From: Firmicutes bacterium UBA5286 | GTDB taxonomy: Bacteria > Bacillota > Proteinivoracia > UBA4975 | Assembly: GCA_002408465.1 (NCBI GenBank) | Contig: DHSM01000016.1 | Location: 10,836 to 74,835 of the forward strand | Length of the DNA stretch: 64,000 nucleotides | Direction: 5' to 3' | Shown: positions 1 through 64,000 of the stretch, piece by piece | How the letters are laid out: each line of letters starts with the position of its first letter | Position numbering within the stretch: position 1 is the stretch's first letter | Made by a program: the position numbers and the translations under genes | Notes under the pieces: generated by a model | What the model was told of the DNA's origin: nothing | Seen by the model: only the letters and a program-made list of their open reading frames with translations | Databases searched by the model: none

Positions 1-723
1 AAGGGCTTTAATTTGCTGACGGTGCCGGTGCTGGTCCGGGAGCGGGCCATGATGGGAACAGGCTACTTCCCTCTGGGCCGGGATCAGGCCTATGCGGTCC
101 CTGAGGATGAACTGTACCTGGTGGGAACATCGGAAGTGCCCATGGTCTCCTACCATATGGATGAAATCCTTTCGTACCGAGACCTGCCCTTGCGCTATAC
201 TGCCCTCTCCACCTGCTTCCGCCGGGAGGCAGGAACCTATGGCAAGGATACCAGGGGGTTCTATCGGGTTCATCAATTCCAGAAGGTGGAACAGGTAGTA
301 TTTTGCCCTGCTGATGATGGAATTGCCGAGAAACTGCATCTCGAGCTTCTGCAGAATGTGGAAGAAATTCTTCAGGACCTGGAGCTCCCCTACCGGGTGG
401 CCCTGGCCTGCACCGGGGAAATTGGGGCGGGACAGGTGCGCAAGCATGAGGTGGAAACCTGGATGCCCAGTCGCAACGCGTATAGTGAAACCCATTCCTG
501 CTCCACTTTAAACGACTACCAGAGCAGGCGGCTGAATATTAAGTATCGGGACAGCGACGGCAAGTCCAAGTTTTGCTATACCCTGAACAATACCGGCATC
601 GCTTCGCCGCGAATTCTCATCCCCCTGCTGGAGAACCACCAGAACGAAGACGGCAGCGTCAATATCCCCAAGGTCCTCTGGCCGTACATGAACGGGCTGA
701 AAAAACTGGCGCCCAAAGAATAA
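1..723 (+). CDS. serS: Seryl-tRNA synthetase, C-terminal part (5' end outside window)
   Basis: Frame open from base 1; class II aaRS motifs GTSEVP, FRREAG, VHQFQKVEQ, ETHSCS, TLNNTGIASPR. Confidence 0.95.
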   Translation, partial: KGFNLLTVPVLVRERAMMGTGYFPLGRDQAYAVPEDELYLVGTSEVPMVSYHMDEILSYRDLPLRYTALSTCFRREAGTYGKDTRGFYRVHQFQKVEQVVFCPADDGIAEKLHLELLQNVEEILQDLELPYRVALACTGEIGAGQVRKHEVETWMPSRNAYSETHSCSTLNDYQSRRLNIKYRDSDGKSKFCYTLNNTGIASPRILIPLLENHQNEDGSVNIPKVLWPYMNGLKKLAPKE

Positions 724-748
724 TTGTTTTACTATTTCCGAAGCTGAG

Positions 749-779
749 GGAGCTGTCTTTAACGACAGCTCCTTTTTTT
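749..779 (+). terminator. Intrinsic terminator after serS
   Basis: GGAGCTGTC-tttaac-GACAGCTCC followed by T7. Confidence 0.9.
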
Positions 780-819
780 CTGTGTAGTTACTAATAATGC
801 TTGCATATGGATTGCGCAA

Positions 820-1639
820 GATGAGTTCAGTATACTCGATAAATTAAAAAACATTGTCTGTTATCTTCAGCAATTAGGGTTCCTGGATCAGGTCCCCAAA
901 CCGATGCTTGTAATCCAGCTCAGGAAGCTGTTGAATGTCAGCAGCTTAAGGCTTATTCCTAAAGTATCACAGGCAGGTGCATATCGCTTAGTGACGGGAA
1001 CCAGTGTGGATCCTTATGTTTTGTTTACCTGGCTGAGAATGTGCGATTTATTGACGGATCAGCATCAAATTAGTTGTCCCTTAGATATAGATCGTTTACA
1101 GGACAAAATTCCCTTGATAAAAGAGCTAATGTTTGAAGATGCCGCCAGGGTAGTTCGGACTGAAAGGTTATTTCGCTGAATGCGGAATAAAATTCGTGAT
1201 TGTCAGGCATTTTCCAGGTGCACCAGTCCAGGGGGTGATCATAAGAAATAATGATGGCAGTTTAAGTTTAATCATGACTTTTAGGAGGAAGTTAGCAGAT
1301 ATTTTTTGGTTCACGCTCTTTCATGAGGTCGGGCACATTATTAACGGAGATATTGAAGATAGGTTAATTGACTATGAACTTTCTAAGAATGAAGCAGAAA
1401 ATCAAGCAGATAGGTATGCGGCCAATACTTTAATTGACTCTGAGGCGTATTCACTATTTATGAAAAGCGGAGATTATTCTTTAGATAGTATCCAGAGGTT
1501 TTGTGATGAACAGAATATCCCTTCTTATATTTTGATCGGGAGATTGCATAAAGAGAAATACCTTAAGTACCACCAGTATTCTGATAATAAAGTTAGGTAT
1601 GAATTTGAAGATACTAATTTAATGACGGGAGTACACTAA
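820..1639 (+). pseudogene. 5'-truncated, frameshifted HigA-like/ImmA-IrrE (HTH-metallopeptidase) antitoxin remnant
   Basis: ORFs 904-1179 and 1196-1639 join (LFAECGIKFVIVRHF) if one T near 1168-1172 is removed; HEVGH (HExxH) motif; no N-terminal HTH or start context upstream. Confidence 0.75.
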
Positions 1640-1657
1640 GCTGCTGAGATATTAATT

Positions 1658-1693
1658 AAGGGTGTTGTCCTTTTGCGGGCAGCGCCCTTTTTT
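1658..1693 (+). terminator. Intrinsic terminator
   Basis: AAGGGTGTTGTCC...GGGCAGCGCCCTT stem (with G-U pairs) plus T-tract. Confidence 0.7.
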
Positions 1694-1787
1694 GGCTTTT
1701 AAATTCCCAGGTAAATTATTGACCGATAATGCTAAAGGAAAAAGTTGTGAGAAGGGAAAATCTATGGACAACAAAAACCATTTGCAT

Positions 1788-1808
1788 ACATTCATAATAT
1801 ATGAATGT
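1788..1808. promoter_or_regulatory. Inverted repeat, candidate operator upstream of S8 protease
   Basis: ACATTCATA-ata-TATGAATGT, perfect 9-3-9. Confidence 0.45.
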
Positions 1809-2018
1809 CCCAGGGGGCAATGAAGAGTCCAGGGAACATTTAACAGATGTGTTTTGATTCCTCGCTTTAATCAGGAATGTCAGGCACATTTTTTTAGCAT
1901 TTATTGTAAATGCCCGGAATATATACAAAGGGACAGTCTTGTAATATTTGCAGCGGGAGGGATGCCTGAAGCAAAAAGATTTTAGGCGCAGAAAAAACAT
2001 TAGAAAGGTGGTTAAAGA

Positions 2019-4406
2019 GTGGTAAGACAAGGGTATTTCAAATCTCTGGCGGTATTTGTCGTGCTGGCCCTGGTGTTTTCTGTGGCCGGCATTGGAGCCG
2101 CGGCCAGGCCGGCTGAGCCCTTTCAGTTTGCTGAACTCTATGGCAAGTATGACTTCACTTCTGAGGAGATCGTCACAATCATTGTTGAGCTGGATGCAGT
2201 GTCAATGATTGAGGCGAAACATACCGGCGTCAGTCAGAGTTTGGGCAAACTCAAGGCCGAAAGGGACAGAATTATTGCGGCTCTAAGTTCCATTACCGAT
2301 GTGCAGGTGAACAGGGATTATTCCCATGTCTTCTCAGGAATGTCTTTGAATCTCCGGGAAGACATGATTCCTGCGCTGCTGGCCATCCCGGGAGTAAGAG
2401 CTGTGTATCCGAATGTTGAATACACAGTGACCACGGGGGAAATGAGTTTCACCGAAGTGCCGGAAATGATCTACACAGCTCCGTATATTGGGGCTGAGCG
2501 GGCATGGAATGAACTGGGCTTTACCGGTCAGGGCATTACCGTCGCCGTCATTGACACCGGCTGCGATTACACCCACCCCGATTTAGTCCACGCCTTTGGA
2601 GATTATAAGGGCTGGGATTTCGTGGATAATGATGACGATCCCCAGGAAACTCCGCCGGGCATTATTCCGGAAGGGGAAACCGCCCATGGCACCCATGTAT
2701 CCGGGACCATTGCCGCCAATGGACTGATTAAAGGGATTGCCCCTGAGGCCAAGCTGTTGGCTTACCGTGTCCTGGGTCCCGGAGGCTCAGGCTATACGAC
2801 TGATGTGGTTGCAGGAATTGAGCGGGCTGTATTAGACGGGGCCGATGTCATGAATCTGTCTCTGGGAAATACCATCAATGACCCCGACTGGGCCACCAGC
2901 ATTGCTTTGGATTGGGCAATGGCAGAAGGTGTGGTGGCAGCCACCTCTAACGGCAATTCCGGCCCCGATAACTGGACTGTGGGCTCCCCGGGCACTTCCC
3001 GGCAGGCGATATCTGTAGGTGCCACAGTCCTGCCCAAGGACTTCTTCGCTCCTGGTATCTTTACCTCTGAGGGAGTTGTCTACAGCAGTTTTGAAATAAT
3101 GGGCTATACCGACCCAGCAGATGTAATGGCTTTAGACGGCAATGAGTATGAATTTGTCTATGCTGGCCTGGGAGGGGTCGATGATGTTGCCGGCCTGGAT
3201 TTGACGGGCAAAGTCGCCTTGATCCAGCGGGGAACCTATACTTTCCTGGACAAGGCAGCCAATGCCGCCGCTGCAGGCGCTGTTGCCGCAATAATCTTCA
3301 ACAATGCCGCCGGTGAAATCGGTTCCACCGTTGGCGGCATGGTCATCCCCACCTTTAAAATGTCTGGATTGGATGGGGTGGCCATGTATCAGGAAATGAT
3401 TGTCGGCAACAACAAGGTCACCTTTACCATGGATTATCTGGGCTGTATGGAGAGCGTAGCTGATTTCTCTTCCAGAGGCCCTGTGGTGGCCACCTGGATG
3501 ATCAAGCCTGACGTCTGCGCCCCCGGGGTGGACATCATCAGCACTGTGCCCACCCACAACCCTGCGGCTCCCCACGGCTATGCAATTTACCAGGGGACCA
3601 GCATGTCTTCTCCCCATGTGGCCGGAGCCGCCGCCCTCTTGGCAGAGGCTCATCCCGACTGGAGCGTAGACGATATCAAGGCCGCCCTGATGAATACGGC
3701 GGTAGGGTTGACAGATCCTTATACAGGCGCTCCCTACCCCCACAACACCCAGGGCGCCGGCAGCATCAGGGTTGACAAGGCCATTGAGACCAAGACTTTG
3801 GTGGCTCCGGGCAGCTATTCCTTTGGCGTGTTTGATAAGGCCAAGGGCAAGCAAGCAGAAAGGCAGAGCTTTGCAATCAAGAACCTCTCCGACCAGCGGG
3901 TGCAATTTTCCCTTGATGTTCAGTTCCCCGATGGCATCAAGGTAAACGCCAGCAAAAATCTCAATGTTGGCCCCGGAAAAACCCAACAGGTGGACCTGCT
4001 GGTGCAAGTAGACGCCTCGGCGCTGGCGCCTGGCTATTACGAGGGAGTAATTATGCTCAGTGCCGGGGAAGAGGAAATACGGGTGCCGGCAATCCTTTTC
4101 GTCGGCGACCCCGATTATCCCCTGCTGGGCGGCGCAGGCCTGGCGGATTTTGGAGATCAGTACCTGATTGAGCTTTACTTGCCCGGAGGGGCCGATGCGG
4201 TATTCCTGGATTTGTATACTCTGGATGTACAGCCGGTAGCGGAATTAATTGAAGACTATAATGTTCCTGCCGGGTATGCGGAGTACTACTGGGATAAGAC
4301 TGCCTCTGGCCAAGAATTGCCCCCTGGAACCTATTACATGGTCGCCTTTATTTATAAAGGCGACAGGGCAGAGGGCTGGATATTGGATGAAGTAGTGGTT
4401 CCGTAA
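2019..4406 (+). CDS. Secreted S8 subtilase, Vpr-like (signal peptide, I9 propeptide, PA insert, C-terminal Ig-like domains)
   Basis: Catalytic triad VAVIDTG / HGTHVSG / GTSMSSPHVAG; PA motif GKVALIQRG. Confidence 0.93.
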   Translation: MVRQGYFKSLAVFVVLALVFSVAGIGAAARPAEPFQFAELYGKYDFTSEEIVTIIVELDAVSMIEAKHTGVSQSLGKLKAERDRIIAALSSITDVQVNRDYSHVFSGMSLNLREDMIPALLAIPGVRAVYPNVEYTVTTGEMSFTEVPEMIYTAPYIGAERAWNELGFTGQGITVAVIDTGCDYTHPDLVHAFGDYKGWDFVDNDDDPQETPPGIIPEGETAHGTHVSGTIAANGLIKGIAPEAKLLAYRVLGPGGSGYTTDVVAGIERAVLDGADVMNLSLGNTINDPDWATSIALDWAMAEGVVAATSNGNSGPDNWTVGSPGTSRQAISVGATVLPKDFFAPGIFTSEGVVYSSFEIMGYTDPADVMALDGNEYEFVYAGLGGVDDVAGLDLTGKVALIQRGTYTFLDKAANAAAAGAVAAIIFNNAAGEIGSTVGGMVIPTFKMSGLDGVAMYQEMIVGNNKVTFTMDYLGCMESVADFSSRGPVVATWMIKPDVCAPGVDIISTVPTHNPAAPHGYAIYQGTSMSSPHVAGAAALLAEAHPDWSVDDIKAALMNTAVGLTDPYTGAPYPHNTQGAGSIRVDKAIETKTLVAPGSYSFGVFDKAKGKQAERQSFAIKNLSDQRVQFSLDVQFPDGIKVNASKNLNVGPGKTQQVDLLVQVDASALAPGYYEGVIMLSAGEEEIRVPAILFVGDPDYPLLGGAGLADFGDQYLIELYLPGGADAVFLDLYTLDVQPVAELIEDYNVPAGYAEYYWDKTASGQELPPGTYYMVAFIYKGDRAEGWILDEVVVP

Positions 4407-4427
4407 AATAGAGAACAGGAGCCAAAA

Positions 4428-4467
4428 AAAGCCGTCCCCCATGGCGCGTAGCCACGGGGGACGGTTT
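4428..4467. terminator. Bidirectional terminator between convergent genes
   Basis: A-tract, GCCGTCCCCC...GGGGGACGGT stem, T-tract. Confidence 0.8.
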
Positions 4468-4476
4468 AATTTTGGT

Positions 4477-5520
4477 TTAGAATTCTGATTGCACATAAGC
4501 AAAAGACAGGTTGGCGGTGGCGATGATGCTGTCTTTGTGGGTGCGTTCGTAGGAATGAGAGGCATCGACGCCGGGGCCGATGAGGCCGGCGACTATATCA
4601 TGGCCTGCCCGCAGGGAAGCGGAGGCATCAGATCCGTAGAAGGGGTAAATGTCCACTTGGCAGGGAATATCGCTGTCCTTGCAGAGCTTGACAAGCCTTT
4701 CCTTCATGGACCAGCTGTAAGGGCCAGAGGAGTCCTTGGCGCAGATGGAGACGCTGAATTCGTCGGACTGCTGGCCTTCACCGGGGGCGCCCATGTCAAT
4801 GCAGAGCATTTCTTTGACTCCGGCAGGGATGCCGGCGCTGGCGCCGTGGCCAACCTCTTCGAAGTTGCTGAAGAAGAAATGGGTGGTGCAGGGGAGCTGG
4901 ATTTTTTGTTCTTGGATAGCCTTGAGGATGCCCAGGATTACTGCAACCCCGGCCTTATCGTCCAGATGGCGGGATTTGATGAATCCTGATGAGGTGACCC
5001 GGGTGCGGGGATCAAAGGCGACGAAGTCTCCCACCTCAATGCCCAGCTTCCGTGTGTCGTCTTTGCAGCTGACCTTTTCGTCCAGCCGCACTTGCATGGT
5101 GTCAGCCTTGCGTTCGCTGGTGGCGGTGTCGGCGCCGTGGACGTGGGCTGATGCCTTGTTGAGCAGCAAAGTGCCGGTATATTCCTTACCGGAGGAAGTA
5201 ATGACGGTGCAGTTTTCCCCTTCTACATTGGCCCAGCCCAGGCCGCCGATATTGGTCAGCTTGAGCATGCCGTTGGACTTGATTTCTTTGACCATGCCTC
5301 CCAGGGTATCCACATGGGCGCTGATGATGCGCTGGTTTTCAGTGTCTACTCCAGGGACGGCAGCGACGATGGCGCCTTTGGCAGTAGTGGAATAACTGAT
5401 GCCCAGCTCATCCAGCTGTTGGCTGAGGTAGCCGTTAGCCTGGTATGTATAGCCGCTGGGACTGGGGATGGCCAGCAGTTCTTCAAGAGTCTGAAGCATA
5501 TAAGGCCAGTACTTTTCCAT
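4477..5520 (-). CDS. M42-family metallo-aminopeptidase (YhfE-like)
   Basis: SAHVDTLG, SRHLDDKAG, FEEVG, CIDMG, GVDASHSYER motifs. Confidence 0.9.
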   Translation of the reverse strand: MEKYWPYMLQTLEELLAIPSPSGYTYQANGYLSQQLDELGISYSTTAKGAIVAAVPGVDTENQRIISAHVDTLGGMVKEIKSNGMLKLTNIGGLGWANVEGENCTVITSSGKEYTGTLLLNKASAHVHGADTATSERKADTMQVRLDEKVSCKDDTRKLGIEVGDFVAFDPRTRVTSSGFIKSRHLDDKAGVAVILGILKAIQEQKIQLPCTTHFFFSNFEEVGHGASAGIPAGVKEMLCIDMGAPGEGQQSDEFSVSICAKDSSGPYSWSMKERLVKLCKDSDIPCQVDIYPFYGSDASASLRAGHDIVAGLIGPGVDASHSYERTHKDSIIATANLSFAYVQSEF

Positions 5521-5586
5521 AAGATTTCCCTCCCAAGTATTTCTCTTATTTGAGTATAACAGATTGCTCTGATCCTAACCAGACGG

Positions 5587-5616
5587 TTGACATATCCGGT
5601 AAGAATGATGTATAAA
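5587..5616 (+). promoter_or_regulatory. sigmaA promoter of the Fur/Zur-ECF operon
   Basis: TTGACA (5587)-18 nt-TATAAA (5611). Confidence 0.65.
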
Positions 5617-5621
5617 TATAA

Positions 5622-5640
5622 GTAAATGATAATCATTTAC
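5622..5640. promoter_or_regulatory. Fur/Zur-type operator
   Basis: Perfect 9-1-9 palindrome GTAAATGAT-A-ATCATTTAC over the predicted TSS, directly upstream of a Fur-family gene. Confidence 0.8.
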
Positions 5641-5656
5641 AGGAAGGTGTAAGTAA

Positions 5657-6079
5657 ATGGATCTTGAGCATGACTTGGCAAAGCTTAACGCACTGGGGCA
5701 CCGAATCACCCGCCAGCGCCGTCTGGTGCTAGAGGTTATCCTTGCTGACCCCTGTCTCCAAAGCGCTGAAGACATTTATGGCAAGTGCCGGGAGCTTGAT
5801 GACAGCATCAGCTATCCCACAATCTATCGCACTTTGGATATGCTGGTGGAAGCAGAAATGGTCCGAAAACTGCATTTTGGCGGCAGCAAGAGCTGGTACG
5901 AGCCGTTGCAGAGGCAGGAGCACCATCATCATCTGGTGTGCCGGGAGTGCGGCGCCAAGGTGCCAATTGCCGCCTGCCCCGGGAAGCTGATTGCTCAAGA
6001 GGCCAGCCGCAACCAGTTCAAAGTCCTGGACCATCAGTTTGAGATTGTGGGCATCTGTAAAGATTGCCAGAGGAATTAG
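5657..6079 (+). CDS. Fur-family transcriptional repressor (Zur-like)
   Basis: RITRQR, TIYRTL, HHHHLVCRECG and CKDC motifs. Confidence 0.92.
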   Translation: MDLEHDLAKLNALGHRITRQRRLVLEVILADPCLQSAEDIYGKCRELDDSISYPTIYRTLDMLVEAEMVRKLHFGGSKSWYEPLQRQEHHHHLVCRECGAKVPIAACPGKLIAQEASRNQFKVLDHQFEIVGICKDCQRN

Positions 6080-6114
6080 TTCTTCCTTGCATTTTATTTT
6101 CTGGGGTGAAGAAT

Positions 6115-6798
6115 ATGAGTCATTTGCATATAAGTGATGGTGTTTTGCCTTGGTGGCTGTGGGTTGGCGGGTATGTGGCCACCTTAGCAATCGTGCTGCT
6201 GGCCTTAGGCCGGCTTCGGGGCCAGCGCCGTCTGCTGCCAGCAGTGGCAGTAATGGCGGCAGTGGCCCTAGTTGCCATGAACATTCCTCTGGGGTTGCCA
6301 GTGCATATCAATTTAGCTGCGCTGGCAGGCATAATCCTGGGACCCCTCAATGGCTTTTTGGCGATATTCATTGTCAATTTGCTGACCTCATTGATTGGCC
6401 ACGGAGGCGTGACGGTGCTGGGAATAAATTCTCTGTTGGTGGGCAGTGAAGCCCTGGTGGCAGGGCTGCTGTTTAAGGGTTTAGGCGGCGCAAAAAGGCT
6501 GCTGCCCAATATCGCCCTTTCTGTCCTGGTCGCTCTCTTGGTTTCCACCCTCTTGGTGGTGTCAACGGCAGGCCTGGCTGGAAGAGAGCTGGAGGATTGG
6601 GTTGCTCATGTGCACGGCCATGATCCGTTAGTGGAGACAGGACATGACCACGAGTCAGGATTCCTCAAGACCTTTGTCACGATTATCGCGCCACTGGTGG
6701 CGGTATGGATGGCGGCAGAGCTGGCGGTGTCCCTGTTGGTGGCGGGCTATGTAAATAAGGTTAAGGGCGGCTGGTTTGACCGGGGTGATAGCGTTTGA
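6115..6798 (+). CDS. CbiM/NikM-family ECF substrate-binding (S) component with His-rich loop
   Basis: N-terminus MSHLHISDG, VHINL, GHGGVTVLG; HVHGHD..GHDHE loop; start moved to ATG 6115. Confidence 0.85.
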   Translation: MSHLHISDGVLPWWLWVGGYVATLAIVLLALGRLRGQRRLLPAVAVMAAVALVAMNIPLGLPVHINLAALAGIILGPLNGFLAIFIVNLLTSLIGHGGVTVLGINSLLVGSEALVAGLLFKGLGGAKRLLPNIALSVLVALLVSTLLVVSTAGLAGRELEDWVAHVHGHDPLVETGHDHESGFLKTFVTIIAPLVAVWMAAELAVSLLVAGYVNKVKGGWFDRGDSV

Positions 6799-7487
6799 AT
6801 CTGGCGACTCTTGATAATCTGGCTGTCAATCATCGCTGTTGGCTGCAGCGGTGTTCGACACTGGCCAAGGTTCTCTTTGCCGCGGCAGTGCTGACTTTTC
6901 TTCTGACTACAATGTCACTGCCCTTTATCGCCGGGCTGGCAGCGCTGTTGCTGGTCATTGCCTTGAGCAACCGGCTTCCTCTTGCGGTTCTCTTGCCCCT
7001 TGCCCTTATCCCCATGATCTTTGCCGGCATCTTTGCCTTCAGCATTAGGGATTGGGCAGTGGGGCTGACGGTAATTGGACGGGCCGGAACGGCAGCCCTG
7101 ATAGCGGCTGAGGTGTTTATGACCACAGTCCCTGTTCATCTCTTGGGGGTGATCTCAGCGCCAATGCCTGAGATTTTTGGGGAACTTATATATTTTACTT
7201 ATCGGTCCCTCTTTCTGCTGGCAGGGAGCTTGGACAACACCCTGAAGGCAGTGAGATTGCGTCGGGGAAAAGAGAAATTCAGCTTTGCTCGGGTCCGGGC
7301 TACGGCCCAAGTCTATGGCATGACCCTGGTCCGGGCTTGGGATATGGCTGGACGCCAGTATGACTTGCTGAGGCTGCGTGGTCTTGGCCAGGGGCTTAAG
7401 ATTAGCCGGGACTGGCATTTGCGTTCTTCTGACCTGATCTTGCTGGCAGCGATACTCCTGATTGGAATGGGGTGGTATTTTGTCTGA
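6795..7487 (+). CDS. ECF transmembrane T component (CbiQ-like)
   Basis: Hydrophobic; YFTYRSLFLL and LRLRG coupling motifs; overlaps S gene. Confidence 0.8.
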   Translation: MNLATLDNLAVNHRCWLQRCSTLAKVLFAAAVLTFLLTTMSLPFIAGLAALLLVIALSNRLPLAVLLPLALIPMIFAGIFAFSIRDWAVGLTVIGRAGTAALIAAEVFMTTVPVHLLGVISAPMPEIFGELIYFTYRSLFLLAGSLDNTLKAVRLRRGKEKFSFARVRATAQVYGMTLVRAWDMAGRQYDLLRLRGLGQGLKISRDWHLRSSDLILLAAILLIGMGWYFV

Positions 7488-8319
7488 GCCTATTGTTTCT
7501 GTGGATTGTATGCGTCATGTCTATCCTGACCGCACAGAGGTTTCCCTCTGCGGTGTGGAGTTTGCTGTCCAGCCGGGGGAAATCGTGGCCGTGCTGGCTG
7601 CTAATGGGGCAGGCAAGACCACGTTGCTGCAGCATATAACCGGCATGCTCCGGCCGGTGGAGGGCAGCGTCCGGGTCTTCGGCCTCGACCCTTATAAGGA
7701 ATTTGAAAAGGTGCGCACCCGCCTGGGAGTGGTGTTTCAAAACCCCGCCGAGCAGATTATTGGCCCCACTGTGGCTGAGGATATCGCCTTCGGTCTGGGT
7801 CACCTGAAATTGAGCCGGCAGGAGCAGGCCGCCAGGGTGGAGGCTATCTTGCAGCGCCTGGGAATTACTCATTTGGCGGGCAAGGTCCCTCATTATCTGA
7901 GCGGCGGCGAGGTAAAAAAAGTCGCCCTGGCTGGGGCCCTGGTCACAGCGCCGGAACTGTTGGTGTTGGATGAACCCTTTGCCGAGCTGGACATTCAGGC
8001 GGTTGGGGATTTGGTAGGGATGCTGCGGACTGTCAGTCGGGAAGAGGGCACGGCAATTATCTTTACCAGCCATCAGCTGGAACCGGCGGCGCTGCTGGCC
8101 GACACAGTCTATGTCCTCAATGAGGGCCAGGTGGCGGCTAAAGGCAAACCCTTAGAGGTCTTCCAGCAGCAGGATATCCTAGAGCAAAGCCGCCTCCAGG
8201 CGCCGGATTTGTTTCGCTTGGTGGACCTGTTGCGGCGGGCGGGGTTGGATATTGAGCCCAATTTAGATATCCGGCAGGTGGCAGCTCAAATTATCGCCGC
8301 CGCAGAAAATAGTGTATAA
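7480..8319 (+). CDS. ECF ATPase (CbiO-like)
   Basis: Walker A ANGAGKT, FQNP, LSGGE, LDEP; likely TTG start at 7480. Confidence 0.9.
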   Translation: MSEPIVSVDCMRHVYPDRTEVSLCGVEFAVQPGEIVAVLAANGAGKTTLLQHITGMLRPVEGSVRVFGLDPYKEFEKVRTRLGVVFQNPAEQIIGPTVAEDIAFGLGHLKLSRQEQAARVEAILQRLGITHLAGKVPHYLSGGEVKKVALAGALVTAPELLVLDEPFAELDIQAVGDLVGMLRTVSREEGTAIIFTSHQLEPAALLADTVYVLNEGQVAAKGKPLEVFQQQDILEQSRLQAPDLFRLVDLLRRAGLDIEPNLDIRQVAAQIIAAAENSV

Positions 8320-8377
8320 TACCGAAGGGCGGAGTTGGCACCGATTACGCAGATGTTATTGCCGAGGAGGTTGAGGA

Positions 8378-9091
8378 ATGGGAGATATATTGATAATAAG
8401 CACCCTGGCGGGACTGACCACTGCCCTTGGTGCAGGAATAGTAATTCTTGCGGGAAAGCCTTCTACTAAACTGCTGTCTACATTGCTGGGTTTTGCCGGC
8501 GGTGTCATGCTGGCCATTTCTAATTTGGTGCTTCTGCCTGAGGCCATAGAGAACGGCGGCACTGTCATAGCGATAGTAGGATTTGGCTCAGGCGCTTTGA
8601 TGATGCATTTATTGGATCATCTCATTCCTCATATCCATTTCACCAATGGCTGTGAAAAAAATGGGGAAATGCTCAAAGTGGGTTACCTGATATTTTGGGG
8701 GATTGCCGTGCACAATGTGGCCGAGGGTCTGGCCATAGGCGCGGGCATGATCGCTCATCCCAGTCTGGGCCTGGCCATTGCCATTGCCATCGGGATTCAC
8801 AATATTCCTGAGGGGATGGCTACCGCCGTGCCCCTATGCTTAGGGGGATTGAAGGCGGTGAAAGTGCTGATTCTGACTGCCGTTGCAGGCCTGATGACGG
8901 TGGTTGGCGCCGCCCTGGGCAGTCTTGCCTTTCAGTCCAGTTCCGGCTTTGTGGCGGCGGCCCTGGGCTTTGCCGCCGGAGCGATGTTCTATATTGTCGG
9001 GGATGAATTGATTCCCCATGCCCGCAATTATCATCATTATTGTGCGACTATTGGCCTGGTGTTAGGGTTTATAGTGGGAGTGTTGTTGTAA
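8378..9091 (+). CDS. ZIP-family divalent metal transporter (ZupT/GufA-like)
   Basis: HNVAEGLA and HNIPEG motifs. Confidence 0.92.
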   Translation: MGDILIISTLAGLTTALGAGIVILAGKPSTKLLSTLLGFAGGVMLAISNLVLLPEAIENGGTVIAIVGFGSGALMMHLLDHLIPHIHFTNGCEKNGEMLKVGYLIFWGIAVHNVAEGLAIGAGMIAHPSLGLAIAIAIGIHNIPEGMATAVPLCLGGLKAVKVLILTAVAGLMTVVGAALGSLAFQSSSGFVAAALGFAAGAMFYIVGDELIPHARNYHHYCATIGLVLGFIVGVLL

Positions 9092-9117
9092 ATAATCGCC
9101 CGGGTGGCGTACATAAA

Positions 9118-9222
9118 TGTAGGGGGGCGGTTTCCGCCCCCTTTCTTGATAGGGAAGACCCGGCGGGAGGGGAAACCCCTCCATTTTGAGGTTAAAGGTT
9201 AAATGTTGGAGGTTGGAAATTT
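9118..9222. repeat. Composite dispersed repeat copy 1: GTAG-type REP palindrome + shared spacer + GAGGTTA heptamer array
   Basis: TGTAGGGGGGCGGTTTCCGCCCCCT; AGGG(A)AGACCC..GGGAGGGGAAACCCCT; five 7-mers from 9188; matches 14026-14164. Confidence 0.75.
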
Positions 9223-9248
9223 TGGGGTCCCGATGTCGCCCCGTTTTT

Positions 9249-10670
9249 TTAGAGCAGGGGCTGGATGGTATGGGGAGCATTTTTTTCTTTTAATATCCTG
9301 CCCATGATTTTAACGCCTTTGATAATTTCATCCTCGCCGGCGGCGGCGTAGCTGAGGCGAATCCACTGATCATAGAGGCCGCTGGGGGCAAAGAAGCTGC
9401 CGGGGGTAATGAGGACGTCCTCCTTTAGGCACTGCTGATAGAGTTCGTCGCCGGTTATTCCCTGAGGGAGCTTAAGCCACAGGTGGAGGCCGCCGCCGGG
9501 GGCAGTAAAGCGGACTTCTTGGGGCAGGTATTCTGCCAGGGCCTTGAGGGCTGCCTGGCAGCGGGCAGAGTAAAACTTCTGCATGGCCTGGATATGCTGG
9601 TGCCAGGTCTTCTCCCGCAGATACAGGTCCAGGGTGCGTTGGAGGAGGCCTGAACTGGAGATATCGGAAAACTGTTTCGCCGCCCCGATTCCATGGTTGA
9701 GGGGGGCGGGGGAAATAGTCAGGCCTAAGCGCAGACCGGGCATGAGGATTTTAGAAAAGCTCTTGATATACATAACCTGATCTTTTGAGTCCATGGCCTT
9801 GAGGGGCTGGCGGGAAGTATGGTCAAAGGACAATTCACTGAGGTAATCATCTTCGACGATGAAAAACTGGTGCTCCCGGGCAAGGTCCAGGAGGGCCTGT
9901 TTTTTTTGGGTCGAATAGGAGTAGCCAGTAGGGTTTTGAAAGTTGGGCATGACGTAAAAGAGCCGGGGTTTGTGCCGGCGGAGCTGTTGCCTGAGCTCCT
10001 TTAGGTTGGGCCCGTCTTTTTCCAGGGGGATGGCCACTATCCTGGCCCCCCGGGACTGGAAAGAGGCGATGGCCCCGTGGTAAGTGGGGCCCTCAACGAA
10101 GATGGTGTCCCCCGGATTGGCGAGAATTTTTGCTGCCAGGTCGATGCCTTGCTGGCCCCCGGAGATGATGTGGATGTTTTCCACAGGAGTGTGGATGCCG
10201 TTGCTGATCAGGTATTCTTGCATGGCTTCCCGCAGGGGTGGCCAGCCCTGGCTCTCCTGATAGCCAAAGGCGTGCCCGCCGTCCCGGTCCAGCACCTTGT
10301 TGAGCAGGCGCTGAAAATCTGCCACGGGAAAGATCTCCGGGGTGGGAGTGGCACTGGCGAAATTGATGCCGTTGTGGGGGATATATATCTGACGGGTGGT
10401 CTCCGCCGGCGGCGCCGGGCGGACAAAGGTGCCGCTGCCCACTTTGGACCAGACATAACCTAGCTGTTCTAAATTCTTGTAGGCTGTGACTATGGTGACA
10501 TTGTTTACCTCCAGGAGTGCGGCCAGGGACCGGATGGAAGGCAGGCGGGTATCGGGGGCCAGCTGGCCTGAATCTATCGCCTCCGCCAGGGCGGAAGCAA
10601 TTTGAGTGTGAAGAGGTTCAGTGCTCTCCCTCTGCAATCGTATCGATACATTATCTAAAGGCGAACTCAT
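9249..10670 (-). CDS. MocR/GabR-family PLP-dependent transcription factor (GntR wHTH + aminotransferase domain)
   Basis: LPSIRSLA...TIVTAY..L wHTH; SFSKILMPGLRLG with PLP lysine; RBS favours ATG 10670. Confidence 0.92.
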   Translation of the reverse strand: MSSPLDNVSIRLQRESTEPLHTQIASALAEAIDSGQLAPDTRLPSIRSLAALLEVNNVTIVTAYKNLEQLGYVWSKVGSGTFVRPAPPAETTRQIYIPHNGINFASATPTPEIFPVADFQRLLNKVLDRDGGHAFGYQESQGWPPLREAMQEYLISNGIHTPVENIHIISGGQQGIDLAAKILANPGDTIFVEGPTYHGAIASFQSRGARIVAIPLEKDGPNLKELRQQLRRHKPRLFYVMPNFQNPTGYSYSTQKKQALLDLAREHQFFIVEDDYLSELSFDHTSRQPLKAMDSKDQVMYIKSFSKILMPGLRLGLTISPAPLNHGIGAAKQFSDISSSGLLQRTLDLYLREKTWHQHIQAMQKFYSARCQAALKALAEYLPQEVRFTAPGGGLHLWLKLPQGITGDELYQQCLKEDVLITPGSFFAPSGLYDQWIRLSYAAAGEDEIIKGVKIMGRILKEKNAPHTIQPLL

Positions 10671-10760
10671 TTCTAGCAAATCCCTCCTGTACCTATTGAC
10701 ACTATGCTAAGAGCATGCAATAATATTATTGGAAACAATCTAAGAGATTGTACCGATACA
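10639..10760. promoter_or_regulatory. Divergent control region: two near-copies of palindrome TGTATCGATACA plus sigmaA promoter for phnD
   Basis: CGTATCGATACA 10639-10650; TGTACCGATACA 10749-10760; TTGACA 10696-17 nt-TGn AATAAT 10719; IR ACAATCT-aag-AGATTGT 10735-10751. Confidence 0.65.
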
Positions 10761-10815
10761 TTATTATATCCTGTTAACAAGGATATGTAAAGCACTTTTG
10801 AGGAAGGTGTTACAG

Positions 10816-11688
10816 TTGAAAAAAACAGCTTTATTCTTAGCTCTGCTCATGGCGGTCACTCTTATTTCCGGCTGCTTTGGCCAGCAGAAAGAAGAAGAAT
10901 TAGTCATGGCTTTTGTGCCCATGAAGGATGCCGAGAGCCTGGTGGAGAGCGTCGAACCTTTGGCAGAGCTCCTGTCCCAGGAGTTGGGCATCAAAGTCAA
11001 GCCCTTTACCGCTGTCAACTATGTGGCGGTGGTGGAGGGACTGGGCTCGGGCCAGGTGGATTTTGGTTTTATTCCGCCTTTCAGCTATGTGCTGGCCAAC
11101 AGCGAAAGCAATGCCCAGGTAGTGTTGTCTTCCCTGCGCAAAGACGGTTCGGCAACTTACAAGGCTCAATATGTAGTGCGGACAGACAGTGAAATCGATT
11201 CCCTGGAAGATTTGGCAGGGAAAAAGATCGCCTTTGTGGACCCGGCATCTACCTCAGGGTACTTGTATCCTGCTGCCCAGCTCATCGGGCTGGGTTATGA
11301 CATTGATAAGGATTTTCAGACCATTTATGCCGGCGGCCATGACAAGGCTCTGCAGGCAGTATTAAACGGCGATGTGGATATGGCAGTAATGTTTGCCGAT
11401 GCCCGGCAGCGGTATGCTGCAGATTTCCCCGCTGCCATGGAGGAGACAAGAATCATCGGCTATACCGAGCCAATTCCCAGCGTTTCCATTACCGTGCGGG
11501 GAGATATGGATGCGGAGATGTCCGAAAGAATAGCTTCTGCCCTGCTGGCCATTGCCGAGGATCCGGAAGCTTTGGCAATATTAAAGGAGCTCTTTGACAT
11601 CCATGGTTTTGTCCGGGCTACGGACAAGGATTACCAGATAGTCAGGGAAGTTGCAGAGGCCCTGGATGTGGACCTGACGGGAGAATAG
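10816..11688 (+). CDS. phnD: PhnD/PtxB-family ABC substrate-binding lipoprotein
   Basis: Lipobox LISGC; DPASTSGYLYP, GGHDKA motifs; TTG start with RBS. Confidence 0.88.
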   Translation: MKKTALFLALLMAVTLISGCFGQQKEEELVMAFVPMKDAESLVESVEPLAELLSQELGIKVKPFTAVNYVAVVEGLGSGQVDFGFIPPFSYVLANSESNAQVVLSSLRKDGSATYKAQYVVRTDSEIDSLEDLAGKKIAFVDPASTSGYLYPAAQLIGLGYDIDKDFQTIYAGGHDKALQAVLNGDVDMAVMFADARQRYAADFPAAMEETRIIGYTEPIPSVSITVRGDMDAEMSERIASALLAIAEDPEALAILKELFDIHGFVRATDKDYQIVREVAEALDVDLTGE

Positions 11689-11709
11689 AAAAGAACTGGG
11701 GTGGAGGAA

Positions 11710-12477
11710 ATGCTGGAACTGAGGCAGGTAAACAAAAGCTTTCCAGGCGGGGTGCAGGCCCTGGCAGATGTCAGCCTCACGGTGAAGCCAGGGGAATTTG
11801 TGGTCATCGTTGGTGAAAGCGGCGCCGGCAAATCCACTTTGCTCAGGACCATCAATGGACTGGTGAGGCCGGATTCCGGTGAGGTCCTGGTCAACGGCCA
11901 TGACATCGGTTCGCTGCAGGGGAAAGAGCAGCGAAAATTGCGCCGGGGGATCGGCCTGATTTTCCAGGACTTTAACTTGGTGGAGCGCTCAACAGTGCTG
12001 ACCAATGTCCTGGCCGGGCGCCTGGGATACAATCCTGCCTGGAAGACGGTGCTGGGCAGCTTTCCTCCTGAAGATGTGGAATTAGCCCGCCAGGCTTTAT
12101 CAAGGATGGGCCTGGGGGACAAGATATTTAACCGGGCAGCGGACCTAAGCGGCGGACAAAAGCAACGGGTCAGCATTGCCCGGGCCCTGGTCCAGCAGCC
12201 CCACCTGATTTTGGCGGATGAACCTGTGGCAAGCCTGGATCCTCCCACCGCCCATGATATTATGGCCTGGTTCCGCAAGATCAACCAGGAGGAAGGAATT
12301 ACCATCCTGGTCAATCTCCACGACATTCATCTGGCCAGCCAGTATGGAGATCGGATTGTGGGAATGCGTCAGGGAGCTATTGTTTACGACGGGCCTGCTG
12401 TTTCTGTAAACGGGGAGATCTTCGCCAGCATTTACGGGCGGGCGCCGGTTGGAGATAAGTTCAATGGGGCGCTTTAA
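11710..12477 (+). CDS. phnC: PhnC-family ABC ATPase
   Basis: GESGAGKS, FQDFNLV, LSGGQKQRV, ADEPVASLDP. Confidence 0.9.
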   Translation: MLELRQVNKSFPGGVQALADVSLTVKPGEFVVIVGESGAGKSTLLRTINGLVRPDSGEVLVNGHDIGSLQGKEQRKLRRGIGLIFQDFNLVERSTVLTNVLAGRLGYNPAWKTVLGSFPPEDVELARQALSRMGLGDKIFNRAADLSGGQKQRVSIARALVQQPHLILADEPVASLDPPTAHDIMAWFRKINQEEGITILVNLHDIHLASQYGDRIVGMRQGAIVYDGPAVSVNGEIFASIYGRAPVGDKFNGAL

Positions 12478-14008
12478 GTATTTGCTTGTGCTGGCGCTGC
12501 TGGCGCTGTGCGCCTGGCAGATCGGCCTGGATCCGGTGCGAATTTGGCAGGGTCTGCCCCATATGGGGGCGCTTCTGGCCCGAATGGCCAATCCCCAATG
12601 GGACTATGCTGCCCAGGTGCTGGAGACTTTGGCCGAGACCTTGAGCATGGCTGTGGCCGGGGCACTGCTGGGAACCCTGATTGGCCTGCCCCTGGCAATT
12701 ATTGCCGCCAGGAATATCTCTCCTCATCCTGTATTGTGCAGGCTGACGCGTTGGCTGCTGGCAGGAGTGCGGACCATTCCCCATGTGGTATGGGCGGCGC
12801 TGTTGGTAACGGTGTTCAGCATCGGCCGGGGCGCTGGGGTGCTGGCCTTAAGCATCACTGCCGCCAACATTGTGGCGAAACTCTTGAGCGAGTATATTGA
12901 GAACCTTGAGGGCCGGCAGCTGGATGCCCTGAAAGGGGTGGGCGCAAGCTGGGGGGCAATGGTTGTCTACGGGGTGCTGCCAAGGATTGCAGGCCGGGTG
13001 TGGTCGCTGCTCTTCTTTGCCCTGGAAGTAAACGTCAGGGCGGCGACGGTGCTGGGCCTGGTTGGGGCCGGAGGCATCGGCCAGCTCTTGTGGCGGGATC
13101 TCAACTTTCTTCGCTATGACCGCCTGGCCACCCTGATCTTGATTCTCTTCCTTACTGTAGCAGCCATCGACGGCCTGAGCTGGCTGGCCCGAAAACTGCA
13201 AAATCTGGAGTTGCCGGGTTTGGTCTTTCGGGGGTATAAAAACTTTCGGGCCTGGCAGTGGTTGAAGCTGGCCCTGGGCGCTGTCGTGGTCGCCCTTGCC
13301 CTGGGCTGGAGCATATCCCTGCTGGGCATCAGCTGGGATCGGTTTGTCCTGGGCCTCAAACAGGGCAGCTCCATGCTGGGCAGGATGCTTACTCCCGACT
13401 GGAGCTATAAGCACCGCATGCTCCAGGGCTTGGCCGAGAGTATGTATATTGCCTTATTTGCCACTATTGCCGGCAGTCTGCTGGCGGTGCCTGCGGCCTT
13501 TTTCGGCGCCTATAATCTCTGGCGGCATAAGGCCTGGCCCGTGGCAAATAAACTGGCAGTCAATTTTATCCGCACTTTTCCCCCTGTGATTTTGGCGATT
13601 ATGTTCTTCCGGGGGGTGGGACCCGGTCCCCTGGCGGGGGCCCTGGCCCTGACCATTTACACTACTGGGGTGCTGGGGAAACTGTACGCAGAAATCGTGG
13701 AGGCGGTGGACAGCCGGGGGCTGGAGGCAATAGAGTCCACCGGCGCCACGCCTATCCAGGTTTGGGTATATGGCCTGCTGCCCCGGGTGTTGCCGGATTT
13801 TCTCGCTGCTTCCCTTTACCGGCTGGAATCTAATGTCCGCAACGCTACAATTATGGGCATAGTCGGCGCCGGCGGCATCGGCACCTGGCTGATGCTTAAT
13901 CTGTCCGCCCGCTATTGGGAGCGGGTGGGTTTGCTGCTGCTGGGGATGATTGTAACTATATTGCTGGTGGATGCCATCAGCGGATTCATGCGCCGCCGCC
14001 TCTCCTGA
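12464..14008 (+). CDS. phnE: Fused double PhnE permease
   Basis: Two tandem PhnE units (E.NVR.AT..G.VGAGGIG motif occurs twice). Confidence 0.88.
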   Translation: MGRFKYLLVLALLALCAWQIGLDPVRIWQGLPHMGALLARMANPQWDYAAQVLETLAETLSMAVAGALLGTLIGLPLAIIAARNISPHPVLCRLTRWLLAGVRTIPHVVWAALLVTVFSIGRGAGVLALSITAANIVAKLLSEYIENLEGRQLDALKGVGASWGAMVVYGVLPRIAGRVWSLLFFALEVNVRAATVLGLVGAGGIGQLLWRDLNFLRYDRLATLILILFLTVAAIDGLSWLARKLQNLELPGLVFRGYKNFRAWQWLKLALGAVVVALALGWSISLLGISWDRFVLGLKQGSSMLGRMLTPDWSYKHRMLQGLAESMYIALFATIAGSLLAVPAAFFGAYNLWRHKAWPVANKLAVNFIRTFPPVILAIMFFRGVGPGPLAGALALTIYTTGVLGKLYAEIVEAVDSRGLEAIESTGATPIQVWVYGLLPRVLPDFLAASLYRLESNVRNATIMGIVGAGGIGTWLMLNLSARYWERVGLLLLGMIVTILLVDAISGFMRRRLS

Positions 14009-14021
14009 GGCGGATTTTTTT
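13996..14021 (+). terminator. Terminator overlapping phnE stop
   Basis: CCGCCTC-tcct-GAGGCGG then A+T7. Confidence 0.75.
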
Positions 14022-14025
14022 AAAA

Positions 14026-14164
14026 AGGGAGACCCCGCTGTCGGGAGGGGAGACCCCTATTTTGAGGTTAGAGGTTAGATGTTTGATGGTGGAATTTGAG
14101 CCGAGGTGATAAGTGTAGGGGGGCGGTCTCGCCCCCTTGGTTGGATGTTAGAGGTTAGATGTTT
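14026..14164. repeat. Composite dispersed repeat copy 2 (spacer + heptamer array + GTAG REP + second heptamer array)
   Basis: GAGGTTA-type 7-mers at 14064-14098 and 14144-14164; TGTAGGGGGGCGGTCTCGCCCCCT near 14114. Confidence 0.75.
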
Positions 14165-14207
14165 ATTTGCCAGTTGGCACCCTGAATAGGGCCGGGTAAT
14201 ACACTGA

Positions 14208-14388
14208 AGCAGGCAGGAGTTGGTCAGCGTATAATAAGTAATGCTAATTGCACCATATCCTGCCACCAAACGCCGCTTCGGCCAAGTACTGCCGGCATTC
14301 ACGGTACCCGGGGCAGGTTGCCGAACTCGCCGAAGGAGGCGTTTGTTAATATACTGGACCGGGCCCTATGGCCCGGTCCAGGTCTTTT
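14208..14388 (+). ncRNA. Candidate unannotated structured RNA ending in a terminator
   Basis: Hairpin GGCAGGA/TCCTGCC, long hairpin 14268-14344, perfect 12-bp hairpin 14354-14381 + GTCTTTT; no family recognised. Confidence 0.35.
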
Positions 14389-14418
14389 AGATTTTGTGAT
14401 GTGGCCGCCTGTGCGCTC

Positions 14419-15207
14419 TTAATAGTTTAATACCTTGCGGCGGAAGCGTTTGTATACCTGATAGATTCTATTCTCTTTATATTTTTGATCTGTATTGTAC
14501 CGCTTGATAGCCCTGTGGGGAAGTCGGGAACCCATTCCGCCCTGTATGGTAAATCTGCAGGGAAAGCAACTTCCGCAGGGTCTATTTTTAGCGGGGAAAT
14601 GACAAAACCATGTCTTATCCATAATATGGGCGAAACCCTGTCTCTCTGAATCTTCTTTCATGTCGACTTTGCCCATTTGATAAAGGGGCCAGCGGAAGTG
14701 GCCAAACACGTCTAATAAGGCTTTCTGTGAGTTATGTTTGTCAATTTCCCAATAACTTAAGCCGTCATTATCGACGTAGTTCATTTTGCCCATGGTGTTT
14801 ATCATTAGATCGGTTTGGCCGCCAGTTTCGATGCCAATCTCAATGTTTTCGATGTCCTTTGCGTAGCGGGCAAGATATTCATACTGAATGCCTATCAGGA
14901 CATGCTGTCTTATTATTTCAAAGGCAGAAGATATTTCTTCATCAGGAGGAATGTTCTTTTCATTAGTGAGAATAAGCGGTTTTAACTCACATTTTGTCCT
15001 CGGGTCCCTTAAAATGTCCTCGGTAATATCCCGGATTGCACCTAATTCTTGTTTTGTAGAGCGCCGGCCGTCATAAATTATGTAATGGGGCTGTAAAATT
15101 ACGTTCATTCTTGAGAGACACAACACTCTATATGTTGAATCCCAGCCCCCCGTCCATAAAATATCGACCAACTGCTTGCAATTTGGCTTATAATTTTCAG
15201 TTGCCAA
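14419..15207 (-). CDS. QueC-like adenine-nucleotide alpha-hydrolase (PP-loop) protein, function unknown
   Basis: ILWTGGWDST PP-loop variant; C-terminal TWFCH..PCGSCFPC; AT-richer DNA. Confidence 0.7.
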   Translation of the reverse strand: MATENYKPNCKQLVDILWTGGWDSTYRVLCLSRMNVILQPHYIIYDGRRSTKQELGAIRDITEDILRDPRTKCELKPLILTNEKNIPPDEEISSAFEIIRQHVLIGIQYEYLARYAKDIENIEIGIETGGQTDLMINTMGKMNYVDNDGLSYWEIDKHNSQKALLDVFGHFRWPLYQMGKVDMKEDSERQGFAHIMDKTWFCHFPAKNRPCGSCFPCRFTIQGGMGSRLPHRAIKRYNTDQKYKENRIYQVYKRFRRKVLNY

Positions 15208-15444
15208 AATTGTTGACCCCCTTTATATTAATGATACGTAGTTCTGCATCTTGTAAGAAAATACCTCCTTATCTTTCAACTTGAAGATAATAGGACCTTT
15301 CCAGAAGTTCCCGCCTTATGAATCGATAAAAACTCAGGGGGCAGTCCAAATTGCCAGGGACAGCCCCCTGTTCTATTGAGGCCAACTCATTCAAAATGTA
15401 CAGCTGTTTGCTAAGTGCAAAATCTAATGACCCCGTAGAAAATT

Positions 15445-15505
15445 ATTATTGACAGACAATAATAGTACTGTTATATTTGAATTGTAATTATTGCATTACG
15501 ATAAT
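15445..15505 (+). promoter_or_regulatory. sigmaA promoter with two 7-5-7 operators
   Basis: TTGACA 15449-17-TGnTATATT; ATTATTG-N5-CAATAAT (15445) and ATTATTG-N5-CGATAAT (15487). Confidence 0.75.
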
Positions 15506-15521
15506 TGGAGGATGATAGAAC

Positions 15522-16490
15522 ATGAAGACTAAAACCCTGGCCATTGTATTAGGCATAGGGGCGCTGCTGAGTATTATTGCAGCCGCATACGGTCCCGCCC
15601 CTTCCGGCAGCGCAGTTACTGGGTTATTCTCTTTTCCTTTTGCTCAGATTGGAAATTTGCTGCGTGCCATGTCCCTGGCAGGGACCTTTGGCAACATAGC
15701 GGCGATCCTGCTTTATATAGCACTTGGTCTTTGTCCGATACTCCTCTTGTTGTGGCGGGTGATAAAGAAGCAAGTCCGGATTGAGGATGCTTTGCTTGTG
15801 ATCATCAGCCCTCTGCTCTTTTTTATGATGTACCTCATGGTAAATCCTGCCCTGATCCACAAGCTGTTTATTTTAGGCGGCATGGGCGAGTTCGGGAAGG
15901 CTGTTCTCGGCGGAAGCTTTTATTCTGTCCTCATTGGCTATCTAATCCTCAGGCTATTGCGCCGGATTAGCCGCAGCAAGACAGCTGAAATGCTGAAATG
16001 GCTGCAGCTGCTTTTTGCTCTTATTGCCGCTGCCCTGGTATTCAGTGTGTTTTACCTCGCTGTGACTGGGATGATTGGCACTATTCAGGAGGTAAAAAAC
16101 GCTAATACCGATCCTGCTGTTTCCTTGGCTATGACCAATACAATTATTGTTATTCGCTTTGTTTTGCAGCAAATCCCGGTTCTCCTCAGCGTTTGGGGGC
16201 TTATTTTGGCCATTAAACTCACTGCTGCTTTAAAACAGGATAGATATGGCGAAGAAGCAGTTACTGCTGCCGGCAGGCTGGGAGCATTCAGCAAACTGAC
16301 AGTGGCTGTTACTGTAATTTGCTCCATTGCCGCAAATATTTTGCAACTGATATTCAGGGGGTCTCTCAATTCTCATTTCTCTATCCATGTGCCTTTTGCT
16401 CCGCTGGTGCTCATGCTGATTATGCTTGTGTTGGCTCAATACTTTGCTGACAGCAGCAAACTGCATCAGGACAACCAACTGTTTATCTAG
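15522..16490 (+). CDS. Multi-pass membrane protein, C-terminus DUF2975/YoaS-like
   Basis: Many TM segments; ends LHQDNQLFI directly before a YozG-like HTH gene. Confidence 0.7.
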   Translation: MKTKTLAIVLGIGALLSIIAAAYGPAPSGSAVTGLFSFPFAQIGNLLRAMSLAGTFGNIAAILLYIALGLCPILLLLWRVIKKQVRIEDALLVIISPLLFFMMYLMVNPALIHKLFILGGMGEFGKAVLGGSFYSVLIGYLILRLLRRISRSKTAEMLKWLQLLFALIAAALVFSVFYLAVTGMIGTIQEVKNANTDPAVSLAMTNTIIVIRFVLQQIPVLLSVWGLILAIKLTAALKQDRYGEEAVTAAGRLGAFSKLTVAVTVICSIAANILQLIFRGSLNSHFSIHVPFAPLVLMLIMLVLAQYFADSSKLHQDNQLFI

Positions 16491-16502
16491 GAGTGGGATC
16501 CA

Positions 16503-16724
16503 ATGGCGATACAAGTTTATCTGTCTGATGTGCTCAAAGACAGGAAAATGACTTCCAAGGAATTATGTGCTCTGGTGGATATAACTGAAGCCAATTTATC
16601 AATTTTACGCTCTGGCAAGGCTAAGGGCGTGCGCTTCAGCACAATCAATAAAATTTGCTACTATTTAAAATGTGATGTGGGCGACCTCTTAAAATTTGAT
16701 GGGAATCTGGAGGATGATGAGTAA
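16503..16724 (+). CDS. Xre/Cro HTH regulator (YozG-like)
   Basis: NLSILRSGKAKGVRFSTINKIC. Confidence 0.92.
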   Translation: MAIQVYLSDVLKDRKMTSKELCALVDITEANLSILRSGKAKGVRFSTINKICYYLKCDVGDLLKFDGNLEDDE

Positions 16725-17674
16725 TGCCTAAGAAGTTAGTTTGGTTGGTTTGCGCCGTCTTGCTCTGCGCCTGTCTTGGCGGCTGTCAGTTGGCCCGGGA
16801 AGATGTCGGGGAAGAGAGTTTGTCCGGAGATAAATTTGTTGGGGTGTATATCACCTTTGACCCCCTGTATTATTTCTCAGCCGAAAACCCCTTTGAGGAG
16901 ACAAATAATCCCGATGCAGAACCGCGTTTTTATGCTACAGCGAAGCAGGTGGAAAATGATGGGTATACAACCACTACCTTCGAATTTGAAGGCATTGATG
17001 GCATTCCATTTTTTACAGCAACTGTATTAGGCGCCGATGAAAGCGCAAATTATAGGACAAGTATTATGGGACCAGAAATAATGAATCCGGCAACAGCTTA
17101 TTTCGATACTGATACAACTATAACCGGCAAAATTGACATTGTTGAGCCAACGGAAGTTGTATTGTGTATGAATCCCGTATACCAGACTAAAGACGGCAAA
17201 ATATATATGCTTCCTTGCGAAACCGGGGTTTTCATCTCCAAGGGGGCTTTAGCTACAACAACCTTGTTTGAAACGGTGACAGTAACTGAGAACGGTGAAG
17301 AAATCACTTCCAAGACATCTGTAGAATTAAGCGCAGAAGTAGTACGCAAACCAGTGAAAGAAATTTTTAAGGAAATGAACGGCCGGGATGAAACCATCCG
17401 CACAACCGAGATTACGCCAGAAAACATTCCGGATTCCATCCACCTGCAGCCCGATTGCGCCTATGTGATAGTCGAAACCCACAGCAGCGGTGAAAACGGG
17501 CTGGAAGTCACCAGAACCCTTTTGGATCTTGAGGAGGGGTATTACACCTATAAATATGAAGGGGAAAGGGGTTGCCTCATCGGCAAAATGATTGAAATCC
17601 ACAGGAACGGGATAGTTTTTAGCACTGTGACAAGTTTTGCACCGGGTCTTAGTTTTCCGGCTGAACTTCATTGA
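16724..17674 (+). CDS. Hypothetical lipoprotein
   Basis: Lipobox CLGGC; TAATG stop/start overlap with HTH gene. Confidence 0.7.
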   Translation: MPKKLVWLVCAVLLCACLGGCQLAREDVGEESLSGDKFVGVYITFDPLYYFSAENPFEETNNPDAEPRFYATAKQVENDGYTTTTFEFEGIDGIPFFTATVLGADESANYRTSIMGPEIMNPATAYFDTDTTITGKIDIVEPTEVVLCMNPVYQTKDGKIYMLPCETGVFISKGALATTTLFETVTVTENGEEITSKTSVELSAEVVRKPVKEIFKEMNGRDETIRTTEITPENIPDSIHLQPDCAYVIVETHSSGENGLEVTRTLLDLEEGYYTYKYEGERGCLIGKMIEIHRNGIVFSTVTSFAPGLSFPAELH

Positions 17675-17721
17675 TTTAAACCTTCTCTTGTGGGATAATG
17701 TGGGAAATTGGAGGTGTTGGC

Positions 17722-18120
17722 GTGAACCCGAATATTGATGTTATCAGGGACATTATGATTCAAAGGCTTTCACCCTGGATTGTGTACCTCTTTGGGTCTG
17801 CCAGCACAGGGAAAATGAGAGCTGACAGCGATTTTGATCTTGCTTTTTGCAGCGATGTGGTTAACAGTGATTATGAGGTGTTTATGGTTGCCCAGGCATT
17901 GGCGGATAAACTGGGGCGGGAAGTGGACCTGGTAGATTTGAGCAAGGCTTCCGAAGTCTTCAGGGCTGAAATTATCGGGTCCCGTAAAATTATTTATGAA
18001 AAGGATCGTCAGCGCAGATATTGGTTTGAAACCAATGTCCTTGAGGATTATGCTTTGTTAAATGAACGCCGCAAGCCGGTATTGGACCGAATCAAGGAGA
18101 GGGGGACCATTTATGACTGA
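17722..18120 (+). CDS. mntA: MNT (MntA-type) minimal nucleotidyltransferase antitoxin
   Basis: YLFGS-X10-DFD motif, REVDLVDL; own promoter TTGATT 17671-17-TGnGATAAT. Confidence 0.88.
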   Translation: MNPNIDVIRDIMIQRLSPWIVYLFGSASTGKMRADSDFDLAFCSDVVNSDYEVFMVAQALADKLGREVDLVDLSKASEVFRAEIIGSRKIIYEKDRQRRYWFETNVLEDYALLNERRKPVLDRIKERGTIYD

Positions 18121-18526
18121 TGTAATACTAAATAAGCTGCAGACTATACGCCGATGTTTAGAGCGAATTGATGCGGAATACTCTGGTGAGCCCCTCAACC
18201 TCGAGAATATTACCAGGCAGGATGCGGTTATTTTGAATGTACAGCGGGCTTGCGAGGCCTGCATCAGTTTAGCGATGCACATAGTTTCCCGTAGGAATTT
18301 AGGAATTCCTCAGAACAGCAGGGAAGCTTTTGCCTTGCTATCCCAGGCTGGCATCATCAGTGATGATTTGGCTCAGCGCCTGAAAGCTATGGTCGGGTTT
18401 AGAAACATCGCTATCCACGATTACCAGAGTCTGAATGTCAAGATTCTGCAAACAATAATCGAAAAACATTTGGGGGACTTCAGGGAATTCTCTGAGATTA
18501 TTATTTCTTTGCCGCAGATAGACTGA
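18113..18526 (+). CDS. hepT: HEPN (DUF86/HepT-type) RNase toxin
   Basis: GFRNIAIHDY (R-X4-H); overlaps MNT gene; start ATG 18113. Confidence 0.88.
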   Translation: MTDVILNKLQTIRRCLERIDAEYSGEPLNLENITRQDAVILNVQRACEACISLAMHIVSRRNLGIPQNSREAFALLSQAGIISDDLAQRLKAMVGFRNIAIHDYQSLNVKILQTIIEKHLGDFREFSEIIISLPQID

Positions 18527-18585
18527 AGCTCGATGCTGGCAAATCTTCGATCAGTCACCGCAAACTCAGCGAAGAAAATTATTTT

Positions 18586-18617
18586 AAAAAGCGCTTCTAT
18601 TAAGTGAGAGGCGCTTT
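18586..18617. terminator. Bidirectional terminator
   Basis: AAAAGCGCTTCT...AGAGGCGCTTTT. Confidence 0.65.
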
Positions 18618-18628
18618 TAATATAAACC

Positions 18629-20491
18629 TCAACGGGTATTGGGCTTCCAGGCCAGCAGGCGCATGGCGTTGAGGATGACCAGCATGACGCTGGCTTCATG
18701 GGCGAGCATGCCCGTGGCTAAAAACACCTTTTGCCCCAGGACCCCTGCCACCAGCAACAAGACCACGGCAACAGCAAAGATGACATTCTGGCGGATATTG
18801 GCGAGAGTTGCCCGGCCTAGGCCCAGGGCGCCGATGAGGCGGTCCAAATCATCGCTCATCAGGGTGAGGTCGGCGGTTTCGATGGCGGCATCGGTGCCCG
18901 CCGCCCCCATGGCAATGCCCAAATCCGCTGCGGCCAGGGCAGGGGTGTCGTTGATGCCGTCACCCACCATGGCGACGATCTGCCCCTGGGCTTGGTAGGA
19001 TTTGATTGCCTCGACCTTGTCCCCGGGCAGCAAGTTGGCCTGGAATTCATCTAAACCCAGCTGGCGGGCGATCGTCCCTGCGGTGCGGGGATTATCCCCG
19101 GTGAGCATGACCACTTTTTTCCCCATTTGCTGCAGTTTAGCTGCTGTTTCCCTGGCTTCAGGCCGGAGGGTATCGGCGATGGCGATGGCGCCAATGACCT
19201 TGCCCTCAGCAGCCACGGGGACGGGAGTTTCACCCATTTCTTCCCGGGCTGTCAGCCACTCTTCGCTCTCCGGGGGAAGGATGATATTGTGCTGTTCCAG
19301 CAGCCTTCTGTTCCCGACTAGAATTCTTTTCCCTTCCACCTGGCCGCTGATGCCGCCGCCGGCAAATACCTGGATGCCTTCAGCGGCCGGGAGGGGGAAG
19401 CTTGAGGCCCTGCGCAGGATGGCACTGCCGATATGGTGTTCAGAGCCCTTTTCTACAGCTGCCGCCAGGCGGAGGACTTCTTCTTCATCTCCTAATAGGG
19501 CGCTGATTGCAGTAACCTCAGTCTTTCCTGTGGTAAGGGTGCCGGTCTTGTCAAAGGCTATAAGGGTTACTTTGCCGGCCTTCTCCAGAAATTCGCCCCC
19601 CTTGACCAGGACCCCGGATTTGGCGGCGTTGCCGATGCCGGCTACCATGGAAATTGGAGTGGAAATGACCAGGGCCCCCGGGCAGCCGATGACTAATAAA
19701 GTAAGGGCAGTATGGAGATTGCGGGTAAAGAGGCCGGTGAGGGCGGCAAGGGCAATAATTGCGGGGGTGTACCAGCGGGAGAACTTCTCAATAAACTTTT
19801 GCGTGGGGGCCTTGCGTTCCTGGGCCTCTTCCACCATGTGAAGGATGCGGGCGAAGGTAGTGTCTTCTCCAACCCGCTGCGCCTGAATTTCCAAGTACCC
19901 TGCTTCCACAATGGAGCTGCTGAAAACCTGGCTGCCGGAGGTCACTTCCACGGGAATCGATTCCCCAGTGATGGCGGCCTGATTGACTGAAGCGCTGCCT
20001 TTTGTGACGATGCCGTCCACCGGGATCTTTCCTCCGGAGCGGACTAGGACCGATTCTCCCGTCCCGACCTCACTGGGGTCTACTTCTATTTCCTGGCCAT
20101 CCCGGAGAACTGTAGCGGCGGCTGGGACCAGGTCCAACAGCTGCCCAATGGCATCCCGGGTCTTGGCTAGGGTCCTGGCTTCCAGAAACTCTCCAAGGGC
20201 AAAGAGAAAGGTGACCGCCGCCGCTTCCCATTGGTCGCCGATGAGGATGCCGCCAAGCGCGGCAATGGTGACCAGGAGATGAATGCTGATGACCTCGGCC
20301 CGCAAGGCATACCAGGCGGTCTTGGCGATGGGGAATCCTGCCGCCAAAGCGGCGGCTGTCATTAAGATGGCCCGGGCTAGGGGAGAGAAGTAACCCATTA
20401 GCCAGCCGAGAATAATCAGGGCGCCGGAAACGATGATAATCAGCAGTTTTTCATTTTTACGCAGCCACAGTTGCCAATTTTCAGGTCTCAT
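18629..20491 (-). CDS. Heavy-metal P1B-type ATPase without N-terminal MBD
   Basis: TGES, CPGALVISTP, DKTGT, GDGIND, HEAS. Confidence 0.93.
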   Translation of the reverse strand: MRPENWQLWLRKNEKLLIIIVSGALIILGWLMGYFSPLARAILMTAAALAAGFPIAKTAWYALRAEVISIHLLVTIAALGGILIGDQWEAAAVTFLFALGEFLEARTLAKTRDAIGQLLDLVPAAATVLRDGQEIEVDPSEVGTGESVLVRSGGKIPVDGIVTKGSASVNQAAITGESIPVEVTSGSQVFSSSIVEAGYLEIQAQRVGEDTTFARILHMVEEAQERKAPTQKFIEKFSRWYTPAIIALAALTGLFTRNLHTALTLLVIGCPGALVISTPISMVAGIGNAAKSGVLVKGGEFLEKAGKVTLIAFDKTGTLTTGKTEVTAISALLGDEEEVLRLAAAVEKGSEHHIGSAILRRASSFPLPAAEGIQVFAGGGISGQVEGKRILVGNRRLLEQHNIILPPESEEWLTAREEMGETPVPVAAEGKVIGAIAIADTLRPEARETAAKLQQMGKKVVMLTGDNPRTAGTIARQLGLDEFQANLLPGDKVEAIKSYQAQGQIVAMVGDGINDTPALAAADLGIAMGAAGTDAAIETADLTLMSDDLDRLIGALGLGRATLANIRQNVIFAVAVVLLLVAGVLGQKVFLATGMLAHEASVMLVILNAMRLLAWKPNTR

Positions 20492-20493
20492 AA

Positions 20494-20727
20494 TTATCCC
20501 TCCTGCTGCACTTTGCTCCTCACCAAGTAGCCCAGTTTGGCTAGTGTTTTATCGATTGCTTCCCAGGTGATAAGGCTTTCGTCGAAGCGGACCAGCAGCT
20601 TGCTGGTGGCGTAACGGACTTCCGCTTGTTCAACCCCTTTCAGCCTGCCCACAACACTGGCGATCATATTGGCGCAGTCGGGACAGGTCAGCTGTTCCAA
20701 GCGGGCAGTGATGTTTACGTAAGCCAT
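20494..20727 (-). CDS. HMA/CopZ-like metallochaperone
   Basis: LTCPDC motif, 77 aa. Confidence 0.85.
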   Translation of the reverse strand: MAYVNITARLEQLTCPDCANMIASVVGRLKGVEQAEVRYATSKLLVRFDESLITWEAIDKTLAKLGYLVRSKVQQEG

Positions 20728-20954
20728 GTTATCAGCTCCTCTACTTCTGGGATTCTGCGCACGGCTTTGAGGTTGCCGTCAACGATGACTGCGGGCAGGC
20801 CGCCGGCATTATACTCCATTATTTTTTCGGGAGCGGTGATCTTTTCCACCTGGATTTCCCCTGAAATAGATTCCAGGGCCTCTCGGACGCGGGCATAAAG
20901 GCGGGCGCAGGTGGGGCAGCCCTGGACTCCCAATAAAGTGACAGTCTTTTTCAT
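20715..20954 (-). CDS. Small thioredoxin-like protein (MTH895/ArsE type)
   Basis: GCPTC, LPAVIVDG; RBS supports ATG at 20954. Confidence 0.8.
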   Translation of the reverse strand: MKKTVTLLGVQGCPTCARLYARVREALESISGEIQVEKITAPEKIMEYNAGGLPAVIVDGNLKAVRRIPEVEELITWLT

Positions 20955-20987
20955 GCTTGAATCACTCCTTTGATAGTTTCTGTCTTT

Positions 20988-21029
20988 ATTATGGGGGGAA
21001 AAACCGGGGGCGAACATGATAAATGTCAA
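20988..21029 (-). promoter_or_regulatory. Class II Crp/Fnr-dependent promoter
   Basis: TTGAC-ATTT-ATCAT (21029-21016) centred 41.5 nt upstream of the TSS predicted from -10 CATAAT (20993-20988). Confidence 0.7.
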
Positions 21030-21033
21030 TTTA

Positions 21034-21068
21034 GAAAAATAAAAACAGCAGGCATCTCGCCTGCTGTT
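21034..21068 (-). terminator. Terminator after Crp/Fnr gene
   Basis: AACAGCAGGC-gagat-GCCTGCTGTT then T-rich tail on minus strand. Confidence 0.8.
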
Positions 21069-21076
21069 GCCAGCTT

Positions 21077-21763
21077 TTAAGTCAATTGTTTTAGGGCGGG
21101 CAAATCCGTGAGCGCCAGTTTTTTGCGGCCTTGGGCCTGAACTAATCCCTGCTGTTGGAGCTCACTGAGTTTGCGGCTGAAATTTTCCACTGTCATGCCG
21201 GTGAGGCTGGCCAAGCCCTCCCGGCTTAAGGGCAGGGTAATAATGGCGCTCTCCTGTTCTTCCGCCAGCTCCACAAGCAGATTGGCTACCCTCTGCAAGG
21301 TGGCCCTGGTGCCCAGGTTCTCAATCTGGTCCTCTGCCTGCAGCAAGCGGAGATTGAGAGCGGCAATGAGTTTGTGGGCGATTTCAGGATTGCGGTGAAT
21401 GATGTCTTCGGCCATATACTTATCCAACTGGCAGATTTTAGAGGGCTCCAGAGCCTGGGCGGAAGCGCTGCGGGCATGCTCGCTGAAGAGCACCGCTTCC
21501 CCAAAAAAGTCCCCCGGCCTTAAGAGGCGCAGCACCTGTTCCTTTCCCTCGGGAGAGGTTTTGAACAGTTTGACGGCGCCGGTGTTTACAATGCACAGCA
21601 TCCTGGCGGGACTGCCCTGGTGGTAGATGATATCGCCGCTGGCGTATTCATTGGTAGTGAGAATGTCATTAAAACGAGCAAGTTCCTGGGGACTTAAATC
21701 CTGAAAGATTGGCACCCGGGAAGCGCAGACATTTTTACAGGGGCTCTGGGGCACAGCTTTCAC
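21077..21763 (-). CDS. Crp/Fnr-family regulator (Flp-like, N-terminal Cys pair)
   Basis: SPCKNVC; GDFFGE; TVENFSRKL recognition helix. Confidence 0.9.
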   Translation of the reverse strand: MKAVPQSPCKNVCASRVPIFQDLSPQELARFNDILTTNEYASGDIIYHQGSPARMLCIVNTGAVKLFKTSPEGKEQVLRLLRPGDFFGEAVLFSEHARSASAQALEPSKICQLDKYMAEDIIHRNPEIAHKLIAALNLRLLQAEDQIENLGTRATLQRVANLLVELAEEQESAIITLPLSREGLASLTGMTVENFSRKLSELQQQGLVQAQGRKKLALTDLPALKQLT

Positions 21764-21775
21764 CTCCGGAGTGGA

Positions 21776-22498
21776 TTACTTGTGTCCTGCCGGGGCCAGG
21801 TAAATGGCAAGGCTGGTTTCTCCGTCCAGGTCCAGAAACTGGTTGAGGGCATCATCGTCAAAGGCATTTATTGCGCAGCACCCTGCATCTATGGCCTCGC
21901 AGGCCAGGTAGAGATTCTGGCAGACATGGCCGGCATCCAGCAACAGGTAGCGCCAAGCCCGTTCGCTGTACCTCCAGGCCGAGCGATAGGGCACAGCGAT
22001 CCAGATGAAGGTGACGGCAGCTCCTGCTATCCACTTTTGCTCGTGGCAGATGGCGGCGATGAGGTCGTTGATATCCTTGTCTTCTCGGATGAGGATCAGT
22101 TGATGGGAAAGGGCCAAGTACCGATATAAGCCGGGTTTCAAACCGGTGATATTGGTGATGGCCAGGAAGGTATCAAAGGGATGGCGGCCGCCAGCCGAGG
22201 GCACGGTGCGCACAGTCCTGATTTTCCCCTGCTCCTGGACACCCTGGGTGGCCCAGAGCAGCCAGGACAGTTCTTGCAGGCTGAGGGGCTGGCGGCTGAA
22301 TTTCCGCCGGCTGCGGCGGTTGTTAATGGCCTCGGCCACGCTGACTGGCCCGGGGGTGAAGCCAGCGGGCTCAGGAAGGTCAATTGCTTCACCCGTCTGG
22401 GGAGTTTCCAAGGGCGGACAGGGCAGCTCTTTGTCTTGGTCGGATTCACTGACAAAGGGATATTTGGTTTTCTCAAAAAACTCTTCACCGATATTCAT
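21776..22498 (-). CDS. SagB/ThcOx-type nitroreductase-fold oxidoreductase
   Basis: RRSRRKF, RTVPSAGGRHP, LDAGHVCQNLYL. Confidence 0.9.
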   Translation of the reverse strand: MNIGEEFFEKTKYPFVSESDQDKELPCPPLETPQTGEAIDLPEPAGFTPGPVSVAEAINNRRSRRKFSRQPLSLQELSWLLWATQGVQEQGKIRTVRTVPSAGGRHPFDTFLAITNITGLKPGLYRYLALSHQLILIREDKDINDLIAAICHEQKWIAGAAVTFIWIAVPYRSAWRYSERAWRYLLLDAGHVCQNLYLACEAIDAGCCAINAFDDDALNQFLDLDGETSLAIYLAPAGHK

Positions 22499-22521
22499 GC
22501 TTTATCTCCTTTTCTTTATTC

Positions 22522-22563
22522 GGGGAGGGTCCTAGAATTTTGACAAATTCGAGGACCGTCCCC
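22522..22563. repeat. REP-like palindrome, family 2 (partial copy at 35931-35954)
   Basis: GGGGAGGGTCCT-A-GAATTT-tgac-AAATTC-G-AGGACCGTCCCC. Confidence 0.65.
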
Positions 22564-22569
22564 GTTTTG

Positions 22570-24402
22570 TCAGCGTTTTTTGAAGCTGGTGGCCAGCTGG
22601 ACCCGGAAGCCTTTGCGGCTTTGGCGGACTGTGGCTTGCATAAAGCCAAAGAAGACTGCCGCCCAGACTAACATGGTGACGGCCAAGCCGAAGATGACTC
22701 GCAAAGCCGGCGCCCAGGTGAGGGGGCGAGTGAGCAGGCAAACCAGGTAGAGAAGGGTCTCTGGAAAGCCCCAGACAAAGTCCATGGGCGGCAGCTGCTG
22801 GATTATGTCCATGAGGGGGGCCGGGGGAAAGGTGTAAACCAGGCACAGGGCCAGCAGGCCGGTAAACAGCAAATTAATCAGGAACATCATTATAGTTGCG
22901 CCGAAGGATATTCTCTGTTGAGGAACATCGGGATTATAGCGGCAGTTGTTGATTGAGTAGAACAGGCCGATGGCGCTGGCTCCCAGGGATATCAAGATGG
23001 CGCCCAGGGCCATGGCGATGATGATGTTGGGAGGAAGGCCGATGGCAATGGCGGTGCCTGTCAACAGCAATTCCATCAGGATTAAGGTAGGCAATACCGC
23101 TGCCAGCAGTTTTCCCCAGACTACGGGCCAGCCGGCCAGGGGCACGCTGTTCAGGAGCCAGGAAGATTCTCCCTCCCGGCCAAAGGACTGCAGGGCCATA
23201 TTGCCGCTGAACATTACTGTGTACATGATTAGAATACCTACCAAGCTTTCTTCGGCCCCTCCTCCGGGTAGGAACAGGGCCCGGCCTACAAAAAACATCA
23301 TAAGCAATAAAGGTGTGAGATAGCCAAACCATTCTCTGGTATCCCGCTTTATGCTGAGCAGGTCCTTTTTGGCCACTGCCCACATGCCATGGATGGGAGA
23401 AGCCAGGGCCAGGGATTCATCCCAGGCCCGGACGGGGGCAATTCCGTTGGCGGCAGGTTTTATTTTGCGGGCTTTGGCCTTTTTGCGGCTGCTTCCGCCT
23501 TGGCTCAGGGAAATCCAGCCCCGGCGAAAGCCCCTTTCTACCAGGAGAAAAGCGGGCACAAATACAGCAGTAGCCAGCGCCAGAGTAAGCAGGGACCAAG
23601 ACAGGGCAACGAGGTGGCTGCCCTGGGAGCCGCTTACTAAGGCCAGTGCACCCCAGCCCCAGGGAAACCAGTTCATCACCTGGAGCAGCTGCTGCTGGCT
23701 GCCCAGCCAGCCGGCCAGGTCCAGCCCAACGCCGCTGGACATTATCAGGTTGGGAATCTGAAAGAGCAAAGCAATGACGATGCCGCTGATGGCGCCGATG
23801 AACCCCACTGCTTCCTTGCTGCGGTGGGGTGGGACAATGCGCATTACAATTAGGTTGAGGAGCTCGGCTAATGCTGTGCCCAGGGCCAGCAAGCCCAGGG
23901 TGATGAGAATAAGCCATAAATAGTAGAGAACGGATGCTTTCAGCAGCAGCCCGAAAAAGAGGCCAGGCAGAAAAATGAACAGTCCTGCCCCCAGCAGGTT
24001 GCTGAAAGCCACCGACAGAGTTTTGACGGCAAATATGGCCCGGGTAGAGACTGGGGCTACAAAGAGCAGCTCCAAGTCTTCAGACATATAGAGGGAGGCG
24101 AAGGCGGCGGTGACGCCAAAAAAGATGCTGCTGATTACCCCCGCCATAAAGAGCAGGGAGAGGAAACCCTGGCCAATCTCAGGAGTCATGGTCTCCAATG
24201 CGCCATATGCTGTTTCGCCGAGAAAGATCAAGAGGGCTAATAAGCTTAAAGTAGGCAGGGCCAGGAACAGCCAGGTCCGCAGCCGCCACTGCCGGAGTTT
24301 GTTCCGGGTGAGGCGCAGCTGGGTGGCAGCCAGCAGGCGGAAATCCTGCCAGAAACTGCGGGCAGGGGGGGCCTGGGTCAGGGGAGGGGGCAGAATGTTC
24401 AT
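22570..24402 (-). CDS. ABC-2-type exporter permease (large, two-module)
   Basis: Many TM helices; coupled (4-nt overlap) to ABC ATPase. Confidence 0.8.
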   Translation of the reverse strand: MNILPPPLTQAPPARSFWQDFRLLAATQLRLTRNKLRQWRLRTWLFLALPTLSLLALLIFLGETAYGALETMTPEIGQGFLSLLFMAGVISSIFFGVTAAFASLYMSEDLELLFVAPVSTRAIFAVKTLSVAFSNLLGAGLFIFLPGLFFGLLLKASVLYYLWLILITLGLLALGTALAELLNLIVMRIVPPHRSKEAVGFIGAISGIVIALLFQIPNLIMSSGVGLDLAGWLGSQQQLLQVMNWFPWGWGALALVSGSQGSHLVALSWSLLTLALATAVFVPAFLLVERGFRRGWISLSQGGSSRKKAKARKIKPAANGIAPVRAWDESLALASPIHGMWAVAKKDLLSIKRDTREWFGYLTPLLLMMFFVGRALFLPGGGAEESLVGILIMYTVMFSGNMALQSFGREGESSWLLNSVPLAGWPVVWGKLLAAVLPTLILMELLLTGTAIAIGLPPNIIIAMALGAILISLGASAIGLFYSINNCRYNPDVPQQRISFGATIMMFLINLLFTGLLALCLVYTFPPAPLMDIIQQLPPMDFVWGFPETLLYLVCLLTRPLTWAPALRVIFGLAVTMLVWAAVFFGFMQATVRQSRKGFRVQLATSFKKR

Positions 24403-25175
24403 CGTCCGTTCCCTTCCAGGCTCTTGATTAATTCATCATGTTCGGCGCTCCCCGTCAGTTCAAGGAAGATATCCTCAAGGCTTTCGCTGCTCCCTACTTG
24501 GCTGCGCAGTTCTTCCGGACTGCCCTGGGCGATGAGTTGGCCTTCTTTAAGGATTCCCACTCGGTGGCACAGGCGCTCAGCAATTTCCAGGATGTGAGTG
24601 GAGACAAAGATTGTCGCCCCCTGCCGGGCCAGTTCGGCCATGACATCTTTGAGCAGGCGGGCGCTGGCGGGATCCAGTCCTACGGTGGGTTCGTCCATGA
24701 GGAGCACCCGGGGTTGGTGGATGAGGGCGGCGGCCAGGATTACTTTTTGGCGCATGCCATGGGAGTAGCCTTCCAGCAGTTCATCGGCCCGGTTTTCCAG
24801 GTCAAACATAGCCAGCAGCTGCTGAGCCCGCTGCCGGGAAATTTCCCTGGGAATGCGGTAGAGGTCAGCCATGAGGGCCAAAAATTCCCGGGCGGTCAAC
24901 TTGCCGTAGAGTTTGGGCTGATCGGGGACATAGGCCAGGAGGGCCTTGGCTTTTGCCGGCTCTTTAACAATGTCTAAGCCGCAGATGAAAGCACTGCCGG
25001 CAGTGGGTTCCAGCAGGCCAGTGAGCATTTTGATGGTTGTGGTCTTGCCAGAACCGTTGGGGCCGAGAAAGCCAAAAATTTCTCCCGCCTTTACTTCCAG
25101 GTTGAGCCCGTTGACGGCAGTGGCAGTGCCGAAGCGCTTGGTCAGATTTTCTGTTTTAATGAGGACATTTTCCAT
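24399..25175 (-). CDS. ABC exporter ATPase
   Basis: GPNGSGKTT, YSHGMRQK, DEPTVGLDP. Confidence 0.92.
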   Translation of the reverse strand: MENVLIKTENLTKRFGTATAVNGLNLEVKAGEIFGFLGPNGSGKTTTIKMLTGLLEPTAGSAFICGLDIVKEPAKAKALLAYVPDQPKLYGKLTAREFLALMADLYRIPREISRQRAQQLLAMFDLENRADELLEGYSHGMRQKVILAAALIHQPRVLLMDEPTVGLDPASARLLKDVMAELARQGATIFVSTHILEIAERLCHRVGILKEGQLIAQGSPEELRSQVGSSESLEDIFLELTGSAEHDELIKSLEGNGR

Positions 25176-25349
25176 ATTGCTTCATCTCCAGTACTAATGC
25201 ATTTATAAAAAATATATCACAATTCAGGCTTTCTCGAAACCCTGAGGCTCTGGAAAAATCAGGTGCTCGTCCCCCCGAATTTGTTGGAATCGGAATGTTT
25301 TCCCCGCCGGGCAAATATATTTTAGCAGTAAGCCTTAAGGGGTGATGAT

Positions 25350-25634
25350 ATGGAAGAAAGAATCCAAGTGCTGCGTGAAAAAATAGCCCAACGCATCAGC
25401 CGCCACGGCATGACAATCCCTGCAGTAATGTTTTTGGAAATGCATAAGCCCCTAGCCGGTGTTGGCGGCGCCCTCATCCACATGCTTGCACCGGGTCTGG
25501 ACTGGATTTTGGGTGAGCAAAACACCGATGATTTAGCCATTCTCCTCAGCGACCGGAATCAGGTAGACTGCCTGATTTCCCGGATCGAGGAGTTGGATAC
25601 CAAGACTTGTAAGGAGGTGAAAAACCAGTGCTAG
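25350..25634 (+). CDS. Conserved-looking hypothetical protein (94 aa), first gene of GlmL-like operon
   Basis: RBS AGGGGTG; overlaps next gene; PAVMFLEMHKPL. Confidence 0.7.
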   Translation: MEERIQVLREKIAQRISRHGMTIPAVMFLEMHKPLAGVGGALIHMLAPGLDWILGEQNTDDLAILLSDRNQVDCLISRIEELDTKTCKEVKNQC

Positions 25635-26425
25635 AGGAGATCATTGTGGTCAATCGACTGGTGCTTTTGGGTCTGACTGTGGCAATTTCAGTAGCCCTGC
25701 TGATTGCAATCCGGCAGGCCAAGAAGGGAAAAAAGTTTTTTATCCGCCGCATCGCAGGTTTGGAGGCCATTGATGAGGCCGTGGGCCGGGCAACAGAAAT
25801 GGGCCGCCCCGTCCACTTCAGCCCCGGCATCGCCAGCCTCAGTGAGGAGACGGCAGCCCAGACCTTGGCAGGTTTAGCTGTCTTAGGCTATGTAGCCAGG
25901 CTGACGGCCAAGTACGACACCGAATTGATTGTCACCAACAGGATGCCTGAAGTCCTGCCAATTACCGAAGAAGTGGTGCGTCAGAATTATCTCAGCCAGG
26001 GCAAATCGGAAAATTATAATCCCGACAATATCGTCTTTTTGTCTGATGAGCAGTTTGCCTACGCTGCCGGGTGCATGGGCATCATGTCCCGGGAAAAGGT
26101 TGCTGCCAACATCATGATGGGCGCCTTCTGGGCGGAATCCCTGATCTTTGCCGAGGGCGGCTTTGCTGCCGGCTCCATCCAGGTGGCTGGGACCGCCAAC
26201 ACCCATCAGCTTCCCTTCTTTATTGCCGCTTGTGATTACTGCCTGATTGGCGAAGAGCTGTTTGCCGCCGGCGCCTACCTGTCCCAGGACCCCATGCAGG
26301 TTGCGGGCATTAAGGTTCAGGACCTAGGCAAGATTGTGGCGGTGCTGCTCATCATCATTGGCACAGTGACCACAACCTGCAACTGGCCTGTAATTTGCGA
26401 ATTTTTAGCTCGGTTTGCATCTTAA
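25628..26425 (+). CDS. Membrane protein, DUF6754-like
   Basis: N- and C-terminal TM; IRRIAGLEAIDEAVGRATEMGRP, DYCLIGEELFAAGAYL recalled as DUF6754. Confidence 0.7.
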   Translation: MLEEIIVVNRLVLLGLTVAISVALLIAIRQAKKGKKFFIRRIAGLEAIDEAVGRATEMGRPVHFSPGIASLSEETAAQTLAGLAVLGYVARLTAKYDTELIVTNRMPEVLPITEEVVRQNYLSQGKSENYNPDNIVFLSDEQFAYAAGCMGIMSREKVAANIMMGAFWAESLIFAEGGFAAGSIQVAGTANTHQLPFFIAACDYCLIGEELFAAGAYLSQDPMQVAGIKVQDLGKIVAVLLIIIGTVTTTCNWPVICEFLARFAS

Positions 26426-26448
26426 GCCAGGCAGATTATTAAGAGGAG

Positions 26449-27078
26449 GTGAAAGAAATGCGTCGCGAAGTCCCAATTGCCGTTACCTTTGTGGCCGGCA
26501 TCCTCTTCCTGCTGGATTATTTTATCAAGATTCCCTATGTCTCTGAAAATGTGGTGGGGCAATTCCTGGATTGGGCTATTATCATCGCCGCCTTTGCCCT
26601 GATCCTGGGGGCGGCAAACCTGTTGCGCATCCACATCCAAAAGATAATTAAAGGGAAGAAGGAGTGGTGGAACAGTGTAATCCTCCTGGTTGCCATGTTT
26701 GTCATGGCCATCATTCCCATCATCTGGACTCAGCAAAATGCTGTCTACACATTTCTGTTTAAGCACATCTTTGAAAATCTAAACGGCACAATGTTTGCCC
26801 TCTTGGCCTTTTATATAGCCTCCGCCGCCTACCGGGCCTTCCGGATCAGGACGAAGGAGGCCGCGGTGCTGCTGGTTTCAGCAGTAGTGGTCATGTTGGG
26901 GGCCACTCCCATCGGCGCCAAGATCTGGAGCGGTTTTCCCGAATACTCCAGCTGGCTGCAGACGATATTCACTACTGCAGGAATGCGGGGAATTATGATT
27001 GGCGCCTCCTTGGGCGCTACAGTAACTGCCCTGCGAATTATCTTTGGCATTGACAAATCATACTTTGGCGGCCAGTAA
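26449..27078 (+). CDS. Polytopic membrane protein of unknown function
   Basis: About 6 hydrophobic segments; strong RBS. Confidence 0.8.
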   Translation: MKEMRREVPIAVTFVAGILFLLDYFIKIPYVSENVVGQFLDWAIIIAAFALILGAANLLRIHIQKIIKGKKEWWNSVILLVAMFVMAIIPIIWTQQNAVYTFLFKHIFENLNGTMFALLAFYIASAAYRAFRIRTKEAAVLLVSAVVVMLGATPIGAKIWSGFPEYSSWLQTIFTTAGMRGIMIGASLGATVTALRIIFGIDKSYFGGQ

Positions 27079-27114
27079 GAGCTGCCCAACCATCGCACAG
27101 GGAGGTGAAATTCT

Positions 27115-27939
27115 GTGAAGCTGTTGGAGAAGCTGCAGAGTATTGACCGGAGAATCATCTACTTGATTCTTGCTCTGTCCATTATTTTGCCCCTGCTCTT
27201 CCCAATCGGGTTTCCTGTGGATACAACAAAGAATACCCAGGATGTGTATGATCAGGTTAATGCCCTGGCGCCTGGTTCCGTTGTCCTGCTGTCCTATGAC
27301 TGGGATGCGGCCAGCGCCCCTGAGCTGCTGCCTCAGGCAGAAGCCCTGACCAAGCATATTCTGGATAGAAAATTAAAGCTGGTGGCGGTTGCCCTTTGGA
27401 ATCAGGGGGCTACATTTGCCGACCGGGTCCACAACGCTATTGCCCCGGAAGTGGGGGCAGTGTATGGACAAGATTATGTCAACCTGGGTTATCGTCCCGG
27501 CGGGTCTGTAGTCCTCAACTCACTGGCTCGGGATATCCACGTCACATTCCCCGAGGATGTGGCCCGGACCAAGACCGCCAGCATCCCCATGATGAAGGAG
27601 ATTAAGAGCATCGACGATATTGACCTGGTAATCTGCCTGTCTGCCGGCGACCCGGGCTTAAGGACTTATATTGAGCAGATTGGAGCTCAGTATCCAGTGA
27701 CCATTAGCGGCGGCGTCACCGCTGTTTCGGTGCCGGGAATGCTGCCTTACCTGCAGTCCGGCGACCTGGTGGGCCTGCTGGCGGGTATGAGCGGGGCCGC
27801 CCAGTACGAAAACCTGGTGGACCGGCCCGGCCTTGGCCTCGGCGGCATGGATGCCCAGTCAATCAGCCATTTAGTGATAATCGCTTTCATAATTATTGGC
27901 AATATTGCTTTTCTCGCCGGGGGCAGAAAGAAGAAATAG
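27115..27939 (+). CDS. Membrane-anchored alpha/beta protein of unknown function
   Basis: TM at both ends around a soluble domain; GTG start with RBS. Confidence 0.8.
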   Translation: MKLLEKLQSIDRRIIYLILALSIILPLLFPIGFPVDTTKNTQDVYDQVNALAPGSVVLLSYDWDAASAPELLPQAEALTKHILDRKLKLVAVALWNQGATFADRVHNAIAPEVGAVYGQDYVNLGYRPGGSVVLNSLARDIHVTFPEDVARTKTASIPMMKEIKSIDDIDLVICLSAGDPGLRTYIEQIGAQYPVTISGGVTAVSVPGMLPYLQSGDLVGLLAGMSGAAQYENLVDRPGLGLGGMDAQSISHLVIIAFIIIGNIAFLAGGRKKK

Positions 27940-27973
27940 TCCGGATTGAAACCAAAGACAAGGAGGTGTAGGA

Positions 27974-28603
27974 ATGGAAACCTTGGGAATTTGGATCGGC
28001 GCTCTGGGCACCTTGGCCATCCTCAGTTTCCTCTTTCGGGAGAATCCCTTCTTCCGGACAGCTGAGCACTTGTTTATCGGGCTGGCAGCAGGGATTGGCA
28101 TCTTTTACGGCTACCAGACCATTGTCACCAATGCCTGGAATCCCCTGTTCAATCCGGCTGATGGCGAAGTCCGCAAGTGGTTCTTAATTGTGCCCTTGGT
28201 GCTGGGAGTGCTGCTCTATACCCGCTTCCTCAACAAGGGCAAGTGGATCAGCCGCATCCCTCTTGGCTTTCTCGTGGGCGTCGGCAGCGCCCTGGCCATT
28301 CGGGGGGTTATTGGCGCCTCGTTCATGAGCCAAATCCTGGCGACAATGCAGCTGCCCCTGTGGCATACCATGGCCAAGTTTAAAATCGACTCAATCCTGT
28401 TTATTCTTGGTGTCATCGGCACTTTGATTTATTTCTACTTTTCCCGGGAGCAGAAGGGCCCCCTTAAGGTCGGAGCAAGCATTGGCAAATGGGTGATGAT
28501 GATTGCCTTTGGCGCCGCCTTCGGCAACACCGTCATGGCCCGTATGTCCCTGCTGGTGGGCAGAATCTACTTTCTGCTGGGGGAATGGCTGCATATTCTA
28601 TAA
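27974..28603 (+). CDS. Polytopic membrane protein of unknown function
   Basis: About 6 hydrophobic segments; NPFFRTAEHLFIG. Confidence 0.8.
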   Translation: METLGIWIGALGTLAILSFLFRENPFFRTAEHLFIGLAAGIGIFYGYQTIVTNAWNPLFNPADGEVRKWFLIVPLVLGVLLYTRFLNKGKWISRIPLGFLVGVGSALAIRGVIGASFMSQILATMQLPLWHTMAKFKIDSILFILGVIGTLIYFYFSREQKGPLKVGASIGKWVMMIAFGAAFGNTVMARMSLLVGRIYFLLGEWLHIL

Positions 28604-28607
28604 GCAA

Positions 28608-28632
28608 AAGGGGCCCGCCCTGGCGGGCCCTT
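28608..28632. other. GC-rich intra-operon hairpin (stabiliser or weak terminator)
   Basis: GGGCCCGC-cctg-GCGGGCCC without a long T-tract. Confidence 0.55.
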
Positions 28633-28655
28633 CCGAATAAGCGAGGTGGCAACTG

Positions 28656-30461
28656 ATGTCTGAACAGCGGGTAAATGTAATTTTGGCAGTGGACTGCGGC
28701 AGCACCACAACCAAGGCAATCCTGATTGAGCGGCTGGGGGACGAATATCGCCTGCAGGCAAGAGGCGAGGCCCCCACCACTGTGGAAAAGCCCTTTGAAG
28801 ATGTGACCATGGGAGTAAGAAATGCCATCAGTGAAGTGGAGGAATTGGCGGGAAGAAAATTCATGGATGATAAAGGCATCATTACTCCTGCCCGGGGCCA
28901 GCAGGGAGTGGATTTATTCTTAGCCACCAGCAGCGCCGGCGGCGGCCTGCAGATGATGGTGGCGGGAGTGGTCAGGAAAATGACCGCCGAAAGCGCCCAG
29001 CGAGCCGCTTTGGGGGCAGGTGCCATTGTCATGGATACCATCGCCGTGGATGACGGACGCCTGACCTACCAAAAGATTGAGCGCATCCGCCAGCTGCGGC
29101 CGGATATGGTCCTGGTGGCTGGGGGCATCGACGGGGGAACTGTATCCCATGTGGTGGAAATTGCCGAGATTCTGGCGGCCTCTGATCCCCACCCCCGGCT
29201 GGGGACGGGCTACAAACTGCCGGTTATCTATTGCGGCAATTCCGCCGCCAGGGACCAGGTGGGGGAGTTGCTGGCGGCAAAGACTGACCTGAAGTTCTTG
29301 GCCAACATTCGGCCGGTGCTGGAAAAGGAAGAGCTGGGGCCTGCCCGGGAAGAGATCCACAATCTCTTTATGGGGCATGTCATGGCCCAGGCCCCGGGGT
29401 ATAAACAGCTTTTGGCCTGGACCCACGCGCCAATAATGCCCACCCCGGCGGCAGTGGGCAAGATTATTCAGACTCTCGCCCGGGAAAATGACATCAACAT
29501 TATCGGAGTGGATATCGGGGGGGCCACCACCGACATCTTCTCAGTCTTTGACCAGGTGTTTAACCGCACTGTCAGCGCAAACCTGGGCATGAGCTACAGT
29601 ATCTGCAACGTGTTGGTGGAGACGGGGGCAGACAATATTCTGCGCTGGCTTCCCTTTACCATTGAACCGGCGGAATTAAAAAACCGCATCCGCAATAAGA
29701 TGATCCGGCCCACAACTATCCCCCACACCCTTGAAGACCTGCTGATTGAACAGGCCATTGCCCGGGAGGCCCTGAGCCTGGCGTTTGCTCATCATAAGAC
29801 CCTGGCGGTGGGGCTAAGGGGGGTGCAGCGGCAGCGCACAATTGGCGAGGCCTTTCAACAGAGCAGCGGCGAAGAAACCCTGGTGGATATGATGGCGTTG
29901 GAGATGCTTGTGGGCAGCGGTGGCTGCCTTTCCCACGCCCCTCGCCGAGTGCAGAGCGCCATGATGATGATCGATGGCTTCCAGCCTCAGGGGGTTACCC
30001 GGCTGGCGGTGGACAGCATTTTCATGATGCCGCAGCTGGGGGTGCTTTCGGATATCCATCCTCAGGGGGCGACCCAGGTCTTCGAAAAGGACTGCCTCAT
30101 TCATCTGGGTTCGGTGCTGGCCCCCAGGGGCAGGGGAAAAATCGGCGACAAATGCCTCTGGGGAGCAGTAAGCTGGCCGGGAGGCAGCGCTGAGGTCGAT
30201 TTGCACTGGGGAGATATTCAGCTGATTGTCGGACAGGGACCATTCCAGGCAGATCTTCATCCCCATTTTGCCGTAGATATCGGCGCCGGCCGGGGCAGGG
30301 CCCTGCGCCGGGAGGTTGCCGGCGGGGTGTGCGGGCTCTTCCTTGATTGCCGGGGGAGGTCCCTGATGCTGGCTGAGGATGAGAAAACCCGGGTGCGCCA
30401 GTTGCTCAAGTGGTATGAGCAGGTTGGAATGTACCCAATGTCGGTGGAGGGAGCGCTATGA
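28656..30461 (+). CDS. GlmL/MutL (glutamate mutase L)-family ASKHA ATPase
   Basis: VDCGSTTTKA and VDIGGATTD phosphate loops; ATSSAGGGL; RTVSANLGMSY. Confidence 0.85.
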   Translation: MSEQRVNVILAVDCGSTTTKAILIERLGDEYRLQARGEAPTTVEKPFEDVTMGVRNAISEVEELAGRKFMDDKGIITPARGQQGVDLFLATSSAGGGLQMMVAGVVRKMTAESAQRAALGAGAIVMDTIAVDDGRLTYQKIERIRQLRPDMVLVAGGIDGGTVSHVVEIAEILAASDPHPRLGTGYKLPVIYCGNSAARDQVGELLAAKTDLKFLANIRPVLEKEELGPAREEIHNLFMGHVMAQAPGYKQLLAWTHAPIMPTPAAVGKIIQTLARENDINIIGVDIGGATTDIFSVFDQVFNRTVSANLGMSYSICNVLVETGADNILRWLPFTIEPAELKNRIRNKMIRPTTIPHTLEDLLIEQAIAREALSLAFAHHKTLAVGLRGVQRQRTIGEAFQQSSGEETLVDMMALEMLVGSGGCLSHAPRRVQSAMMMIDGFQPQGVTRLAVDSIFMMPQLGVLSDIHPQGATQVFEKDCLIHLGSVLAPRGRGKIGDKCLWGAVSWPGGSAEVDLHWGDIQLIVGQGPFQADLHPHFAVDIGAGRGRALRREVAGGVCGLFLDCRGRSLMLAEDEKTRVRQLLKWYEQVGMYPMSVEGAL

Positions 30462-31570
30462 GTGACGCTTATTTGCCCGGACTGACGGTAAGCGAACTGA
30501 CCCCCGTCTGCAAAGTTCGGCGCCTGCCCCTAAAGGGAGAAGTGCCGGTAAAAGCCGGGGAGCGGGTGGAACCAGACACAGTTGTCGCCCAGACCTTTGT
30601 GCCGGGGTGCCCTCATCTGGTGGCAGCTTCCAATCTCTTGAATATTGAGCCGGGGGAGTTGCCGTCGGTAATGCTGAAAAAGGTGGGGGACAGGGTCCAG
30701 GCAGGAGAAGTAATTGCCCGCTACAGCGCGTTTTTTGGCCTGCTCAAGGGCCGGTGCCAGTCACCGGCCACAGGGGTGGTGGAACATGTCTCCGCTGTCA
30801 CCGGCCAGGTGATGATCCGGGAGCCGGCGGTGCCGGTGGCTGTCAAAGCTTATATATCAGGGACAGTAACCAGGGTGATGCCTGGGGAAGGGGTGGAGGT
30901 GGAGACTACAGCCGCCTTCATTCAAGGGATATTCGGCATTGGCGGCGAGGGCAGCGGCAAATTGCGCCTGGCAGTAAATGACCCCGGAGAAATTCTCAGC
31001 CCCCGGCAAATTAAGGAGGAAGACAGAGGCTGCATCCTTGTGGGCGGGTCACTGGTAACGGCTGCTTCCCTCCGGCGAGCGGAGGAGGTCGGTGTCACAG
31101 GTATCATCTGCGGGGGCATTCTCGATAAAGACCTCCACGACTACTTGGGCTATGAGATTGGCGTAGCCATTACCGGCCATGAGGATATTCCTCTGTCCCT
31201 GGTTGTCACAGAGGGCTTTGGCCGAATCCCCATGGCTCAAAAGACCTTTACCCTATTGCGCAAGCTGGATGGGCAGCAGGCTTCCATCAATGGCAGCACC
31301 CAAATTAGGGCGGGGGTCCTCCGCCCCGAGATAGTGGTGCCCAGGAAAGGTGCAGAAATGACCAAAGAAGTGGCAGCCACCGGCCTGGAAATCGGTACCC
31401 GGGTGCGGGTAATCCGCAATCCCTGGTTTGGCAAACTGGGCAAAGTCACCGGGCTGCCTGTGGAACTGCAGAAAATCGAGAGCGAGGCCTTGGTCCGGGT
31501 GGTGCAGGTAGGACTGGAGGGCGGCCGGCGGGTGACAGTGCCCCGGGCCAATGTAGAGATTCTCTCATAG
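30458..31570 (+). CDS. Hypothetical protein with barrel-sandwich hybrid-like repeats and C-terminal KOW-like motif
   Basis: KVGDRVQAGEVIA..SPATGVV; GTRVRVIRNPWFGKLGKV; ATGA overlap with GlmL gene. Confidence 0.75.
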   Translation: MSDAYLPGLTVSELTPVCKVRRLPLKGEVPVKAGERVEPDTVVAQTFVPGCPHLVAASNLLNIEPGELPSVMLKKVGDRVQAGEVIARYSAFFGLLKGRCQSPATGVVEHVSAVTGQVMIREPAVPVAVKAYISGTVTRVMPGEGVEVETTAAFIQGIFGIGGEGSGKLRLAVNDPGEILSPRQIKEEDRGCILVGGSLVTAASLRRAEEVGVTGIICGGILDKDLHDYLGYEIGVAITGHEDIPLSLVVTEGFGRIPMAQKTFTLLRKLDGQQASINGSTQIRAGVLRPEIVVPRKGAEMTKEVAATGLEIGTRVRVIRNPWFGKLGKVTGLPVELQKIESEALVRVVQVGLEGGRRVTVPRANVEILS

Positions 31571-31628
31571 GGGGGTGGTCTTCGTCCCCGCCTTATTGTA
31601 GGGGGGTGGTCTTCGCCCCCCCTACAAT
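31568..31628. repeat. Tandem GTAG-type REP elements between convergent genes
   Basis: TAGGGGGGTGGTCTTCG occurs twice; ATTGTAGGGGGG...CCCCCCTACAAT inverted repeat. Confidence 0.75.
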
Positions 31629-33983
31629 CCTGTGTTCAGTCCTTGCGATGATTTCATCCTGGAGTTCTCGGCTGAGGTCGCAAAAGTAGTCACTGTAGCC
31701 GGCCACCCGTACAATCAGGTCCCTATGGGCCTCGGGATTGTCCCGGGCCGCCAGCAGGGTGGCCCTGTCTACCACATTAAACTGGATGTGATGGCCATCC
31801 AAGCGGAAGTATGCCCGAACCAGGGCCATAAGTTTTTCCAGGCCTGTCTCTCCTGCTAAGATTGCCGGGGAGAATTTTTGGTTGAGTAAAGTGCCCCCGG
31901 TCTTGAGATGGTCCAATTTGGCGGCGGAGCGAAGGACGGCGGTAGGACCTAAGCGGTCCACCCCTTGGACGGGAGATATCCCCTCGGAGAAGGGGTTTTT
32001 TGCTTTTCTGCCGTCGGCAGTGGCCCCGGTCTTGGAGCCAAAGTACACATGGCAGGTGGTGGGGAGCATATTGATCCTGTAAGTTCCGCCTTTGGTGTTG
32101 GGGCGGCCGTCCACTGTTCGGTGGAAGATGTTGAAGACCTGGGTCATGATGCTATCAGCGTAATCATCATCATTGCCGTACTTGGGCGATTTGTTGAGGA
32201 GCAATTGGCGCAGGCGTTCATTGTCCTGAAAATTTGCAGCCAGGCCTGTCAGCAGTTCGCTCATGCTTATCTGATTCTGCTCGAAAACCAGATGCTTAAT
32301 TGCGGCCAGGGCATCGGTGATGCTGCCCAGGCCCACCCCCTGGATGTAGCTGGTATTGTAGCGAGCGCCGCCGGCATTATAATCCCTGCCCTTGGCGATG
32401 CAATCGTCGATGATGATAGAGAGGAAGGGGGCCGGCATTCTGTGGGCATAAAGCCGTTCAATTACATGATTGCCCCGGATTTTTATCTCGATAAAATGCT
32501 TAAGTTGTTTTTCATATCCCCCCAGTAGCTGGTCAAAGTCCAGGAAGTCGGCGGCTTCCCCGGTTTCCAAACCAATTTTTTTGCCGGACTGGGGGTCAAT
32601 GCCGTTATTCAGGGTGATTTCCAGGACCTTGGGCAGGTTGAAGTAACCGGTGAGGATATAGGCTTCTTTGCCAAAAGCGCCGGTTTCGACGCAACCGCTG
32701 GTGCCGCCGGCCCGGGCGTCTTCCAGGGATTTGCCCTGGCGAAGGAGTTCAGCCACCACGGCGTCGGCGTTAAAGATTGAGGGCTGGCCCCAGCCTTGGC
32801 GGATGATGCGGCAGGCCCGGCGCAAGAAGCGGTCGGGATTCTTCTTGCTCAACTGGATATTAGAGCTGGGCTGCAGCAGGCGCATCTCGTCGATGACATC
32901 CAGGACCAGGTACGTGACTTCATTGACGGCATCGGAGCCGTCGGCTTTAAGGCCGCCGTTGTTGATATTGGCAAAATCCGTATATGTGCCGCTTTCGGCG
33001 GCGGTTACTCCAACTTTAGGCGGGGCCGGCTGGTTGTTGAACTTAACCCAGAAGCATTGGAGCAGTTCTTTGGCCCCTTCCCTGTCCAGGGTGCCCTGGG
33101 CCAGATCCCGCTGGTAAAAGGGCCAGAGGTGCTGGTCCAGGTGGCCGGGATTAAAGGAATCCCAGGTGTTGAGTTCGGTGATGACTCCCAGGTGGACAAA
33201 CCAGTAAGCCTGCAGGGCTTCCCAGAAGGTGCGGGGGGCGTGGGCAGGCACATGTTCACTGACTTCAGCAATTTGCTTCAGTTCCTCCCGGCGCCGGGGG
33301 TCAGTTTCTGTTTGCGCCAGTTCCCGTGCCCTTTCGGCATGGCGGCGGGCGTAGGCGATGATTGCCTGGCAGCAAATCTCCATGGCCCGGAGCTCTTCGC
33401 CTTTGTCCCAGGCCCGGGGGTCATTGTGCCAGTCCAAGGCGGCTCGGCTGGCGGCGATTTCCTCTTGGAAATCCAGGAAACCCTTGCGATAAATCTTGTC
33501 ATCCACCACAGTGTGGCCGGGAGCCCGCTGCTCCATGAATTCGGTAAAGATGCCGCCGGCATAACAGTCTTTCCATTCCGGGGTCATGGCGGCAAAGATC
33601 TGCTCCCGCAGGTTGCGGCCCTGCCAACAGGGAATAATTTCCCGGGCAAAGATTTCTCGCACCTCAGGACTGACCCGGAAGGGGATTTTCTCCCGGGCGT
33701 TGAGGATATCTAAATCCTCCAGGCTGTGGCAGCAAAGTTCAGGATAAGTAGGGGTGGCCTTAGGCGCCGGCCCTCTTTCCCCGACGATGAGCTCACCGGG
33801 GTTGATGCAGATTGCCTTGTGTTCCAGCAGGTACTTGAGAGCCAGGGCCCGGTGCACCGGGATTGAACAAGTGTCCGGGGGGCATTGACGGTAAAATTCC
33901 GTCAGCAGCAATGCCCGCTCGGGGCTGATGGAGGGAACCGTTTCCAGGCTTTGTTCTCTTAGCTTAGCTACCCGCTCATTCAT
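31593..33983 (-). CDS. hypD: Glycyl radical enzyme, trans-4-hydroxy-L-proline dehydratase
   Basis: FMEQRAPGH, TWDSF, NNQPAPPKVG, ESGTYTDF, GTSGCVE, MLPTTCH, VRVAGYS match HypD as recalled; start ATG 33983. Confidence 0.9.
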   Translation of the reverse strand: MNERVAKLREQSLETVPSISPERALLLTEFYRQCPPDTCSIPVHRALALKYLLEHKAICINPGELIVGERGPAPKATPTYPELCCHSLEDLDILNAREKIPFRVSPEVREIFAREIIPCWQGRNLREQIFAAMTPEWKDCYAGGIFTEFMEQRAPGHTVVDDKIYRKGFLDFQEEIAASRAALDWHNDPRAWDKGEELRAMEICCQAIIAYARRHAERARELAQTETDPRRREELKQIAEVSEHVPAHAPRTFWEALQAYWFVHLGVITELNTWDSFNPGHLDQHLWPFYQRDLAQGTLDREGAKELLQCFWVKFNNQPAPPKVGVTAAESGTYTDFANINNGGLKADGSDAVNEVTYLVLDVIDEMRLLQPSSNIQLSKKNPDRFLRRACRIIRQGWGQPSIFNADAVVAELLRQGKSLEDARAGGTSGCVETGAFGKEAYILTGYFNLPKVLEITLNNGIDPQSGKKIGLETGEAADFLDFDQLLGGYEKQLKHFIEIKIRGNHVIERLYAHRMPAPFLSIIIDDCIAKGRDYNAGGARYNTSYIQGVGLGSITDALAAIKHLVFEQNQISMSELLTGLAANFQDNERLRQLLLNKSPKYGNDDDYADSIMTQVFNIFHRTVDGRPNTKGGTYRINMLPTTCHVYFGSKTGATADGRKAKNPFSEGISPVQGVDRLGPTAVLRSAAKLDHLKTGGTLLNQKFSPAILAGETGLEKLMALVRAYFRLDGHHIQFNVVDRATLLAARDNPEAHRDLIVRVAGYSDYFCDLSRELQDEIIARTEHRIVGGAKTTPLQ

Positions 33984-34863
33984 TGGGCACACCTCCAATA
34001 ATCACTTTATGTCCGCTGGCGGCTAAGGCAGTAGCCGCCTCTTTCATCTTTTCTTGGCTGGGACTGGCCAAATCTGCCAGTGGATAAGTCCGGCCCAGGT
34101 GCTGGTACTTGGCTAGGGCAGTATTATGGTAGGGCAGGATTTCCACCTGCTGAATGGGAATCGGTTTAAGGAAAGCGGCCATGGCTTCCAGGTTGCCATC
34201 GGTATCAGTGATGCCTGGGATTATGGGAACCCGGACTGTGATATTTTGGTGGCCCCGAGCCAGGCGGGAGAGGTTGCTGAGAATCCCTGAGTTGGGAACG
34301 CCGGTATCTTCCAGATGCTGGCCATTGTCCATCAGCTTCAGGTCATAGAGAAAGGCATCAGTCAGTGGAGCTGCGGCCTCAAGTACCGAGAAGGGGGCAA
34401 AGCCGGTGGTGTCCACGGCGGTATGAATGCCCTGTTCCCGGCAGGCCCCAAGCAGGGCCAGGAGAAATTCTGCCTGCAGCAGGGGCTCGCCGCCGGAAAA
34501 GGTCACGCCGCCGCCGGATTCGTCGTAAAAGATAATGTCCTTCTCAATTTCCGCCATTGCTTCCGGGACAGTGAGCTCCCTGCCCAGCAACTCCCGGGCG
34601 CCGGTGCAGCACACTTCGGCGCATTTTCCGCACAGCCGGCAAGAGTCTGGGGAGCCGGGAGCGGGGCAGCAGACAAGACAGGCGCCGCACTGGATACAGC
34701 GGTCCCTGCGGATTATGAGTTCTTTTCGGGGGGACTGTCCCTCGGGATTATGGCACCAGAGGCAAGAAAGGGGGCAGCCCTTGAGGAATACAGTGGTCCG
34801 GATCCCCGGGCCGTCGCTGATGGAGTAGCGCATAATATTGAAGATTAGTCCTTTTTTGTCCAT
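33976..34863 (-). CDS. Glycyl-radical activating enzyme (radical SAM with ferredoxin insert)
   Basis: DGPGIRTTVFLKGCPLSCLWCHNPE; CIQCGAC/CRLCGKC; FSGGEP. Confidence 0.93.
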   Translation of the reverse strand: MDKKGLIFNIMRYSISDGPGIRTTVFLKGCPLSCLWCHNPEGQSPRKELIIRRDRCIQCGACLVCCPAPGSPDSCRLCGKCAEVCCTGARELLGRELTVPEAMAEIEKDIIFYDESGGGVTFSGGEPLLQAEFLLALLGACREQGIHTAVDTTGFAPFSVLEAAAPLTDAFLYDLKLMDNGQHLEDTGVPNSGILSNLSRLARGHQNITVRVPIIPGITDTDGNLEAMAAFLKPIPIQQVEILPYHNTALAKYQHLGRTYPLADLASPSQEKMKEAATALAASGHKVIIGGVPNE

Positions 34864-34910
34864 TTTTCTGCTCCTTTGTGGACTCACCTGAGATGGGTGT
34901 GCATGAGCCT

Positions 34911-35852
34911 TCAGAACCGTTCCCGGCGGGCCAGTTCCAGGGCTCCGGCTACACCGGCCCTGTCGGCCAGGGCCGAGACGGCCACCTGCGCCATTTCCCG
35001 CTGCACCGGCATGGTATAGCGGGCAATCTGGGCTCGGACGGGGGCCAGCACTTGCTCACCCGCCAGGGAGACGCCGCCGCCGATGACCACTAAGCTGGGA
35101 TTAAATATAGTGACCAAGTTGGCTATGCCCTGGCCCAGCCAGGCCATGGCTGTGTCCACCACTTGGCCTGCCGCAGCATCACCTCGGGCGGCGGCCCGGA
35201 ACACCAAGGCGGAGTCCAGGTCCTGCTCGGCGGCCAGCTCATTGAGGAGGCTGCTCGGGTTGGCGGCTGCGGCGGCCCGGCCTTCCCTGGCAATGGCGGT
35301 GGCTGAGGCCAGTGTTTCCAGGCATCCCCTGTTGCCGCAGGCGCAGGCTGGGCCCAGGGGGTCGAGGACCATGTGTCCCACTTCTCCAGCTGACCAGCCC
35401 GGTCCCCGCAGCAGGCGGCCGTCAATGACAATGCCGGAGCCGATGCCCGTGCCAACTGATAGATATATAAAATCGTTGCAGCCCTGGGCCCGGCCCCGGG
35501 ACCATTCCCCCAAAGCCGCTGCCCGCACATCATTATCTATATATACAGGGGCATCGATTCTGCGGGATAAATCCCCGGCGATGGGAACATCTTGCCAGCC
35601 CAGGTTGCAGGAGAAACGGCAGTTTCCTGCATTTAAATCCAGGAGGCCGGGCACACCAAGGCCCACCGCTTTTATGGGCTGGCCCTTGGCCAAATCCAGA
35701 ATTAGCTTGGCCAAATCCTCAATTACAGTGTCTGAACCCAGTCTTGCGCGGGTAGCAATTTTGCTCTGGCGGATAATGACGCCGTCCAAAGTTGCTGCTG
35801 CGCCTTGGGTGTTGGTCCCGCCGAGATCGATGCCGATTATCACAGTCTTCAT
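34911..35852 (-). CDS. ROK-family kinase (glucokinase-like, no HTH)
   Basis: GIDLGGT, DNDVRAAALGE, GEVGHM, CACGNRGCLE. Confidence 0.9.
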   Translation of the reverse strand: MKTVIIGIDLGGTNTQGAAATLDGVIIRQSKIATRARLGSDTVIEDLAKLILDLAKGQPIKAVGLGVPGLLDLNAGNCRFSCNLGWQDVPIAGDLSRRIDAPVYIDNDVRAAALGEWSRGRAQGCNDFIYLSVGTGIGSGIVIDGRLLRGPGWSAGEVGHMVLDPLGPACACGNRGCLETLASATAIAREGRAAAAANPSSLLNELAAEQDLDSALVFRAAARGDAAAGQVVDTAMAWLGQGIANLVTIFNPSLVVIGGGVSLAGEQVLAPVRAQIARYTMPVQREMAQVAVSALADRAGVAGALELARRERF

Positions 35853-35930
35853 TATAATTCCCTCCGGTATTTCTATTCTCTGCGGGGGAGATAATTCCTT
35901 TTCCAATTTGGGTGTCTGACCCCGCTCCTA

Positions 35931-35954
35931 TTGACAAATTTGAGGACCGTCACC
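35931..35954. repeat. Half copy of REP family 2
   Basis: TTGACAAATTTGAGGACCGTCACC vs TTGACAAATTCGAGGACCGTCCCC at 22540. Confidence 0.6.
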
Positions 35955-36008
35955 GATTGACAATTGTTGCGGCTGCCTATAAAATATTGATAGACAAATT
36001 GCATAGTG

Positions 36009-36092
36009 CTCTTATCAAGAGCGGTGGAGGGACGGGCCCGATGAAACCCGGCAACCGGCTGAAAGCACGGTGCCAATTCCCGCAGATGAGGG
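36009..36092 (+). ncRNA. SAM-I (S-box) riboswitch aptamer lacking helix P4
   Basis: CTCTTATCAAGAG..GGAGGGAC..GCCCGATGAAACCCGGCAACC..GGTGCCAATTCC-cgc-AGATGAGGG upstream of metK. Confidence 0.93.
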
Positions 36093-36094
36093 GT

Positions 36095-36123
36095 AAATCC
36101 CTTTCCTGTTGAAAGGGTTTTTT
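36095..36123 (+). terminator. S-box expression-platform terminator
   Basis: CCCTTTC-ctgtt-GAAAGGG + T-tract. Confidence 0.88.
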
Positions 36124-36163
36124 ATTGCCATTGGGAACAGAATATTTTTTGGAGGTGTTTTGT

Positions 36164-37357
36164 ATGCAACAAGACAGATTTTTGTTTACTTCGGAGTCGG
36201 TTACCGAGGGGCATCCGGACAAGATTGCCGATCAAATTTCCGATGCTATTCTTGATGAAATCCTGAAAAAGGACCCCCTGGCCCGGGTGGCCGCGGAAAC
36301 TTTGGTTACTACCGGACTGGTTTTGGTGACCGGGGAGATTACTACCTCCTGTTATGTGGATATTCCCGCCGTTGTCAGGGAAACGGTGCGGGAGATTGGC
36401 TATACCCGGGCCAAATACGGCTTTGACTGCGACACCTGCGCCGTCATGACGGCTATTGATGAGCAGTCCCCGGATATCGCCATCGGCGTTGACAATGCCC
36501 TGGAGGGCAGGAATGCCGCTCCTGAAAATGAAAACCTAGGCGCCGGCGATCAGGGCATGATGTTTGGCTTTGCCTGTGATGAAACCCCTGAGCTGATGCC
36601 CATGCCAATTGCCCTGGCTCATGCCCTGGCCCGAAGGCTGGCCCTGGTCCGCCGGGAACGGATTCTGCCCTATTTGCGCCCCGACGGCAAGACTCAGGTT
36701 ACTGTAGAATATGTGGACGGCAAGCCCTTGCGAGTGGATACAGTTGTGGTTTCTGCTCAGCATAAGCCAGATATCCCCTATGAGCGGCTCCAGGCCGACA
36801 TCCTGGCGGAAGTGGTGAAAAAGGCTATTCCCGCCGAGCTCCTTGATGAAAGGACCAAGTATTTAATCAACCCCACCGGCCGTTTTGTTGTCGGCGGTCC
36901 TCAGGGGGATTCCGGCCTCACCGGCCGCAAGATTATCGTGGACACCTATGGGGGCTATTCCCGCCATGGGGGCGGCGCTTTTTCCGGCAAAGACCCCACT
37001 AAGGTAGACCGTTCTGCTGCCTATGCCGCCCGCTGGGTGGCCAAGAATATAGTGGCTGCAGGTCTCGCCAGCAAATGTGAGCTGCAGCTGGCCTATGCCA
37101 TTGGTGTGGCCCAGCCGGTATCCATCAATGTGGAGACCTTTGGCACCGGCAAAATCCCTACAGCAAAGATTGAGGAGCTCATCAGCAAGCATTTTGATTT
37201 GAGCAGCAGCGGTATCATCAGGGAGCTCAACCTCCGCCGCCCCATCTACCGTCAGGTGGCCGCCTATGGGCACATGGGCAGGCTCGATCTGGACTTGCCC
37301 TGGGAAAACACAGATAAGGCCGCCTGCCTCCGCCAAGAGGCAGGGCTGGAAAAATAA
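36164..37357 (+). CDS. metK: S-adenosylmethionine synthetase
   Basis: [26 protein letters not shown]. Confidence 0.98.
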
Positions 37358-37358
37358 G

Positions 37359-37387
37359 CAAAGACCCCGCGTGCAGCGGGGTCTTTG
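37359..37387 (+). terminator. Hairpin terminator after metK
   Basis: CAAAGACCCCGC-gtgca-GCGGGGTCTTTG. Confidence 0.75.
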
Positions 37388-37462
37388 GCCATGGGTTTCC
37401 AGTTTTCGCAAGTTTCTTTCTCTCCTTCTCCGCATATATATAGAATGCGGGGGTGAAGGAGC

Positions 37463-37930
37463 ATGGATACTTTGTTGTGGGTATTCGCTTTGGTTGGATT
37501 TTGGCATTTGGTAAGCTCATTCTGGCGCTGGCTGCTCTCCTTCAGGTTTGTCCCTCCTCAGATAAGTTTGCTGTTTTTGGTCAAGGATAATCAGGAAACA
37601 GTGGAAGGTTTGTTCCGGCAATTGGCCCTGGACTGTCATTACCGGGATCTGTGTTCTCCATCCGGAAAAGTGATGGTTTTTGACCTGGGTTCTCAGGATC
37701 AGACTCTGGCCATTTTGCAGCGGCTGGCCAGGGAATTCAGCTTCCTTCACCTCCGCGAAATTTCCGAGGGCCAGGTAGGGCAGGCCCTCCAGGACTTTGA
37801 CCAGGGCATCCTGGTCTTGGATCTGCGGGTGCTGCCTGTGCAGCAGGCCCTTGCCCAGGCCCGGCACCTTTTGCAGAGAACAGCGCCGCTGCTGCTGGGA
37901 CAGCAGCCTGCCCGCCAGGGCGAAAAATAA
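37463..37930 (+). CDS. Hypothetical membrane-anchored protein with GT2-like fragment
   Basis: N-terminal TM; LVKDNQETVEG, VFDLGSQDQT. Confidence 0.7.
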   Translation: MDTLLWVFALVGFWHLVSSFWRWLLSFRFVPPQISLLFLVKDNQETVEGLFRQLALDCHYRDLCSPSGKVMVFDLGSQDQTLAILQRLAREFSFLHLREISEGQVGQALQDFDQGILVLDLRVLPVQQALAQARHLLQRTAPLLLGQQPARQGEK

Positions 37931-38160
37931 AGACCGGAAGCTTCCGGTTTTTTTAATGTACACGGGCATTTTGGCTGCGGCGGCCGCCGATTGAGCGCTG
38001 CCAGGGGCGGCTGCCAGTCAGCGGCAGGACGGCCCCTGGCCATTCTGGTTTTTGCCCTACCTGCCCCCTTGGCTTATACTGAATTCCCCGGGGAAAGCCG
38101 GGACTGGGGGCGGTTTGTCTAAAGCCCTTGGCTTCGGCAGACTGAAGGGAGGTGACAGTG

Positions 38161-38388
38161 ATGCCTGTAACCAAAGTCGCCCTGGATTCCCGCCTGCAGG
38201 TTCGCTACCAGACAGGCGTGAATGAGCAAGGAGATCCTGTGTACAGCACCCGTAACCTGGGCAGCGTAAGAGCCGACAGTGATGACCAGTCCCTGTGGAC
38301 GGTTGCCGCTGTGATTGCCGGGCTGCAGCAGCTGCCCGTGGCGGAAGTGCGCCGGGTGGATTATGCGGTTTTAACAGAAACTCCCTAA
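38161..38388 (+). CDS. DUF1659-family protein
   Basis: SRLQVRYQTGVNEQGDP; paired with DUF2922. Confidence 0.8.
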   Translation: MPVTKVALDSRLQVRYQTGVNEQGDPVYSTRNLGSVRADSDDQSLWTVAAVIAGLQQLPVAEVRRVDYAVLTETP

Positions 38389-38423
38389 GGACAGGGAGGA
38401 ATAGCATAAGGGAGGTGACGGGT

Positions 38424-38642
38424 ATGGAAACAACCCTTCAACTGGTGTTTCTCAACGCTGGGGGCGGCAGGGTGACCCTGAGCATCCCCCAGCCCCTGGC
38501 TGATTTGACCGCTGTCACTGTCGAAGCGGCCATGGACCAGATTATCAATGCCAATGTGTTTGTGTCCGCCGGCGGCGGCTTGACCAGCAAAGTGAGGGCG
38601 GTATTGGTCTCCAGGCAGACAGAGGAAATAGCAGAGTTTTAA
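38424..38642 (+). CDS. DUF2922-family protein
   Basis: TLQLVFLNAGG..VTLSIPQP; RBS supports ATG 38424; terminator 38646-38670. Confidence 0.8.
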   Translation: METTLQLVFLNAGGGRVTLSIPQPLADLTAVTVEAAMDQIINANVFVSAGGGLTSKVRAVLVSRQTEEIAEF

Positions 38643-38776
38643 GGAATAGGGGGCGAAGGCCCCCTATTTTTGACCACTGATGCCTGCCCCTTGGTTTTGC
38701 CTTTTCGCAGGGGAGAGGGAACTCGAGTATGGGATGTCCATATACTGTATAAGTATTTATGGGAGGAGGATACAAG

Positions 38777-39301
38777 ATGAGGAAGATCTCCGGGGCAGAG
38801 CTCGCCGACCTTACCGCTCTGCGCTCGGTTTGTCTGCCGGGTCAGGGTCGTGTGAGCCAGGTTCTGGTGTCGGATGGCAGCTTTTATGATCCCCGCAGAA
38901 TCCGGTCGCTAGTGGAGGCCCTGGCAAGGCATTTCGCCGTGGATTTGGTGGCTCTGCGCCAGCGCTGCAGCGGGCTGCTGGATATGCGCAACTATCTGCC
39001 CCTGCCTCTGAGTTCCCAATTGGTGCTGGTGCCTTTGACCTTGGCGCAAATGGGTGAGAAGACCGGCTATATTAATCTGTTAGCGATTGCACAGGTGTTG
39101 TCCAAGGGGGAATTCTCCAGTATCACCCTCAATGATGGCATCGAATTGACTTGCTGGCTTTCTCCAGGCGCAGTGCGGGAGCGTCTGCTGCGGGCAAGAT
39201 TCATACTCTGGGAACTATCAGCTGAGGGCATGCTTCCCAGTCCTGGCCCCGGCGAAATTTGGCGGCAAAAGCTGGAAATAATCAGGGCAATTTTGGAGTA
39301 A
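38777..39301 (+). CDS. Hypothetical protein, distant ComK-like
   Basis: PLPLSSQLVLVP..GYINL pattern; RBS GGAGG. Confidence 0.55.
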   Translation: MRKISGAELADLTALRSVCLPGQGRVSQVLVSDGSFYDPRRIRSLVEALARHFAVDLVALRQRCSGLLDMRNYLPLPLSSQLVLVPLTLAQMGEKTGYINLLAIAQVLSKGEFSSITLNDGIELTCWLSPGAVRERLLRARFILWELSAEGMLPSPGPGEIWRQKLEIIRAILE

Positions 39302-39302
39302 C

Positions 39303-39331
39303 TCATACTTCCTCCCAAGCGGTCATATTTT
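39303..39331 (+). promoter_or_regulatory. sigmaE-type (mother cell) promoter
   Basis: TCATACT-14 nt-CATATTTT. Confidence 0.7.
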
Positions 39332-39351
39332 GTAGCGGAGGGGGGAAGTCA

Positions 39352-40263
39352 ATGCGCAATTTATTGATTAATCTGGGCTTTTTTCTGGCTAACCTGGGCC
39401 TGCTGGCCCTTTTGCTCTGTCCTTCTGTCACTGCACCCATGGAATCGGCTGTACAGGAGGAAGGGCTGTCCATGCCCCTGGAGATAGCGCCATTGCCGGC
39501 TGAGGAAGCGGAGACAACGCCCTTGCCGGCAGGGGAGGAGGTCCCTCAGAGTCAGGGAAACGAGCCTGAATTGCCGCGGTTGGAAGGTCTGACGCCCGCT
39601 TCGCCGCCAGAGACAGCCGCGGCTCCCGAGGCGGATAAGGTGGAGTCTGTCCCGGAGGCGGTGGAAATCTGCCAGGTATACCGCAGGCTGCCTACAAAAG
39701 ATAAGGTGGTGGCCCTGACCTTTGACGACGGGCCGGGGAAACTGACGAAAAAGCTGTTAAAAATATTGGCGAAAAAGAAAGTACCCGCTACCTTTTTTCT
39801 CCTGGGAAATTCAGCCCTCAACAATCCCAAGCCGGTAAAGGCCATAACTGATGGGGGCTGCGAGCTGGCGCTCCATACCTGGTCTCATCCCAATTTGACC
39901 GAGCTGAAAAAGGAAAAAATATATTGGCAGGCAGAGGCCTGTGCCGCTGCTTTAGCCGGGTTGGAAGCTGACTTTCTTCCCTTGCTGCGGCCCCCTTACG
40001 GCCGCTGGGATGATGAGGTGCTTGCGGTTTGCCAGCGCCTCAACTGCCACATGGTCTTGTGGGATGTGGACAGCCGGGACTGGGAAGGAGGGCCTGCCGC
40101 CAAAGTGCTGGCCCGGGTCCTGGACAACCTTAAGCCCGGGAGCATAGTGCTCTTTCATGAGGGCAAGAATGTCACCCTGGAAGTGCTGCCGAAATTCATC
40201 GACGAGGCCAAGGCCAGGGGCTACCGGTTTGTCCTGCTCAGCGACTATATCCCGTTGCCTTAA
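39352..40263 (+). CDS. Membrane-anchored polysaccharide deacetylase (NodB/PdaA-B-like)
   Basis: LTFDDGP, HTWSHP, RPPYG, VLFHEG; Pro/Glu-rich linker. Confidence 0.9.
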   Translation: MRNLLINLGFFLANLGLLALLLCPSVTAPMESAVQEEGLSMPLEIAPLPAEEAETTPLPAGEEVPQSQGNEPELPRLEGLTPASPPETAAAPEADKVESVPEAVEICQVYRRLPTKDKVVALTFDDGPGKLTKKLLKILAKKKVPATFFLLGNSALNNPKPVKAITDGGCELALHTWSHPNLTELKKEKIYWQAEACAAALAGLEADFLPLLRPPYGRWDDEVLAVCQRLNCHMVLWDVDSRDWEGGPAAKVLARVLDNLKPGSIVLFHEGKNVTLEVLPKFIDEAKARGYRFVLLSDYIPLP

Positions 40264-40271
40264 GTCTAGGC

Positions 40272-40296
40272 AGGAAAGGAAAGACATCTGAAGAAT
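40272..40296 (+). promoter_or_regulatory. sigmaH-type promoter before comF
   Basis: AGGA-17 nt-GAAT. Confidence 0.5.
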
Positions 40297-40326
40297 ACCT
40301 ATGTAGAATAATTTGGAGGTATTAGC

Positions 40327-40989
40327 ATGGGAGCGTTTTTGGACCTTCTCTTTCCGCCCCTTTGCCTCAATTGCCGCCAGCAGCGGCGAGTCAGGCTGGG
40401 ATTGTGCGCTGCTTGCCTGGGGCAGGTGGAAATGACGGGGCTCTCCGGTTGTATCCGCTGCGGCCGCAGGTGTCAGGCAGGGCGATGCGCGCCCCTGGAC
40501 CACCGCTACAGCCGTGTGCTGTCTCTGGCCGCTTACCGGGGACCCTGGCGGCTGACAGTGCAAAATGTTAAATTCGGGGGGAACAGGTCGGTGGCCCTGG
40601 AATTAGCCAGGGAGCTGGCAGCCTTGGCCGTTGCTGCCGGCTTTGCCAGGCCGGCAGCGGTGGTGCCCGTGCCCGGGGCGGGCAAAAGCTGGCGAAACTT
40701 TGACATAATTGCCTTGATCTGCAAGGAGCTGACCAGGACTACAGGCGCTCCGACCCGGTCGGTGCTGGGTCGGCGGCCGGGGAGGCCCCCTCAGGTGGAA
40801 CTTAATCTCAAGGGACGGCTGGAGGGTCTGGAGGATTACATTTATCTCGAACAAGGGACGGAATTTGCTGACTCTATTATCTGGCTGGTGGATGATGTCT
40901 ATACCACCGGCGCTACCGCCGATGCCTGCGCCAGGGCTCTCCTGGCAGTCGGCGCCCGTTCTGTTTATCTCTTAGTCTTGGCCGCTTAG
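40327..40989 (+). CDS. comFC: ComFC-family protein (zinc ribbon + PRTase)
   Basis: LFPPLCLNC, CAAC, CIRC; VDDVYTTGAT. Confidence 0.88.
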   Translation: MGAFLDLLFPPLCLNCRQQRRVRLGLCAACLGQVEMTGLSGCIRCGRRCQAGRCAPLDHRYSRVLSLAAYRGPWRLTVQNVKFGGNRSVALELARELAALAVAAGFARPAAVVPVPGAGKSWRNFDIIALICKELTRTTGAPTRSVLGRRPGRPPQVELNLKGRLEGLEDYIYLEQGTEFADSIIWLVDDVYTTGATADACARALLAVGARSVYLLVLAA

Positions 40990-41072
40990 GGGATGACCTT
41001 ATTTCTGCAAGGGCAAAAAGCAGGTTCGTCCCCGCTCTTGCAAAAACAAAAAAAATATTATAGTCTTATACT

Positions 41073-41266
41073 TGTCCGACAGGTCTGTGGTTGAAAGTCG
41101 ATGCCAGCCGCAGGCAAAACGACCCACGTAAGGCAATGCGTTAGCATTGCTGAGCATGGTGCGGCTTAGATGTAAGTCCTGCCGGGAAAACCGAGAGGGG
41201 CAGTAGTTTTCCGCGAACCCCCCAGCAGGCGAGTGTGGGGGCAAAGACCAGGTCAGCTGTCGGACA
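41073..41266 (+). ncRNA. raiA-motif RNA
   Basis: GGTCTGTGGTTGAAAGTCGATGCCAG..GCAGGCAAAACGA..GAGCATGGTGCGGCTTAG..GTAAGTCCTGCCG..CCAGCAGGCGAGTGTGGGG..AAAGACCAGGTCA; closing stem TGTCCGACAG/CTGTCGGACA; between comF and hpf. Confidence 0.92.
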
Positions 41267-41282
41267 TTTTTTTAAAATAAAA

Positions 41283-41311
41283 TTGACAATCTGTTTTTCA
41301 AGTGATAGTAT
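41283..41311 (+). promoter_or_regulatory. sigmaA promoter for cold-shock gene
   Basis: TTGACA-17-TGnTAGTAT. Confidence 0.7.
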
Positions 41312-41357
41312 GAGAACGAGCTTTACAGCTACATCAATTTTTGGAGGTATCTTTTTA

Positions 41358-41555
41358 GTGCAAGGAAAAGTAAAATGGTTTAATCAGAAAAAGGGTTTTG
41401 GCTTCATTCAAAGGGAAGACGGCGATGATGTGTTTGTACATTACAGTGCCATTCAGGGTGACGGCTTTAAAACCCTCGATGAAGGCGACACAGTAGAATT
41501 CGATATCGTCGATAGTGACAAGGGTCTGCAGGCAGCTAACGTAACTAAACTGTAG
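41358..41555 (+). CDS. Cold-shock protein (CspA family)
   Basis: GKVKWFN..KGFGFI, DVFVHYS; GTG start; terminator 41563-41587. Confidence 0.95.
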
Positions 41556-41600
41556 AAACATTAAATCCCGCTTTCCGCGGGATTTTTAGTTTATTTTGGC

Positions 41601-41625
41601 AGGATTTCTAAGAGTTTTGGGGAAT
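41601..41625 (+). promoter_or_regulatory. sigmaH promoter of hpf
   Basis: GCAGGATTT..GGGAAT, AGGA-17-GAAT; B. subtilis hpf (yvyD) is sigmaH-controlled. Confidence 0.75.
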
Positions 41626-41660
41626 AAATATTGTACAGCACTGAAAGGAGAGTGGATCGC

Positions 41661-42179
41661 ATGCGGATTATTACCCGGGGAAAAAACATCGAGGTAACCG
41701 ACGCCCTCAAGGCCCATGTAGAAAAAAGGATAGGCAAAATCGCCAAGTATTTTGACGAAGATACCGAAGCCCAGGTAACCCTCAGCGTTGTCAAGGACAC
41801 CCATGTAGTTGATGCCACACTGCTTTTAAAAGGCGGGATGCTGGTCAGAGGAGAAGTACAATCACCTGACATGTATGCTTCTATTGACCTGGTAACGGAA
41901 AAGCTGGAACGCCAAATCCGCAAATACAAAACCCGCATCAGTCGCAAAGTCCGGCAACTTGGACCCAATGGCGACGAGGGCAGATATCTTGAGGATGAAC
42001 CCAAAATCGTCAGGACCAAGCGGTTTGCCATCAAGCCCATGCTTCCAGATGAGGCAGTGCTGCAGATGAACCTGCTGGAACATGACTTTTTTATGTTTAT
42101 CAATGCCGAGACCAATATGGCCAATGTTGTCTACCGCCGCAAAGACGGCAATTTTGGGCTGATTGAGCCCCAGGATTAA
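41661..42179 (+). CDS. hpf: Long ribosome hibernation promoting factor
   Basis: GKNIEVTDAL, DMYASID, IVRTKRF..PM..DEAVLQMNLL.HDF; terminator 42188-42214. Confidence 0.95.
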   Translation: MRIITRGKNIEVTDALKAHVEKRIGKIAKYFDEDTEAQVTLSVVKDTHVVDATLLLKGGMLVRGEVQSPDMYASIDLVTEKLERQIRKYKTRISRKVRQLGPNGDEGRYLEDEPKIVRTKRFAIKPMLPDEAVLQMNLLEHDFFMFINAETNMANVVYRRKDGNFGLIEPQD

Positions 42180-42249
42180 GATTTCGTTAAAGGGCTGGCA
42201 TTGCCAGCCCTTTTGAATTATGATAGTAGCAACTGACAGACAGGGGGCA

Positions 42250-43599
42250 ATGAAGGTGGACGCTTACCATGCTATCAAATTTATCTACCAATCCTATGTT
42301 TTAGCCCAGCCCCACATTACTCCTGGGTTGTTAGATATATACAAGCGTCATCCCGGCTATTGCAGCCAGCTCCTGCAGGATTTGGACCTGGATTTGTCCC
42401 AGCCTCCGTCGGCGCTGATTACCGGCAGCAAGGGCAAGGGGTCTACCAGCGCCATTATTGCCAGTCTCATGCAGGCAGCGGGATATAAGACGGGCTTGTT
42501 CACCGGTCCTCATCTGGTAGATTTTTGCGAACGGATTCGCGTTGACTGGCAGAAGATCCCCGAGCCCGAGTTTGTGCGCCTGGTGGAAGCAGTGATTCCT
42601 CATGTGGAAACAATGCAAGCCTCTATGCCTCGGCACCATTACCTCGGGCCGGTAGGCACAGTCCTGGCTGTCGCCCTCCTTTGGTTCAAAGAGCAGGGCA
42701 CAGATTTCCATGTCCTTGAGTGCGGGCGGGGGGCCCTGGCCGATGATGTCAATGTCATGGCCAATCGCTGGTCGGTGCTTACGCCAATAATGTTCGAACA
42801 TCCTGGGTATTTAGGACCGACTCTGCTGGACATCGCTGCCAACAAAATGGCAGTGGTAAAATCCGGCCAGGAGCTCTGCATCAGCTATCGCCAGGATCCG
42901 GAAGTGGCAAGACTGCTTAAGTCCATGTGCCGGGCTGTACAGGTTCCGCTAAAGCTTGGGGGAGAAGATTTTTCTGTCCAAGTGGTAAAAACGGGACCGG
43001 AAGGCAGCGCTTTTGCATACCAGTCCTCTCGCCGCAAAAGCGTATTTAAAGTGCCCCTGGCAGGACGGTTTCAGGCATTTAATGCGGGGGTTGCTGTGGC
43101 CCTTGCCGAAGAAGTTGTCCCCGGCATTGACGATGATGTGCTTCAGGCAGGATTGGACTCTTCCCGCTGGCCGGGCCGCTGCGAGTTGGTTGCCGGCACG
43201 CCTCCTATAATTCTCGACGGGGCGATTAACGCCCAGTCTGCAGAATATCTCCGGGAATTGCTTGCGGAAAGGGAAGAACCGCTGTACATTGTCCTCGGCG
43301 TGCCTGCAGATAAGGACTGGCAGGGGGTCATCCGCACCTTGGCGCCTGCAGCAGAGGCTGTGTGGTTGACAGCGGCCAGCAATGCTCATTTGGTGTTTCC
43401 CCCTGCTGAGGACGTTTTGGTGGCAGGGAAAAAATATAATTCCCACAGCCAGGCAATTCCGGAAGCGGCTGAGGCGATAGAAGAGGCCGTTGCCGCTGCC
43501 GGGACAGGGGGAACTGTTGTGGTGGCCGGCACCCTGTCCTTGCTCAGGGATGCCAAGATATATATCCAATCAAGACTAGGGAGGGAATGCGATGAATAA
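42250..43599 (+). CDS. FolC-like Mur-family ligase
   Basis: ITGSKGKGST, FTGPHL, RWPGR, ILDGA; divergent N-terminus. Confidence 0.8.
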   Translation: MKVDAYHAIKFIYQSYVLAQPHITPGLLDIYKRHPGYCSQLLQDLDLDLSQPPSALITGSKGKGSTSAIIASLMQAAGYKTGLFTGPHLVDFCERIRVDWQKIPEPEFVRLVEAVIPHVETMQASMPRHHYLGPVGTVLAVALLWFKEQGTDFHVLECGRGALADDVNVMANRWSVLTPIMFEHPGYLGPTLLDIAANKMAVVKSGQELCISYRQDPEVARLLKSMCRAVQVPLKLGGEDFSVQVVKTGPEGSAFAYQSSRRKSVFKVPLAGRFQAFNAGVAVALAEEVVPGIDDDVLQAGLDSSRWPGRCELVAGTPPIILDGAINAQSAEYLRELLAEREEPLYIVLGVPADKDWQGVIRTLAPAAEAVWLTAASNAHLVFPPAEDVLVAGKKYNSHSQAIPEAAEAIEEAVAAAGTGGTVVVAGTLSLLRDAKIYIQSRLGRECDE

Positions 43600-44020
43600 G
43601 CGTCTCTATCGCTCGGAGAAAAATCGGCTGGTAGCCGGCGTCTGCGGCGGTCTCGGCCAGTATTTTGCAGTTGATCCCGTCCTTATTCGGCTGGCCTTTG
43701 CCTTGCTGATGGTCTTTAAGTTTTGGCTGGGCTTGATTGCTTATATTCTGGCGGCAATCTTGATTCCGGAAAAAGGCAGCAATCCCGATGACGCCATAGA
43801 ACCTGAAGTTGTGGACCATCCCTACAGTGAGGCTGATTCCGGCTCCCAGCGCATATTGGCAGTTGCTCTCATTTGCGTCGGCGGCGGCCTGCTGCTTTTC
43901 CGTTTCTTTCCCCGAATCCCGGCATTGTCGGGGTACGTCAATATTCTTAAGGTATCTTTCTGGCCTCTGGCCTTAATTGCCCTGGGGATATGGCTTATCT
44001 TCAGGCAGAACAATCATTAA
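43592..44020 (+). CDS. PspC-domain membrane protein
   Basis: KRLYRS..VAGVCGGL..YF. Confidence 0.88.
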   Translation: MNKRLYRSEKNRLVAGVCGGLGQYFAVDPVLIRLAFALLMVFKFWLGLIAYILAAILIPEKGSNPDDAIEPEVVDHPYSEADSGSQRILAVALICVGGGLLLFRFFPRIPALSGYVNILKVSFWPLALIALGIWLIFRQNNH

Positions 44021-44035
44021 AGGAGCTGATATAAA

Positions 44036-44230
44036 ATGGAAACGAAAAAACTGTATCGTTCCCGGAGCGACTCGATGATTTCCGGGGTCTGCGGCGGCCT
44101 GGCCAAGTATTTCGGTTTAGACCCCACCGTGGTGCGTCTGCTTTATGTCCTTTTATCTCTGTTTTCCGTATGTTTCCCCGGTCTGCTCTTCTATATAATC
44201 GCCATGCTGATCATTCCCCTGGAAGACTGA
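44036..44230 (+). CDS. PspC-domain protein (single domain)
   Basis: KKLYRS..ISGVCGGLAKYF. Confidence 0.88.
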   Translation: METKKLYRSRSDSMISGVCGGLAKYFGLDPTVVRLLYVLLSLFSVCFPGLLFYIIAMLIIPLED

Positions 44231-44240
44231 AGGGGTAAGG

Positions 44241-44828
44241 TTGTCACAGCAGGGCTTTGACGTCTTAATTCTGGCAGGGGGCAAGTCCCGGCGCATGGGT
44301 GTAGACAAGGCCGGCATTGTCCTGGCCGGCAAGACGTTGCTGGAACATGTCCTGGACCAGGCTACAAGCTGGGGAGGCAACCGTATTTTGGTGGCAGGCC
44401 CTCCCCGGGACTGGGCGCGGGCGGAATATGTTTCCGACCCGCCTGAGCATCAACCCAGTTCTCTCCGGGGCATTTATGCCGGGCTGCTGGCCAGCAGCAG
44501 CCCTTGGACGCTGGTCACTGGCTGCGACATGCCTTTTGTCAAAAGAGAAGTAGTGGCTCGCTTATGGGCCATCAAAAATCAGGGAGGAGCGGTGGCTTGG
44601 TGGCAAAACCGCCTGCAGCCTCTGCCGGGCTTCTATCCCCGGCTGGCTTCCCAGGTCATTGCCGCAATGCTGGCTGACAACCGCTTTCACCTGGCCAACC
44701 TGCTTGACCGCCTGGAACCGGCAGCTGACCGGGATGTTTCGGCACTTGACCCGGAGGGAATCAGCTTTTTTAATATAAATTCTCCCGCTGACTTGGTCTT
44801 AGCTGAGGAATCGATGCGGCGCCGGTAA
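44241..44828 (+). CDS. mobA: Molybdenum cofactor guanylyltransferase-like
   Basis: LAGGKSRRMG.DK, GCDMP, FFNINSP.D. Confidence 0.85.
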   Translation: MSQQGFDVLILAGGKSRRMGVDKAGIVLAGKTLLEHVLDQATSWGGNRILVAGPPRDWARAEYVSDPPEHQPSSLRGIYAGLLASSSPWTLVTGCDMPFVKREVVARLWAIKNQGGAVAWWQNRLQPLPGFYPRLASQVIAAMLADNRFHLANLLDRLEPAADRDVSALDPEGISFFNINSPADLVLAEESMRRR

Positions 44829-44888
44829 GCGCCCTTTTTTGGTGGGCTGTAATATTATTACAATTATATAAGATTTGGGCTACATCCC

Positions 44889-45073
44889 TGGACAAGCCTT
44901 TTAGCCAAGGGTATAGTAAGGACGATTCCACTGTAATAACTTAGTCCAACCAGGATATCACGCGTTAGATAAACTACATTACTTAGCACTGCATATAGCA
45001 CAAGTCACATTTACTTACTAGTCAGCACACACTGTTCTGGCATCTGCACCAGCTACAGTGGAATCTTTTTTTT
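44889..45073 (+). ncRNA. Candidate sRNA / attenuating leader with its own promoter
   Basis: TGGACA-17-TATAGT; 5' GATTCCACTGTA pairs with TACAGTGGAATC followed by T8. Confidence 0.5.
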
Positions 45074-45110
45074 ATTCATGCGGTTGGCGTAACGGACAGG
45101 AGGGTTTCTA

Positions 45111-45524
45111 ATGGCAATTGAATGGAATGCTTCGCTGTCAGTGGGCATTGAGGAAATCGACAATCAGCATAAGGAATTGTTCCGGCAGATCAATGAGTTG
45201 ATCCATGCCTGTCATCAGGGCAGGGGGGTGGAGGCTGTCGGTGAGGTCCTTTCCTTTCTTGACAGCTATATCCGCCTGCATTTCAGAACCGAAGAAAACC
45301 TCATGCTCAAATACGATTTTCCGGAGTTTCAGGCTCACCGCCTGCAGCACCAGGAATTCATGGCCAACCTGGCTGAGGTTCGCCGCCGTTTTTCTGAAGA
45401 AGGCCCCGGTGTGCACATCGTTGTCATCACTAATCGCATTCTGGCGGGCTGGCTAAATACCCATATTCGCCGCTCGGATAAGATCTTTGGGGCTCACGTT
45501 GAATCCCTGAAAAAAGCGCAATAA
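45111..45524 (+). CDS. Bacteriohemerythrin (single domain)
   Basis: IDNQH, HFRTEE, HRLQH, HIRRSD; terminator 45531-45557. Confidence 0.93.
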   Translation: MAIEWNASLSVGIEEIDNQHKELFRQINELIHACHQGRGVEAVGEVLSFLDSYIRLHFRTEENLMLKYDFPEFQAHRLQHQEFMANLAEVRRRFSEEGPGVHIVVITNRILAGWLNTHIRRSDKIFGAHVESLKKAQ

Positions 45525-45735
45525 TTGATGAAAGAGGAGCAATGGCTCCTCTTTTTGCATTTTTTAGATTGCCTGAGACTCTGGAATAGTCTAGCTGGGT
45601 TTTGACAGGCGGCAAGACTGTGTCAGGCAAAGATTAATACCCTGACTGGGCAAGGCGGTTTCCGGTTGCCAGTGCCTTCTCAATGGTGGTAGAATAAAGA
45701 GAATTGGTACTGACTCTTTTAAATGAGGTGTGAAG

Positions 45736-48243
45736 ATGTTTAAGTTTATCAGGGGGCTTATGGCCGGCGATGATGCCCGGGAAATCAAACAGCTGATGCG
45801 AATTGTGGAAACTGTCAACAGCCTGGAACCCCAGTTTGAGGCCTTAAATACCGACGCTCTGGCTGTCAAAACAGGAGAGTTTAAAGAGCGCCTGTCCCGA
45901 GGGGAAAAACTGGACGACTTGCTGCCCGAGGCCTATGCCCTAGTCCGGGAAGGGGCTAAACGCGCCCTTGGTCAGCGCCATTTTGATGTGCAGGTAGTTG
46001 GAGGGATTGTCCTCCACCAGGGGCGGATTGCCGAAATGAAAACCGGCGAGGGCAAGACCCTGGCCCTGACCATGCCGGCCTATCTCAATGCTTTGTCAGG
46101 CAAGGGCGTGCATGTGGTCACCGTCAACGACTATCTTGCCCGCTTCCACAGCCAGTGGATGGGACGGGTATATAATTTGTTGAATCTGGAGGTAGGCCTC
46201 ATTGTCCATGGCATTAATCCCGAAGAGCGCCGGCAATCCTATGAGGCAGACATTACTTACGGCACTAATAATGAGTTCGGCTTTGACTATCTCCGGGATA
46301 ATATGGTGCTGTACAAAGAACATCTGGTGCAGCGCCCCCTGCATTTTGCCATTGTCGACGAGGTGGACAGCATCCTCATCGATGAGGCCCGCACTCCTTT
46401 GATTATTTCCGGGGCCATTGACCAGGATACCAGCCAGTATTACCGCTATGCCAAGCTGGTGCCCCGCCTCCGCTCCGAGACGGAGTACACATTGGATGAA
46501 AAAACCCGGACGGTGACCCTGACGGAAGAGGGCGTGGCCAAGATGGAAAAGGCCCTCAATCTTGAAAATCTGTATGATGACGTAAATATGGAGATCTCCC
46601 ATCATGTCAATCAGGCCCTGCGGGCCCATGTGCTCATGAAGAGGGACCGGGACTATGTGGTCAAGGACGGACAGGTCATCATCGTTGATGAGTTTACCGG
46701 CCGCCTGATGTTTGGCCGCCGTTATTCCAACGGCCTCCACCAGGCCATTGAGGCCAAGGAGGGCGTCAAGATCGAGCGGGAGAGCCAGACCCTGGCCAGC
46801 ATTACTCTCCAAAACTACTTCCGCATGTATGAAAAACTCTCAGGGCTAACCGGCACAGCCAAAACCGAGGAAGATGAGTTCCGTAAGATTTACGGCATGG
46901 ATGTGGTGGTCATTCCCACAAACCGGCCGATGATACGCAAGGCTTTGTCTGATGTGGTCTATCGCACTGAGAAAGGGAAATTCAAGGCGGTGGTGGAGGA
47001 AATAGTAGCGCGCCACAGCACCGGACAGCCCTTGCTGGTTGGGACAATATCCATCGAAAAATCTGAGCTCTTAAGCGATATGCTTAAAAAACGGGGTATT
47101 TCTCATGATGTCCTCAATGCCAAGCAACATGAGCGGGAAGCGGAAATAGTAGCTCAGGCGGGATGCAAAGGGGCTGTAACCATTGCCACCAACATGGCCG
47201 GCCGGGGCACGGACATCATTCTCGAAGAAGGAGTTGCCCAGCTGGGTGGCCTGCACATTCTGGGCACTGAACGCCACGAGGCCCGCCGCATCGACAACCA
47301 GCTCCGGGGCCGTTCCGGCCGCCAGGGCGATCCGGGTTCCTCCCAGTTCTTCATCTCTTTGGAAGATGATCTCATGCGCCTCTTTGGCTCCGAGCGCTTT
47401 TTGGGCATGATGGATAAGCTAGGGATGGATGATTCCATTCCCATTGAGCATCCTCTGCTTTCAAAGGCGATTGAATCCGCCCAGAAGCGGGTGGAAGGCC
47501 GCAACTTTGACATCCGCAAACATGTGCTGGAATACGATGATGTCATGAACAAGCAGCGTGAGGTCATATACCGGCAGCGCCGGGAGATTCTTGAGGGCGG
47601 AAACATTAAAAACCAGATTCTCAAGATGATTGATGATGTGATTGACAGGGCTGCTGATACTTGGGCCAGCAAAAATGTGTATGCTGAGGAATACGACCTC
47701 AAGGGACTGGCAGAATATATGGAAAGCAATGTCCTGGTTCCCGGCAGCGTCAAACAGGCTGACCTGGCAGGCAAGCACTCTGATGAAATTCGGGAATGGC
47801 TGGCCAAGCGTGTGCGGGAACTGTATGCCATCCGGGAGGAGGCAGTGGGCAGCGAGGTCATGCGGGAACTGGAGCGGGTAGTGGTGCTGCGCACTGTCGA
47901 CCGCAAGTGGATGGATCAGCTGGTAGCCATGGACGATTTGCGTCAGGGCATTGGACTCAGGGCCTTTGGCCAGAAAGATCCCCTGACTGAATACAAATTT
48001 GAGGCCTATGACATGTTCAACAATATGACGGAAAGCATTCAGGAAGAAGTGGCCCGCCTCATTCTCCGGGTGCAGTTGGCCAACAAGCCCCTGCGCCGCT
48101 CGGTGGCGGTGGCAAATCCTACTCCTCCCAGCGGAGGCGGCGGCACCGGACCAGCCAGGTCCGCCAAGACCAAGGTGGGACGCAACGATCCATGTCCCTG
48201 CGGCAGCGGGAAAAAATACAAGCGCTGTTGCGGACAGCAATAG
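45736..48243 (+). CDS. secA: Preprotein translocase ATPase SecA
   Basis: [48 protein letters not shown]. Confidence 0.98.
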
Positions 48244-48260
48244 CCATAGAGGTGATTGGC

Positions 48261-49371
48261 ATGTTAAGCGAATATAAGGCTGAATTAGATCAGCTCGGCA
48301 AGCGGATAGAGGAAATGGGGGTCTCCCTTTGAAGTAGCTGCCAAGGGCAAAGAGGTTAAGGATCTGGAGGCCCAGATGGCCGCGGCAGGGTTTTGGGACG
48401 ACCAGCAGCGGGCCCAGTCAATTATCGCCAGGATGAATTCTTTAAAAAGAATTGTCGATTCCTGGTCAGAAATCAGCAGGGATTGCGCCGAATTGGCTGA
48501 ACTTGCCGGACTTGCCCTGCAGGAAAATGAGCCGGGCATGGCCGCTGAGATAGGCGAAGGGCTCAGCTGCCTGAAAGAGAGCTTAAATGCCTTGGAGCTG
48601 ACACAGCTTTTGGGGGACAAATATGACCGCAACAACGCCATAATCTCCCTGCACCCCGGAGCCGGCGGCGTGGAATCTCAGGATTGGGCCGGGATGCTGC
48701 TGCGCATGTACACCCGCTGGGCAGAGAAGAGGGGATTCGCTGTGGAAATCCTGGATTACCAGCCTGATGTGGAGGCGGGAATCAACAGCGCCACTCTCCT
48801 GATCAAGGGCGAATATGCCTTTGGCTATCTTAAATCCGAGAAGGGGGTCCATCGTCTGGTGCGCATCTCCCCCTTTGATTCTTCGGGACGGCGCCACACT
48901 TCTTTTGCCTCCATGGATGTGCTCCCAGAGGTGGAGGAGGATGGGGAAGTTGAAGTCAACCCCGAGGACCTGCGCATTGATACCTACCGCTCCGGGGGCG
49001 CCGGCGGCCAGCATGTCAATACCACCGATTCAGCTGTGCGGATTACCCATATTCCCACGGGCATTGTGGTCACCTGTCAGAATGAACGCTCTCAGCATGC
49101 CAACCGCTTGGCGGCCATGAAGATTCTCCTGGCTCGTCTCGCTGAGTTTCAACGTCAGGAACAGGAAGAGAAAATGGCGAAAATCCGGGGGGAGCAGCGG
49201 GAGATTGCCTGGGGCAGTCAAATTCGCTCCTACGTATTCCATCCCTACAGCTTGGTTAAGGATCACCGCACTGATGTGGAGGCCGGCAATGTAAACGCCG
49301 TCATGGACGGCGAAATCGATTTATTTGTCGATGCCTGGCTGCGCTGGCAGGCTGGTTTCAAAGAGGGCTAA
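48261..49371 (+). CDS. prfB: Peptide chain release factor 2 with programmed +1 frameshift
   Basis: 23 codons from ATG 48261 to CTT TGA A (48327-48333) with upstream GGGGG SD-like; +1 frame continues into ORF with SPF and GGQ. Confidence 0.96.
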
Positions 49372-49462
49372 TGCCCCGAAATTACAATTGATTAAGACTG
49401 GGGAGGTCTGGGGCATATACCGGCGCAGCGCTTATGCCTGCAGCTGGTAATCGCCAACGCCT

Positions 49463-50347
49463 ATGTTCAAGAAATTATTCGTGGGCTTTCGGGTTACAAA
49501 TATACTGGGCATTGCCCTGGGCTGTTTGGTGACGGCCTTGGCCATCAATTTGTTTTTGGCCCCAAATCAGGTGGCGCCGGGAGGCGCCTCTGGTTTGGCG
49601 GTGGTTATGCACCACCTGCTGGGCTTGCCTGTCAGCCTGGGACTGCTTCTTATCAATCTTCCCTTATTTATTCTGGCCTGGTTTCTCCTGGGCCCTCGCT
49701 TTGGCATCAACACTTTGGCCGGTTCTCTCCTGCTGCCGATCTTTGCCGCTCTCACCGAACACCTGGCCCCTGTAACCAGTGATTTGTTGCTGGCCTCCAT
49801 CTACGGCGGCATTATTATGGGGGTGGGGGTGGGGATTGTCCTTCGCTCCCAGGGCAGCATTGGCGGCACTACATTGGCGGCACAGCTTATACATAAGTTC
49901 AGCGGCTTTTCAGTGAGCCAGTGTCTGCTGGTCATTGACTTTATTGTCGTCACCCTGGTGGGCATTGTCTTCGATGCTGAATTGGCCCTGTACTCTCTGA
50001 TTGCCCTGGCTGTTTCCATCAAAGTTATTGACTTGGTTCAGCAGGGGCTGCGCCGGGCCAAAGCCGCCTTTATCATCAGCGACTGCGCTGAAGGAATAGC
50101 TGCAGCGGTGCTGGAGCAGCTGCAGAGGGGCGCAACCCTGCTGGAAGGCCGGGGGGCATGGAGCCGCCGGGACAAGGAGGTTCTGCTGGTGGTGGTCAAC
50201 TCTAACGAAGTAGCAAGACTCAAGGCGCTGGTGGCGGCCCGTGACCCTGATGCTTTCGTCATTGTGGCGGATATCCATGAGGTGTTGGGGGAAGGATTCA
50301 GCCGCCAAGCAATCAAAAGAGGTGAAGAGAGTGGAAGAATACGCTAA
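49463..50347 (+). CDS. YitT-family membrane protein (DUF2179 C-terminus)
   Basis: APGGASG, INLPLF, D.AFVIV.D..EV.GEGF. Confidence 0.88.
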   Translation: MFKKLFVGFRVTNILGIALGCLVTALAINLFLAPNQVAPGGASGLAVVMHHLLGLPVSLGLLLINLPLFILAWFLLGPRFGINTLAGSLLLPIFAALTEHLAPVTSDLLLASIYGGIIMGVGVGIVLRSQGSIGGTTLAAQLIHKFSGFSVSQCLLVIDFIVVTLVGIVFDAELALYSLIALAVSIKVIDLVQQGLRRAKAAFIISDCAEGIAAAVLEQLQRGATLLEGRGAWSRRDKEVLLVVVNSNEVARLKALVAARDPDAFVIVADIHEVLGEGFSRQAIKRGEESGRIR

Positions 50348-51152
50348 TTTAAGGTCCATTGCCGCTCGTCTGCGCCGGCACATTATCTCCATGGTGGCGG
50401 CAGCCAATTCCGGCCATCCCGGCGGCTCCCTGTCGGCAGTGGAAATACTCACAACCCTGTATTTTAAACTCATGAAACTTGATGTCTCCCAGCCCCGCTG
50501 GAATCAACGGGATATCTTCGTGCTCAGCAAGGGCCACGCCTCGCCGGTGTATTATGCCGCCCTGGCGGAACGGGGCTTCTTTTCCCCTGAAGAGCTGCTG
50601 AGTTTCCGCAAAATCAACAGCCGCCTCCAGGGGCATCCTGACCGGGAAAATATTCCGGGGGTGGATATGACCACCGGCTCTTTGGGTCAGGGGCTTTCCG
50701 CCGCCAACGGCATGGCCCTGGCGGCAAAGCTGGATGGGCAGGAGCAGCGCTGGGTCTATGTCCTCCTGGGAGACGGCGAGCTCCAGGAGGGCCAGGTTTG
50801 GGAGGCAGTGATGACTGCTGCCCACTATCACCTGGACAATTGTATAGCTTTTGTGGACTGGAACGGGTTGCAGATTGACGGCGAGGTCAGCCAGGTCATG
50901 AATACGTCGCCTCTCAAGGAAAAGTTCGCCGCTTTTAACTGGCATGTCCAGGAAATCGACGGTCATGACTTTGCCCAGATAATTGCCGCCGTTGAAACCG
51001 CCAAGGCGGCCAAGGGCAGGCCTTCGGCAATTATTGCCCGGACAATCAAGGGCAAGGGCGTGTCTTTTATGGAAAATCAGGCGGGCTGGCACGGGCGGGC
51101 TCCCGGCCAGGAGCAGGCCCAGCAGGCCTTAAAAGAACTGGAGGTGGAGTAA
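50331..51152 (+). CDS. Transketolase, N-terminal (TPP-binding) subunit
   Basis: GHPGGSLS, LSKGH, GSLGQG, GDGELQEG; GTG start. Confidence 0.93.
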   Translation: MEEYANLRSIAARLRRHIISMVAAANSGHPGGSLSAVEILTTLYFKLMKLDVSQPRWNQRDIFVLSKGHASPVYYAALAERGFFSPEELLSFRKINSRLQGHPDRENIPGVDMTTGSLGQGLSAANGMALAAKLDGQEQRWVYVLLGDGELQEGQVWEAVMTAAHYHLDNCIAFVDWNGLQIDGEVSQVMNTSPLKEKFAAFNWHVQEIDGHDFAQIIAAVETAKAAKGRPSAIIARTIKGKGVSFMENQAGWHGRAPGQEQAQQALKELEVE

Positions 51153-52082
51153 ATGGCAAAGACAGCCACCCGAGATGCTTATGGCAAGGCCCTTGCTCAA
51201 CTTGGGGCCGAAAATGAGCAGGTAGTGGTGCTGGATGCCGACCTGTCCGGCTCCACCAAGACGGCAGCTTTTGCTAAAGAATTTCCCCGGCGCTTTTTTA
51301 ACTTAGGCATTGCCGAGGCGGATTTAATCGGCACTGCCGCCGGACTGGCAGCAGCTGGAAAAATACCTTTTGCCAGCACCTTTGCCGTCTTCGCCGCCGG
51401 CAGGGCCTATGATCAAATTCGCGCTTCGGTGGCCTACCCCAAGCTCAATGTCAAAATTGCCGCCACCCATGCCGGTCTGACAGTAGGTGAAGACGGGGCA
51501 ACACACCAGATGAATGAGGACATCGCCCTCATGCGGGCGCTGCCCAATATGACGGTAGTGGTGCCTGCCGACGGACCGGAGGCTGGGGCGGCCACACTGG
51601 CCGTGGCCCGTCACCAAGGCCCGGTATATCTGCGGCTGGGGCGGCCGGCGGTTCCCGATATTCATGGGGAAGACTATGCCTTTGATCTCTTCAAGGCCCC
51701 TGTGCTCAGGGAAGGAGGGGATGTGGCCATTTTCGCCTGCGGCTACATGGTTCACCTGGCCCTGGAGGCAGCTGCTCAGTTGGAGAAGCAGGGAATCAGC
51801 GCGGCTGTGGTCAATGTCCATACCATCAAGCCCTTGGATAAAGAAACGGTTTTGCGCTATGCCCGCCGCTGCGGCCGGGTGATTGCCGCCGAAGAGCACA
51901 GCATCATCGGCGGCCTGGGCAGCGCCATCGCTGAGGTTCTGGGGGAAGAACAGCCCACGCACATGGTGAGAATTGGAGTCAGGGATACCTTTGGCGAGTC
52001 AGGCAAACCCGCTGAATTATTGGAAAAATACGGCCTCACCGCCGAAGCGATAGTGCAAGCGGCAAGGAAGCTGATGCAATAG
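51153..52082 (+). CDS. Transketolase, C-terminal subunit
   Basis: ATRDAYG, GIAEA, GEDGATHQ. Confidence 0.93.
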   Translation: MAKTATRDAYGKALAQLGAENEQVVVLDADLSGSTKTAAFAKEFPRRFFNLGIAEADLIGTAAGLAAAGKIPFASTFAVFAAGRAYDQIRASVAYPKLNVKIAATHAGLTVGEDGATHQMNEDIALMRALPNMTVVVPADGPEAGAATLAVARHQGPVYLRLGRPAVPDIHGEDYAFDLFKAPVLREGGDVAIFACGYMVHLALEAAAQLEKQGISAAVVNVHTIKPLDKETVLRYARRCGRVIAAEEHSIIGGLGSAIAEVLGEEQPTHMVRIGVRDTFGESGKPAELLEKYGLTAEAIVQAARKLMQ

Positions 52083-52090
52083 ATCTGGGC

Positions 52091-52142
52091 TAACTTCCAA
52101 CTTCTTATTTCGAACATCTACTCTCTAACCTCTAATCTCTAA
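52091..52142. repeat. Heptamer tandem array (reverse complement of GAGGTTA family)
   Basis: TAACTTC CAACTTC TTATTTC GAACATC TACTCTC TAACCTC TAATCTC. Confidence 0.7.
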
Positions 52143-52223
52143 AAAAGGTATTCTGCTTTTGATGTCGTAATCTAAAAGTGTTTATTTGAATTAGGTGTCA
52201 AACCAAGCGGAGGAGTGGAAAAT

Positions 52224-53261
52224 ATGGCTAATACAATGAAGGCCCTGGTCAAACATGACAGGGCAGAGGGCGCCAGGCTGGAGCAAGTCCCTGTCCCCTC
52301 ACCCAAGACAGGAGAAGTATTAGTAAAAGTCACCGCCACAGCTATCTGCGGCACAGATATTCACATTTACCAGTGGAATAAATGGGCACAGAGAAGAATC
52401 AAGCCGCCTCTGGTCTTTGGCCATGAGTTTTGCGGCGAGGTTGTGGCCCTGGGGGCAGGGGTGGACGACATTGCCCTTGGCACCCGGGTCAGCGCTGAAG
52501 GGCATTTTGTTTGCGGGAAATGTTATTTTTGCCGCACCGGCCAGGCTCACATCTGTCAGGATGTGGAGATAATCGGCGTGGATACTAATGGCTGTTTTGC
52601 AGAATATGTAAGAGTGCCCCGGGGCAATATCTGGGAGCTGGATGCTGAAATCCCCACAGAAGTGGCCGCCATCCACGACCCCTTTGGCAATGCCGTTCAC
52701 ACCGCCTTGGTGGATTCCCTCGTGGGCAACACTGTGCTCATTACCGGTTGCGGCCCCATAGGAATCATCGCTGCGGCTATCGCCAAAAAGGCAGGGGCCA
52801 GTAAGGTATTTGCCAGCGATTTGAATGATTACCGTTTGGATCTGGCCAAGAAAATGGGGGCAGACAAGGTCTACAAAGTGGGCCGGGATGATGTAGTGGC
52901 TGGTGTGCTTAAGGAAACCCACGGCCTGGGTGCAGATGTGCTCCTGGAAATGGCCGGCCATCCCTCCTCCATCAATGACGGGCTCAAGGCTCTGCGCAAA
53001 GGGGGCTGGGCGGCTTTGCTGGGGCTTCCTGCCAGCCCGGTTGAGGTGGACCTTGCCGACCAGGTTATCTTCAAGGGAATTAAAATTTACGGCATCAACG
53101 GGCGGCGCATGTTTGACAACTGGTACATGATGCAGGCTCTGCTTCGGGGCGGCCTGGATCTAACCCCAATGATCACTCACCGCTTTAAATTTGAAGAGTT
53201 TGAACAAGCTTTTGAGTTGGCCATCAGCGGCAACAGCGGCAAGATCATTCTCTACCCTTAA
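52224..53261 (+). CDS. tdh: L-threonine 3-dehydrogenase
   Basis: [22 protein letters not shown]; adjacent to kbl. Confidence 0.92.
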
Positions 53262-53280
53262 GATCTGGAAAGGAGAAATT

Positions 53281-54459
53281 ATGGATACCAACAAATTGAA
53301 TTTCATTGAACCTGAACTTAATGAGCTGAAGGAAAAGGGCCTGTACAAAAATATCCGCACCATTCAATCTGCTCAAGGCGCCTGGGTGGAAATAGACGGC
53401 CGGAGAGTCCTGAACTTTTGTTCCAACAACTATTTGGGTTTTGCAGCCGACGAGCGGATCAAGGCTGCAGCCAAAGGGGCCATTGACAAGTACGGTGTCG
53501 GCCCGGGCGCCGTCCGCACCATTGCCGGCACCATGACCATCCATCAGGAACTGGAGCGGGAACTGGCTGATTTTAAAGGCGTTGAAGCCTGCCTTACTGT
53601 CCAGTCCGGTTATAATGCCAACTTGTGCGCAATTCCGGCACTGGTGGGCAAGGAAGACACCATAGTCAGCGATGAGCTCAATCATGCCAGCATTATCGAC
53701 GGCGCCCGCCTCAGCCGGGCCAAAGTAAAGGTTTATCCTCACAATGACATGGAAGGACTGGAAAAGGTCCTGCAGGGCGACCTGCAAGGCCGGGTCCTCA
53801 TCATCACTGACGGAGTCTTCAGCATGGACGGTGACATCGTCCCCCTGCCGGAGATAGTCAGGCTGGCCAAGAAGTACGGGGCTATGACTATGGTGGACGA
53901 CGCCCACGGGGAAGGCGTGCTGGGCCGGTCAGGCCGGGGGATTGTCGACCATTTTCGCCTCCATGGCCAGGTAGACGTTGAAGTGGGCACTTTTTCCAAG
54001 GCTCTGGGCGTAATGGGTGGATGCATAGCGGGCAGCGCTGCCATCGTCGAGTATATTAAACAAAAAGCTCGGCCCTTTACCTTTAGTTCCGCCCTGACGG
54101 TGCCTGATACCGCCGCCACCCTGGCGGCTGTTAGGATTTTGCAACAGAGCGGCGAACTGGTGGAACGCCTGTGGGAAAACGCCAGGATCTTCAAAGCCGG
54201 TTTGCAGAAGCTTGGTTTTAATACCGGCGTGACAGAGACTCCCATTACCCCGGTGATGATTGGTGATGCCCGGGATTCTTCGGAATTCAGCAAACGCTTG
54301 TTTAAAGAAGGCATTTTTGCTTCCACCATTGGCTTTCCTCTAGTAGCTGAAGGCAAGGCCAGAATCCGGGTCATGCTCTCAGCGGCCCACAGTCAGGAAG
54401 ACCTGGACTTTGCCCTGGATGTATTCGGAAAAGTGGGCAAGGACATGAAACTGATCTAG
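53281..54459 (+). CDS. kbl: Glycine C-acetyltransferase (2-amino-3-ketobutyrate CoA ligase)
   Basis: [31 protein letters not shown]; terminator 54467-54498. Confidence 0.92.
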
Positions 54460-54531
54460 TCACAAGAAACCCTCCCTCTCACTTGGGAGGGCTTTTTTAA
54501 ATTACAAAGTATTTCATAATTGTATCATTGC

Positions 54532-54980
54532 AGGAATGCTGAGATGTGACGTTGAATAAAAGCCGAAATACTACAATATACTGTATCAGTCCCTGACAAA
54601 GCCGATGACTTTGGCAAAGAGATCTGAGATCTTTGAAAATTAAATAATCCATCCCTTAATAATAGCAGAATTTGTGGAGTATTTACTGCCAGGTTTTTCG
54701 GTTTTTCTAAAGCCTGCGCTGCAGCCAAGTATAACCAGATTCAGGTTCTTGACTATGCTAAAGTGGTAAAGTATAATTGTAGGCAGGTGGGAAACAAAAA
54801 ATAATACGCCAAAAATCCTAAAAAGAACAATGGAAAAACAGAATAAGGGGTTTTATTCGACAAGGGACTTGACTGCTTTTTTCTTTTTAGTATAATAAGG
54901 GACAAGCTAAATCATTATTCACGCAGTGCCTTATGATTTTCTTCCCTCTAAAAGCAGGAATTTCATCCTTAGCGTCGAAT
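54532..54980 (+). promoter_or_regulatory. Promoter stack for opp operon: 2 sigmaA, 2 sigmaH, 1 Spo0A box
   Basis: AGGA-18-GAAT 54532; TTGACT-17-TATAAT 54749; TGTCGAA (minus) 54856-54862; TTGACT-16-TATAAT 54869; AGGA-17-GAAT 54956. Confidence 0.7.
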
Positions 54981-55079
54981 ATAGATAAGTGAACATTTGC
55001 AAGCCCTTATTTCCATTGGTTTTAGAGCGGCTAACGCCGCCTAAAATATAGATTACATTTTATCAAGGGAGGAAACGAA

Positions 55080-56897
55080 ATGAAAAGGCTTTTGGTACTA
55101 GTGCTGGCAACGGCTTTGGTCGCTGTCTCACTGGTAGGTTGCACACCCAACTCTACCTCAGGCACTATGATTGTAGGCAGCCCTGCAATTTCCGGCGACT
55201 TTATCTACGGATTTGGCAACAGCTCCTATGACAAGTGGGTAAAGGATCTCACAGGCGGGTTTATGGGCACCCATTATGTTACCGCTGACGGTGCCTACGC
55301 TGTGAATGAGACCGTTGTCAAAGATTTAAAAATCGACAAAGATGCTGATGGCAACAAAACGTACACCTATGAATTGCAGCAAGATCTTAAGTGGAATGAT
55401 GGCGAACCTATTACAGCCAAAGACTATGTCTTCACCCTCCTCTGGGAAGCTTCTCCTGAATGGGCAGGCGCGGGCGCCACTTCCTCCAATGGAGACGGAC
55501 TCGTGGGTTACGAAGCATACCATGAAGGCGATTCTAAAGTATTTGCAGGCGTCAAACTTATCGAGGACTATAAATTTTCAGTCACCATCGATGCGGAACA
55601 GCTCCCCTATTTCTACGAAGTTGAATACGGATCCTGCAGGCCTCTTCCCATGCACGCATGGACTGTAAAGGCCGCTATCGAATCCGATGAAAATGGCTCA
55701 CAGCTAACCACCACTGCTGAAACTGAAGAGTGGACCTTAAAATATGGCACCAAGCGTATTTCTCAGACCGAACGCTTCGCGCCTACAGTAACCTGTGGCC
55801 CTTACAACTTTGTCAGCTTTGAAAACAACGCTGTCACCTTAAAGGCCAACCCGGAATTCAAGGGCGATTGGGCTGGCAAGAAACCTCAGCTTGAATTCGT
55901 CATCATCAAGTATATCAACCAGGATACTGACGTGGACCAGGTTATCAACGGCTCCGTTGACGCTGTAGTCGGTGTCATTGAAGCTGAAAAGATTGAAAAA
56001 GCCAGAAACGATGCAAACACCAAGTTCACTGATTATCCCCGTAATGGTTACGGCGGTGTATTCTTCCACTGTGACTTCAGCCCCACCAATGACCCCAACG
56101 TCCGCAAGGCTCTGGCCTATCTGATGGACCGCGATGAGATTCTCAAGAACGTCATTGGCGGCTATGGCTCTACTGTCAATGGCATGTATGGTTTCGCCCA
56201 GTGGATGTACAAGGACAACAAGGAGGCTATCGATAATCTGCCTAACTTGGTCCTAAACCAAGACTATGCCAATGACCTGCTGGATGAAACTGAATGGGTA
56301 TACGACAAGGATGGTAATGCATTCGACCGTTCCAAGGCCACGAAAGACGGCGGCTACTTCCGCTACAACAAAGAAGGCAAACCTTTGGTTGTTGAGCACC
56401 TTGGAAGCGAAGATAACAACGTCACCGACAACGTTGAAATTCAATGGAAAGCTAATTGCCCCTACGCTGGTATCGACTTCCGCCTTACTCGTTGTGACTT
56501 CTCCAAGCTTCTCAAACACTACTATGGCGGATTCGATCTAGGAGCTGAAAGGCAGTACAACAGCTTTAACTTGGCCACCGGCTTTACAGCAACTTTCGAC
56601 CCCTACTATGACTATCACTCCAAGTTCTACCATCAAATGTACATGCAGACTGAACAACTCAAAGATGACAGAATGGACGAAATCACTGTCAGGATGAGAA
56701 GGTACGAGCCCGAACAGAAACAAGAATACTCAGCTGCATGGTTGGAATTCCAGCAACTGTGGAATGAACTGCTTCCCGTAATTCCACTGTACTCCAACCA
56801 ATACCATGACATCTACAGGGGCAAGCTTAGCGGCTTCAACACCAACCCCTACCATGACTGGACAGATATTATCTGCCAGATCTCTAAAACAAAATAG
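55080..56897 (+). CDS. oppA: Oligopeptide/family-5 ABC substrate-binding lipoprotein
   Basis: Lipobox LVGC; LKWNDGEPITAKD, GPY, VRKAL; hairpin terminator 56923-56961. Confidence 0.88.
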   Translation: MKRLLVLVLATALVAVSLVGCTPNSTSGTMIVGSPAISGDFIYGFGNSSYDKWVKDLTGGFMGTHYVTADGAYAVNETVVKDLKIDKDADGNKTYTYELQQDLKWNDGEPITAKDYVFTLLWEASPEWAGAGATSSNGDGLVGYEAYHEGDSKVFAGVKLIEDYKFSVTIDAEQLPYFYEVEYGSCRPLPMHAWTVKAAIESDENGSQLTTTAETEEWTLKYGTKRISQTERFAPTVTCGPYNFVSFENNAVTLKANPEFKGDWAGKKPQLEFVIIKYINQDTDVDQVINGSVDAVVGVIEAEKIEKARNDANTKFTDYPRNGYGGVFFHCDFSPTNDPNVRKALAYLMDRDEILKNVIGGYGSTVNGMYGFAQWMYKDNKEAIDNLPNLVLNQDYANDLLDETEWVYDKDGNAFDRSKATKDGGYFRYNKEGKPLVVEHLGSEDNNVTDNVEIQWKANCPYAGIDFRLTRCDFSKLLKHYYGGFDLGAERQYNSFNLATGFTATFDPYYDYHSKFYHQMYMQTEQLKDDRMDEITVRMRRYEPEQKQEYSAAWLEFQQLWNELLPVIPLYSNQYHDIYRGKLSGFNTNPYHDWTDIICQISKTK

Positions 56898-57157
56898 AGA
56901 TACCCCGGCCAATCGCTAGAGTAAAAGAAAGAGGGATGGCATCTGCTATCCCCTTTCTTTTATCAAATTAACTTTTTATATCAATGGCTATTTTGAGAAA
57001 ATTTGTGTTTTGTGCCAATTGTTTCCGCCTCCATTTATTTGTTTTTGTGTTTTGTGAGCGCTGCAAATTGTTAGAATCAGTTCCTCATACCCTCTTTCGG
57101 AAAACCCGAAAGCTTGATGATAATTCGATAATACCGTATAAAGGAGGCTGTGTTAAT

Positions 57158-58129
57158 GTGTTAAGGTACCTTGCGAAAAGGTTGATTTCGATGATTCCCG
57201 TCGTAATAGCCATCACTATCGTAGTTTTCGGGATGGTTAAGGCCATGCCCGGCGATCCCGCTGCCATGATGATCAACCCTGCCTTGAAAGAAGAACAAAG
57301 AATAGCTGCATATAACGCCATGAGAGAAAAGCTTAGCCTTGACAAACCCTTGCCGGTTCAATATGTAAAATGGGTGGCTGCTACAGTCCAGGGCGATTTG
57401 GGCTGGTCGGCCATGAACAATCGGCCGGTAAGAGATGTGATTTTAGAGCCCCTGAAGAATACCCTTATTCTTAATGTTTTTGTCACTGTTTTTCAGATTG
57501 CTATTATCTTGCCTATTGGCGTAATGATGGCAGTCAAGCGCGGTTCGTTTATGGACAGGTTTTGGCAAGTCTTTTCTTTGGTAGGTTATTCAATGCCGTC
57601 TTTCTTTATTGGACTATCTCTCATTTTTTTATTGGCACTGAAACTAAAATGGCTGCCCCCGGGCGGGATGCCAATATCTGCCTATGGAAAAAACTTCGCT
57701 TATTATGTTTCTTGGTTGAAATATTTGATTCTGCCCACGTTGAGCTTAACAATTATCAGTATTGCCGGTGCCATCCGCTATGTGCGCAATGCTATGATTG
57801 AAGCCCTTGATCAGGACTATATCAGGACTGCCCGTTCTAAAGGTCTTCCTGAAAAGGTTGTCATCTATTCTCATGCTTTCCGTAATGCGTTAATCCCCAT
57901 TTCTACCATCATAATTATGAGCGTTTTTGCAATGCTCAGCGGTTCCGCCATTACTGAGCAAGTGTTTGCATGGAAGGGAATCGGTCACACTTTGGTTTTA
58001 GCTTTGAATAACCGGGATTATATGCTGGTAATAGCCCTTAACCTGCTGAGCACAATGCTGGCAATTACCGCCAACATTGTCGCTGATATAACCTATGGAA
58101 TTGTCGATCCCCGGATTAAGCTGGAATAG
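57158..58129 (+). CDS. oppB: Opp-type permease B
   Basis: PGDP, DYIRTARSKGL, HAFRNALIP, D..YG.VDPRI; GTG 57158 with RBS. Confidence 0.92.
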   Translation: MLRYLAKRLISMIPVVIAITIVVFGMVKAMPGDPAAMMINPALKEEQRIAAYNAMREKLSLDKPLPVQYVKWVAATVQGDLGWSAMNNRPVRDVILEPLKNTLILNVFVTVFQIAIILPIGVMMAVKRGSFMDRFWQVFSLVGYSMPSFFIGLSLIFLLALKLKWLPPGGMPISAYGKNFAYYVSWLKYLILPTLSLTIISIAGAIRYVRNAMIEALDQDYIRTARSKGLPEKVVIYSHAFRNALIPISTIIIMSVFAMLSGSAITEQVFAWKGIGHTLVLALNNRDYMLVIALNLLSTMLAITANIVADITYGIVDPRIKLE

Positions 58130-58140
58130 GGAGTGATATA

Positions 58141-60030
58141 ATGGAAAACAAAACAGTTCCCGAGCCTGTTAAGGAGTCAACAGGCGCCAAACTTGGCAAA
58201 TCTTTCGGCTCCATGTTTAAGCGCTTGTTTATCAGGGAAAAGGATCACCTCTCTGTTTTAGAAGAAGAAGCCCTGCAGACTCCGACACAAACAGTATTTA
58301 AGAATTTTGTCCGGACCAGACTGGGAGTTGTTGGCGTCATCGCCTTTATCCTGATCATGCTTTTTTCTTTTGTGGGTTCGCAGCTGCGGCCTATAGATGA
58401 GTCTTATCAGGAACCGGCTCTGTCTAATATCCGCCCCGGAGCCAACTACCTGAAGTACCCCGCCCAAATCGTCAAGGAAGGGGTTAAAGAAATTTCTTCG
58501 GGGATTTCCTACTCTGTGGCCCTCACCAATGAAGGCAATGTCTATGCCTGGGGAAAACAGCCGATATATCTCAGTGGAATGTCCACCAGCGTTTTTAATT
58601 TTCCTGCCGGTTTTAAGCAAGGTCAGATTGCCCATATAGCAGCGGGTGACCGCTTTTGGGTTGCTTTATCTGAAGACGGAGAATTTTATGGCCTGGGTTA
58701 TAACAACTTTAAACAGGCAGAGTTGCCTGAAGAAGCAAAGGAGAAAATGCAGTCTTCCTCCGTCAAACAGTTGCTTGCTGGGGAAGGTGTTACCGGCATC
58801 CTCTTTGAGGATGGTGAAATCTTTATCTGGGGAAGCACCATGTCTACCCGTCAGGACAATGTTCCCAAGGAATACCAGGGGAGAATTGTCCATGCTGAGT
58901 TTACTTCGCTTAATGTTGTCGTCCTTTTGGATGACGGCACTATAGGTGTCTTTGGCGTAAGTGGCAATGAACTTTCTCTTATTCCTGCAGAACTTACTGA
59001 TGGCAGTGTTGAAGTGGTTGCTTTCACCACTTCCGGCCGCGCAGCTTTGGCTCTTGATTCTACAGGCAAACTGCATGTTTGGGGGAGCCGCTTGCATGAC
59101 ATTCTTCAAATCCCCGATTTTGAGGGAAAAGTTGTGGATTTGTTCGGCGGCAAGAATAATTTCGGCGTTTTGCTGGACAATGGCCAGGTCATTTACTGGG
59201 GAGCAAATCACTTTAATCAGCTGGCTTTTCCCAAAGCGATGAAATCTGCCAATTACGTTTCAGTATATTCTGACATGTTTCAGAGTTATGCTGTAGCTGA
59301 GGATGGCAATGTCACTGCCTGGGGTCATAAGGGCTTTGTCTTCGGTTCAGACCAGTTCGGCCGGGATAATTTGACCCGCCTTATTCACGGCGGCCGTATC
59401 TCCCTTACTGTCGGCGCCATCGCCATGATTATATCGGTTATTATCGCCCTGTTTATTGGCTTGGTTTCCGGCTACTTTGGCGGCTGGTTGGACAATCTCC
59501 TCATGCGTATTACTGACGTAGTTATCTCGATTCCCTTTATGCCTTTGGCTATTACCCTTTCGACAATTGTCACTGGCCGTGTGCCGGAAATGTACCGGAT
59601 CTATATGATTATGGTTATCTTGGGCTTTCTCAACTGGCCTGGCCTTGCCCGCCTCATCCGGGCACACTTGCTGCTGGAAAGAGAGAAAGACTTTGTCCTG
59701 GCGGCAAGGGCTTTGGGTGTCAAGCAGAGAAATATCATGGTCAGGCATATATTGCCCAACATTTTTAACTTGGTCATTGTCAACGTGACCTTGGGTTATG
59801 CCGGTGCATTGCTTATGGAATCTGCGTTGTCTTTCCTCGGTTTCGGCGTCTCGCCCCCAACTCCTTCCTGGGGCAATATGTTAGACTCGGCCCAGAGCTC
59901 TACTGTCATCCAGTACTACTGGTGGAGATGGGTTATCCCTGGATTAGCTGTGATCTTTGCGGCTCTTAGCGTCAACCTCATCGGTGATGCCCTGCGAGAC
60001 GCAATGGATCCAAAAGCAAGTGAGAAATAG
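58141..60030 (+). CDS. oppC: Opp-type permease C with inserted RCC1-like beta-propeller
   Basis: GSDQFGRD, FV.AARALG, HILPN, PPTPSWG; seven G-x-x-x-x-x-L/V-x-x-x-G-x-V-x-x-WG-like repeats in the first extracellular loop. Confidence 0.9.
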   Translation: MENKTVPEPVKESTGAKLGKSFGSMFKRLFIREKDHLSVLEEEALQTPTQTVFKNFVRTRLGVVGVIAFILIMLFSFVGSQLRPIDESYQEPALSNIRPGANYLKYPAQIVKEGVKEISSGISYSVALTNEGNVYAWGKQPIYLSGMSTSVFNFPAGFKQGQIAHIAAGDRFWVALSEDGEFYGLGYNNFKQAELPEEAKEKMQSSSVKQLLAGEGVTGILFEDGEIFIWGSTMSTRQDNVPKEYQGRIVHAEFTSLNVVVLLDDGTIGVFGVSGNELSLIPAELTDGSVEVVAFTTSGRAALALDSTGKLHVWGSRLHDILQIPDFEGKVVDLFGGKNNFGVLLDNGQVIYWGANHFNQLAFPKAMKSANYVSVYSDMFQSYAVAEDGNVTAWGHKGFVFGSDQFGRDNLTRLIHGGRISLTVGAIAMIISVIIALFIGLVSGYFGGWLDNLLMRITDVVISIPFMPLAITLSTIVTGRVPEMYRIYMIMVILGFLNWPGLARLIRAHLLLEREKDFVLAARALGVKQRNIMVRHILPNIFNLVIVNVTLGYAGALLMESALSFLGFGVSPPTPSWGNMLDSAQSSTVIQYYWWRWVIPGLAVIFAALSVNLIGDALRDAMDPKASEK

Positions 60031-60041
60031 GGGGTGAGAAA

Positions 60042-61037
60042 ATGAGTTTACTTGAAATAAATAACCTGCACACCTATTTTGATACCCGCAGAGGTTTAAT
60101 TAAGGCTGTTAACGGGGTCTCATTGAGTGTGGACGGGGGCAAGACTATGGGTATTGTCGGTGAATCCGGCAGCGGCAAGAGCCAGATGGCCCTTAGTATC
60201 CTCCAACTGTTTGAATCCAACCAGAAAATATATGAGGGCGAAATTTATTTCGATGGCCGTTTGATCTCAAACTTGAAGCAAGAAGAACTATACGAGATTC
60301 GTGGTAATGCCATTTCAATGATCTTCCAGGAACCCATGACCTCTCTCAATCCTGTTTTCAACGTCAGCAGGCAGATCAGCGAGGTGCTCATGCTACACCA
60401 AGGTCTGAGCAAGAAACAGGCCCACGAGCAATCCATTGAAATGCTGCGGGCTGTGAAAATTCCTAATCCTGAAGAGGTCGTCCTGCAATACCCCCACCAA
60501 CTTTCCGGGGGAATGCGGCAACGGGTTATGATTGCTATTGCCTTGGCCTGCAGGCCAAAGTTGCTCATTGCCGATGAACCTACTACAGCTTTGGACGTTA
60601 CCATCCAGGCTCAGATTTTGCGCCTGATGAATGAACTAAAGGACGATTTTAACGCTTCGATTATGTTTATTACCCATGACCTGGGGGTTATAAACCAGAT
60701 GGCCGACGATGTCGCTGTAATGTATTGCGGCCAGGTAGTGGAAACTGCACCGGTGGACTATATCTTCAAAAACCGCGACAAGTATTCCCACCCCTATACC
60801 GAGGCTCTGCTGGTTTCTATCCCGCTGCTCAGCGGCAATCAGGGCGACCGCTTAGAGGCAATCCCAGGCGCCGTTCCCCATCCTTTGGACTTGCCTCCCG
60901 GCTGCAAATTCGCTCCCCGCTGCAAATACGCCACTGCCCGCTGCCATCAGGAAGAGCCTGACTTGGTTTCCGTCAGCGATGTGCAGGCGGTCAGATGTTT
61001 CTATCCTCAGAAGGGAGTGAGAAACAGTGGAGAATAA
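60042..61037 (+). CDS. oppD: Opp-type ATPase D
   Basis: GESGSGKS, FQEPMTSLNP, YPHQLSGGMRQR. Confidence 0.94.
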   Translation: MSLLEINNLHTYFDTRRGLIKAVNGVSLSVDGGKTMGIVGESGSGKSQMALSILQLFESNQKIYEGEIYFDGRLISNLKQEELYEIRGNAISMIFQEPMTSLNPVFNVSRQISEVLMLHQGLSKKQAHEQSIEMLRAVKIPNPEEVVLQYPHQLSGGMRQRVMIAIALACRPKLLIADEPTTALDVTIQAQILRLMNELKDDFNASIMFITHDLGVINQMADDVAVMYCGQVVETAPVDYIFKNRDKYSHPYTEALLVSIPLLSGNQGDRLEAIPGAVPHPLDLPPGCKFAPRCKYATARCHQEEPDLVSVSDVQAVRCFYPQKGVRNSGE

Positions 61038-62559
61038 AAAACCTCTAATTCGCATTGAGCACCTGACTCATTATTTCCCCCTCAAAAAGAAGTCTATCTT
61101 TCAGCGTGAGCAATACTATGTGCGGGCAAATGAAGATATTTCTTTAAATATCTATGAGGGTGAAACCTTCGGCCTGGTCGGCGAAAGCGGCTGCGGCAAA
61201 TCCACTTTGGGCCGGGTAATTCTCCAATTGTATACCCAGACTTCGGGCACAATTCTCTATTACGGCAAAACCTTGGAAGAGTTTAAGCCCAAGTATGTCA
61301 AGAAAACTATCAACTACCTGCCAAGGATTGTGGCCAGGTACAATGAATTGGCAGCAGAATTGGGCGACGATTTTGAGGAGAAAGCTAAAGAGAACAAGGG
61401 CATCAGAAAAGTCGTTGTCAGATATGCTGATGCCGTCCGCATTGCCGGCGGCTTGGTTCTGGCAGACGATCTCAATGAAGTTTCCCGGGTGCTGCGGGAA
61501 GAATATGATGCCGGTTCCGCCTACTTTGCCCTCACTCACAAGCTGGGAGACGTAACCTTAAAGCGGGATACTTTAGTGGCCAAAGAGGTCAAGACTGGCG
61601 ACGATCAAAAGCACCTGGACCAGCTTAACAGTGAAATCGAAATTTTGACTGCTAAGAAAGATGCACTTAAGGCTGTTCTGGATGAAAAGCTGGCAGCCCT
61701 TCAAGCTTTGCGGGAGCGTGTTTCCAGCAAAGAGGGATTTGCCGCGGTAGACGCCAAGCAAGACGAGGGAATCGACCTGGCCCAGCTGACCTCTGAGGAG
61801 ATGCGGGTTCTCCGTCGGGAACTCCAGGTTATTTTCCAGGACCCCTATTCTTCATTGAACCCCCGCCTTACCGTCGGCCAAGTAATAAGCGAGGCCCTGA
61901 CTGCGCATAATATCTTTAAGTCGGGAACTGCGATTCTGGAAAAATACGTTGTCGACTTGATGGAAAAGTGCGGTCTCCAGCATTATATGCTTCACCGTTA
62001 TCCCCACCAGTTTTCCGGCGGCCAGCGGCAGCGTATCGGCATTGCCCGGGCCCTGGCGGTTATGCCCCAGTTTGTGGTCTGTGATGAGGCCGTCAGCGCT
62101 TTAGACGTATCCATTCAGTCTCAGATTATCAACTTGCTGATTGATCTGAAAGAACAGGAAAAACTCACCTATCTCTTTATTTCCCATGACCTCAGCACTG
62201 TCAAATTCATCAGCGACCGCATCGGCGTCATGTACCTGGGTTCTCTGGTTGAGCTGACCAGCTCTGAAGTAATCTTTAAGGATCCCCTTCATCCCTATAC
62301 CGAAGCTCTGATGGAAGCTATCCCCACTACCGAGGATGAATCCAGGAAAGACTTGGTTACCATTGAAGGAGATATCCCCAGTCCCATCAATCCGCCCAGC
62401 GGCTGCAAGTTCCACACCCGGTGCAAGTATGCTACCGATAAGTGCAAGGAAGTTGTGCCGGAGTGGAAAGAACTGAAACCCGGACATTTCGTTGCCTGCC
62501 ACTATCCACTGGACAGAGGTGAAATACTTGTTCAAAAGACTAAGGGAGCGTCTGCCTAA
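61027..62559 (+). CDS. oppF: Opp-type ATPase F with about 165-aa helical insertion
   Basis: GESGCGKS, FQDPYSSLNP, YPHQFSGGQRQR; insert after Walker A region. Confidence 0.92.
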   Translation: MENKKPLIRIEHLTHYFPLKKKSIFQREQYYVRANEDISLNIYEGETFGLVGESGCGKSTLGRVILQLYTQTSGTILYYGKTLEEFKPKYVKKTINYLPRIVARYNELAAELGDDFEEKAKENKGIRKVVVRYADAVRIAGGLVLADDLNEVSRVLREEYDAGSAYFALTHKLGDVTLKRDTLVAKEVKTGDDQKHLDQLNSEIEILTAKKDALKAVLDEKLAALQALRERVSSKEGFAAVDAKQDEGIDLAQLTSEEMRVLRRELQVIFQDPYSSLNPRLTVGQVISEALTAHNIFKSGTAILEKYVVDLMEKCGLQHYMLHRYPHQFSGGQRQRIGIARALAVMPQFVVCDEAVSALDVSIQSQIINLLIDLKEQEKLTYLFISHDLSTVKFISDRIGVMYLGSLVELTSSEVIFKDPLHPYTEALMEAIPTTEDESRKDLVTIEGDIPSPINPPSGCKFHTRCKYATDKCKEVVPEWKELKPGHFVACHYPLDRGEILVQKTKGASA

Positions 62560-62734
62560 AAAACACAGCCCGGAAGAAGTCGAAGACCACTTTCGCAAGC
62601 TCGAAGGCATAGGCGGGCTGGAAAAGAACGATTATAAGGCAATGATTCTCGCTGCTTTTCTTACCCTTGGTCTGCCGCTGCTGGCAATGATAGCAGTGAT
62701 TTACGGCAGCATCTACTTGTTATTTCTTCGTTAA
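62552..62734 (+). CDS. Small single-TM protein closing the opp operon (apparent CTG start)
   Basis: CTGCCTAA overlaps oppF stop; LEKNDYKAMILAAF..TM; followed by terminator 62743-62779. Confidence 0.55.
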   Translation: MPKKHSPEEVEDHFRKLEGIGGLEKNDYKAMILAAFLTLGLPLLAMIAVIYGSIYLLFLR

Positions 62735-62812
62735 AAATTTTACAATCCATACCTTGTCTTTTTCAGGTATGGATTTTTTTGTCCTGAGCAGACGGTGACA
62801 GTTTGCGAAAGG

Positions 62813-62841
62813 TTGAAAATAATTCTGTCATGAGGTATAGT
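62813..62841 (+). promoter_or_regulatory. sigmaA promoter for BMP gene
   Basis: TTGAAA-17-TATAGT. Confidence 0.65.
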
Positions 62842-62882
62842 ACTAAAGGAGTATGTTTACAAATACAAGGAGGGTGTAATCC

Positions 62883-64000
62883 ATGAAAAAATTAGTTGTT
62901 ATTTTATTGGCACTGGCTTTAGTACTGCCTTTGGCCGCATGCAACAAAACACCGGGTCCCGATACCGAGGATCCAGGCAAAGATCCAGAAAAAGAAACAT
63001 ATGAACTTGCCTTAATTACAGACATTGGCACCATCGATGACAAATCTTTTAACCAGGGTGCGTGGGAAGGCCTGAAAAAGTATGCGGAAGAAAAGAAAAT
63101 AACCCATAAGTACTACAAGCCCGCAGAAAAGACCACCGCTGCATACTTGGATGCCATCGACCTAGCTGTCGAGGGCGGAGCAAAACTGATTGTCTGTCCC
63201 GGCTTCTTATTTGAACCTGCTGTGTATGAAGCTCAAGATCTCTATCCCGAAATTAAATTCATCCTTTTAGATGGAGATCCCAACGATGGGGACTGGGATA
63301 AAGGTTTCCCAACTTACAAACGGCAGAGCAATGTCTACTCAGTCTTCTATGCAGAAGAGCAGGCCGGCTTCCTGGCTGGTTATGCAGCTGTAAAAGACGG
63401 CTACACCAAACTGGGCTTTATGGGCGGCATGGCCGTTCCCCCAGTTATCCGCTTTGGCTATGGCTTTGTCCAGGGCGCCGAATTCGCCGGCAAGGAACTG
63501 GGAATCGAAGCAATTGAAGTTATGTATCACTATACCGGCAAATTTGAAGCAACTCCCGAAGCTCAGGCAATGGCTGCCGGCTGGTATGAAGCCGGCACCG
63601 AAGTCATCTTTGCCTGCGGCGGCGCAGTAGGCAACTCTGTAATGGCGGCTGCTGAAACAGCAGGCAAGGCTGTTATTGGTGTCGACGTCGACCAGTCTGC
63701 AGAATCCGACACTGTTATTACCTCTTCCATGAAACAGCTTTCAGTTTCCGTCTACGATGGAATTAAAGCCTTCTACGCCGGCAGCTTCCCCGGCGGCAAA
63801 AGCATAGTCCTTGACGCTAAGGTACTGGGCGTTGGACTGCCTATGGCAAGCTCAAAGTTTGAGACCTTTACCCAGGCCGACTACGATGCAATCTTCCAGG
63901 AATTAGTTGACGGCAATATTGAAATCCTCAAGGATACCAAAAAAGTCGACGATACTGATACCCCCGTGAAAATTACCGATATCCCACTCGAATTAACTAC
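62883..64000 (+). CDS. BMP/PnrA-family (nucleoside-type) ABC substrate-binding lipoprotein, runs off window end
   Basis: My translation: MKK..LAAC lipobox; TDIGTIDDKSFNQGAWEG; EEQAGFLAG; IGVDVDQ; absent from ORF track because no stop in window. Confidence 0.9.
   Translation, partial: MKKLVVILLALALVLPLAACNKTPGPDTEDPGKDPEKETYELALITDIGTIDDKSFNQGAWEGLKKYAEEKKITHKYYKPAEKTTAAYLDAIDLAVEGGAKLIVCPGFLFEPAVYEAQDLYPEIKFILLDGDPNDGDWDKGFPTYKRQSNVYSVFYAEEQAGFLAGYAAVKDGYTKLGFMGGMAVPPVIRFGYGFVQGAEFAGKELGIEAIEVMYHYTGKFEATPEAQAMAAGWYEAGTEVIFACGGAVGNSVMAAAETAGKAVIGVDVDQSAESDTVITSSMKQLSVSVYDGIKAFYAGSFPGGKSIVLDAKVLGVGLPMASSKFETFTQADYDAIFQELVDGNIEILKDTKKVDDTDTPVKITDIPLELT

Follow-up and report, generated by a model that had tools for sequence, protein, structure and literature searches.

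Divergent gene pairs in which the MocR-family regulator PdxR faces pdxST are known from Firmicutes and Actinobacteria (B. clausii, L. monocytogenes, S. pneumoniae and C. glutamicum); the regulator has an intact PLP lysine and is autoregulated, and the locus described here resembles these divergons in each respect. A 'PdxR (Clostridia)' group was defined by Suvorova & Rodionov 2016 (PMC5320631), and the published Clostridial regulon comprises two PdxU, PdxK or PdxS/T (PMC5320631 supplement). In the PdxR-PdxU and PdxR-PdxKU loci of Lachnospiraceae (PMC5320631) and S. pyogenes (PMC11619246), PdxR controls uptake or salvage in B6-dependent hosts, as we suggest below for the present case; PdxU is, however, an ECF S component (PF07155) unrelated to PhnD, PhnC or PhnE, whereas the system considered here is a binding-protein-dependent ABC transporter. 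The import of the active, phosphorylated vitamer, also suggested below, has been proposed for P5PA of Actinobacillus, a PLP-binding periplasmic protein with an AfuABC-like ABC transporter (PMC8427247; PMC9997740), homologues of which were not found in the genomes lacking PLP synthesis as well as salvage pathways (PMC9997740). Amongst relatives of PhnD itself, GpxB (PhnT family, TC 3.A.1.9) binds glycerol-1/3-phosphate (PMC12718374), and the family thus extends to phosphate esters. E. coli PhnCDE and the PtxABC/HtxBCD systems share with the present transporter the homology of PhnD, PhnC and PhnE and the S-T-S-His-Tyr motif that binds the ligand head. The Mycoplasma p37/p29/p69 (Cypl) system takes up thiamine pyrophosphate by means of a binding lipoprotein, an ATPase and a fused permease.

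The window, that is, the whole stretch of DNA that was analysed, comprises 64,000 nt of Firmicutes bacterium UBA5286 (GCA_002408465.1, contig DHSM01000016.1, positions 10,836-74,835). It contains a divergent pair made up of a MocR-family regulator (9249-10670, minus strand) and phnD, phnC and a fused double phnE (10816-14008, plus strand). The features, in window coordinates, are as follows.

9249..10670, minus strand: pdxR, MocR-family regulator of 473 aa (Pfam GntR and Aminotran_1_2; NCBIfam NF052282)
10639..10650: PdxR box 1, CGTATCGATACA, within the 5' end of pdxR and ~90 bp upstream of the point at which phnD transcription is predicted to begin
10696..10724, plus strand: predicted sigma-A promoter of phnDCE (TTGACA, 17 nt, TG-n-AATAAT; 11/12 matches, extended -10)
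10749..10760: PdxR box 2, TGTACCGATACA, at ~+17 to +28 in the phnD transcript; it overlaps the point where pdxR transcription is predicted to begin
10763..10791, minus strand: predicted sigma-A promoter of pdxR (TTTACA, 17 nt, TATAAT; 11/12 matches)
10816..11688, plus strand: phnD-family lipoprotein substrate-binding protein (PF12974, 246 bits; lipobox LISGC)
11701..12477, plus strand: phnC-type ABC ATPase (TIGR02315, 330 bits, cutoff 266)
12449..14008, plus strand: fused double phnE-type permease of 519 aa (PF00528 in two stretches; TIGR01097, 474 bits, cutoff 217, in two stretches)
13996..14013, plus strand: intrinsic terminator of the phnDCE operon (7-bp GC-rich stem, then TTTTTTT)

Domain and profile searches confirmed the head-to-head arrangement that had been read from the sequence in the initial annotation, and place two BPD_transp_1 permease domains in the fused PhnE. 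The pdxR reading frame spans 9249-10679 on the minus strand, its likely start being the ATG at 10670, which is preceded by a GGAGGG ribosome-binding site. The product has a GntR winged helix (PF00392, residues 25-86) and a class I/II aminotransferase-like PLP domain (PF00155, residues 124-451). It scores 368.3 bits against the PdxR equivalog NF052282 (cutoff 320), and the models for other MocR subtypes remain under their own cutoffs (YczR 279, MocR 277, EhuR 232, GabR 155 and PtsJ 124 bits). The PLP lysine (K307, in a K-S-F-S-K motif) does not vary among 25 homologues drawn from the phn, pdxU and pdxST types. In a tree, the regulator is nested among pdxST-linked PdxRs, and every outgroup in the careful tree is of the pdxST type; the regulators of the Clostridial loci L091 and L092, ~50% identical to that of the window, are divergent from pdxS-pdxT. 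The structurally studied PdxR of B. clausii is a distant relative (102 bits). Its model score, its place in the tree and its operator all mark the window regulator as a PdxR orthologue, which bears out its earlier description as a PdxR-type MocR.

The operator consists of two palindromes, TGTATCGATACA, ~110 bp apart, and these bracket the predicted pdxR and phnD promoters, which lie face-to-face. The two-box operator and the promoter layout recur in L091 and L092, and pairs of TGTATCGATACA-like palindromes 95-117 bp apart stand in register with those of more than 16 pdxR-pdxST loci; across phn-, pdxU- and pdxST-type loci, the boxes lie at +8 to +23 and -72 to -106 from the regulator start. The phnDCE promoter element TTGACA...TG-n-(A/C)ATAAT is conserved in L086, L088, L090 and L091. 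Within one mismatch, the box occurs at only four sites in the whole 2.2 Mb genome, two of them at this locus.

What differs from the classical divergon is the partner, which is a PhnDCE-family importer rather than a PLP synthase, in a host without the de novo pathway. None of the known B6 synthesis or salvage targets (pdxST, pdxK, pdxU) stands beside the window regulator, its neighbour being phnDCE, and yet pdxST or pdxU are the partner genes of its orthologues. The pairing of regulator and phn genes is not a matter of chance, given that at least seven loci share it although their surroundings differ (the window, L005/L097, L006/L098, L086, L088, L090 and L206). Ten regulators form one clade (100/99 support), of which seven are linked to phnD(CE) and three to PdxU-type vitamin B6 ECF components; the closest relatives of the window regulator are L204, L089 and L205, all with the PdxR-PdxU layout, and L204 (66% identity) is nested within the phn group. 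The occurrence of either phnD(CE) or PdxU beside the members of a single regulator clade suggests that the two partners perform the same job.

A connection between the box and phnD is also seen where the regulator is encoded elsewhere. In 30 Clostridia phnD loci without an adjacent regulator, drawn from across genera, matches to TGTAYSSRTACA with at most one mismatch number 12 in 9 kb of sequence upstream of phnD, at 12 of the 30 loci, and three in the remaining 395 kb, an enrichment of ~175-fold; the other 18 loci have no recognisable box. Genome G027 has just two exact sites, one of them upstream of the single PdxR-like gene that it encodes and the other upstream of phnD.

The window genome (2.2 Mb, 97% complete) contains neither PdxS nor PdxT, and PdxH was not found in it. 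PdxS and PdxJ were likewise not detected in this genome or in three relatives that carry the gene pair (G000-G003, the window genome being G000). A PdxU-type gene (PF07155) is missing from G000, G002 and G003; the sister genome G001 has one. In all four, phnDCE is the only PdxR-controlled operon, and in three of the four (G001 excepted) no further candidate for B6 import is present. The window genome encodes a pyridoxamine/pyridoxal kinase (NF005491, 409 bits), and a genome scan revealed no PdxR box near the kinase gene. The link between phnDCE and B6 auxotrophy is not a strict one, as orthologous phnDCE at 55-62% identity occurs in G005 and G007, which are PdxS-positive. As regards phosphonates, C-P lyase and phosphonatase are absent genome-wide, in a search that covered PhnG/H/I/J and PhnX: there is no PhnJ in the whole 2.2 Mb, E. 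coli PhnG/H/I/J queries gave no tblastn match, and no PhnX lies above the profile cutoff in 24 genomes. The earlier observation that phnGHIJ and phnX are missing from the window therefore holds for the entire genome.

The window PhnD belongs to the TIGR01098 subfamily (246 bits, cutoff 112) and does not reach TIGR03431, the equivalog for true phosphonate-binding PhnD (212 bits, cutoff 261). In an alignment with E. coli PhnD and Te/Ps PtxB, with residue roles taken from PMC5700983 and PMC12718374, all the ligands of the phosphoryl head are kept, namely two Tyr, S-T-S and His; the same head ligands are conserved in GpxB. Capping Tyr208 of PtxB, which is characteristic of phosphite binders, coincides with Asp205 of E. 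coli PhnD, which binds the amine of aminoethylphosphonate (PMC5700983, PMC12718374); this position is Val in the window PhnD and Ile in its relatives, whereas more distant Bacilli-type homologues keep Asp. The position of PtxB Asp22 is Met, and that of E. coli Glu177 is Asp, the sole tail-specificity position to remain acidic. In GpxB, the E177/D205 positions have been remodelled, as Arg223/Thr247, for a phosphate ester instead of a phosphonate (PMC12718374); in the window PhnD, they are Asp and Val/Ile, and regulation and role differ. Unlike E. coli PhnCDE and PtxABC/HtxBCD, the window system has a fused permease and a lipoprotein as binding protein, carries neither the Tyr cap nor the amine-binding Asp, and stands outside any C-P lyase, phosphonatase or ptxD context. 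PhnD, PhnC and PhnE do not match the known B6 transporter families (PdxU/PdxU2, PF07155; P5PA, PF13531), the window PhnD being PF12974 and P5PA COG1840/PF13531, so that phnDCE is like the known B6 transporters in regulation and inferred role only. The resemblance to Mycoplasma p37 noted in the initial annotation extends to the layout and, on the reading proposed below, to a phosphorylated-vitamin cargo; p37 comes from another family of binding proteins, and no search of the window transporter matched p37/p29/p69, so the likeness is a functional analogy only.

With PdxR wiring in a host unable to make B6, the transporter is most likely a vitamin B6 uptake system that has gone unrecognised under the name of a phosphonate importer, with PLP as its probable cargo; for this host, which lacks both B6 synthesis and PdxU, we propose that the operon is its regulated B6 uptake system. 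The PdxR module that elsewhere drives pdxST or pdxU would here drive a PhnD-PhnC-fused-PhnE importer. By analogy with characterised PdxRs, low intracellular PLP would lead PdxR to permit or activate transcription of phnDCE, and PdxR with PLP bound would switch off phnDCE as well as pdxR. The placing of box 2, downstream of the predicted phnD start, suits repression more than activation of the kind described for pdxST. The PhnD lipoprotein would grip an extracellular phosphorylated vitamer by its phosphate, most likely PLP but possibly PMP or PNP, and pass it to the fused PhnE permease, with PhnC powering import. All the computational tests that were run give inferential support to the proposal of the initial annotation that a PdxR-type MocR controls a PhnDCE-family importer of a B6 vitamer, through PdxR orthology, the alternation of phnDCE with pdxU, the lack of de novo synthesis, the boxes at phnD loci remote from the regulator gene and the pocket residues. 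That phnDCE imports a B6 vitamer of some kind under PdxR control is, on this evidence, probable; for a phosphorylated vitamer in particular, we would put the chances at about even.

The form of the vitamer is one point at which the proposal may fail. The kinase in the genome means that unphosphorylated vitamers could be cargo, through phnDCE or another system, and a PdxR-controlled importer of pyridoxal, pyridoxine or pyridoxamine followed by a cytoplasmic kinase would fit all the PdxR-linkage evidence equally well; the known PdxR partners PdxU and PdxK handle unphosphorylated vitamers (PMC5320631, PMC9997740). We regard this as quite unlikely, in view of the full set of phosphoryl/phosphonyl oxygen contacts that PhnD keeps from the solved members of its family (PMC5700983, PMC12718374), amongst whose ligands named in those two papers there is no uncharged, phosphorus-free compound, and because conversion of pyridoxine to PLP is impossible without PdxH. 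The cargo might instead contain phosphorus and have nothing to do with B6, as would be the case with phosphate, an organophosphate ester of another kind or a phosphonate, with PdxR control accidental or secondary (for example, if the transporter supplied substrate to a PLP enzyme). Family membership favours such a cargo, as do the orthologous phnDCE genes in the PdxS-positive G005 and G007. PhnDCE of M. smegmatis, moreover, is a phosphate importer. Marine PhnD1, from hosts without phosphonate catabolism, has been proposed as a phosphate transporter (PMC10284923), and some genes with no bearing on B6 supply have been reported among the targets of PdxR (PMC5320631). A cargo of this type nevertheless leaves unexplained the alternation of phnDCE or pdxU within one regulator clade, the enrichment of boxes across genera and the sole PdxR-controlled operon of the four B6-auxotrophic genomes, three of them with no other candidate importer; no phosphonate or phosphite catabolic route was found among the genes searched (PhnG/H/I/J, PhnX), and the Tyr required for phosphite selectivity is missing. 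It is therefore unlikely, if still to be reckoned with.

Far less can be said for the other readings. Uptake of an aminophosphonate, which the initial annotation had offered as its alternative, would call for a MocR that acts like GabR or TauR, with an external aldimine of 2-aminoethylphosphonate inducing the importer. MocR relatives do sense GABA and taurine (PMC5320631), and taurine has its phosphonate analogue in 2-aminoethylphosphonate, which is bound by E. coli PhnD (PMC12718374). This possibility is disfavoured, and we consider it very improbable, because PhnX and PhnJ are lacking (as are PhnG-I) and the amine ligand Asp205 is replaced by Val/Ile where distant Bacilli-type homologues retain Asp; in addition, the regulator scores far higher as PdxR than as GabR, and its operator is of the pdxST type. 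Finally, the adjacency might have no function, pdxR being a remnant left by the loss of pdxST beside which phnDCE landed by chance. The genome has indeed lost pdxST, and gene order near the locus differs among relatives. Even so, at least seven loci, set in different flanks and with regulator identities as low as 52%, retain the pair together with both boxes and both promoters. The reading frame is intact, as is the PLP lysine, and phnD is preceded by boxes even with the regulator encoded elsewhere, so that an adjacency without function is scarcely credible.

The literature searched yielded no paper that links PdxR to the PhnDCE transporter family. More tentatively, and with somewhat less than even confidence, every PhnD of the subfamily that has Ile or Val in the cap position could belong to an unrecognised family of PLP ABC importers, in which case the family would partly fill the acknowledged gap of missing B6 transporters in B6-auxotrophic anaerobes and host-associated Firmicutes, and would also be a second independent solution, after P5PA, to the uptake of a phosphorylated cofactor. 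The subfamily ranges over Tissierellales, Peptostreptococcales-like Clostridia and the UBA5496-like lineage of the window, and perhaps extends to the ~40%-identical homologues in Gemella and Fusobacterium. Databases universally label its members as phosphonate transporters.

In the 2.2 Mb genome of this uncultured Bacillota lineage (97% complete), domain and gene-by-gene analysis recovered a regulator, three divergent genes and a terminator, and the initial annotation was therefore correct in describing a MocR gene head-to-head with phnD, phnC and a fused phnE. The features are as follows.

9249-10679, minus strand: MocR regulator ORF, a fusion of a GntR winged helix and a class I/II aminotransferase domain
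10670, minus strand: likely ATG start of the regulator, downstream of a GGAGGG ribosome-binding site
10816-11688, divergent from the regulator: phnD-type binding protein (PF12974) with a lipoprotein signal ending LISGC
11701-12477, divergent from the regulator: PhnC-type ATPase
12449-14008, divergent from the regulator: fused permease of 519 aa with two PhnE domains
13996-14013: operon-ending terminator, a GC-rich hairpin followed by seven T

The suggestion that the regulator is of the PdxR type is borne out by its score on the NCBI PdxR equivalog model (368 bits; cutoff 320), by the PLP lysine, K307 of the SFSK motif, which does not vary across 25 aligned homologues, and by its position in the tree among relatives that partner pdxS-pdxT (pdxST-type). 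It falls far under the cutoffs of the YczR, MocR, EhuR, GabR and PtsJ subtype models. A locus search with the single protein recovered only the sister MAG, and an alignment-based search was then used; the divergent pdxS-pdxT layout is present in 20 of the 80 GTDB loci so retrieved, and regulators approximately 50% identical to that of the window are divergent from pdxS-pdxT in L091 and L092 (Defluviitalea). Regulators that are 52–90% identical partner phnD(CE) (phn-type; L005/L097, L006/L098, L086, L088, L090 and L206), with flanking genes that vary among several of these loci, and regulators that are 54–66% identical partner one or two PF07155 (PdxU-family) ECF S-component genes (pdxU-type; L089, L204 and L205). 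In a careful maximum-likelihood tree, the seven phn-type regulators group with the three pdxU-type ones in a single clade (support 100/99); the pdxU-type L204 is nested within the phn group (99/97), and all of the outgroups are pdxST-type. A larger quick tree agrees. The published ‘PdxR (Clostridia)’ regulon consists of PdxU (two copies), PdxK or PdxS/PdxT, and neither a phn gene nor a COG3221 entry occurs in that paper or its supplement (PMC5320631). No link between PdxR or vitamin B6 and a phosphonate ABC transporter or PhnD was found in the literature searched.

All phn-, pdxU- and pdxST-type loci contain two copies of a 12-bp palindrome (consensus TGTATCGATACA), 95–117 bp apart, one at +8 to +23, within the 5′ end of the regulator ORF, and the other at −72 to −106 from the regulator start. 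In the window, the two copies are 110 bp apart and the predicted promoters lie face to face between them.

10639-10650: box 1, CGTATCGATACA, putative PdxR box, approximately 90 bp upstream of the predicted phnD transcription start
10696-10724: predicted phnD promoter, strong and sigma-A-like, TTGACA-17-(TG)AATAAT
10749-10760: box 2, TGTACCGATACA, putative PdxR box, overlapping the predicted pdxR start and early in the phnD transcript
10791-10763: predicted pdxR promoter, strong and sigma-A-like, TTTACA-17-TATAAT

The whole genome has no more than four matches to the consensus at up to one mismatch, namely the two window boxes and two isolated singletons. As read from these predicted elements, the control module is the same as that of pdxR-pdxST loci, and only the gene behind the promoter is different; it is highly likely that the phnDCE operon is under PdxR control. 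That the adjacency of regulator and transporter is merely left over, and has no meaning, is scarcely credible. Characterized PdxRs in their apo form are activators of pdxST and repressors of pdxR, and the activation is abolished by PLP (PMC5320631). The same logic would apply to phnDCE, with activation by the apo form and cancellation by PLP; the position of box 2 would also be compatible with direct repression of phnD at high PLP. The direction of control at phnDCE is thus inferred by analogy with the characterized PdxRs. A small inverted repeat, ATATCCTG-TTAA-CAAGGATAT (10766-10786), falls within the phnD leader, a region that doubles as the pdxR promoter spacer. All phn-type loci retain it, with some compensatory changes, and pdxST-type loci lack it; only four pairs are predicted for the hairpin, and covariation is weak. 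Rfam detects no riboswitch upstream of phnD in the window or in eight related loci.

Orthologous phnD-phnC-fused-phnE operons (PhnD identity 47–63%) also occur with no adjacent MocR gene, in hosts that include Tissierella, Gudongella, Tindallia, Anoxynatronum and Alkaliphilus transvaalensis. When 30 such loci were searched with the motif TGTAYSSRTACA, allowing at most one mismatch, 12 matches (in 12 loci) fell in the 300 bp upstream of phnD (9 kb searched), compared with three in the remainder (395 kb), a 175-fold higher density (22-fold by a looser count). Exactly one PdxR-like MocR protein at E below 1e-80 is encoded in each of 11 of these genomes, and in five of the 11 the box upstream of the regulator itself matches that upstream of phnD. 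The 1.8 Mb genome G027 has just two exact sites, one upstream of the PdxR-like regulator and one upstream of phnD (site coordinates checked against locus L022). Further boxes stand directly upstream of PF07155 PdxU-type genes (144 bits) in the Tissierella genomes G006 and G026, and the palindrome therefore marks a B6 regulon. Control from a distance is not universal, as 18 of the 30 loci, including those of the Tissierella praeacuta type, have no recognizable box. In Anoxynatronum and Tindallia, phnD is boxed, and the best MocR match aligns only from residue 92-93 onwards and has no matching box. Several additional exact boxes in other genomes (L189, L194 and L202) lie inside coding regions and are probably due to chance.

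A large set of free-standing PdxR-like MocR genes (43–49% identity; L100-L174), many of them from Clostridia, carries one autoregulatory box per gene (−16 to −46), and B6 genes are absent from the vicinity; their products appear to act on distant genes, namely pdxU and, in part, phnDCE. Free-standing MocR homologues of approximately 45% identity have miscellaneous neighbours (a diacylglycerol-kinase-like gene, an HD-domain gene) that give no B6 clue. The neighbours of the orthologous phnDCE operons in Tissierellaceae, comprising a two-component system, an HtrA-like protease, a PucR-type regulator and an M20 amidohydrolase, likewise give no clue to the substrate. The glycine cleavage system, to which gcvH and gcvPA belong, includes a PLP-dependent enzyme. 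Their junction in Tissierella pigra (G006; L192, position 1501) carries an exact PdxR-type box, TGTATGGATACA, which may denote a further regulon member or a chance match.

PdxS, PdxT and PdxJ are missing from the window's genome, as are an E. coli-type PdxH and a PdxU-type S component; its weak PF07155 matches turn out to be ThiT, a FolT-family protein and an unassigned S component with no relation to the PdxU of L089. A pyridoxamine/pyridoxal kinase is encoded (NF005491, 409 bits; cutoff 231). The sole operon with PdxR boxes in this genome, which depends on B6 import and lacks any known transporter for it, is thus phnDCE. The three other genomes with the pdxR-phnDCE pair, G001 (the sister), G002 and G003, also lack PdxS and PdxJ. 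The link is not universal in this respect either: among ten genomes with orthologues of 55–62% identity, eight lack PdxS and PdxJ and two have PdxS. Gemella has two tandem PhnD paralogues, approximately 41% identical to that of the window, before phnC and a fused phnE (L040, 8001-10228; L041, 8001-10151). PdxS, PdxJ and PdxU-type genes are all absent from the three Gemella genomes that were tested, and no PdxR box was seen upstream of the phn genes; these systems may have the same function with a different mode of control.

The solved structures nearest to the window PhnD are those of the phosphite-binding protein PtxB (5JVB, 5O2J and 5LV1), followed by E. coli PhnD (3P7I). The pocket was read from an alignment with segments of both, using published residue roles (PMC5700983, PMC12718374).

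Pocket positions of the window PhnD and its homologues
Head ligand Tyr: window motif VNYVAV; PtxB Y55; E. coli PhnD Y47
Head ligand Tyr: window motif SATYKAQ; PtxB Y100; E. coli PhnD Y93
Head ligand Ser-Thr-Ser: window motif DPASTSGY; PtxB S130-T131-S132; E. coli PhnD S127-T128-S129
Head ligand His: window motif GGHD; PtxB H160; E. coli PhnD H157
Tail position, window protein: Val
Tail position, Clostridial, Fusobacterium and Gemella relatives: Ile or Val
Tail position, more distant Bacilli-type homologues (L036, L063 and L064): Asp, as in E. coli PhnD

In this alignment, the phosphoryl-head ligands are all kept. The tail position is occupied in PtxB by Tyr208, a steric cap that limits the pocket to phosphite, and in E. 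coli PhnD by Asp205, which binds the amine of 2-AEP (PMC5700983, PMC12718374); in the glycerol-phosphate binder GpxB it is Thr247, which binds a glycerol hydroxyl (PMC12718374). The position of PtxB Asp22, which holds the cap, is Met in the window PhnD, and that of E. coli Glu177 is Asp, inside a conserved F-(A/V)-D-x-R motif. Since the head ligands are kept and the tail position is changed, a ligand with a phosphoryl or phosphonyl group is very probable, and it would be neither phosphite nor held in the manner of 2-AEP in E. coli. GpxB shows that the family is able to accept phosphate esters (PMC12718374). The pocket would be compatible with PLP, PMP or PNP and proves none of them.

Taken on sequence evidence, the most economical function for phnDCE is probably regulated uptake of vitamin B6 in an auxotroph; that the B6 cargo would be a phosphorylated vitamer, as originally proposed, has an even chance. 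An unphosphorylated B6 vitamer is a rather improbable cargo, the head ligands for a phosphoryl group being kept. A non-B6 phosphorus compound, with PdxR control being incidental, is unlikely, if a little less so. The initial annotation had also allowed for aminophosphonate uptake. Aminophosphonate sensing is very improbable, in view of the PdxR subtype of the regulator, the pdxST-type operator, the loss of Asp205 and the lack of catabolism. The absence of phosphonate catabolism, claimed for the window, stands in so far as PhnJ and PhnG/H/I are absent genome-wide and no phosphonatase scores over the cutoff in any of 24 genomes with this transporter subfamily. Both the regulator module and the transporter family are known; their pairing at this locus would imply a class of substrate that is new.

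Bacterial vitamin B6 transporters are an acknowledged gap in physiology: the only ones characterized are PdxU, PdxU2/HmpT and the PLP-binding protein P5PA, and for many genomes B6 or PLP has to enter by routes not yet known (PMC9997740, 2023). If correct, B6 uptake by phnDCE would offer a testable candidate family for this gap. The label ‘phosphonate ABC transporter’ would then be a systematic misannotation in need of correction, since predictions of how phosphorus is cycled in anaerobic communities, and of their vitamin auxotrophies and cross-feeding, are affected by it. The PhnT family (TC 3.A.1.9), whose known substrates are phosphonates, phosphite and glycerol phosphates, would gain a cofactor, and a single conserved PdxR module would be seen to serve synthesis (pdxST), ECF uptake (pdxU) or uptake by an ABC system (phnDCE).

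Immediately past the 3′ end of pdxR lies a plus-strand cluster (5657-9091) that encodes a Fur-family regulator, a CbiM/CbiQ/CbiO-type ECF metal transporter and a ZupT/ZIP transporter. Locus L086 is syntenic across this cluster, which is probably for metal (Ni/Co/Zn) uptake and unrelated to the pdxR-phnDCE finding. Directly after the phnE terminator lies a low-GC island (14001-18120; 45%, compared with 54–59% in the flanks), which looks like an insertion because the syntenic L086 has different genes at that position.

14419-15207, minus strand: ORF with a weak QueC-like PP-loop match
15522-16490 and 16724-17674: ORFs with no family match
17698-18120: Pol-beta/MNT-type nucleotidyltransferase with weak PADLOC PDC-S09 matches

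Elsewhere in the window, Rfam identifies a SAM-I riboswitch (36009-36092; 73 bits) and a raiA RNA motif (41074-41265; 191 bits).

What the first reader, a model, noticed from the sequence alone, without database searches (positions are those of the whole stretch)
44889..45073. Promoter-to-polyU RNA of about 145 nt whose first 12 nt pair with its last 12: new sRNA sponge or attenuator for hemerythrin
Seen: TGGACA-17-TATAGT predicts +1 at about 44924, exactly where GATTCCACTGTA begins; its perfect complement TACAGTGGAATC (45054-45065) is followed by T8. The 118-nt interior is G-poor and repetitive (AGCAC at 44985, 44997, 45024; ACTTAG at 44939, 44981). A local CACTGT (45030) offers a competing pairing with ACAGTG. 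Inference: either a protein-titrating sRNA with an open repeat-bearing loop, or a protein-switched attenuator gating the O2-binding hemerythrin gene 45 nt downstream.
Basis: partly seen in the sequence, partly recalled or inferred. Interest (0 to 1): 0.65.

Follow-up and report, generated by a model that had tools for sequence, protein, structure and literature searches.

The report
Domesticated MITE turned leader/terminator RNA
The predicted ~150-nt RNA is most likely real, but it is an old, single-copy relic of a small mobile DNA element that landed at the start of a hemerythrin operon, was kept as a folded 5' leader, and in this genus gained a U-run that makes it a terminator and probably a small RNA of its own.

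Summary
The AGCAC and ACTTAG repeats are at chance level and are not conserved.

The promoter, the 12-nt arms and the T-run are invariant in all 5 species of the genus. Three of those species have no hemerythrin gene, so this is not a dedicated hemerythrin attenuator. In sister genera the same promoter and panhandle form the 5' leader of a membrane-protein plus hemerythrin operon, with no T-run. Some relatives have the same promoter and operon but no leader.

Across 14 orthologues the 5'-3' stem is 95% paired and four pairs changed on both sides. The interior diverges about as fast as secA four-fold sites but has G below C in all 12 computed.

The arms match the termini of a MITE family. That family has termini GATTCCACTGCAAAAA, 6-bp target duplications and 27-57 end matches per Syntrophomonas genome. 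The window's class holds only this one copy per genome.

Best reading: a domesticated MITE acts as a 5' panhandle leader, and the genus-specific U8 converts it into an intrinsic terminator giving a ~150-nt RNA. Hemerythrin is then expressed by read-through. No expression data could be obtained. CsrA sponge, 6S, Y RNA and Rho-site readings are excluded.

The parts
44818..44842 (+). Intrinsic terminator of the upstream mobA-like gene. It separates mobA from the unit.
   Evidence: GGCGCC-GGTAA-GCGCC followed by CTTTTTTGG. MobA-like Pfam PF12804.
44848..44862 (.). 7-1-7 palindrome TGTAATA-T-TATTACA centred near -69. Probable transcription-factor site of the operon promoter.
   Evidence: The left half is invariant in the genus. 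TGTAACA-C-TGTTACA or TGTTACA stands at the same place in sister genera and in leaderless operons. It is unique in the genome at 0 mismatches.
44864..44884 (.). Second conserved upstream box (TTATATAAGATTTGGGCTACA; family consensus ATATTAGAAWTTGGCWACA).
   Evidence: Collinear in all 14 orthologous promoters.
44889..44917 (+). Sigma-A-type promoter TGGACA-17-TATAGT. This is the native promoter of the hemerythrin operon and lies outside the mobile-element relic.
   Evidence: The -35 and -10 hexamers are kept in all 5 genus species; L131 differs in both (CTCGCC, TATCGT). An extended -10 TG is present in 13 of 14 orthologues. The spacing from -10 to G1 is a constant 6 nt in 14 of 14. The same promoter drives leaderless operons.
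44924..44935 (+). 5' arm GAUUCCACUGUA. It is the left terminal inverted repeat of the MITE relic and the predicted first nucleotides of the RNA.
   Evidence: Invariant in the genus. Pairs with 45054-45065. Matches the MITE terminus GATTCCACTGC.
44936..45053 (+). G-poor (14% G) interior loop of 118 nt with no ORF. Its sequence evolves about as fast as secA four-fold degenerate sites.
   Evidence: G is 10-20% and below C in all 12 orthologues computed; interior identity 0.57-0.75 against 0.45-0.77 at secA four-fold sites.
45030..45060 (+). Local competing or nucleating hairpin CACUGU-U-CUGG[8 nt]CCAG-CU-ACAGUG. It uses the same 3' strand as the closing stem and ends 5 nt before the U-run.
   Evidence: -13.2 kcal/mol. 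Present in all 6 genus-level sequences, in a shifted form in G002 (CCACUGUA-CCAGU-UACAGUGG). CACTGT is absent from the interiors of the terminator-less leaders, though L143/L144 have a different local competitor (UUCCAC...GUGGAA).
45054..45065 (+). 3' arm UACAGUGGAAUC. It is the right terminal inverted repeat of the MITE relic.
   Evidence: Covariation with the 5' arm is shown.
45066..45073 (+). U8 tract directly after the closing stem. With the stem it forms an intrinsic terminator. It is specific to this genus.
   Evidence: T8 or T9 in 5 of 5 genus species. Degraded to TTATCTTTAATATT in L131. Absent in all sister-genus leaders. No Rho gene in the genome.
45098..45524 (+). Shine-Dalgarno AGGAGGG and the bacteriohemerythrin gene (137 aa). 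It has no promoter of its own.
   Evidence: 89% amino-acid identity against 71% four-fold identity to L131, which indicates purifying selection.
45530..45565 (+). Hemerythrin terminator. Its homologue stands directly after the RNA in species that lost hemerythrin.
   Evidence: Compare G004 and G002.

Best explanation
The segment 44924-45065 is an ancient, single-copy relic of a miniature inverted-repeat transposable element (MITE).

Related copies have termini GATTCCACTGCAAAAA and 6-bp target duplications, and are scattered through Syntrophomonas and related genomes. One copy inserted 6 nt downstream of the -10 box of the promoter of a small-membrane-protein plus hemerythrin operon, in an ancestor of this bacterial family. 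(Inferred from terminus identity and single-copy orthology.)

It is therefore transcribed from its first base as the 5' leader. (Inferred; no RNA data.) Its two terminal repeats pair into a 12-bp stem that includes the very 5' end of the transcript and loops out a G-poor, unstructured 73-118 nt. (Pairing shown by covariation.)

Selection has kept this panhandle. The most likely reason is that a base-paired 5' end shields the RNA from 5'-end-dependent decay (RNase J / RppH type). (Inferred.)

In the genus of this window the membrane-protein gene was lost and a U8 run arose directly after the 3' arm. (Shown by comparison.) The panhandle, nucleated by a small local hairpin on the same 3' strand, therefore acts as a Rho-independent terminator. 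(Inferred.)

Most transcripts would end as a stable ~150-nt RNA with paired ends and a U tail. Hemerythrin, which has no promoter of its own, is made from the fraction that reads through. The choice between the local hairpin (5 nt short of the U-run, a poor terminator) and the 5'-arm pairing (flush with the U-run, a good terminator) would set that fraction.

Promoter, arms and U-run stay intact in three species that deleted hemerythrin. The RNA therefore probably also has a function of its own, possibly with Hfq. (Inferred, about even odds.)
For: Conservation:
- Homologues lie between mobA and secA in all 4 other species of the genus. Promoter, arms and T8 are invariant.
- secA four-fold sites are only 0.53-0.55 identical between G000 and G004/G002 (0.45-0.77 over all ten genus pairs). 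The RNA interior is 0.57-0.75 identical. Arms, T-run and the -35 hexamer are 100% identical in the five genus species, with one change in the -10 of G004 (TATATT).

Leader homology:
- G006, G005, L132, L134, L136, L139, L143 and L144 have the same promoter and panhandle. It is followed 16-18 nt later by the SD of a 93-aa membrane protein and then hemerythrin, with no T-run.
- L141, L142, L145 and G009 have the same promoter and operon without the insert.

Stem:
- 14 orthologues are 95% paired. Four pairs changed on both sides. Single-sided changes in pairs 1-11 all give G-U. Only 6-7 of 500 shuffles do as well, and slid controls pair 16-44%.
- The closing stem has probability about 1 in the folding ensemble in 9 of 14 sequences and at least 0.8 in 13 of 14; G005 is the exception at 0.15.

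MITE origin:
- A pattern scan found two-strand matches in Syntrophomonas, Syntrophomonadaceae, Thermacetogenium, Heliobacterium and a Bacillota MAG.
- The 15-mer terminus occurs 57, 27 and 17 times in three of those genomes, against 0 for the reversed control.
- Copies of 57-422 bp have 6-bp direct duplications.
- The element boundaries defined by the duplications coincide with G1 and the last C of the RNA stem.
- There is one copy per genome in the whole 16-genome class.

Terminator and read-through:
- There is no Rho gene.
- There is no promoter between T8 and the hemerythrin ATG.
- Hemerythrin is under purifying selection.
- The SecA tree puts the T8 gain at the base of the genus, with its loss in L131 and hemerythrin loss in G001, G002 and G004.
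- An Hfq gene is present.
Against: - No transcript data.
- A terminator hairpin with a 118-nt loop is atypical. The consensus scan did not call it.
- The window copy has no recognisable target-site duplication. Only the outer 12 nt match the MITE termini, so homology rests on the exact coincidence of boundaries and the A-rich subterminal similarity.
- No parent insertion sequence or transposase was found.
- The date of the hemerythrin deletions is unknown. Conservation of the RNA in those species could partly be a legacy of recent loss.
- Only 14 related sequences are available, and the covariation control is not a probability.
- The stem sequence, especially UUCC/GGAA, is more conserved than pairing alone requires. 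A sequence-specific partner may exist that I have not identified.
Confidence: 0.58

Rival explanations
1. A factor-switched attenuator dedicated to hemerythrin. A protein, a small RNA or a condition such as O2 stress binds the 5' arm or the loop. That favours the local hairpin, which is not flush with the U-run, and switches on read-through into hemerythrin. The short RNA would be only a by-product.
For: Hemerythrin has no promoter of its own and is under purifying selection, so read-through must occur. Mutually exclusive pairings of one 3' strand are conserved in the genus. In L131, which keeps hemerythrin, the U-run has decayed. The element derives from the leader of the hemerythrin operon.
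Against: Three of five species keep promoter, arms, competitor hairpin and T8 with no hemerythrin downstream, only a second terminator. The interior, where a sensor would sit, diverges about as fast as secA four-fold sites and cannot be aligned between genera. No Rfam family matches.
Confidence: 0.2
2. A free-standing trans-acting or protein-titrating small RNA. Its open G-poor loop would carry the functional motifs.
For: There is a discrete promoter-to-terminator unit kept without hemerythrin. The loop is unstructured and there is a U tail. An Hfq gene is present. One weakly conserved loop motif, CYACCUUA, occurs in the genus.
Against: AGCAC and ACTTAG repeats are at chance level and are not conserved. 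GGA motifs number 0-2 and are absent in G003, and there is no CsrA gene. Loop sequence identity is about equal to that of synonymous sites, which is unlike seed regions of known sRNAs. Sister genera use the same element as a plain 5' UTR.
Confidence: 0.12
3. A functionless MITE fossil. The insertion is tolerated because its ends pair and loop it out of the 5' UTR, and the T-run is incidental.
For: MITE origin. Some relatives run the same operon without it. The interior diverges about as fast as secA four-fold sites.
Against: The arms (28 nt), the T8 and the -35 hexamer are identical across genus species whose four-fold sites are about 54% identical, and the -10 has one change in G004. Under neutrality this has a chance below 1e-8. 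Changes in the stem are compensatory or G-U only. Active MITE copies in S. wolfei tolerate mismatched ends, whereas the orthologues do not. G stays below C in the interior of all 12 orthologues computed, despite sequence turnover.
Confidence: 0.06
4. A DNA-level function. The two arms would be inverted binding sites for a DNA-binding protein (an operator pair or a domesticated transposase) that loops or blocks the promoter-proximal DNA.
For: The arm sequence is conserved more strongly than pairing alone demands (UUCC/GGAA invariant in 14 of 14). The left arm overlaps +1 to +12.
Against: Arm-to-arm distance varies by 5 and by about 15 bp within the genus and by more than 40 bp in the family, so there is no helical phasing. 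Single-sided changes in pairs 1-11 all give G-U, which matters only in RNA. No transposase partner was found, and the element is single-copy in the class.
Confidence: 0.04

Closest known systems
Correia repeat-enclosed elements (CREE) of Neisseria, and similar bacterial MITEs (ERIC, RUP, BOX, bcr1 of the Bacillus cereus group)
   Same: A short non-coding element bounded by terminal inverted repeats, with target-site duplications in the active family. When inserted in a transcribed region the repeats fold into a hairpin in the RNA, which can change mRNA fate or act as a terminator (from my own knowledge of that literature).
   Different: Here there is a single orthologous copy per genome, kept at one site across a bacterial family. 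It shows compensatory changes, sits exactly at +1 of a promoter, and in one genus is converted into a promoter-to-terminator RNA gene that outlives its downstream gene. No RNase III or other processing was tested. The MITE family itself (GATTCCACTGCAAAAA termini, 6-bp duplications) was not found in the literature searched.
5'-UTR-derived small RNAs made by premature intrinsic termination, such as riboswitch-derived sRNAs like Listeria SreA/SreB, and attenuator products
   Same: One promoter gives a short terminated RNA plus a read-through mRNA. The short RNA may act on its own.
   Different: There is no conserved aptamer or leader peptide. The terminator's upstream arm is the 5' end of the transcript, 118 nt away. 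The element has a mobile-element origin. In three species only the short RNA remains.
5'-terminal stabiliser stem-loops of Firmicute mRNAs (ermC and aprE leader type)
   Same: A stem that includes or nearly includes the first nucleotide. It is expected to block 5'-end-dependent decay.
   Different: Those are compact hairpins. Here the stem closes a 73-118-nt G-poor loop, and stabilisation has not been measured.
6S RNA, bacterial Y RNA and CsrB-type sponges (RNAs with paired ends or open loops)
   Same: Paired 5' and 3' ends (6S, Y RNA), or an open loop proposed to bind protein (CsrB).
   Different: There is no Rfam match. A canonical 6S gene lies elsewhere. There is no Rsr/TROVE gene and no CsrA gene. 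Repeated GGA motifs are absent.

Membership tests
MITE (miniature inverted-repeat transposable element) | Terminal inverted repeats shared with a dispersed repeat family | tested here: met
   The outer 11-12 nt of both arms equal the termini of elements found 17-57 times per genome in Syntrophomonas-type genomes.
MITE (miniature inverted-repeat transposable element) | Target-site duplication flanking the copy | tested here: not met
   The window copy has AAGGAC on one side and TTTTTT on the other, and no duplication is seen in any of the 14 orthologues. Active relatives do have clear 6-bp duplications. This is consistent with an old insertion but does not prove it.
MITE (miniature inverted-repeat transposable element) | Multiple copies in the host genome | tested here: not met
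   There is one copy in G000 and one per genome in the 16-genome class. It is therefore a relic, not an active member.
MITE (miniature inverted-repeat transposable element) | Small size, no coding capacity, presence/absence polymorphism at the site among relatives | tested here: met
   The element is 142 bp with no ATG or TTG in the RNA strand. Empty sites with the same promoter and operon occur in L141, L142, L145 and G009.
Rho-independent (intrinsic) terminator | Stable stem immediately followed by a U-run | tested here: met
   A 12-bp stem (5 G-C pairs) is flush with U8. The U-run is conserved in 5 of 5 genus species.
Rho-independent (intrinsic) terminator | Compact hairpin (short loop) | tested here: not met
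   The loop is 118 nt and the consensus scan does not call it. A compact local hairpin exists but ends 5 nt before the U-run.
Rho-independent (intrinsic) terminator | Transcripts end in the U-run | not testable with these tools
Riboswitch / regulated attenuator | Conserved sensor (aptamer, leader peptide or protein site) | tested here: not met
   The interior diverges about as fast as secA four-fold sites and cannot be aligned between genera. There is no Rfam hit and no ORF.
Riboswitch / regulated attenuator | Mutually exclusive terminator and anti-terminator pairings | tested here: inconclusive
   The 5' arm and the internal CACUGU compete for one 3' strand in all 6 genus-level sequences. Whether the local hairpin prevents or nucleates termination is unknown.
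Riboswitch / regulated attenuator | Constant association with the regulated gene | tested here: not met
   Hemerythrin is absent downstream in G004, G002 and G001.
CsrB/RsmZ-type protein sponge | Many GGA motifs in loops and a CsrA partner | tested here: not met
   There are 0-2 GGA per interior and none in G003. No CsrA gene was found.
6S RNA | Match to the 6S model, with a largely double-stranded rod and central bubble | tested here: not met
   There is no Rfam hit at E up to 10. The G-poor interior cannot form a rod. A canonical 6S lies at G000:C3:50094-50277.
Bacterial Y RNA | Rsr (Ro, TROVE) partner gene | tested here: not met
   No TROVE match in the genome.
Rho-utilisation (rut) leader | Rho factor present | tested here: not met
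   No Rho RNA-binding domain was found in a 97% complete genome.
Hfq-associated sRNA | Terminator stem plus a tail of 6 or more U, and an Hfq gene | tested here: met
   U8 follows the stem. Hfq lies at G000:C12:139710-139898.
Hfq-associated sRNA | Conserved seed and Hfq binding | tested here: inconclusive
   There is only a weak CYACCUUA motif within the genus. Binding is not testable here.

The most novel reading that the evidence does not exclude
A bacterial MITE has been fully domesticated into a regulatory RNA gene. It is a promoter-to-terminator small RNA whose terminator hairpin is closed by the transcript's own 5' end. Termination could then report on the state of the 5' end or on what binds it. 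The RNA has been kept by selection, together with its upstream regulator site, after its original cis target (hemerythrin) was deleted in two or three lineages. That would imply a trans function, perhaps with Hfq, in an oxygen-stress regulon of strict anaerobes.
Probability: 0.3. Interest if true: 0.6.

Novelty: new variant of a known kind. Interest (0 to 1): 0.42.

Why it matters
Bacterial MITEs are known to alter expression when they land in transcribed DNA. Cases where one copy is shown by comparative evidence to have been kept by selection are rare. Here there is orthology across a family, compensatory base changes, and empty sites in relatives.

This locus shows three stages side by side in living lineages. 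The first is the empty promoter. The second is the MITE as a folded 5' leader. The third is the MITE plus a U-run acting as a terminator or small-RNA gene, with and without the downstream gene.

That makes it a usable natural series for asking how new regulatory RNAs and terminators arise from mobile DNA. It also serves as a warning that 'new sRNA' predictions built on terminal complementarity should be checked against repeat families in related genomes.

Tried and rejected
- Rfam, permissive scan of 44000-46000 and gathering scan of the window. Nothing matched the element; only raiA and SAM elsewhere.
- Multi-copy repeat in the own genome. Rejected: single copy, arms unique.
- Covariance model R1 from the 5 genus sequences. 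It found only those 5 in the 16-genome class and missed the diverged leaders of G005 and G006.
- Metagenome scan with the SecA N-terminus.
- 6S RNA, Y RNA, CsrA sponge and Rho rut site. Each was rejected by a partner-gene or model search.
- Regulon search for the upstream palindrome in the genome. No other good site was found.
- SD sequestration by the leader. Results were inconsistent between species. The SD-masking hairpin in relatives pairs with codons 4-7 of the membrane-protein gene instead.
- Search for a full-length parent insertion sequence.
- Literature searches for the MITE termini, Syntrophomonas MITEs, and hemerythrin leaders or sRNAs. Nothing relevant was found.
- Public RNA-seq look-up.
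- DNA looping between the arms. Rejected, because the spacing is not phased.

Full report
**1. The observation**

- TGGACA at 44889, a 17-nt spacer, and TATAGT at 44912-44917.
- GATTCCACTGTA at 44924-44935, beginning 7 nt after the -10 box.
- Its perfect complement TACAGTGGAATC at 45054-45065, followed by T8 at 45066-45073.
- An internal CACTGT at 45030.
- The hemerythrin start at 45111 (Pfam PF01814).

The promoter is the only sigma-70-like site between mobA and the secA promoter. mobA has its own terminator at 44818-44842.

The 150-nt RNA folds with the 12-bp closing stem at -34.6 kcal/mol (z = -3.8). The interior is 14% G, against 28% for the window.

Two cautions apply:
- A perfect 12-nt inverted repeat within 200 nt is expected about 0.8 times by chance in 64 kb. 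This is the only long-spacer one in the window, so it is not significant by itself.
- The AGCAC and ACTTAG repeats are matched by 27% of shuffles and do not recur in any relative.

**2. Conservation in the genus, with or without hemerythrin**

The element is single-copy in its genome. It has no Rfam match.

All four other species of the genus carry it between mobA and secA. In the alignments these features are invariant or nearly so:
- the -35 and -10 boxes, with an extended -10 TG in 4 of 5;
- the first 14 nt;
- the last 10 nt;
- the T8 or T9 run.

The interior varies.

Only G000 and G003 have hemerythrin downstream. In G004, G002 and G001 the T-run is followed within 20-40 nt by a second terminator and then the secA promoter. 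In G004 and G002 the junction looks like a deletion between the hemerythrin SD (GGAGG) and the GGAGG of the hemerythrin terminator stem. The element is therefore not a device that exists only for hemerythrin.

**3. It is homologous to a 5' leader**

In sister genera of the same family (G006, G005) and in eight further assemblies found through hemerythrin homologues, the same collinear promoter region is present. This includes a 7-1-7 palindrome near -69 and a second box.

The promoter is followed, after exactly 6 nt in 14 of 14 cases, by GRTTCCACTGYA. Then come 73-118 nt and then YRCAGTGGAAYC.

Outside the window's genus there is no T-run. The 3' arm is followed 16-18 nt later by the SD of a 93-aa membrane protein without Pfam match, then hemerythrin, then secA.

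Four relatives (L141, L142, L145, G009) have the same promoter and operon with a short 5' UTR and no insert.

**4. The stem is an RNA structure under selection**

On the 14 orthologues, 95% of cells pair. Four of the 12 pairs show changes on both sides:
- position 2: A-U, G-U and G-C;
- position 7: A-U and G-C;
- position 10: G-C and A-U;
- position 11: U-A, U-G and C-G.

Single-sided changes in pairs 1-11 all give G-U; the terminal pair 12 is the only one with unpaired single-sided changes. Slid controls pair only 16-44%, and 6-7 of 500 shuffles reach the observed values.

The closing stem has probability about 1 in the folding ensemble in 9 of 14 sequences and at least 0.8 in 13 of 14; G005 is the exception at 0.15.

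Within the genus, secA four-fold degenerate sites are 0.45-0.77 identical. The RNA interior is 0.57-0.75 identical, so it diverges at about the same rate. Arms, T-run and the -35 hexamer are 100% identical in the five genus species, and the -10 has one change in G004.

The interior nevertheless stays G-poor, at 10-20% G with G below C in all 12 orthologues computed. It has no ORF.

Composition and pairing are therefore constrained, and loop sequence is not. That argues against a riboswitch pocket, a protein-specific site or a classic seed in the loop.

**5. Origin: a MITE**

A pattern made from the arm cores was scanned over one genome per prokaryotic species. It gave many one-strand chance hits. 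It also gave two-strand hits in these genomes:
- Syntrophomonas wolfei subsp. methylbutyratica (two loci);
- other Syntrophomonas and Syntrophomonadaceae MAGs;
- Thermacetogenium;
- Heliobacterium mobile;
- a Bacillota MAG.

These elements share longer termini (GATTCCACTGCAAAAA...TTTTTGCAGTGGAATC).

The 15-mer terminus occurs 57, 27 and 17 times in three of those genomes, against 0 for the reversed control.

Copies range from 57 to 422 bp. They are flanked by 6-bp direct duplications such as ATAGTT, AATCAT, ATAATT, AATATT, AATTTT, ACACAA, AAAGTT and ACCGTT. That is the signature of a MITE.

The ends defined by those duplications coincide exactly with G1 and the last C of the RNA stem in the window. 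The subterminal A-rich stretch (AATAAC or ATAAAC against AAAAAC) is also shared.

In the window's whole class (16 genomes) only the one orthologous copy exists. Active S. wolfei copies often have mismatched ends (GATTCCACTGC against GACTCTACTGC). The orthologues keep their ends complementary, which again points to selection on the RNA after domestication.

I found no target duplication around the window copy and no parent insertion sequence. The MITE origin is therefore a strong inference, about 0.8, and not a demonstration. I could not compare sequences with it.

**6. History within the genus**

A SecA tree gives (G001,(G002,(G000,G003,L131,G004))), nested among the leader-bearing lineages.

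The most parsimonious history is as follows. The membrane-protein gene was lost and the U-run gained at the base of the genus. The U-run then decayed in L131, which keeps hemerythrin directly after the leader (TTATCTTTAATATT). Hemerythrin was deleted in G001, G002 and G004 while the RNA unit stayed intact.

Hemerythrin in G000 is under purifying selection: 89% amino-acid identity against 71% four-fold identity to L131. It has no promoter of its own. The U8 site must therefore let some polymerases through.

**7. Mechanism proposed**

Shown by comparison:
- a conserved promoter;
- a conserved 5'-3' stem with covariation;
- a genus-specific U-run flush with that stem;
- a second, local hairpin (CACUGU-CUGG...CCAG-ACAGUG, -13 to -16 kcal/mol) on the same 3' strand in all six genus-level sequences. 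It stands in a different register in G002 and ends 4-5 nt short of the U-run, except in G004 where it extends into it.

Inferred:
- Transcription starts at G44924.
- The G-poor loop cannot sequester the C-containing 5' arm, which stays free until the 3' arm emerges.
- Pairing of the 5' arm extends the helix to the U-run and terminates transcription. The organism has no Rho, so termination must be intrinsic.
- The local hairpin alone is a poor terminator, so the competition sets the read-through fraction that makes hemerythrin.
- The released RNA has both ends paired plus a U tail, and should be stable in a Firmicute with 5'-exonucleolytic decay.
- In sister genera the same panhandle would simply protect and compact the operon's 5' UTR.

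Whether anything switches the competition is unknown. An Hfq gene is present. CsrA, Rsr and Rho are absent, and a canonical 6S RNA lies elsewhere.

**8. Verdict**

The 'sponge with repeats' reading is not supported. The 'hemerythrin attenuator' reading is half right: read-through is required in this genome, but the unit outlives the gene.

The thing itself is best described as a domesticated MITE serving as a panhandle leader, converted in this genus into a terminator and small-RNA gene. This is a new variant of a known kind (MITE hairpins in transcripts, 5'-UTR-derived sRNAs).

Its main value is as a clean evolutionary series.

Noticed in passing
window 44848-44884: A perfect 7-1-7 palindrome TGTAATA-T-TATTACA near -69 and a second box (consensus ATATTAGAAWTTGGCWACA) are collinear in all 14 orthologous promoters, including the leaderless operons and the hemerythrin-less species. 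They probably mark a dedicated transcription factor of the hemerythrin operon. The palindrome has no second good site in the genome.
   Followed up: partly
L143 ~1196-1235, L144 ~428-465, L132, L136, G006 (L039 ~650-690): In relatives the SD (GGGGAGG) of the 93-aa membrane-protein gene is predicted to pair with codons 4-7 of that gene (GAAUUUUCCC). This gives a near-zero unpaired probability, so translation may be masked by an SD-sequestering hairpin. Two of the three leaderless operons checked (L141, L142) lack the complementary codons; L145 has them.
   Followed up: partly
L282-L304 (Syntrophomonas wolfei subsp. methylbutyratica, G061) and L294-L301 (Syntrophomonas sp., G068): An apparently undescribed MITE family. 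Termini are GATTCCACTGCAAAAA, target duplications are 6 bp and AT-rich, lengths are 57-422 bp, and internal TGCATAAATAT motifs occur. There are 27-57 end matches per genome, and modular internal blocks differ in number between copies. No parent insertion sequence was found.
   Followed up: partly
L003 ~1480-1500 and L004 ~1485-1510 (G004, G002): The hemerythrin deletions in two species look like recombination between the GGAGG of the gene's Shine-Dalgarno and the GGAGG in its terminator stem. This removes the ORF almost exactly.
   Followed up: partly
whole genome G000: No Rho factor and no CsrA gene were detected in a 97% complete genome. Hfq is present at C12:139710-139898.
   Followed up: yes
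window 41074-41265 and 36009-36092: A raiA-motif RNA (191 bits) lies upstream of the hpf region, and there is a SAM-I riboswitch (73 bits). These are the only Rfam families above gathering score in the window.
   Followed up: no
L143 1989-2714, L144 1231-1959: In two relatives a ribonuclease (PF00545) plus barstar (PF01337) pair is inserted on the opposite strand between hemerythrin and secA.
   Followed up: no
L131 1045-1500: In this genus-level assembly the mobA gene is missing. The leader follows the second PspC gene directly, so the unit is independent of mobA as well.
   Followed up: no

Follow-up and report, generated by a model that had tools for sequence, protein, structure and literature searches.

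An OppC-type ABC permease encoded in the window (the whole stretch of DNA analysed, 64,000 nucleotides) carries a complete seven-bladed beta-propeller of the RCC1/BLIP-II type in its first extracytoplasmic loop. This propeller-on-OppC design is real, arose once, and has been kept under selection. To our knowledge, few ABC importer permeases bear a folded accessory domain on their outer face, and MalF-P2 is the main studied case. The propeller-OppC family is a second, unrelated solution, in which a propeller of a protein-binding type is placed on an Opp permease. Opp systems of Gram-positive bacteria serve both nutrition and the import of signalling peptides; with one more binding module facing outward, what is captured or how capture couples to transport could change. 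In the literature search, in which papers on OppC loops and cryo-EM structures were judged by title and abstract, no report of an architecture joining RCC1/BLIP-II to an Opp permease, or of its function, was found. The gene, designated oppC-RCC1, and its domains are listed below.

58141..60030, plus strand: oppC-RCC1, 629 aa, OppC-type ABC permease with propeller insert.
58321..58383, plus strand: TM1 of OppC, aa 61-81 (hydropathy peak 2.73 at aa 61-79; model helix 60-82; Pfam OppC_N at aa 47-94).
58456..59331, plus strand: beta-propeller, RCC1/BLIP-II-like, seven blades, aa 106-397, in the first extracytoplasmic loop (DSSP, Foldseek, Pfam).
59344..59367, plus strand: GSDQFGRD motif, aa 402-409, the canonical OppC/DppC motif directly ahead of TM2.
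59368..60027, plus strand: OppC core membrane domain, TM2-TM6 with the EAA-type coupling loop EREKDFVLAARALG (Pfam BPD_transp_1; Foldseek DppC/OppC).

The protein is an OppC permease, belonging to a type I ABC importer of the Opp/Dpp type (PepT family). In a Pfam search with the whole protein, OppC_N (PF12911) at aa 47-94 reached 25.9 bits (cut-off 23.9) and BPD_transp_1 (PF00528) at aa 437-626 reached 104.8 bits (cut-off 26.4). A basic tail with 11 K/R in 62 aa lies N-terminal to TM1. Homology to insert-less OppC restarts at GSDQFGRD, and the alignment with DppC begins at aa 393; aa 393-626 match DppC/OppC in a sequence search of the PDB. Within the motif, G402, D404, and G407 are invariant in the family, and R408 and D409 are conserved at 90% or more. 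The EAA-type loop EREKDFVLAARALG..ILPN is also kept across the family, and the core is 95% identical to that of the closest relatives. With Foldseek, the C-terminal part matched the solved DppC/OppC structures 8z1w_B, 8j5q_C, and 8z21_B (E 1e-16 to 1e-15), with target-normalised TM scores of 0.65-0.71 for the core. The nearest NCBIfam model was staphylococcal Opp4C (NF045476; 314.7 bits, cut-off 350), and all other models fell far under their own cut-offs; oppC-RCC1 is therefore not an equivalog of the named systems (Opp4C, Opp3C, DppC, NikC, GsiD, and others).

Canonical OppC/DppC proteins (E. coli OppC 8z21_B, E. coli DppC 8z1v_B, and Mycobacterium tuberculosis OppC 8j5q_C) share with oppC-RCC1 the TM1 region (OppC_N), the G[ST]D..GRD motif, the BPD_transp_1 core, and the EAA-type loop. 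Core identity is 38-40% to E. coli OppC/DppC and 32-35% to the mycobacterial chains, with TM scores of 0.63-0.71. However, the canonical systems lack the propeller of about 295 residues between TM1 and TM2, and they also lack a 165-aa helical insert that is present in the partner OppF. The loop had been described in the initial annotation as short in canonical OppC/DppC, and it is so: these proteins are 300-302 aa long, and the closest insert-less relatives are 302-307 aa long.

The same annotation had placed an insert of about 295 aa with seven repeats between TM1 and GSDQFGRD, at 58441-59330, which corresponds to aa 101-397. All seven repeats were located in ORF 58141-60030, at aa 120-138, 168-186, 213-231, 255-272, 298-315, 336-354, and 377-395 of its 629 aa, and each of the seven ends in WG or G. 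The further claim that they form a complete seven-bladed RCC1/BLIP-II-like propeller was put to an AlphaFold and Foldseek check, and Pfam, AlphaFold2, and Foldseek agree on it. In Pfam, RCC1_2 scored 65.6 bits against a cut-off of 22, and RCC1 scored 22.1 bits against 21.7; WD40_RLD (PF25390) reached E 3.8e-29 with 102.6 bits, which is under its gathering cut-off of 150 bits. A sequence search of the PDB with the insert returned BLIP-II, HERC2, UVR8, and RCC1. The AlphaFold2 model of oppC-RCC1 had a mean pLDDT of 84.4 and a pTM of 0.77, with pLDDT above 90 at aa 110-400, and DSSP assigned seven groups of three strands, that is, seven blades. BLIP-II (3qhy_B, 3qi0, and 1jtd_B) took first place in Foldseek, with E 2-5e-18, 25-26% identity, and BLIP-II-normalised TM scores of 0.81-0.85; UVR8, RPGR, and the ACR4 ectodomain followed, and RCC1 was also matched. 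In size the propeller is close to BLIP-II, eukaryotic RLDs being longer. The insert contains no Cys and is net acidic.

BLIP-II of Streptomyces exfoliatus shares with the insert the seven-bladed RCC1-like fold, blades of about 40 aa, and an extracytoplasmic location, and the two match in sequence with E 1.5e-12. BLIP-II is a free secreted binder of class A beta-lactamases, whereas the propeller of oppC-RCC1 is an internal domain of a permease. No beta-lactamase or PBP gene was conserved near the operon in 79 loci, and nothing suggests that the propeller binds a beta-lactamase. By homology to the solved OppC/DppC topology, the loop bearing the propeller is predicted to face outward, which bears out the earlier placement of the propeller outside the membrane. 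Both linkers (aa 82-113 and 397-412) were modelled with pLDDT 85-93; together with the pTM of 0.77, this suggests that the propeller is rigidly attached.

The taxonomic survey called for in the initial annotation found propeller-OppC in at least 79 species; hence, it is not a one-off. Carriers include Erysipelothrix, Dielma, Anaerococcus, and Oscillospiraceae MAGs, and many are anaerobic Gram-positive bacteria. Propeller-OppC proteins of 600-660 aa formed about 70 clusters, and the full-length insert and oppABCDF synteny were present in all 79 loci from named genomes. The architecture is nevertheless rare, occurring in 6 of 277 sampled genera. A search of 1.84 billion representatives with an insert-only profile gives no count of OppC fusions, as its top 150 matches were giant multi-RCC1 proteins of 1,400-7,200 aa. 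In the tree, the propeller clade has an SH-aLRT of 100 and contains 67 insert-bearing members and a single insert-less one, P0295, a nested family member with a short loop in place of the propeller. The propeller was acquired once, in the ancestor of this clade, which is now found in Erysipelotrichaceae, Peptoniphilaceae, Oscillospiraceae, and uncultured Bacillota. It has been retained under purifying selection: dN/dS was 0.075-0.097 for the propeller versus 0.026-0.043 for the membrane domain. All seven blades are kept in 67 of the 68 sampled clade members, at identities down to 30%, and only one split copy was seen (G370). The invariant residues of the propeller are scaffold G, W, and P only, and its surface is variable across the family; no conserved surface patch or pocket-like residues were found by family conservation.

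The permease gene is part of a self-contained six-gene operon comprising oppA, oppB, oppC-RCC1, oppD, oppF, and a gene for a small single-pass membrane protein. The features other than oppC-RCC1 are as follows.

54470-54491: terminator-like hairpin of kbl, upstream of the opp operon (pattern scan).
54749-54777 and 54869-54896, plus strand: upstream of oppA, two promoter-like sites (each agreeing with the consensus at 11 of 12 positions; consensus matches only).
55080..56897, plus strand: oppA, 605 aa, family-5 substrate-binding lipoprotein (SBP_bac_5, E 5.5e-42; lipobox LVGC at aa 18-21).
56933..56952, plus strand: stem-loop followed by a T-rich tail in the oppA-oppB gap (stem of 8 pairs including 5 G-C; pattern match only).
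57158..58129, plus strand: oppB permease (BPD_transp_1_N, BPD_transp_1; probable GTG start at 57158 after AGGAGG).
60042..61037, plus strand: oppD ATPase, 331 aa (ABC_tran; oligo_HPY, with four Cys in the C-terminal domain; NCBIfam OppD subfamily match).
61027..62559, plus strand: oppF ATPase, 510 aa (ABC_tran in two stretches and oligo_HPY; Foldseek match to E. coli OppF 8z21_D, TM 0.90).
61267..61767, plus strand: OppF helical insert, about 165 aa (aa 81-247), within the nucleotide-binding domain (alignment gap against solved OppF/DppF).
62528..62734, plus strand: small single-pass membrane protein, 68 aa (TTG start at 62528 after GAGGTG; the longest ORF, from 62492, is 80 aa).
62747..62780, plus strand: operon-ending terminator-like hairpin, CCATACC...GGTATGG followed by a T run (read from the sequence).

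Canonical Opp/Dpp operons likewise encode a family-5 binding protein, OppB, and two oligo_HPY ATPases, and the gene order is the same in the 79 propeller loci. The nearest NCBIfam model to OppA was Opp4A, with a score far under its cut-off, and its best solved relative was OppA 9p48. The mechanical ORF of oppB runs from 56984, and NCBIfam Opp4B aligns from aa 60 of that ORF. The stem-loop between oppA and oppB is possibly a partial terminator. The final hairpin at 62747..62780 was absent from the pattern scan list; its loop probably exceeds the length permitted there. As to the substrate, no riboswitch or leader RNA came near its gathering score in 54300-55200. Genes for M3 oligoendopeptidases flank the operon in 13 and 6 loci (19 loci), and a pyroglutamyl peptidase gene (C15) adjoins it in one locus (L088); the substrates are probably oligopeptides.

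In the small membrane protein, a conserved LEKxD..AM.IAAF motif precedes a TM helix; the protein matched no Pfam family. Its homologue lies directly 3' of the second ATPase gene in all 61 related loci with enough sequence; this ATPase gene is oppF in most loci and oppD in some Erysipelothrix loci. Restriction of this protein to the propeller variant was ruled out, because homologues follow oppF in three of the four insert-less sister operons.

Docking of a protein by the propeller is plausible for an RCC1/BLIP-II-like fold. We tentatively favour a platform for the lipoprotein OppA, set beside its landing site in the manner of MalF-P2, although we hold this reading at somewhat less than even confidence. 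Rigidly attached to the translocator, the propeller would sit on its outer face, beside the place where OppA lands on OppB/OppC. There it would hold or orient OppA and would thus couple peptide capture more tightly to the opening of the translocation path, as MalF-P2 holds MalE in the maltose importer. The phrase "augmented peptide-capture machine" used in the initial annotation can stand as a hypothesis for this transporter. The P2 loop of MalF in E. coli MalFGK2-MalE is a folded extracytoplasmic domain in a permease loop beside the docking site of the binding protein. Both MalF-P2 and the OppC domain are folded, extracytoplasmic, and set in a loop of a type I importer permease, but the likeness is one of analogy and not of homology: MalF-P2 is Ig-like, measures about 180 aa, and occupies the TM3-TM4 loop in another permease family, whereas the OppC propeller occupies the TM1-TM2 loop. 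In solved E. coli DppABCDF, DppA sits as a cap over both permeases; it is contacted by the periplasmic TM1-TM2 regions, which differ between the subunits (PMC12136057). By analogy, these contacts would place the propeller beside the binding protein.

OppA is the most likely partner of the propeller. A lipobox is present in every full-length OppA ORF of the related loci (an automatic pattern found it in 69 of 76, and L057 was added by eye; contig ends truncate the other six). Being always present and always lipid-anchored, OppA is nearby. Among ORFs of at least 120 aa, the five opp genes alone were conserved across the 79 loci, joined only by the small membrane gene, which leaves OppA as the candidate partner by exclusion. 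The variable surface of the propeller would be expected if its partner co-varies. In a distance analysis of 58 taxa, however, the partial correlation between propeller and OppA was 0.06, on saturated distances and without a significance test. Two further points count against docking of OppA. Its lipid anchor already tethers it, so retention alone needs no platform, and P0295 suggests that the transporter may work without the propeller. The idea that the propeller is there to hold an oversized OppA was rejected for the window, as its mature OppA of about 585 aa is no larger than those of the insert-less sisters (precursors of 586-601 aa). OppA also has three short segments specific to the propeller clade (window OppA aa 202-209, 219-229, and 413-428), a weak lead at such divergence.

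An unlikely alternative to OppA as partner is another extracellular protein, for instance a protease, peptidase, or cell-wall hydrolase that is secreted or wall-bound; the peptides it releases would be passed straight to the importer. RCC1/BLIP-II propellers bind proteins, and BLIP-II, the best structural match, does so with class A beta-lactamases; the extracellular domain of FtsX, which holds hydrolase activators, offers an analogy. An S8/PA subtilase is encoded in the window and had been proposed earlier as a partner of the propeller, a proposal that finds no backing in genomic linkage: its gene lies at 2019-4406, about 52 kb away, and in the 79 loci neither such a gene nor any other for a secreted partner is a conserved neighbour of the operon. 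Moreover, a propeller surface that is unconserved in the family fits poorly with a single conserved external partner.

In an equally unlikely reading, the propeller binds cargo or envelope material. Long peptides or peptidoglycan fragments would be pre-bound, filtered by size, or sealed in by it at the OppA-permease entrance. The top faces of propellers commonly bind small ligands and peptides. A loop of DppB in DppABCDF seals the cavity under DppA and stops the escape of released peptide, so such loops can act in cargo handling (PMC12136057). On the other hand, the propeller has no conserved pocket-like residues, only scaffold G, W, and P being invariant, and OppA is kept everywhere as the obvious substrate receptor.

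The helical insert of OppF bears on a third and slightly less probable alternative, in which the propeller is a sensor input: a bound ligand or protein would modulate the OppC-OppF half of the transporter, with the OppF insert as a cytoplasmic regulatory or output module. The insert follows the strand after Walker A and precedes the Q-loop, and it was modelled as four long helices at aa 98-232 with pLDDT above 90. A long nucleotide-binding domain was found in OppF at 56 of 72 related loci and was not found at the other 16. The insert and the propeller are both missing from the four insert-less sister operons, and the deepest branches of the clade, and most others, carry both; the two thus arose on the same branch, as the sensor reading would have it. 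By homology, OppF would be the partner ATPase of OppC, since the solved E. coli complex has DppC paired with DppF (PMC12136057). The highest residual correlation was also that between the propeller and the OppF insert (partial r 0.35, 58 taxa), but this value rests on saturated distances without a significance test, and the raw correlations between operon parts, on the same saturated distances, were all 0.3-0.9. In addition, 12 of the 58 tree members with known OppF length have lost the OppF insert and kept the propeller, and no regulator gene is conserved nearby. A stronger form of the proposal is improbable: the propeller and the OppF insert would form a transmembrane axis of sensing and regulation, making Opp a "transceptor" and not a plain importer, with an external protein or ligand on the propeller gating ATPase activity or signalling inward through the OppF insert. 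Enlarged Opp ATPases are also known from mollicutes, whose OppD/OppF (NCBIfam MMSYN1_0167 and MMSYN1_0168) have large inserts in the nucleotide-binding domain; the window OppF matches these models in separate stretches flanking its insert, which suggests a precedent among relatives of the Erysipelotrichia. The mollicute OppC model (MMSYN1_0166, 307 positions) has no propeller.

Finally, a propeller without a specific ligand, be it a structural add-on (a stabiliser, or a spacer that keeps the complex off the thick wall) or an accident of history that is tolerated, would agree with the lack of a conserved surface patch and with the short loop of P0295, but is made improbable by a dN/dS of about 0.08-0.10, by the seven blades kept in nearly all sampled clade members despite their divergence, and by the single split copy.

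The family is present in cultured strains and is thus bench-testable, including the favoured reading of OppA docking. Cultured carriers are Dielma fastidiosa JC13, Anaerococcus vaginalis ATCC 51170, Anaerococcus octavius NCTC 9810, Erysipelothrix inopinata DSM 15511, Copranaerobaculum intestinale, and Massilicoli timonensis. Natural controls are provided by the one member without the propeller and by one subclade that lacks the OppF insert and has the propeller.

The opp operon is self-contained and lies on the forward strand, with promoter-like sites 5' of it and a hairpin followed by a T-run 3' of it. No riboswitch was found in the scanned region upstream of oppA. The operon contains the following features.

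55080-56897, + strand: oppA, family-5 binding lipoprotein, 605 aa
57158 (probable GTG start)-58129, + strand: oppB
58141-60030, + strand: oppC, propeller-bearing, 629 aa
60042-61037, + strand: oppD
61027-62559, + strand: oppF, 510 aa
61267-61767, + strand: OppF insert (OppF aa 81-247, ~165 aa), in the nucleotide-binding domain between the post-Walker A strand and the Q-loop
62528 or 62492 (longest ORF)-62734, + strand: small membrane gene

oppA and oppB are separated by a further hairpin, also followed by a T-rich tail (56933-56952), which could leave oppA transcript in excess over the membrane-subunit transcript. Immediately upstream of the operon are tdh-like (threonine dehydrogenase) and kbl-like (2-amino-3-ketobutyrate CoA ligase) genes (52215-54459), a neighborhood common only to the window and its closest relatives, L001 and L003.

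All the sequence and structure tests applied assign the window OppC to the OppC/DppC permease family. Its Pfam matches comprise OppC_N (aa 47-94) and BPD_transp_1 (aa 437-626). In the stretch that separates these two, RCC1_2 scores 65.6 bits (cut-off, 22) and RCC1 22.1 (cut-off, 21.7); the RCC1-like-domain model PF25390 reaches an E-value of 3.8e-29 on this insert, under its cut-off. The NCBIfam models Opp4C, DppC, OppC, and NikC align only from aa ~378-400 on, and no NCBIfam equivalog cut-off is reached. The seven repeats reported by the initial annotation between TM1 and the GSDQFGRD motif were all found there. An AlphaFold2 model of OppC was built from 39 aligned family sequences (mean pLDDT, 84.4; pTM, 0.77). 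The insert, at pLDDT >90 throughout, forms seven groups of three strands, i.e., seven blades. In Foldseek searches against the PDB, the top match was BLIP-II (E-value, 2-5e-18; TM-score normalized to BLIP-II, 0.81-0.85; 25-26% identity), followed by UVR8, RPGR, the ACR4 ectodomain, HERC2, and RCC1; the C-terminal part of OppC matched DppC and OppC of E. coli and OppC of M. tuberculosis. A PDB sequence search was consistent with this result. Repeat signature and fold thus confirm that the insert is a complete seven-bladed propeller of the RCC1/BLIP-II superfamily, as had been claimed. RCC1 is a nucleotide exchange factor and BLIP-II a beta-lactamase inhibitor; the insert has their fold in common, but nothing connects it to their functions. 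No paper on the propeller-OppC architecture was found, including in a broader search on OppC loops, and public records name these proteins plainly "ABC transporter permease subunit".

TM1 of OppC (aa 61-81) is preceded by a basic N-terminal tail, and the next hydrophobic helix begins at aa ~424. The insert, which lacks cysteine, is acidic. The solved E. coli DppBCDF and DppABCDF complexes show six helices per permease, a periplasmic TM1-TM2 region, and DppA as a cap over both permeases (PMC12136057). From this topology, we infer by homology that the propeller is extracytoplasmic and adjoins the docking place of OppA. Because both flanking linkers (aa 82-113 and 397-412) are also of high confidence, the propeller is modeled as rigidly attached, with no loose tether.

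A search with the insert retrieved ~70 clusters sharing this architecture, 600-660 aa long and with insert identity down to 29-30%; below them came RCC1 proteins that are unrelated (23-24% identity). When one genome per species was scanned, at least 79 loci were recovered, every one with a full-length insert. The carriers include Erysipelothrix inopinata, E. urinaevulpis, Dielma fastidiosa, Copranaerobaculum intestinale, Massilicoli timonensis, Anaerorhabdus, many Anaerococcus species (including A. vaginalis ATCC 51170 and A. octavius NCTC 9810), Peptoniphilaceae, Oscillospiraceae MAGs, and uncultured Bacillota. The propeller OppC is rare and patchy in the phylum of the window, being present in 11 of 401 evenly sampled genomes (6 of 277 genera). 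The genome of the window (2.2 Mb, 97% complete) encodes four OppC paralogues, and only the one at 58141-60030 has the insert. Three loci (L009, L022, and L061) are labeled uncultured Bacteroides sp. or Treponemataceae. Since the OppC of all three falls within the Oscillospiraceae subclade of that same study, these bins are probably mislabeled or contaminated. In a genome of the same family as that of the window (G370:C1:1056810-1057731), the propeller region spans two adjacent open frames of 257 and 412 aa, a sign that oppC may be frameshifted or split there.

Among complete insert-less OppC proteins, even the closest have no more than 53% membrane-core identity. In a membrane-core tree (67 sequences with the insert, 29 without), the insert-bearing OppC all fell into one clade (SH-aLRT, 100). 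One insert-less OppC, P0295 (378 aa), is nested there beside P0064. A loop of ~55 aa takes the place of the propeller, and the metagenome contig that encodes P0295 (1.5 kb) is too short to show the operon. P0295 is most simply read as a secondary loss, probably a natural propeller deletion; therefore, the insert was gained once. The propeller is under purifying selection: dN/dS against the two closest relatives was 0.075-0.097 versus 0.026-0.043 for the membrane core, values that are approximate as dS is saturated. What is conserved in the propeller is its blade scaffold (G, W, and P), and no conserved surface motif stands out in the family alignment. That the propeller is a structural or neutral add-on is quite improbable.

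OppF carries its own insert, predicted as four long helices (pLDDT >90); the remainder superposes on E. coli OppF (TM-score, 0.90). Long OppF occurs in 56 of 72 related loci and also where the clade branches deepest, in two lineages (534 and 511 aa). The insert is absent from four sister operons with insert-less OppC (OppF, 323-341 aa); one derived Oscillospiraceae subclade and one other locus have lost it. By homology to DppC-DppF, OppF is the partner of OppC. The propeller and OppF insert therefore arose on the same branch and belong to the same half of the transporter. The propeller is, however, retained in loci without the OppF insert. We consider a sensing axis formed by the two quite improbable.

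The propeller, placed outside and next to docked OppA by homology with DppABCDF, may serve as a docking platform for OppA, the role we favor. The likeness to the MalF-P2 loop is a functional analogy only, and this role is plausible but short of probable. A mirror-tree test, with saturated distances, gave no specific propeller-OppA signal, which counts against it, as do the lipid anchor that OppA already has, the unenlarged OppA of the window genome, and the family member without a propeller. The lipobox is present in every full-length family OppA and absent only from ORFs cut at contig ends. Mature OppA spans 574-731 aa across the family (median, ~608); that of the window (~585 aa) is similar to those of the insert-less sister operons. 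OppA of the Anaerococcus clade is ~130 aa longer, and three Anaerococcus loci (L068, L075, and L077) have two tandem oppA (~735-748 aa) 5' of oppB.

Docking of another extracellular protein is unlikely. The protease meant by the initial annotation, an S8 subtilase with a PA domain (795 aa, 2019-4406), is unlinked, ~52 kb from the operon. The earlier interpretation is partly supported: propeller fold, insertion site, and, by homology, outward location stand, and the protease linkage does not. When every ORF ≥120 aa in the 79 loci listed was clustered, only the five opp genes were generally conserved. M3 oligoendopeptidase genes adjoin the operon in 13 and 6 loci (e.g., L007:14964-16649 and L005:1860-3656) and a pyroglutamyl peptidase C15 gene in one (L088:10814-11422), consistent with peptide uptake. 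The propeller is likewise unlikely to bind or seal cargo or wall fragments directly.

The small gene encodes a single-pass membrane protein of 68-80 aa, in which the motif LEKxD..AM.IAAF precedes a TM helix, and matches no Pfam family. Wherever the sequence extends far enough (61 of 61 loci), it lies directly 3' of the second ATPase gene, which is oppF in most. Since homologues also lie 3' of oppF in three of the four insert-less sister operons, it is a feature of the wider Opp subfamily and is not specific to the propeller variant; it could be an unrecognized sixth subunit.

Both ATPases, OppD (60042-61037) and OppF (61027-62559), keep four cysteines in the C-terminal oligo_HPY domain, as do the [4Fe-4S] sites reported for E. 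coli DppD and DppF (PMC12136057). Most of these cysteines are missing from the OppF alignment for the Erysipelothrix clade (L039, L043, L047, and L053).
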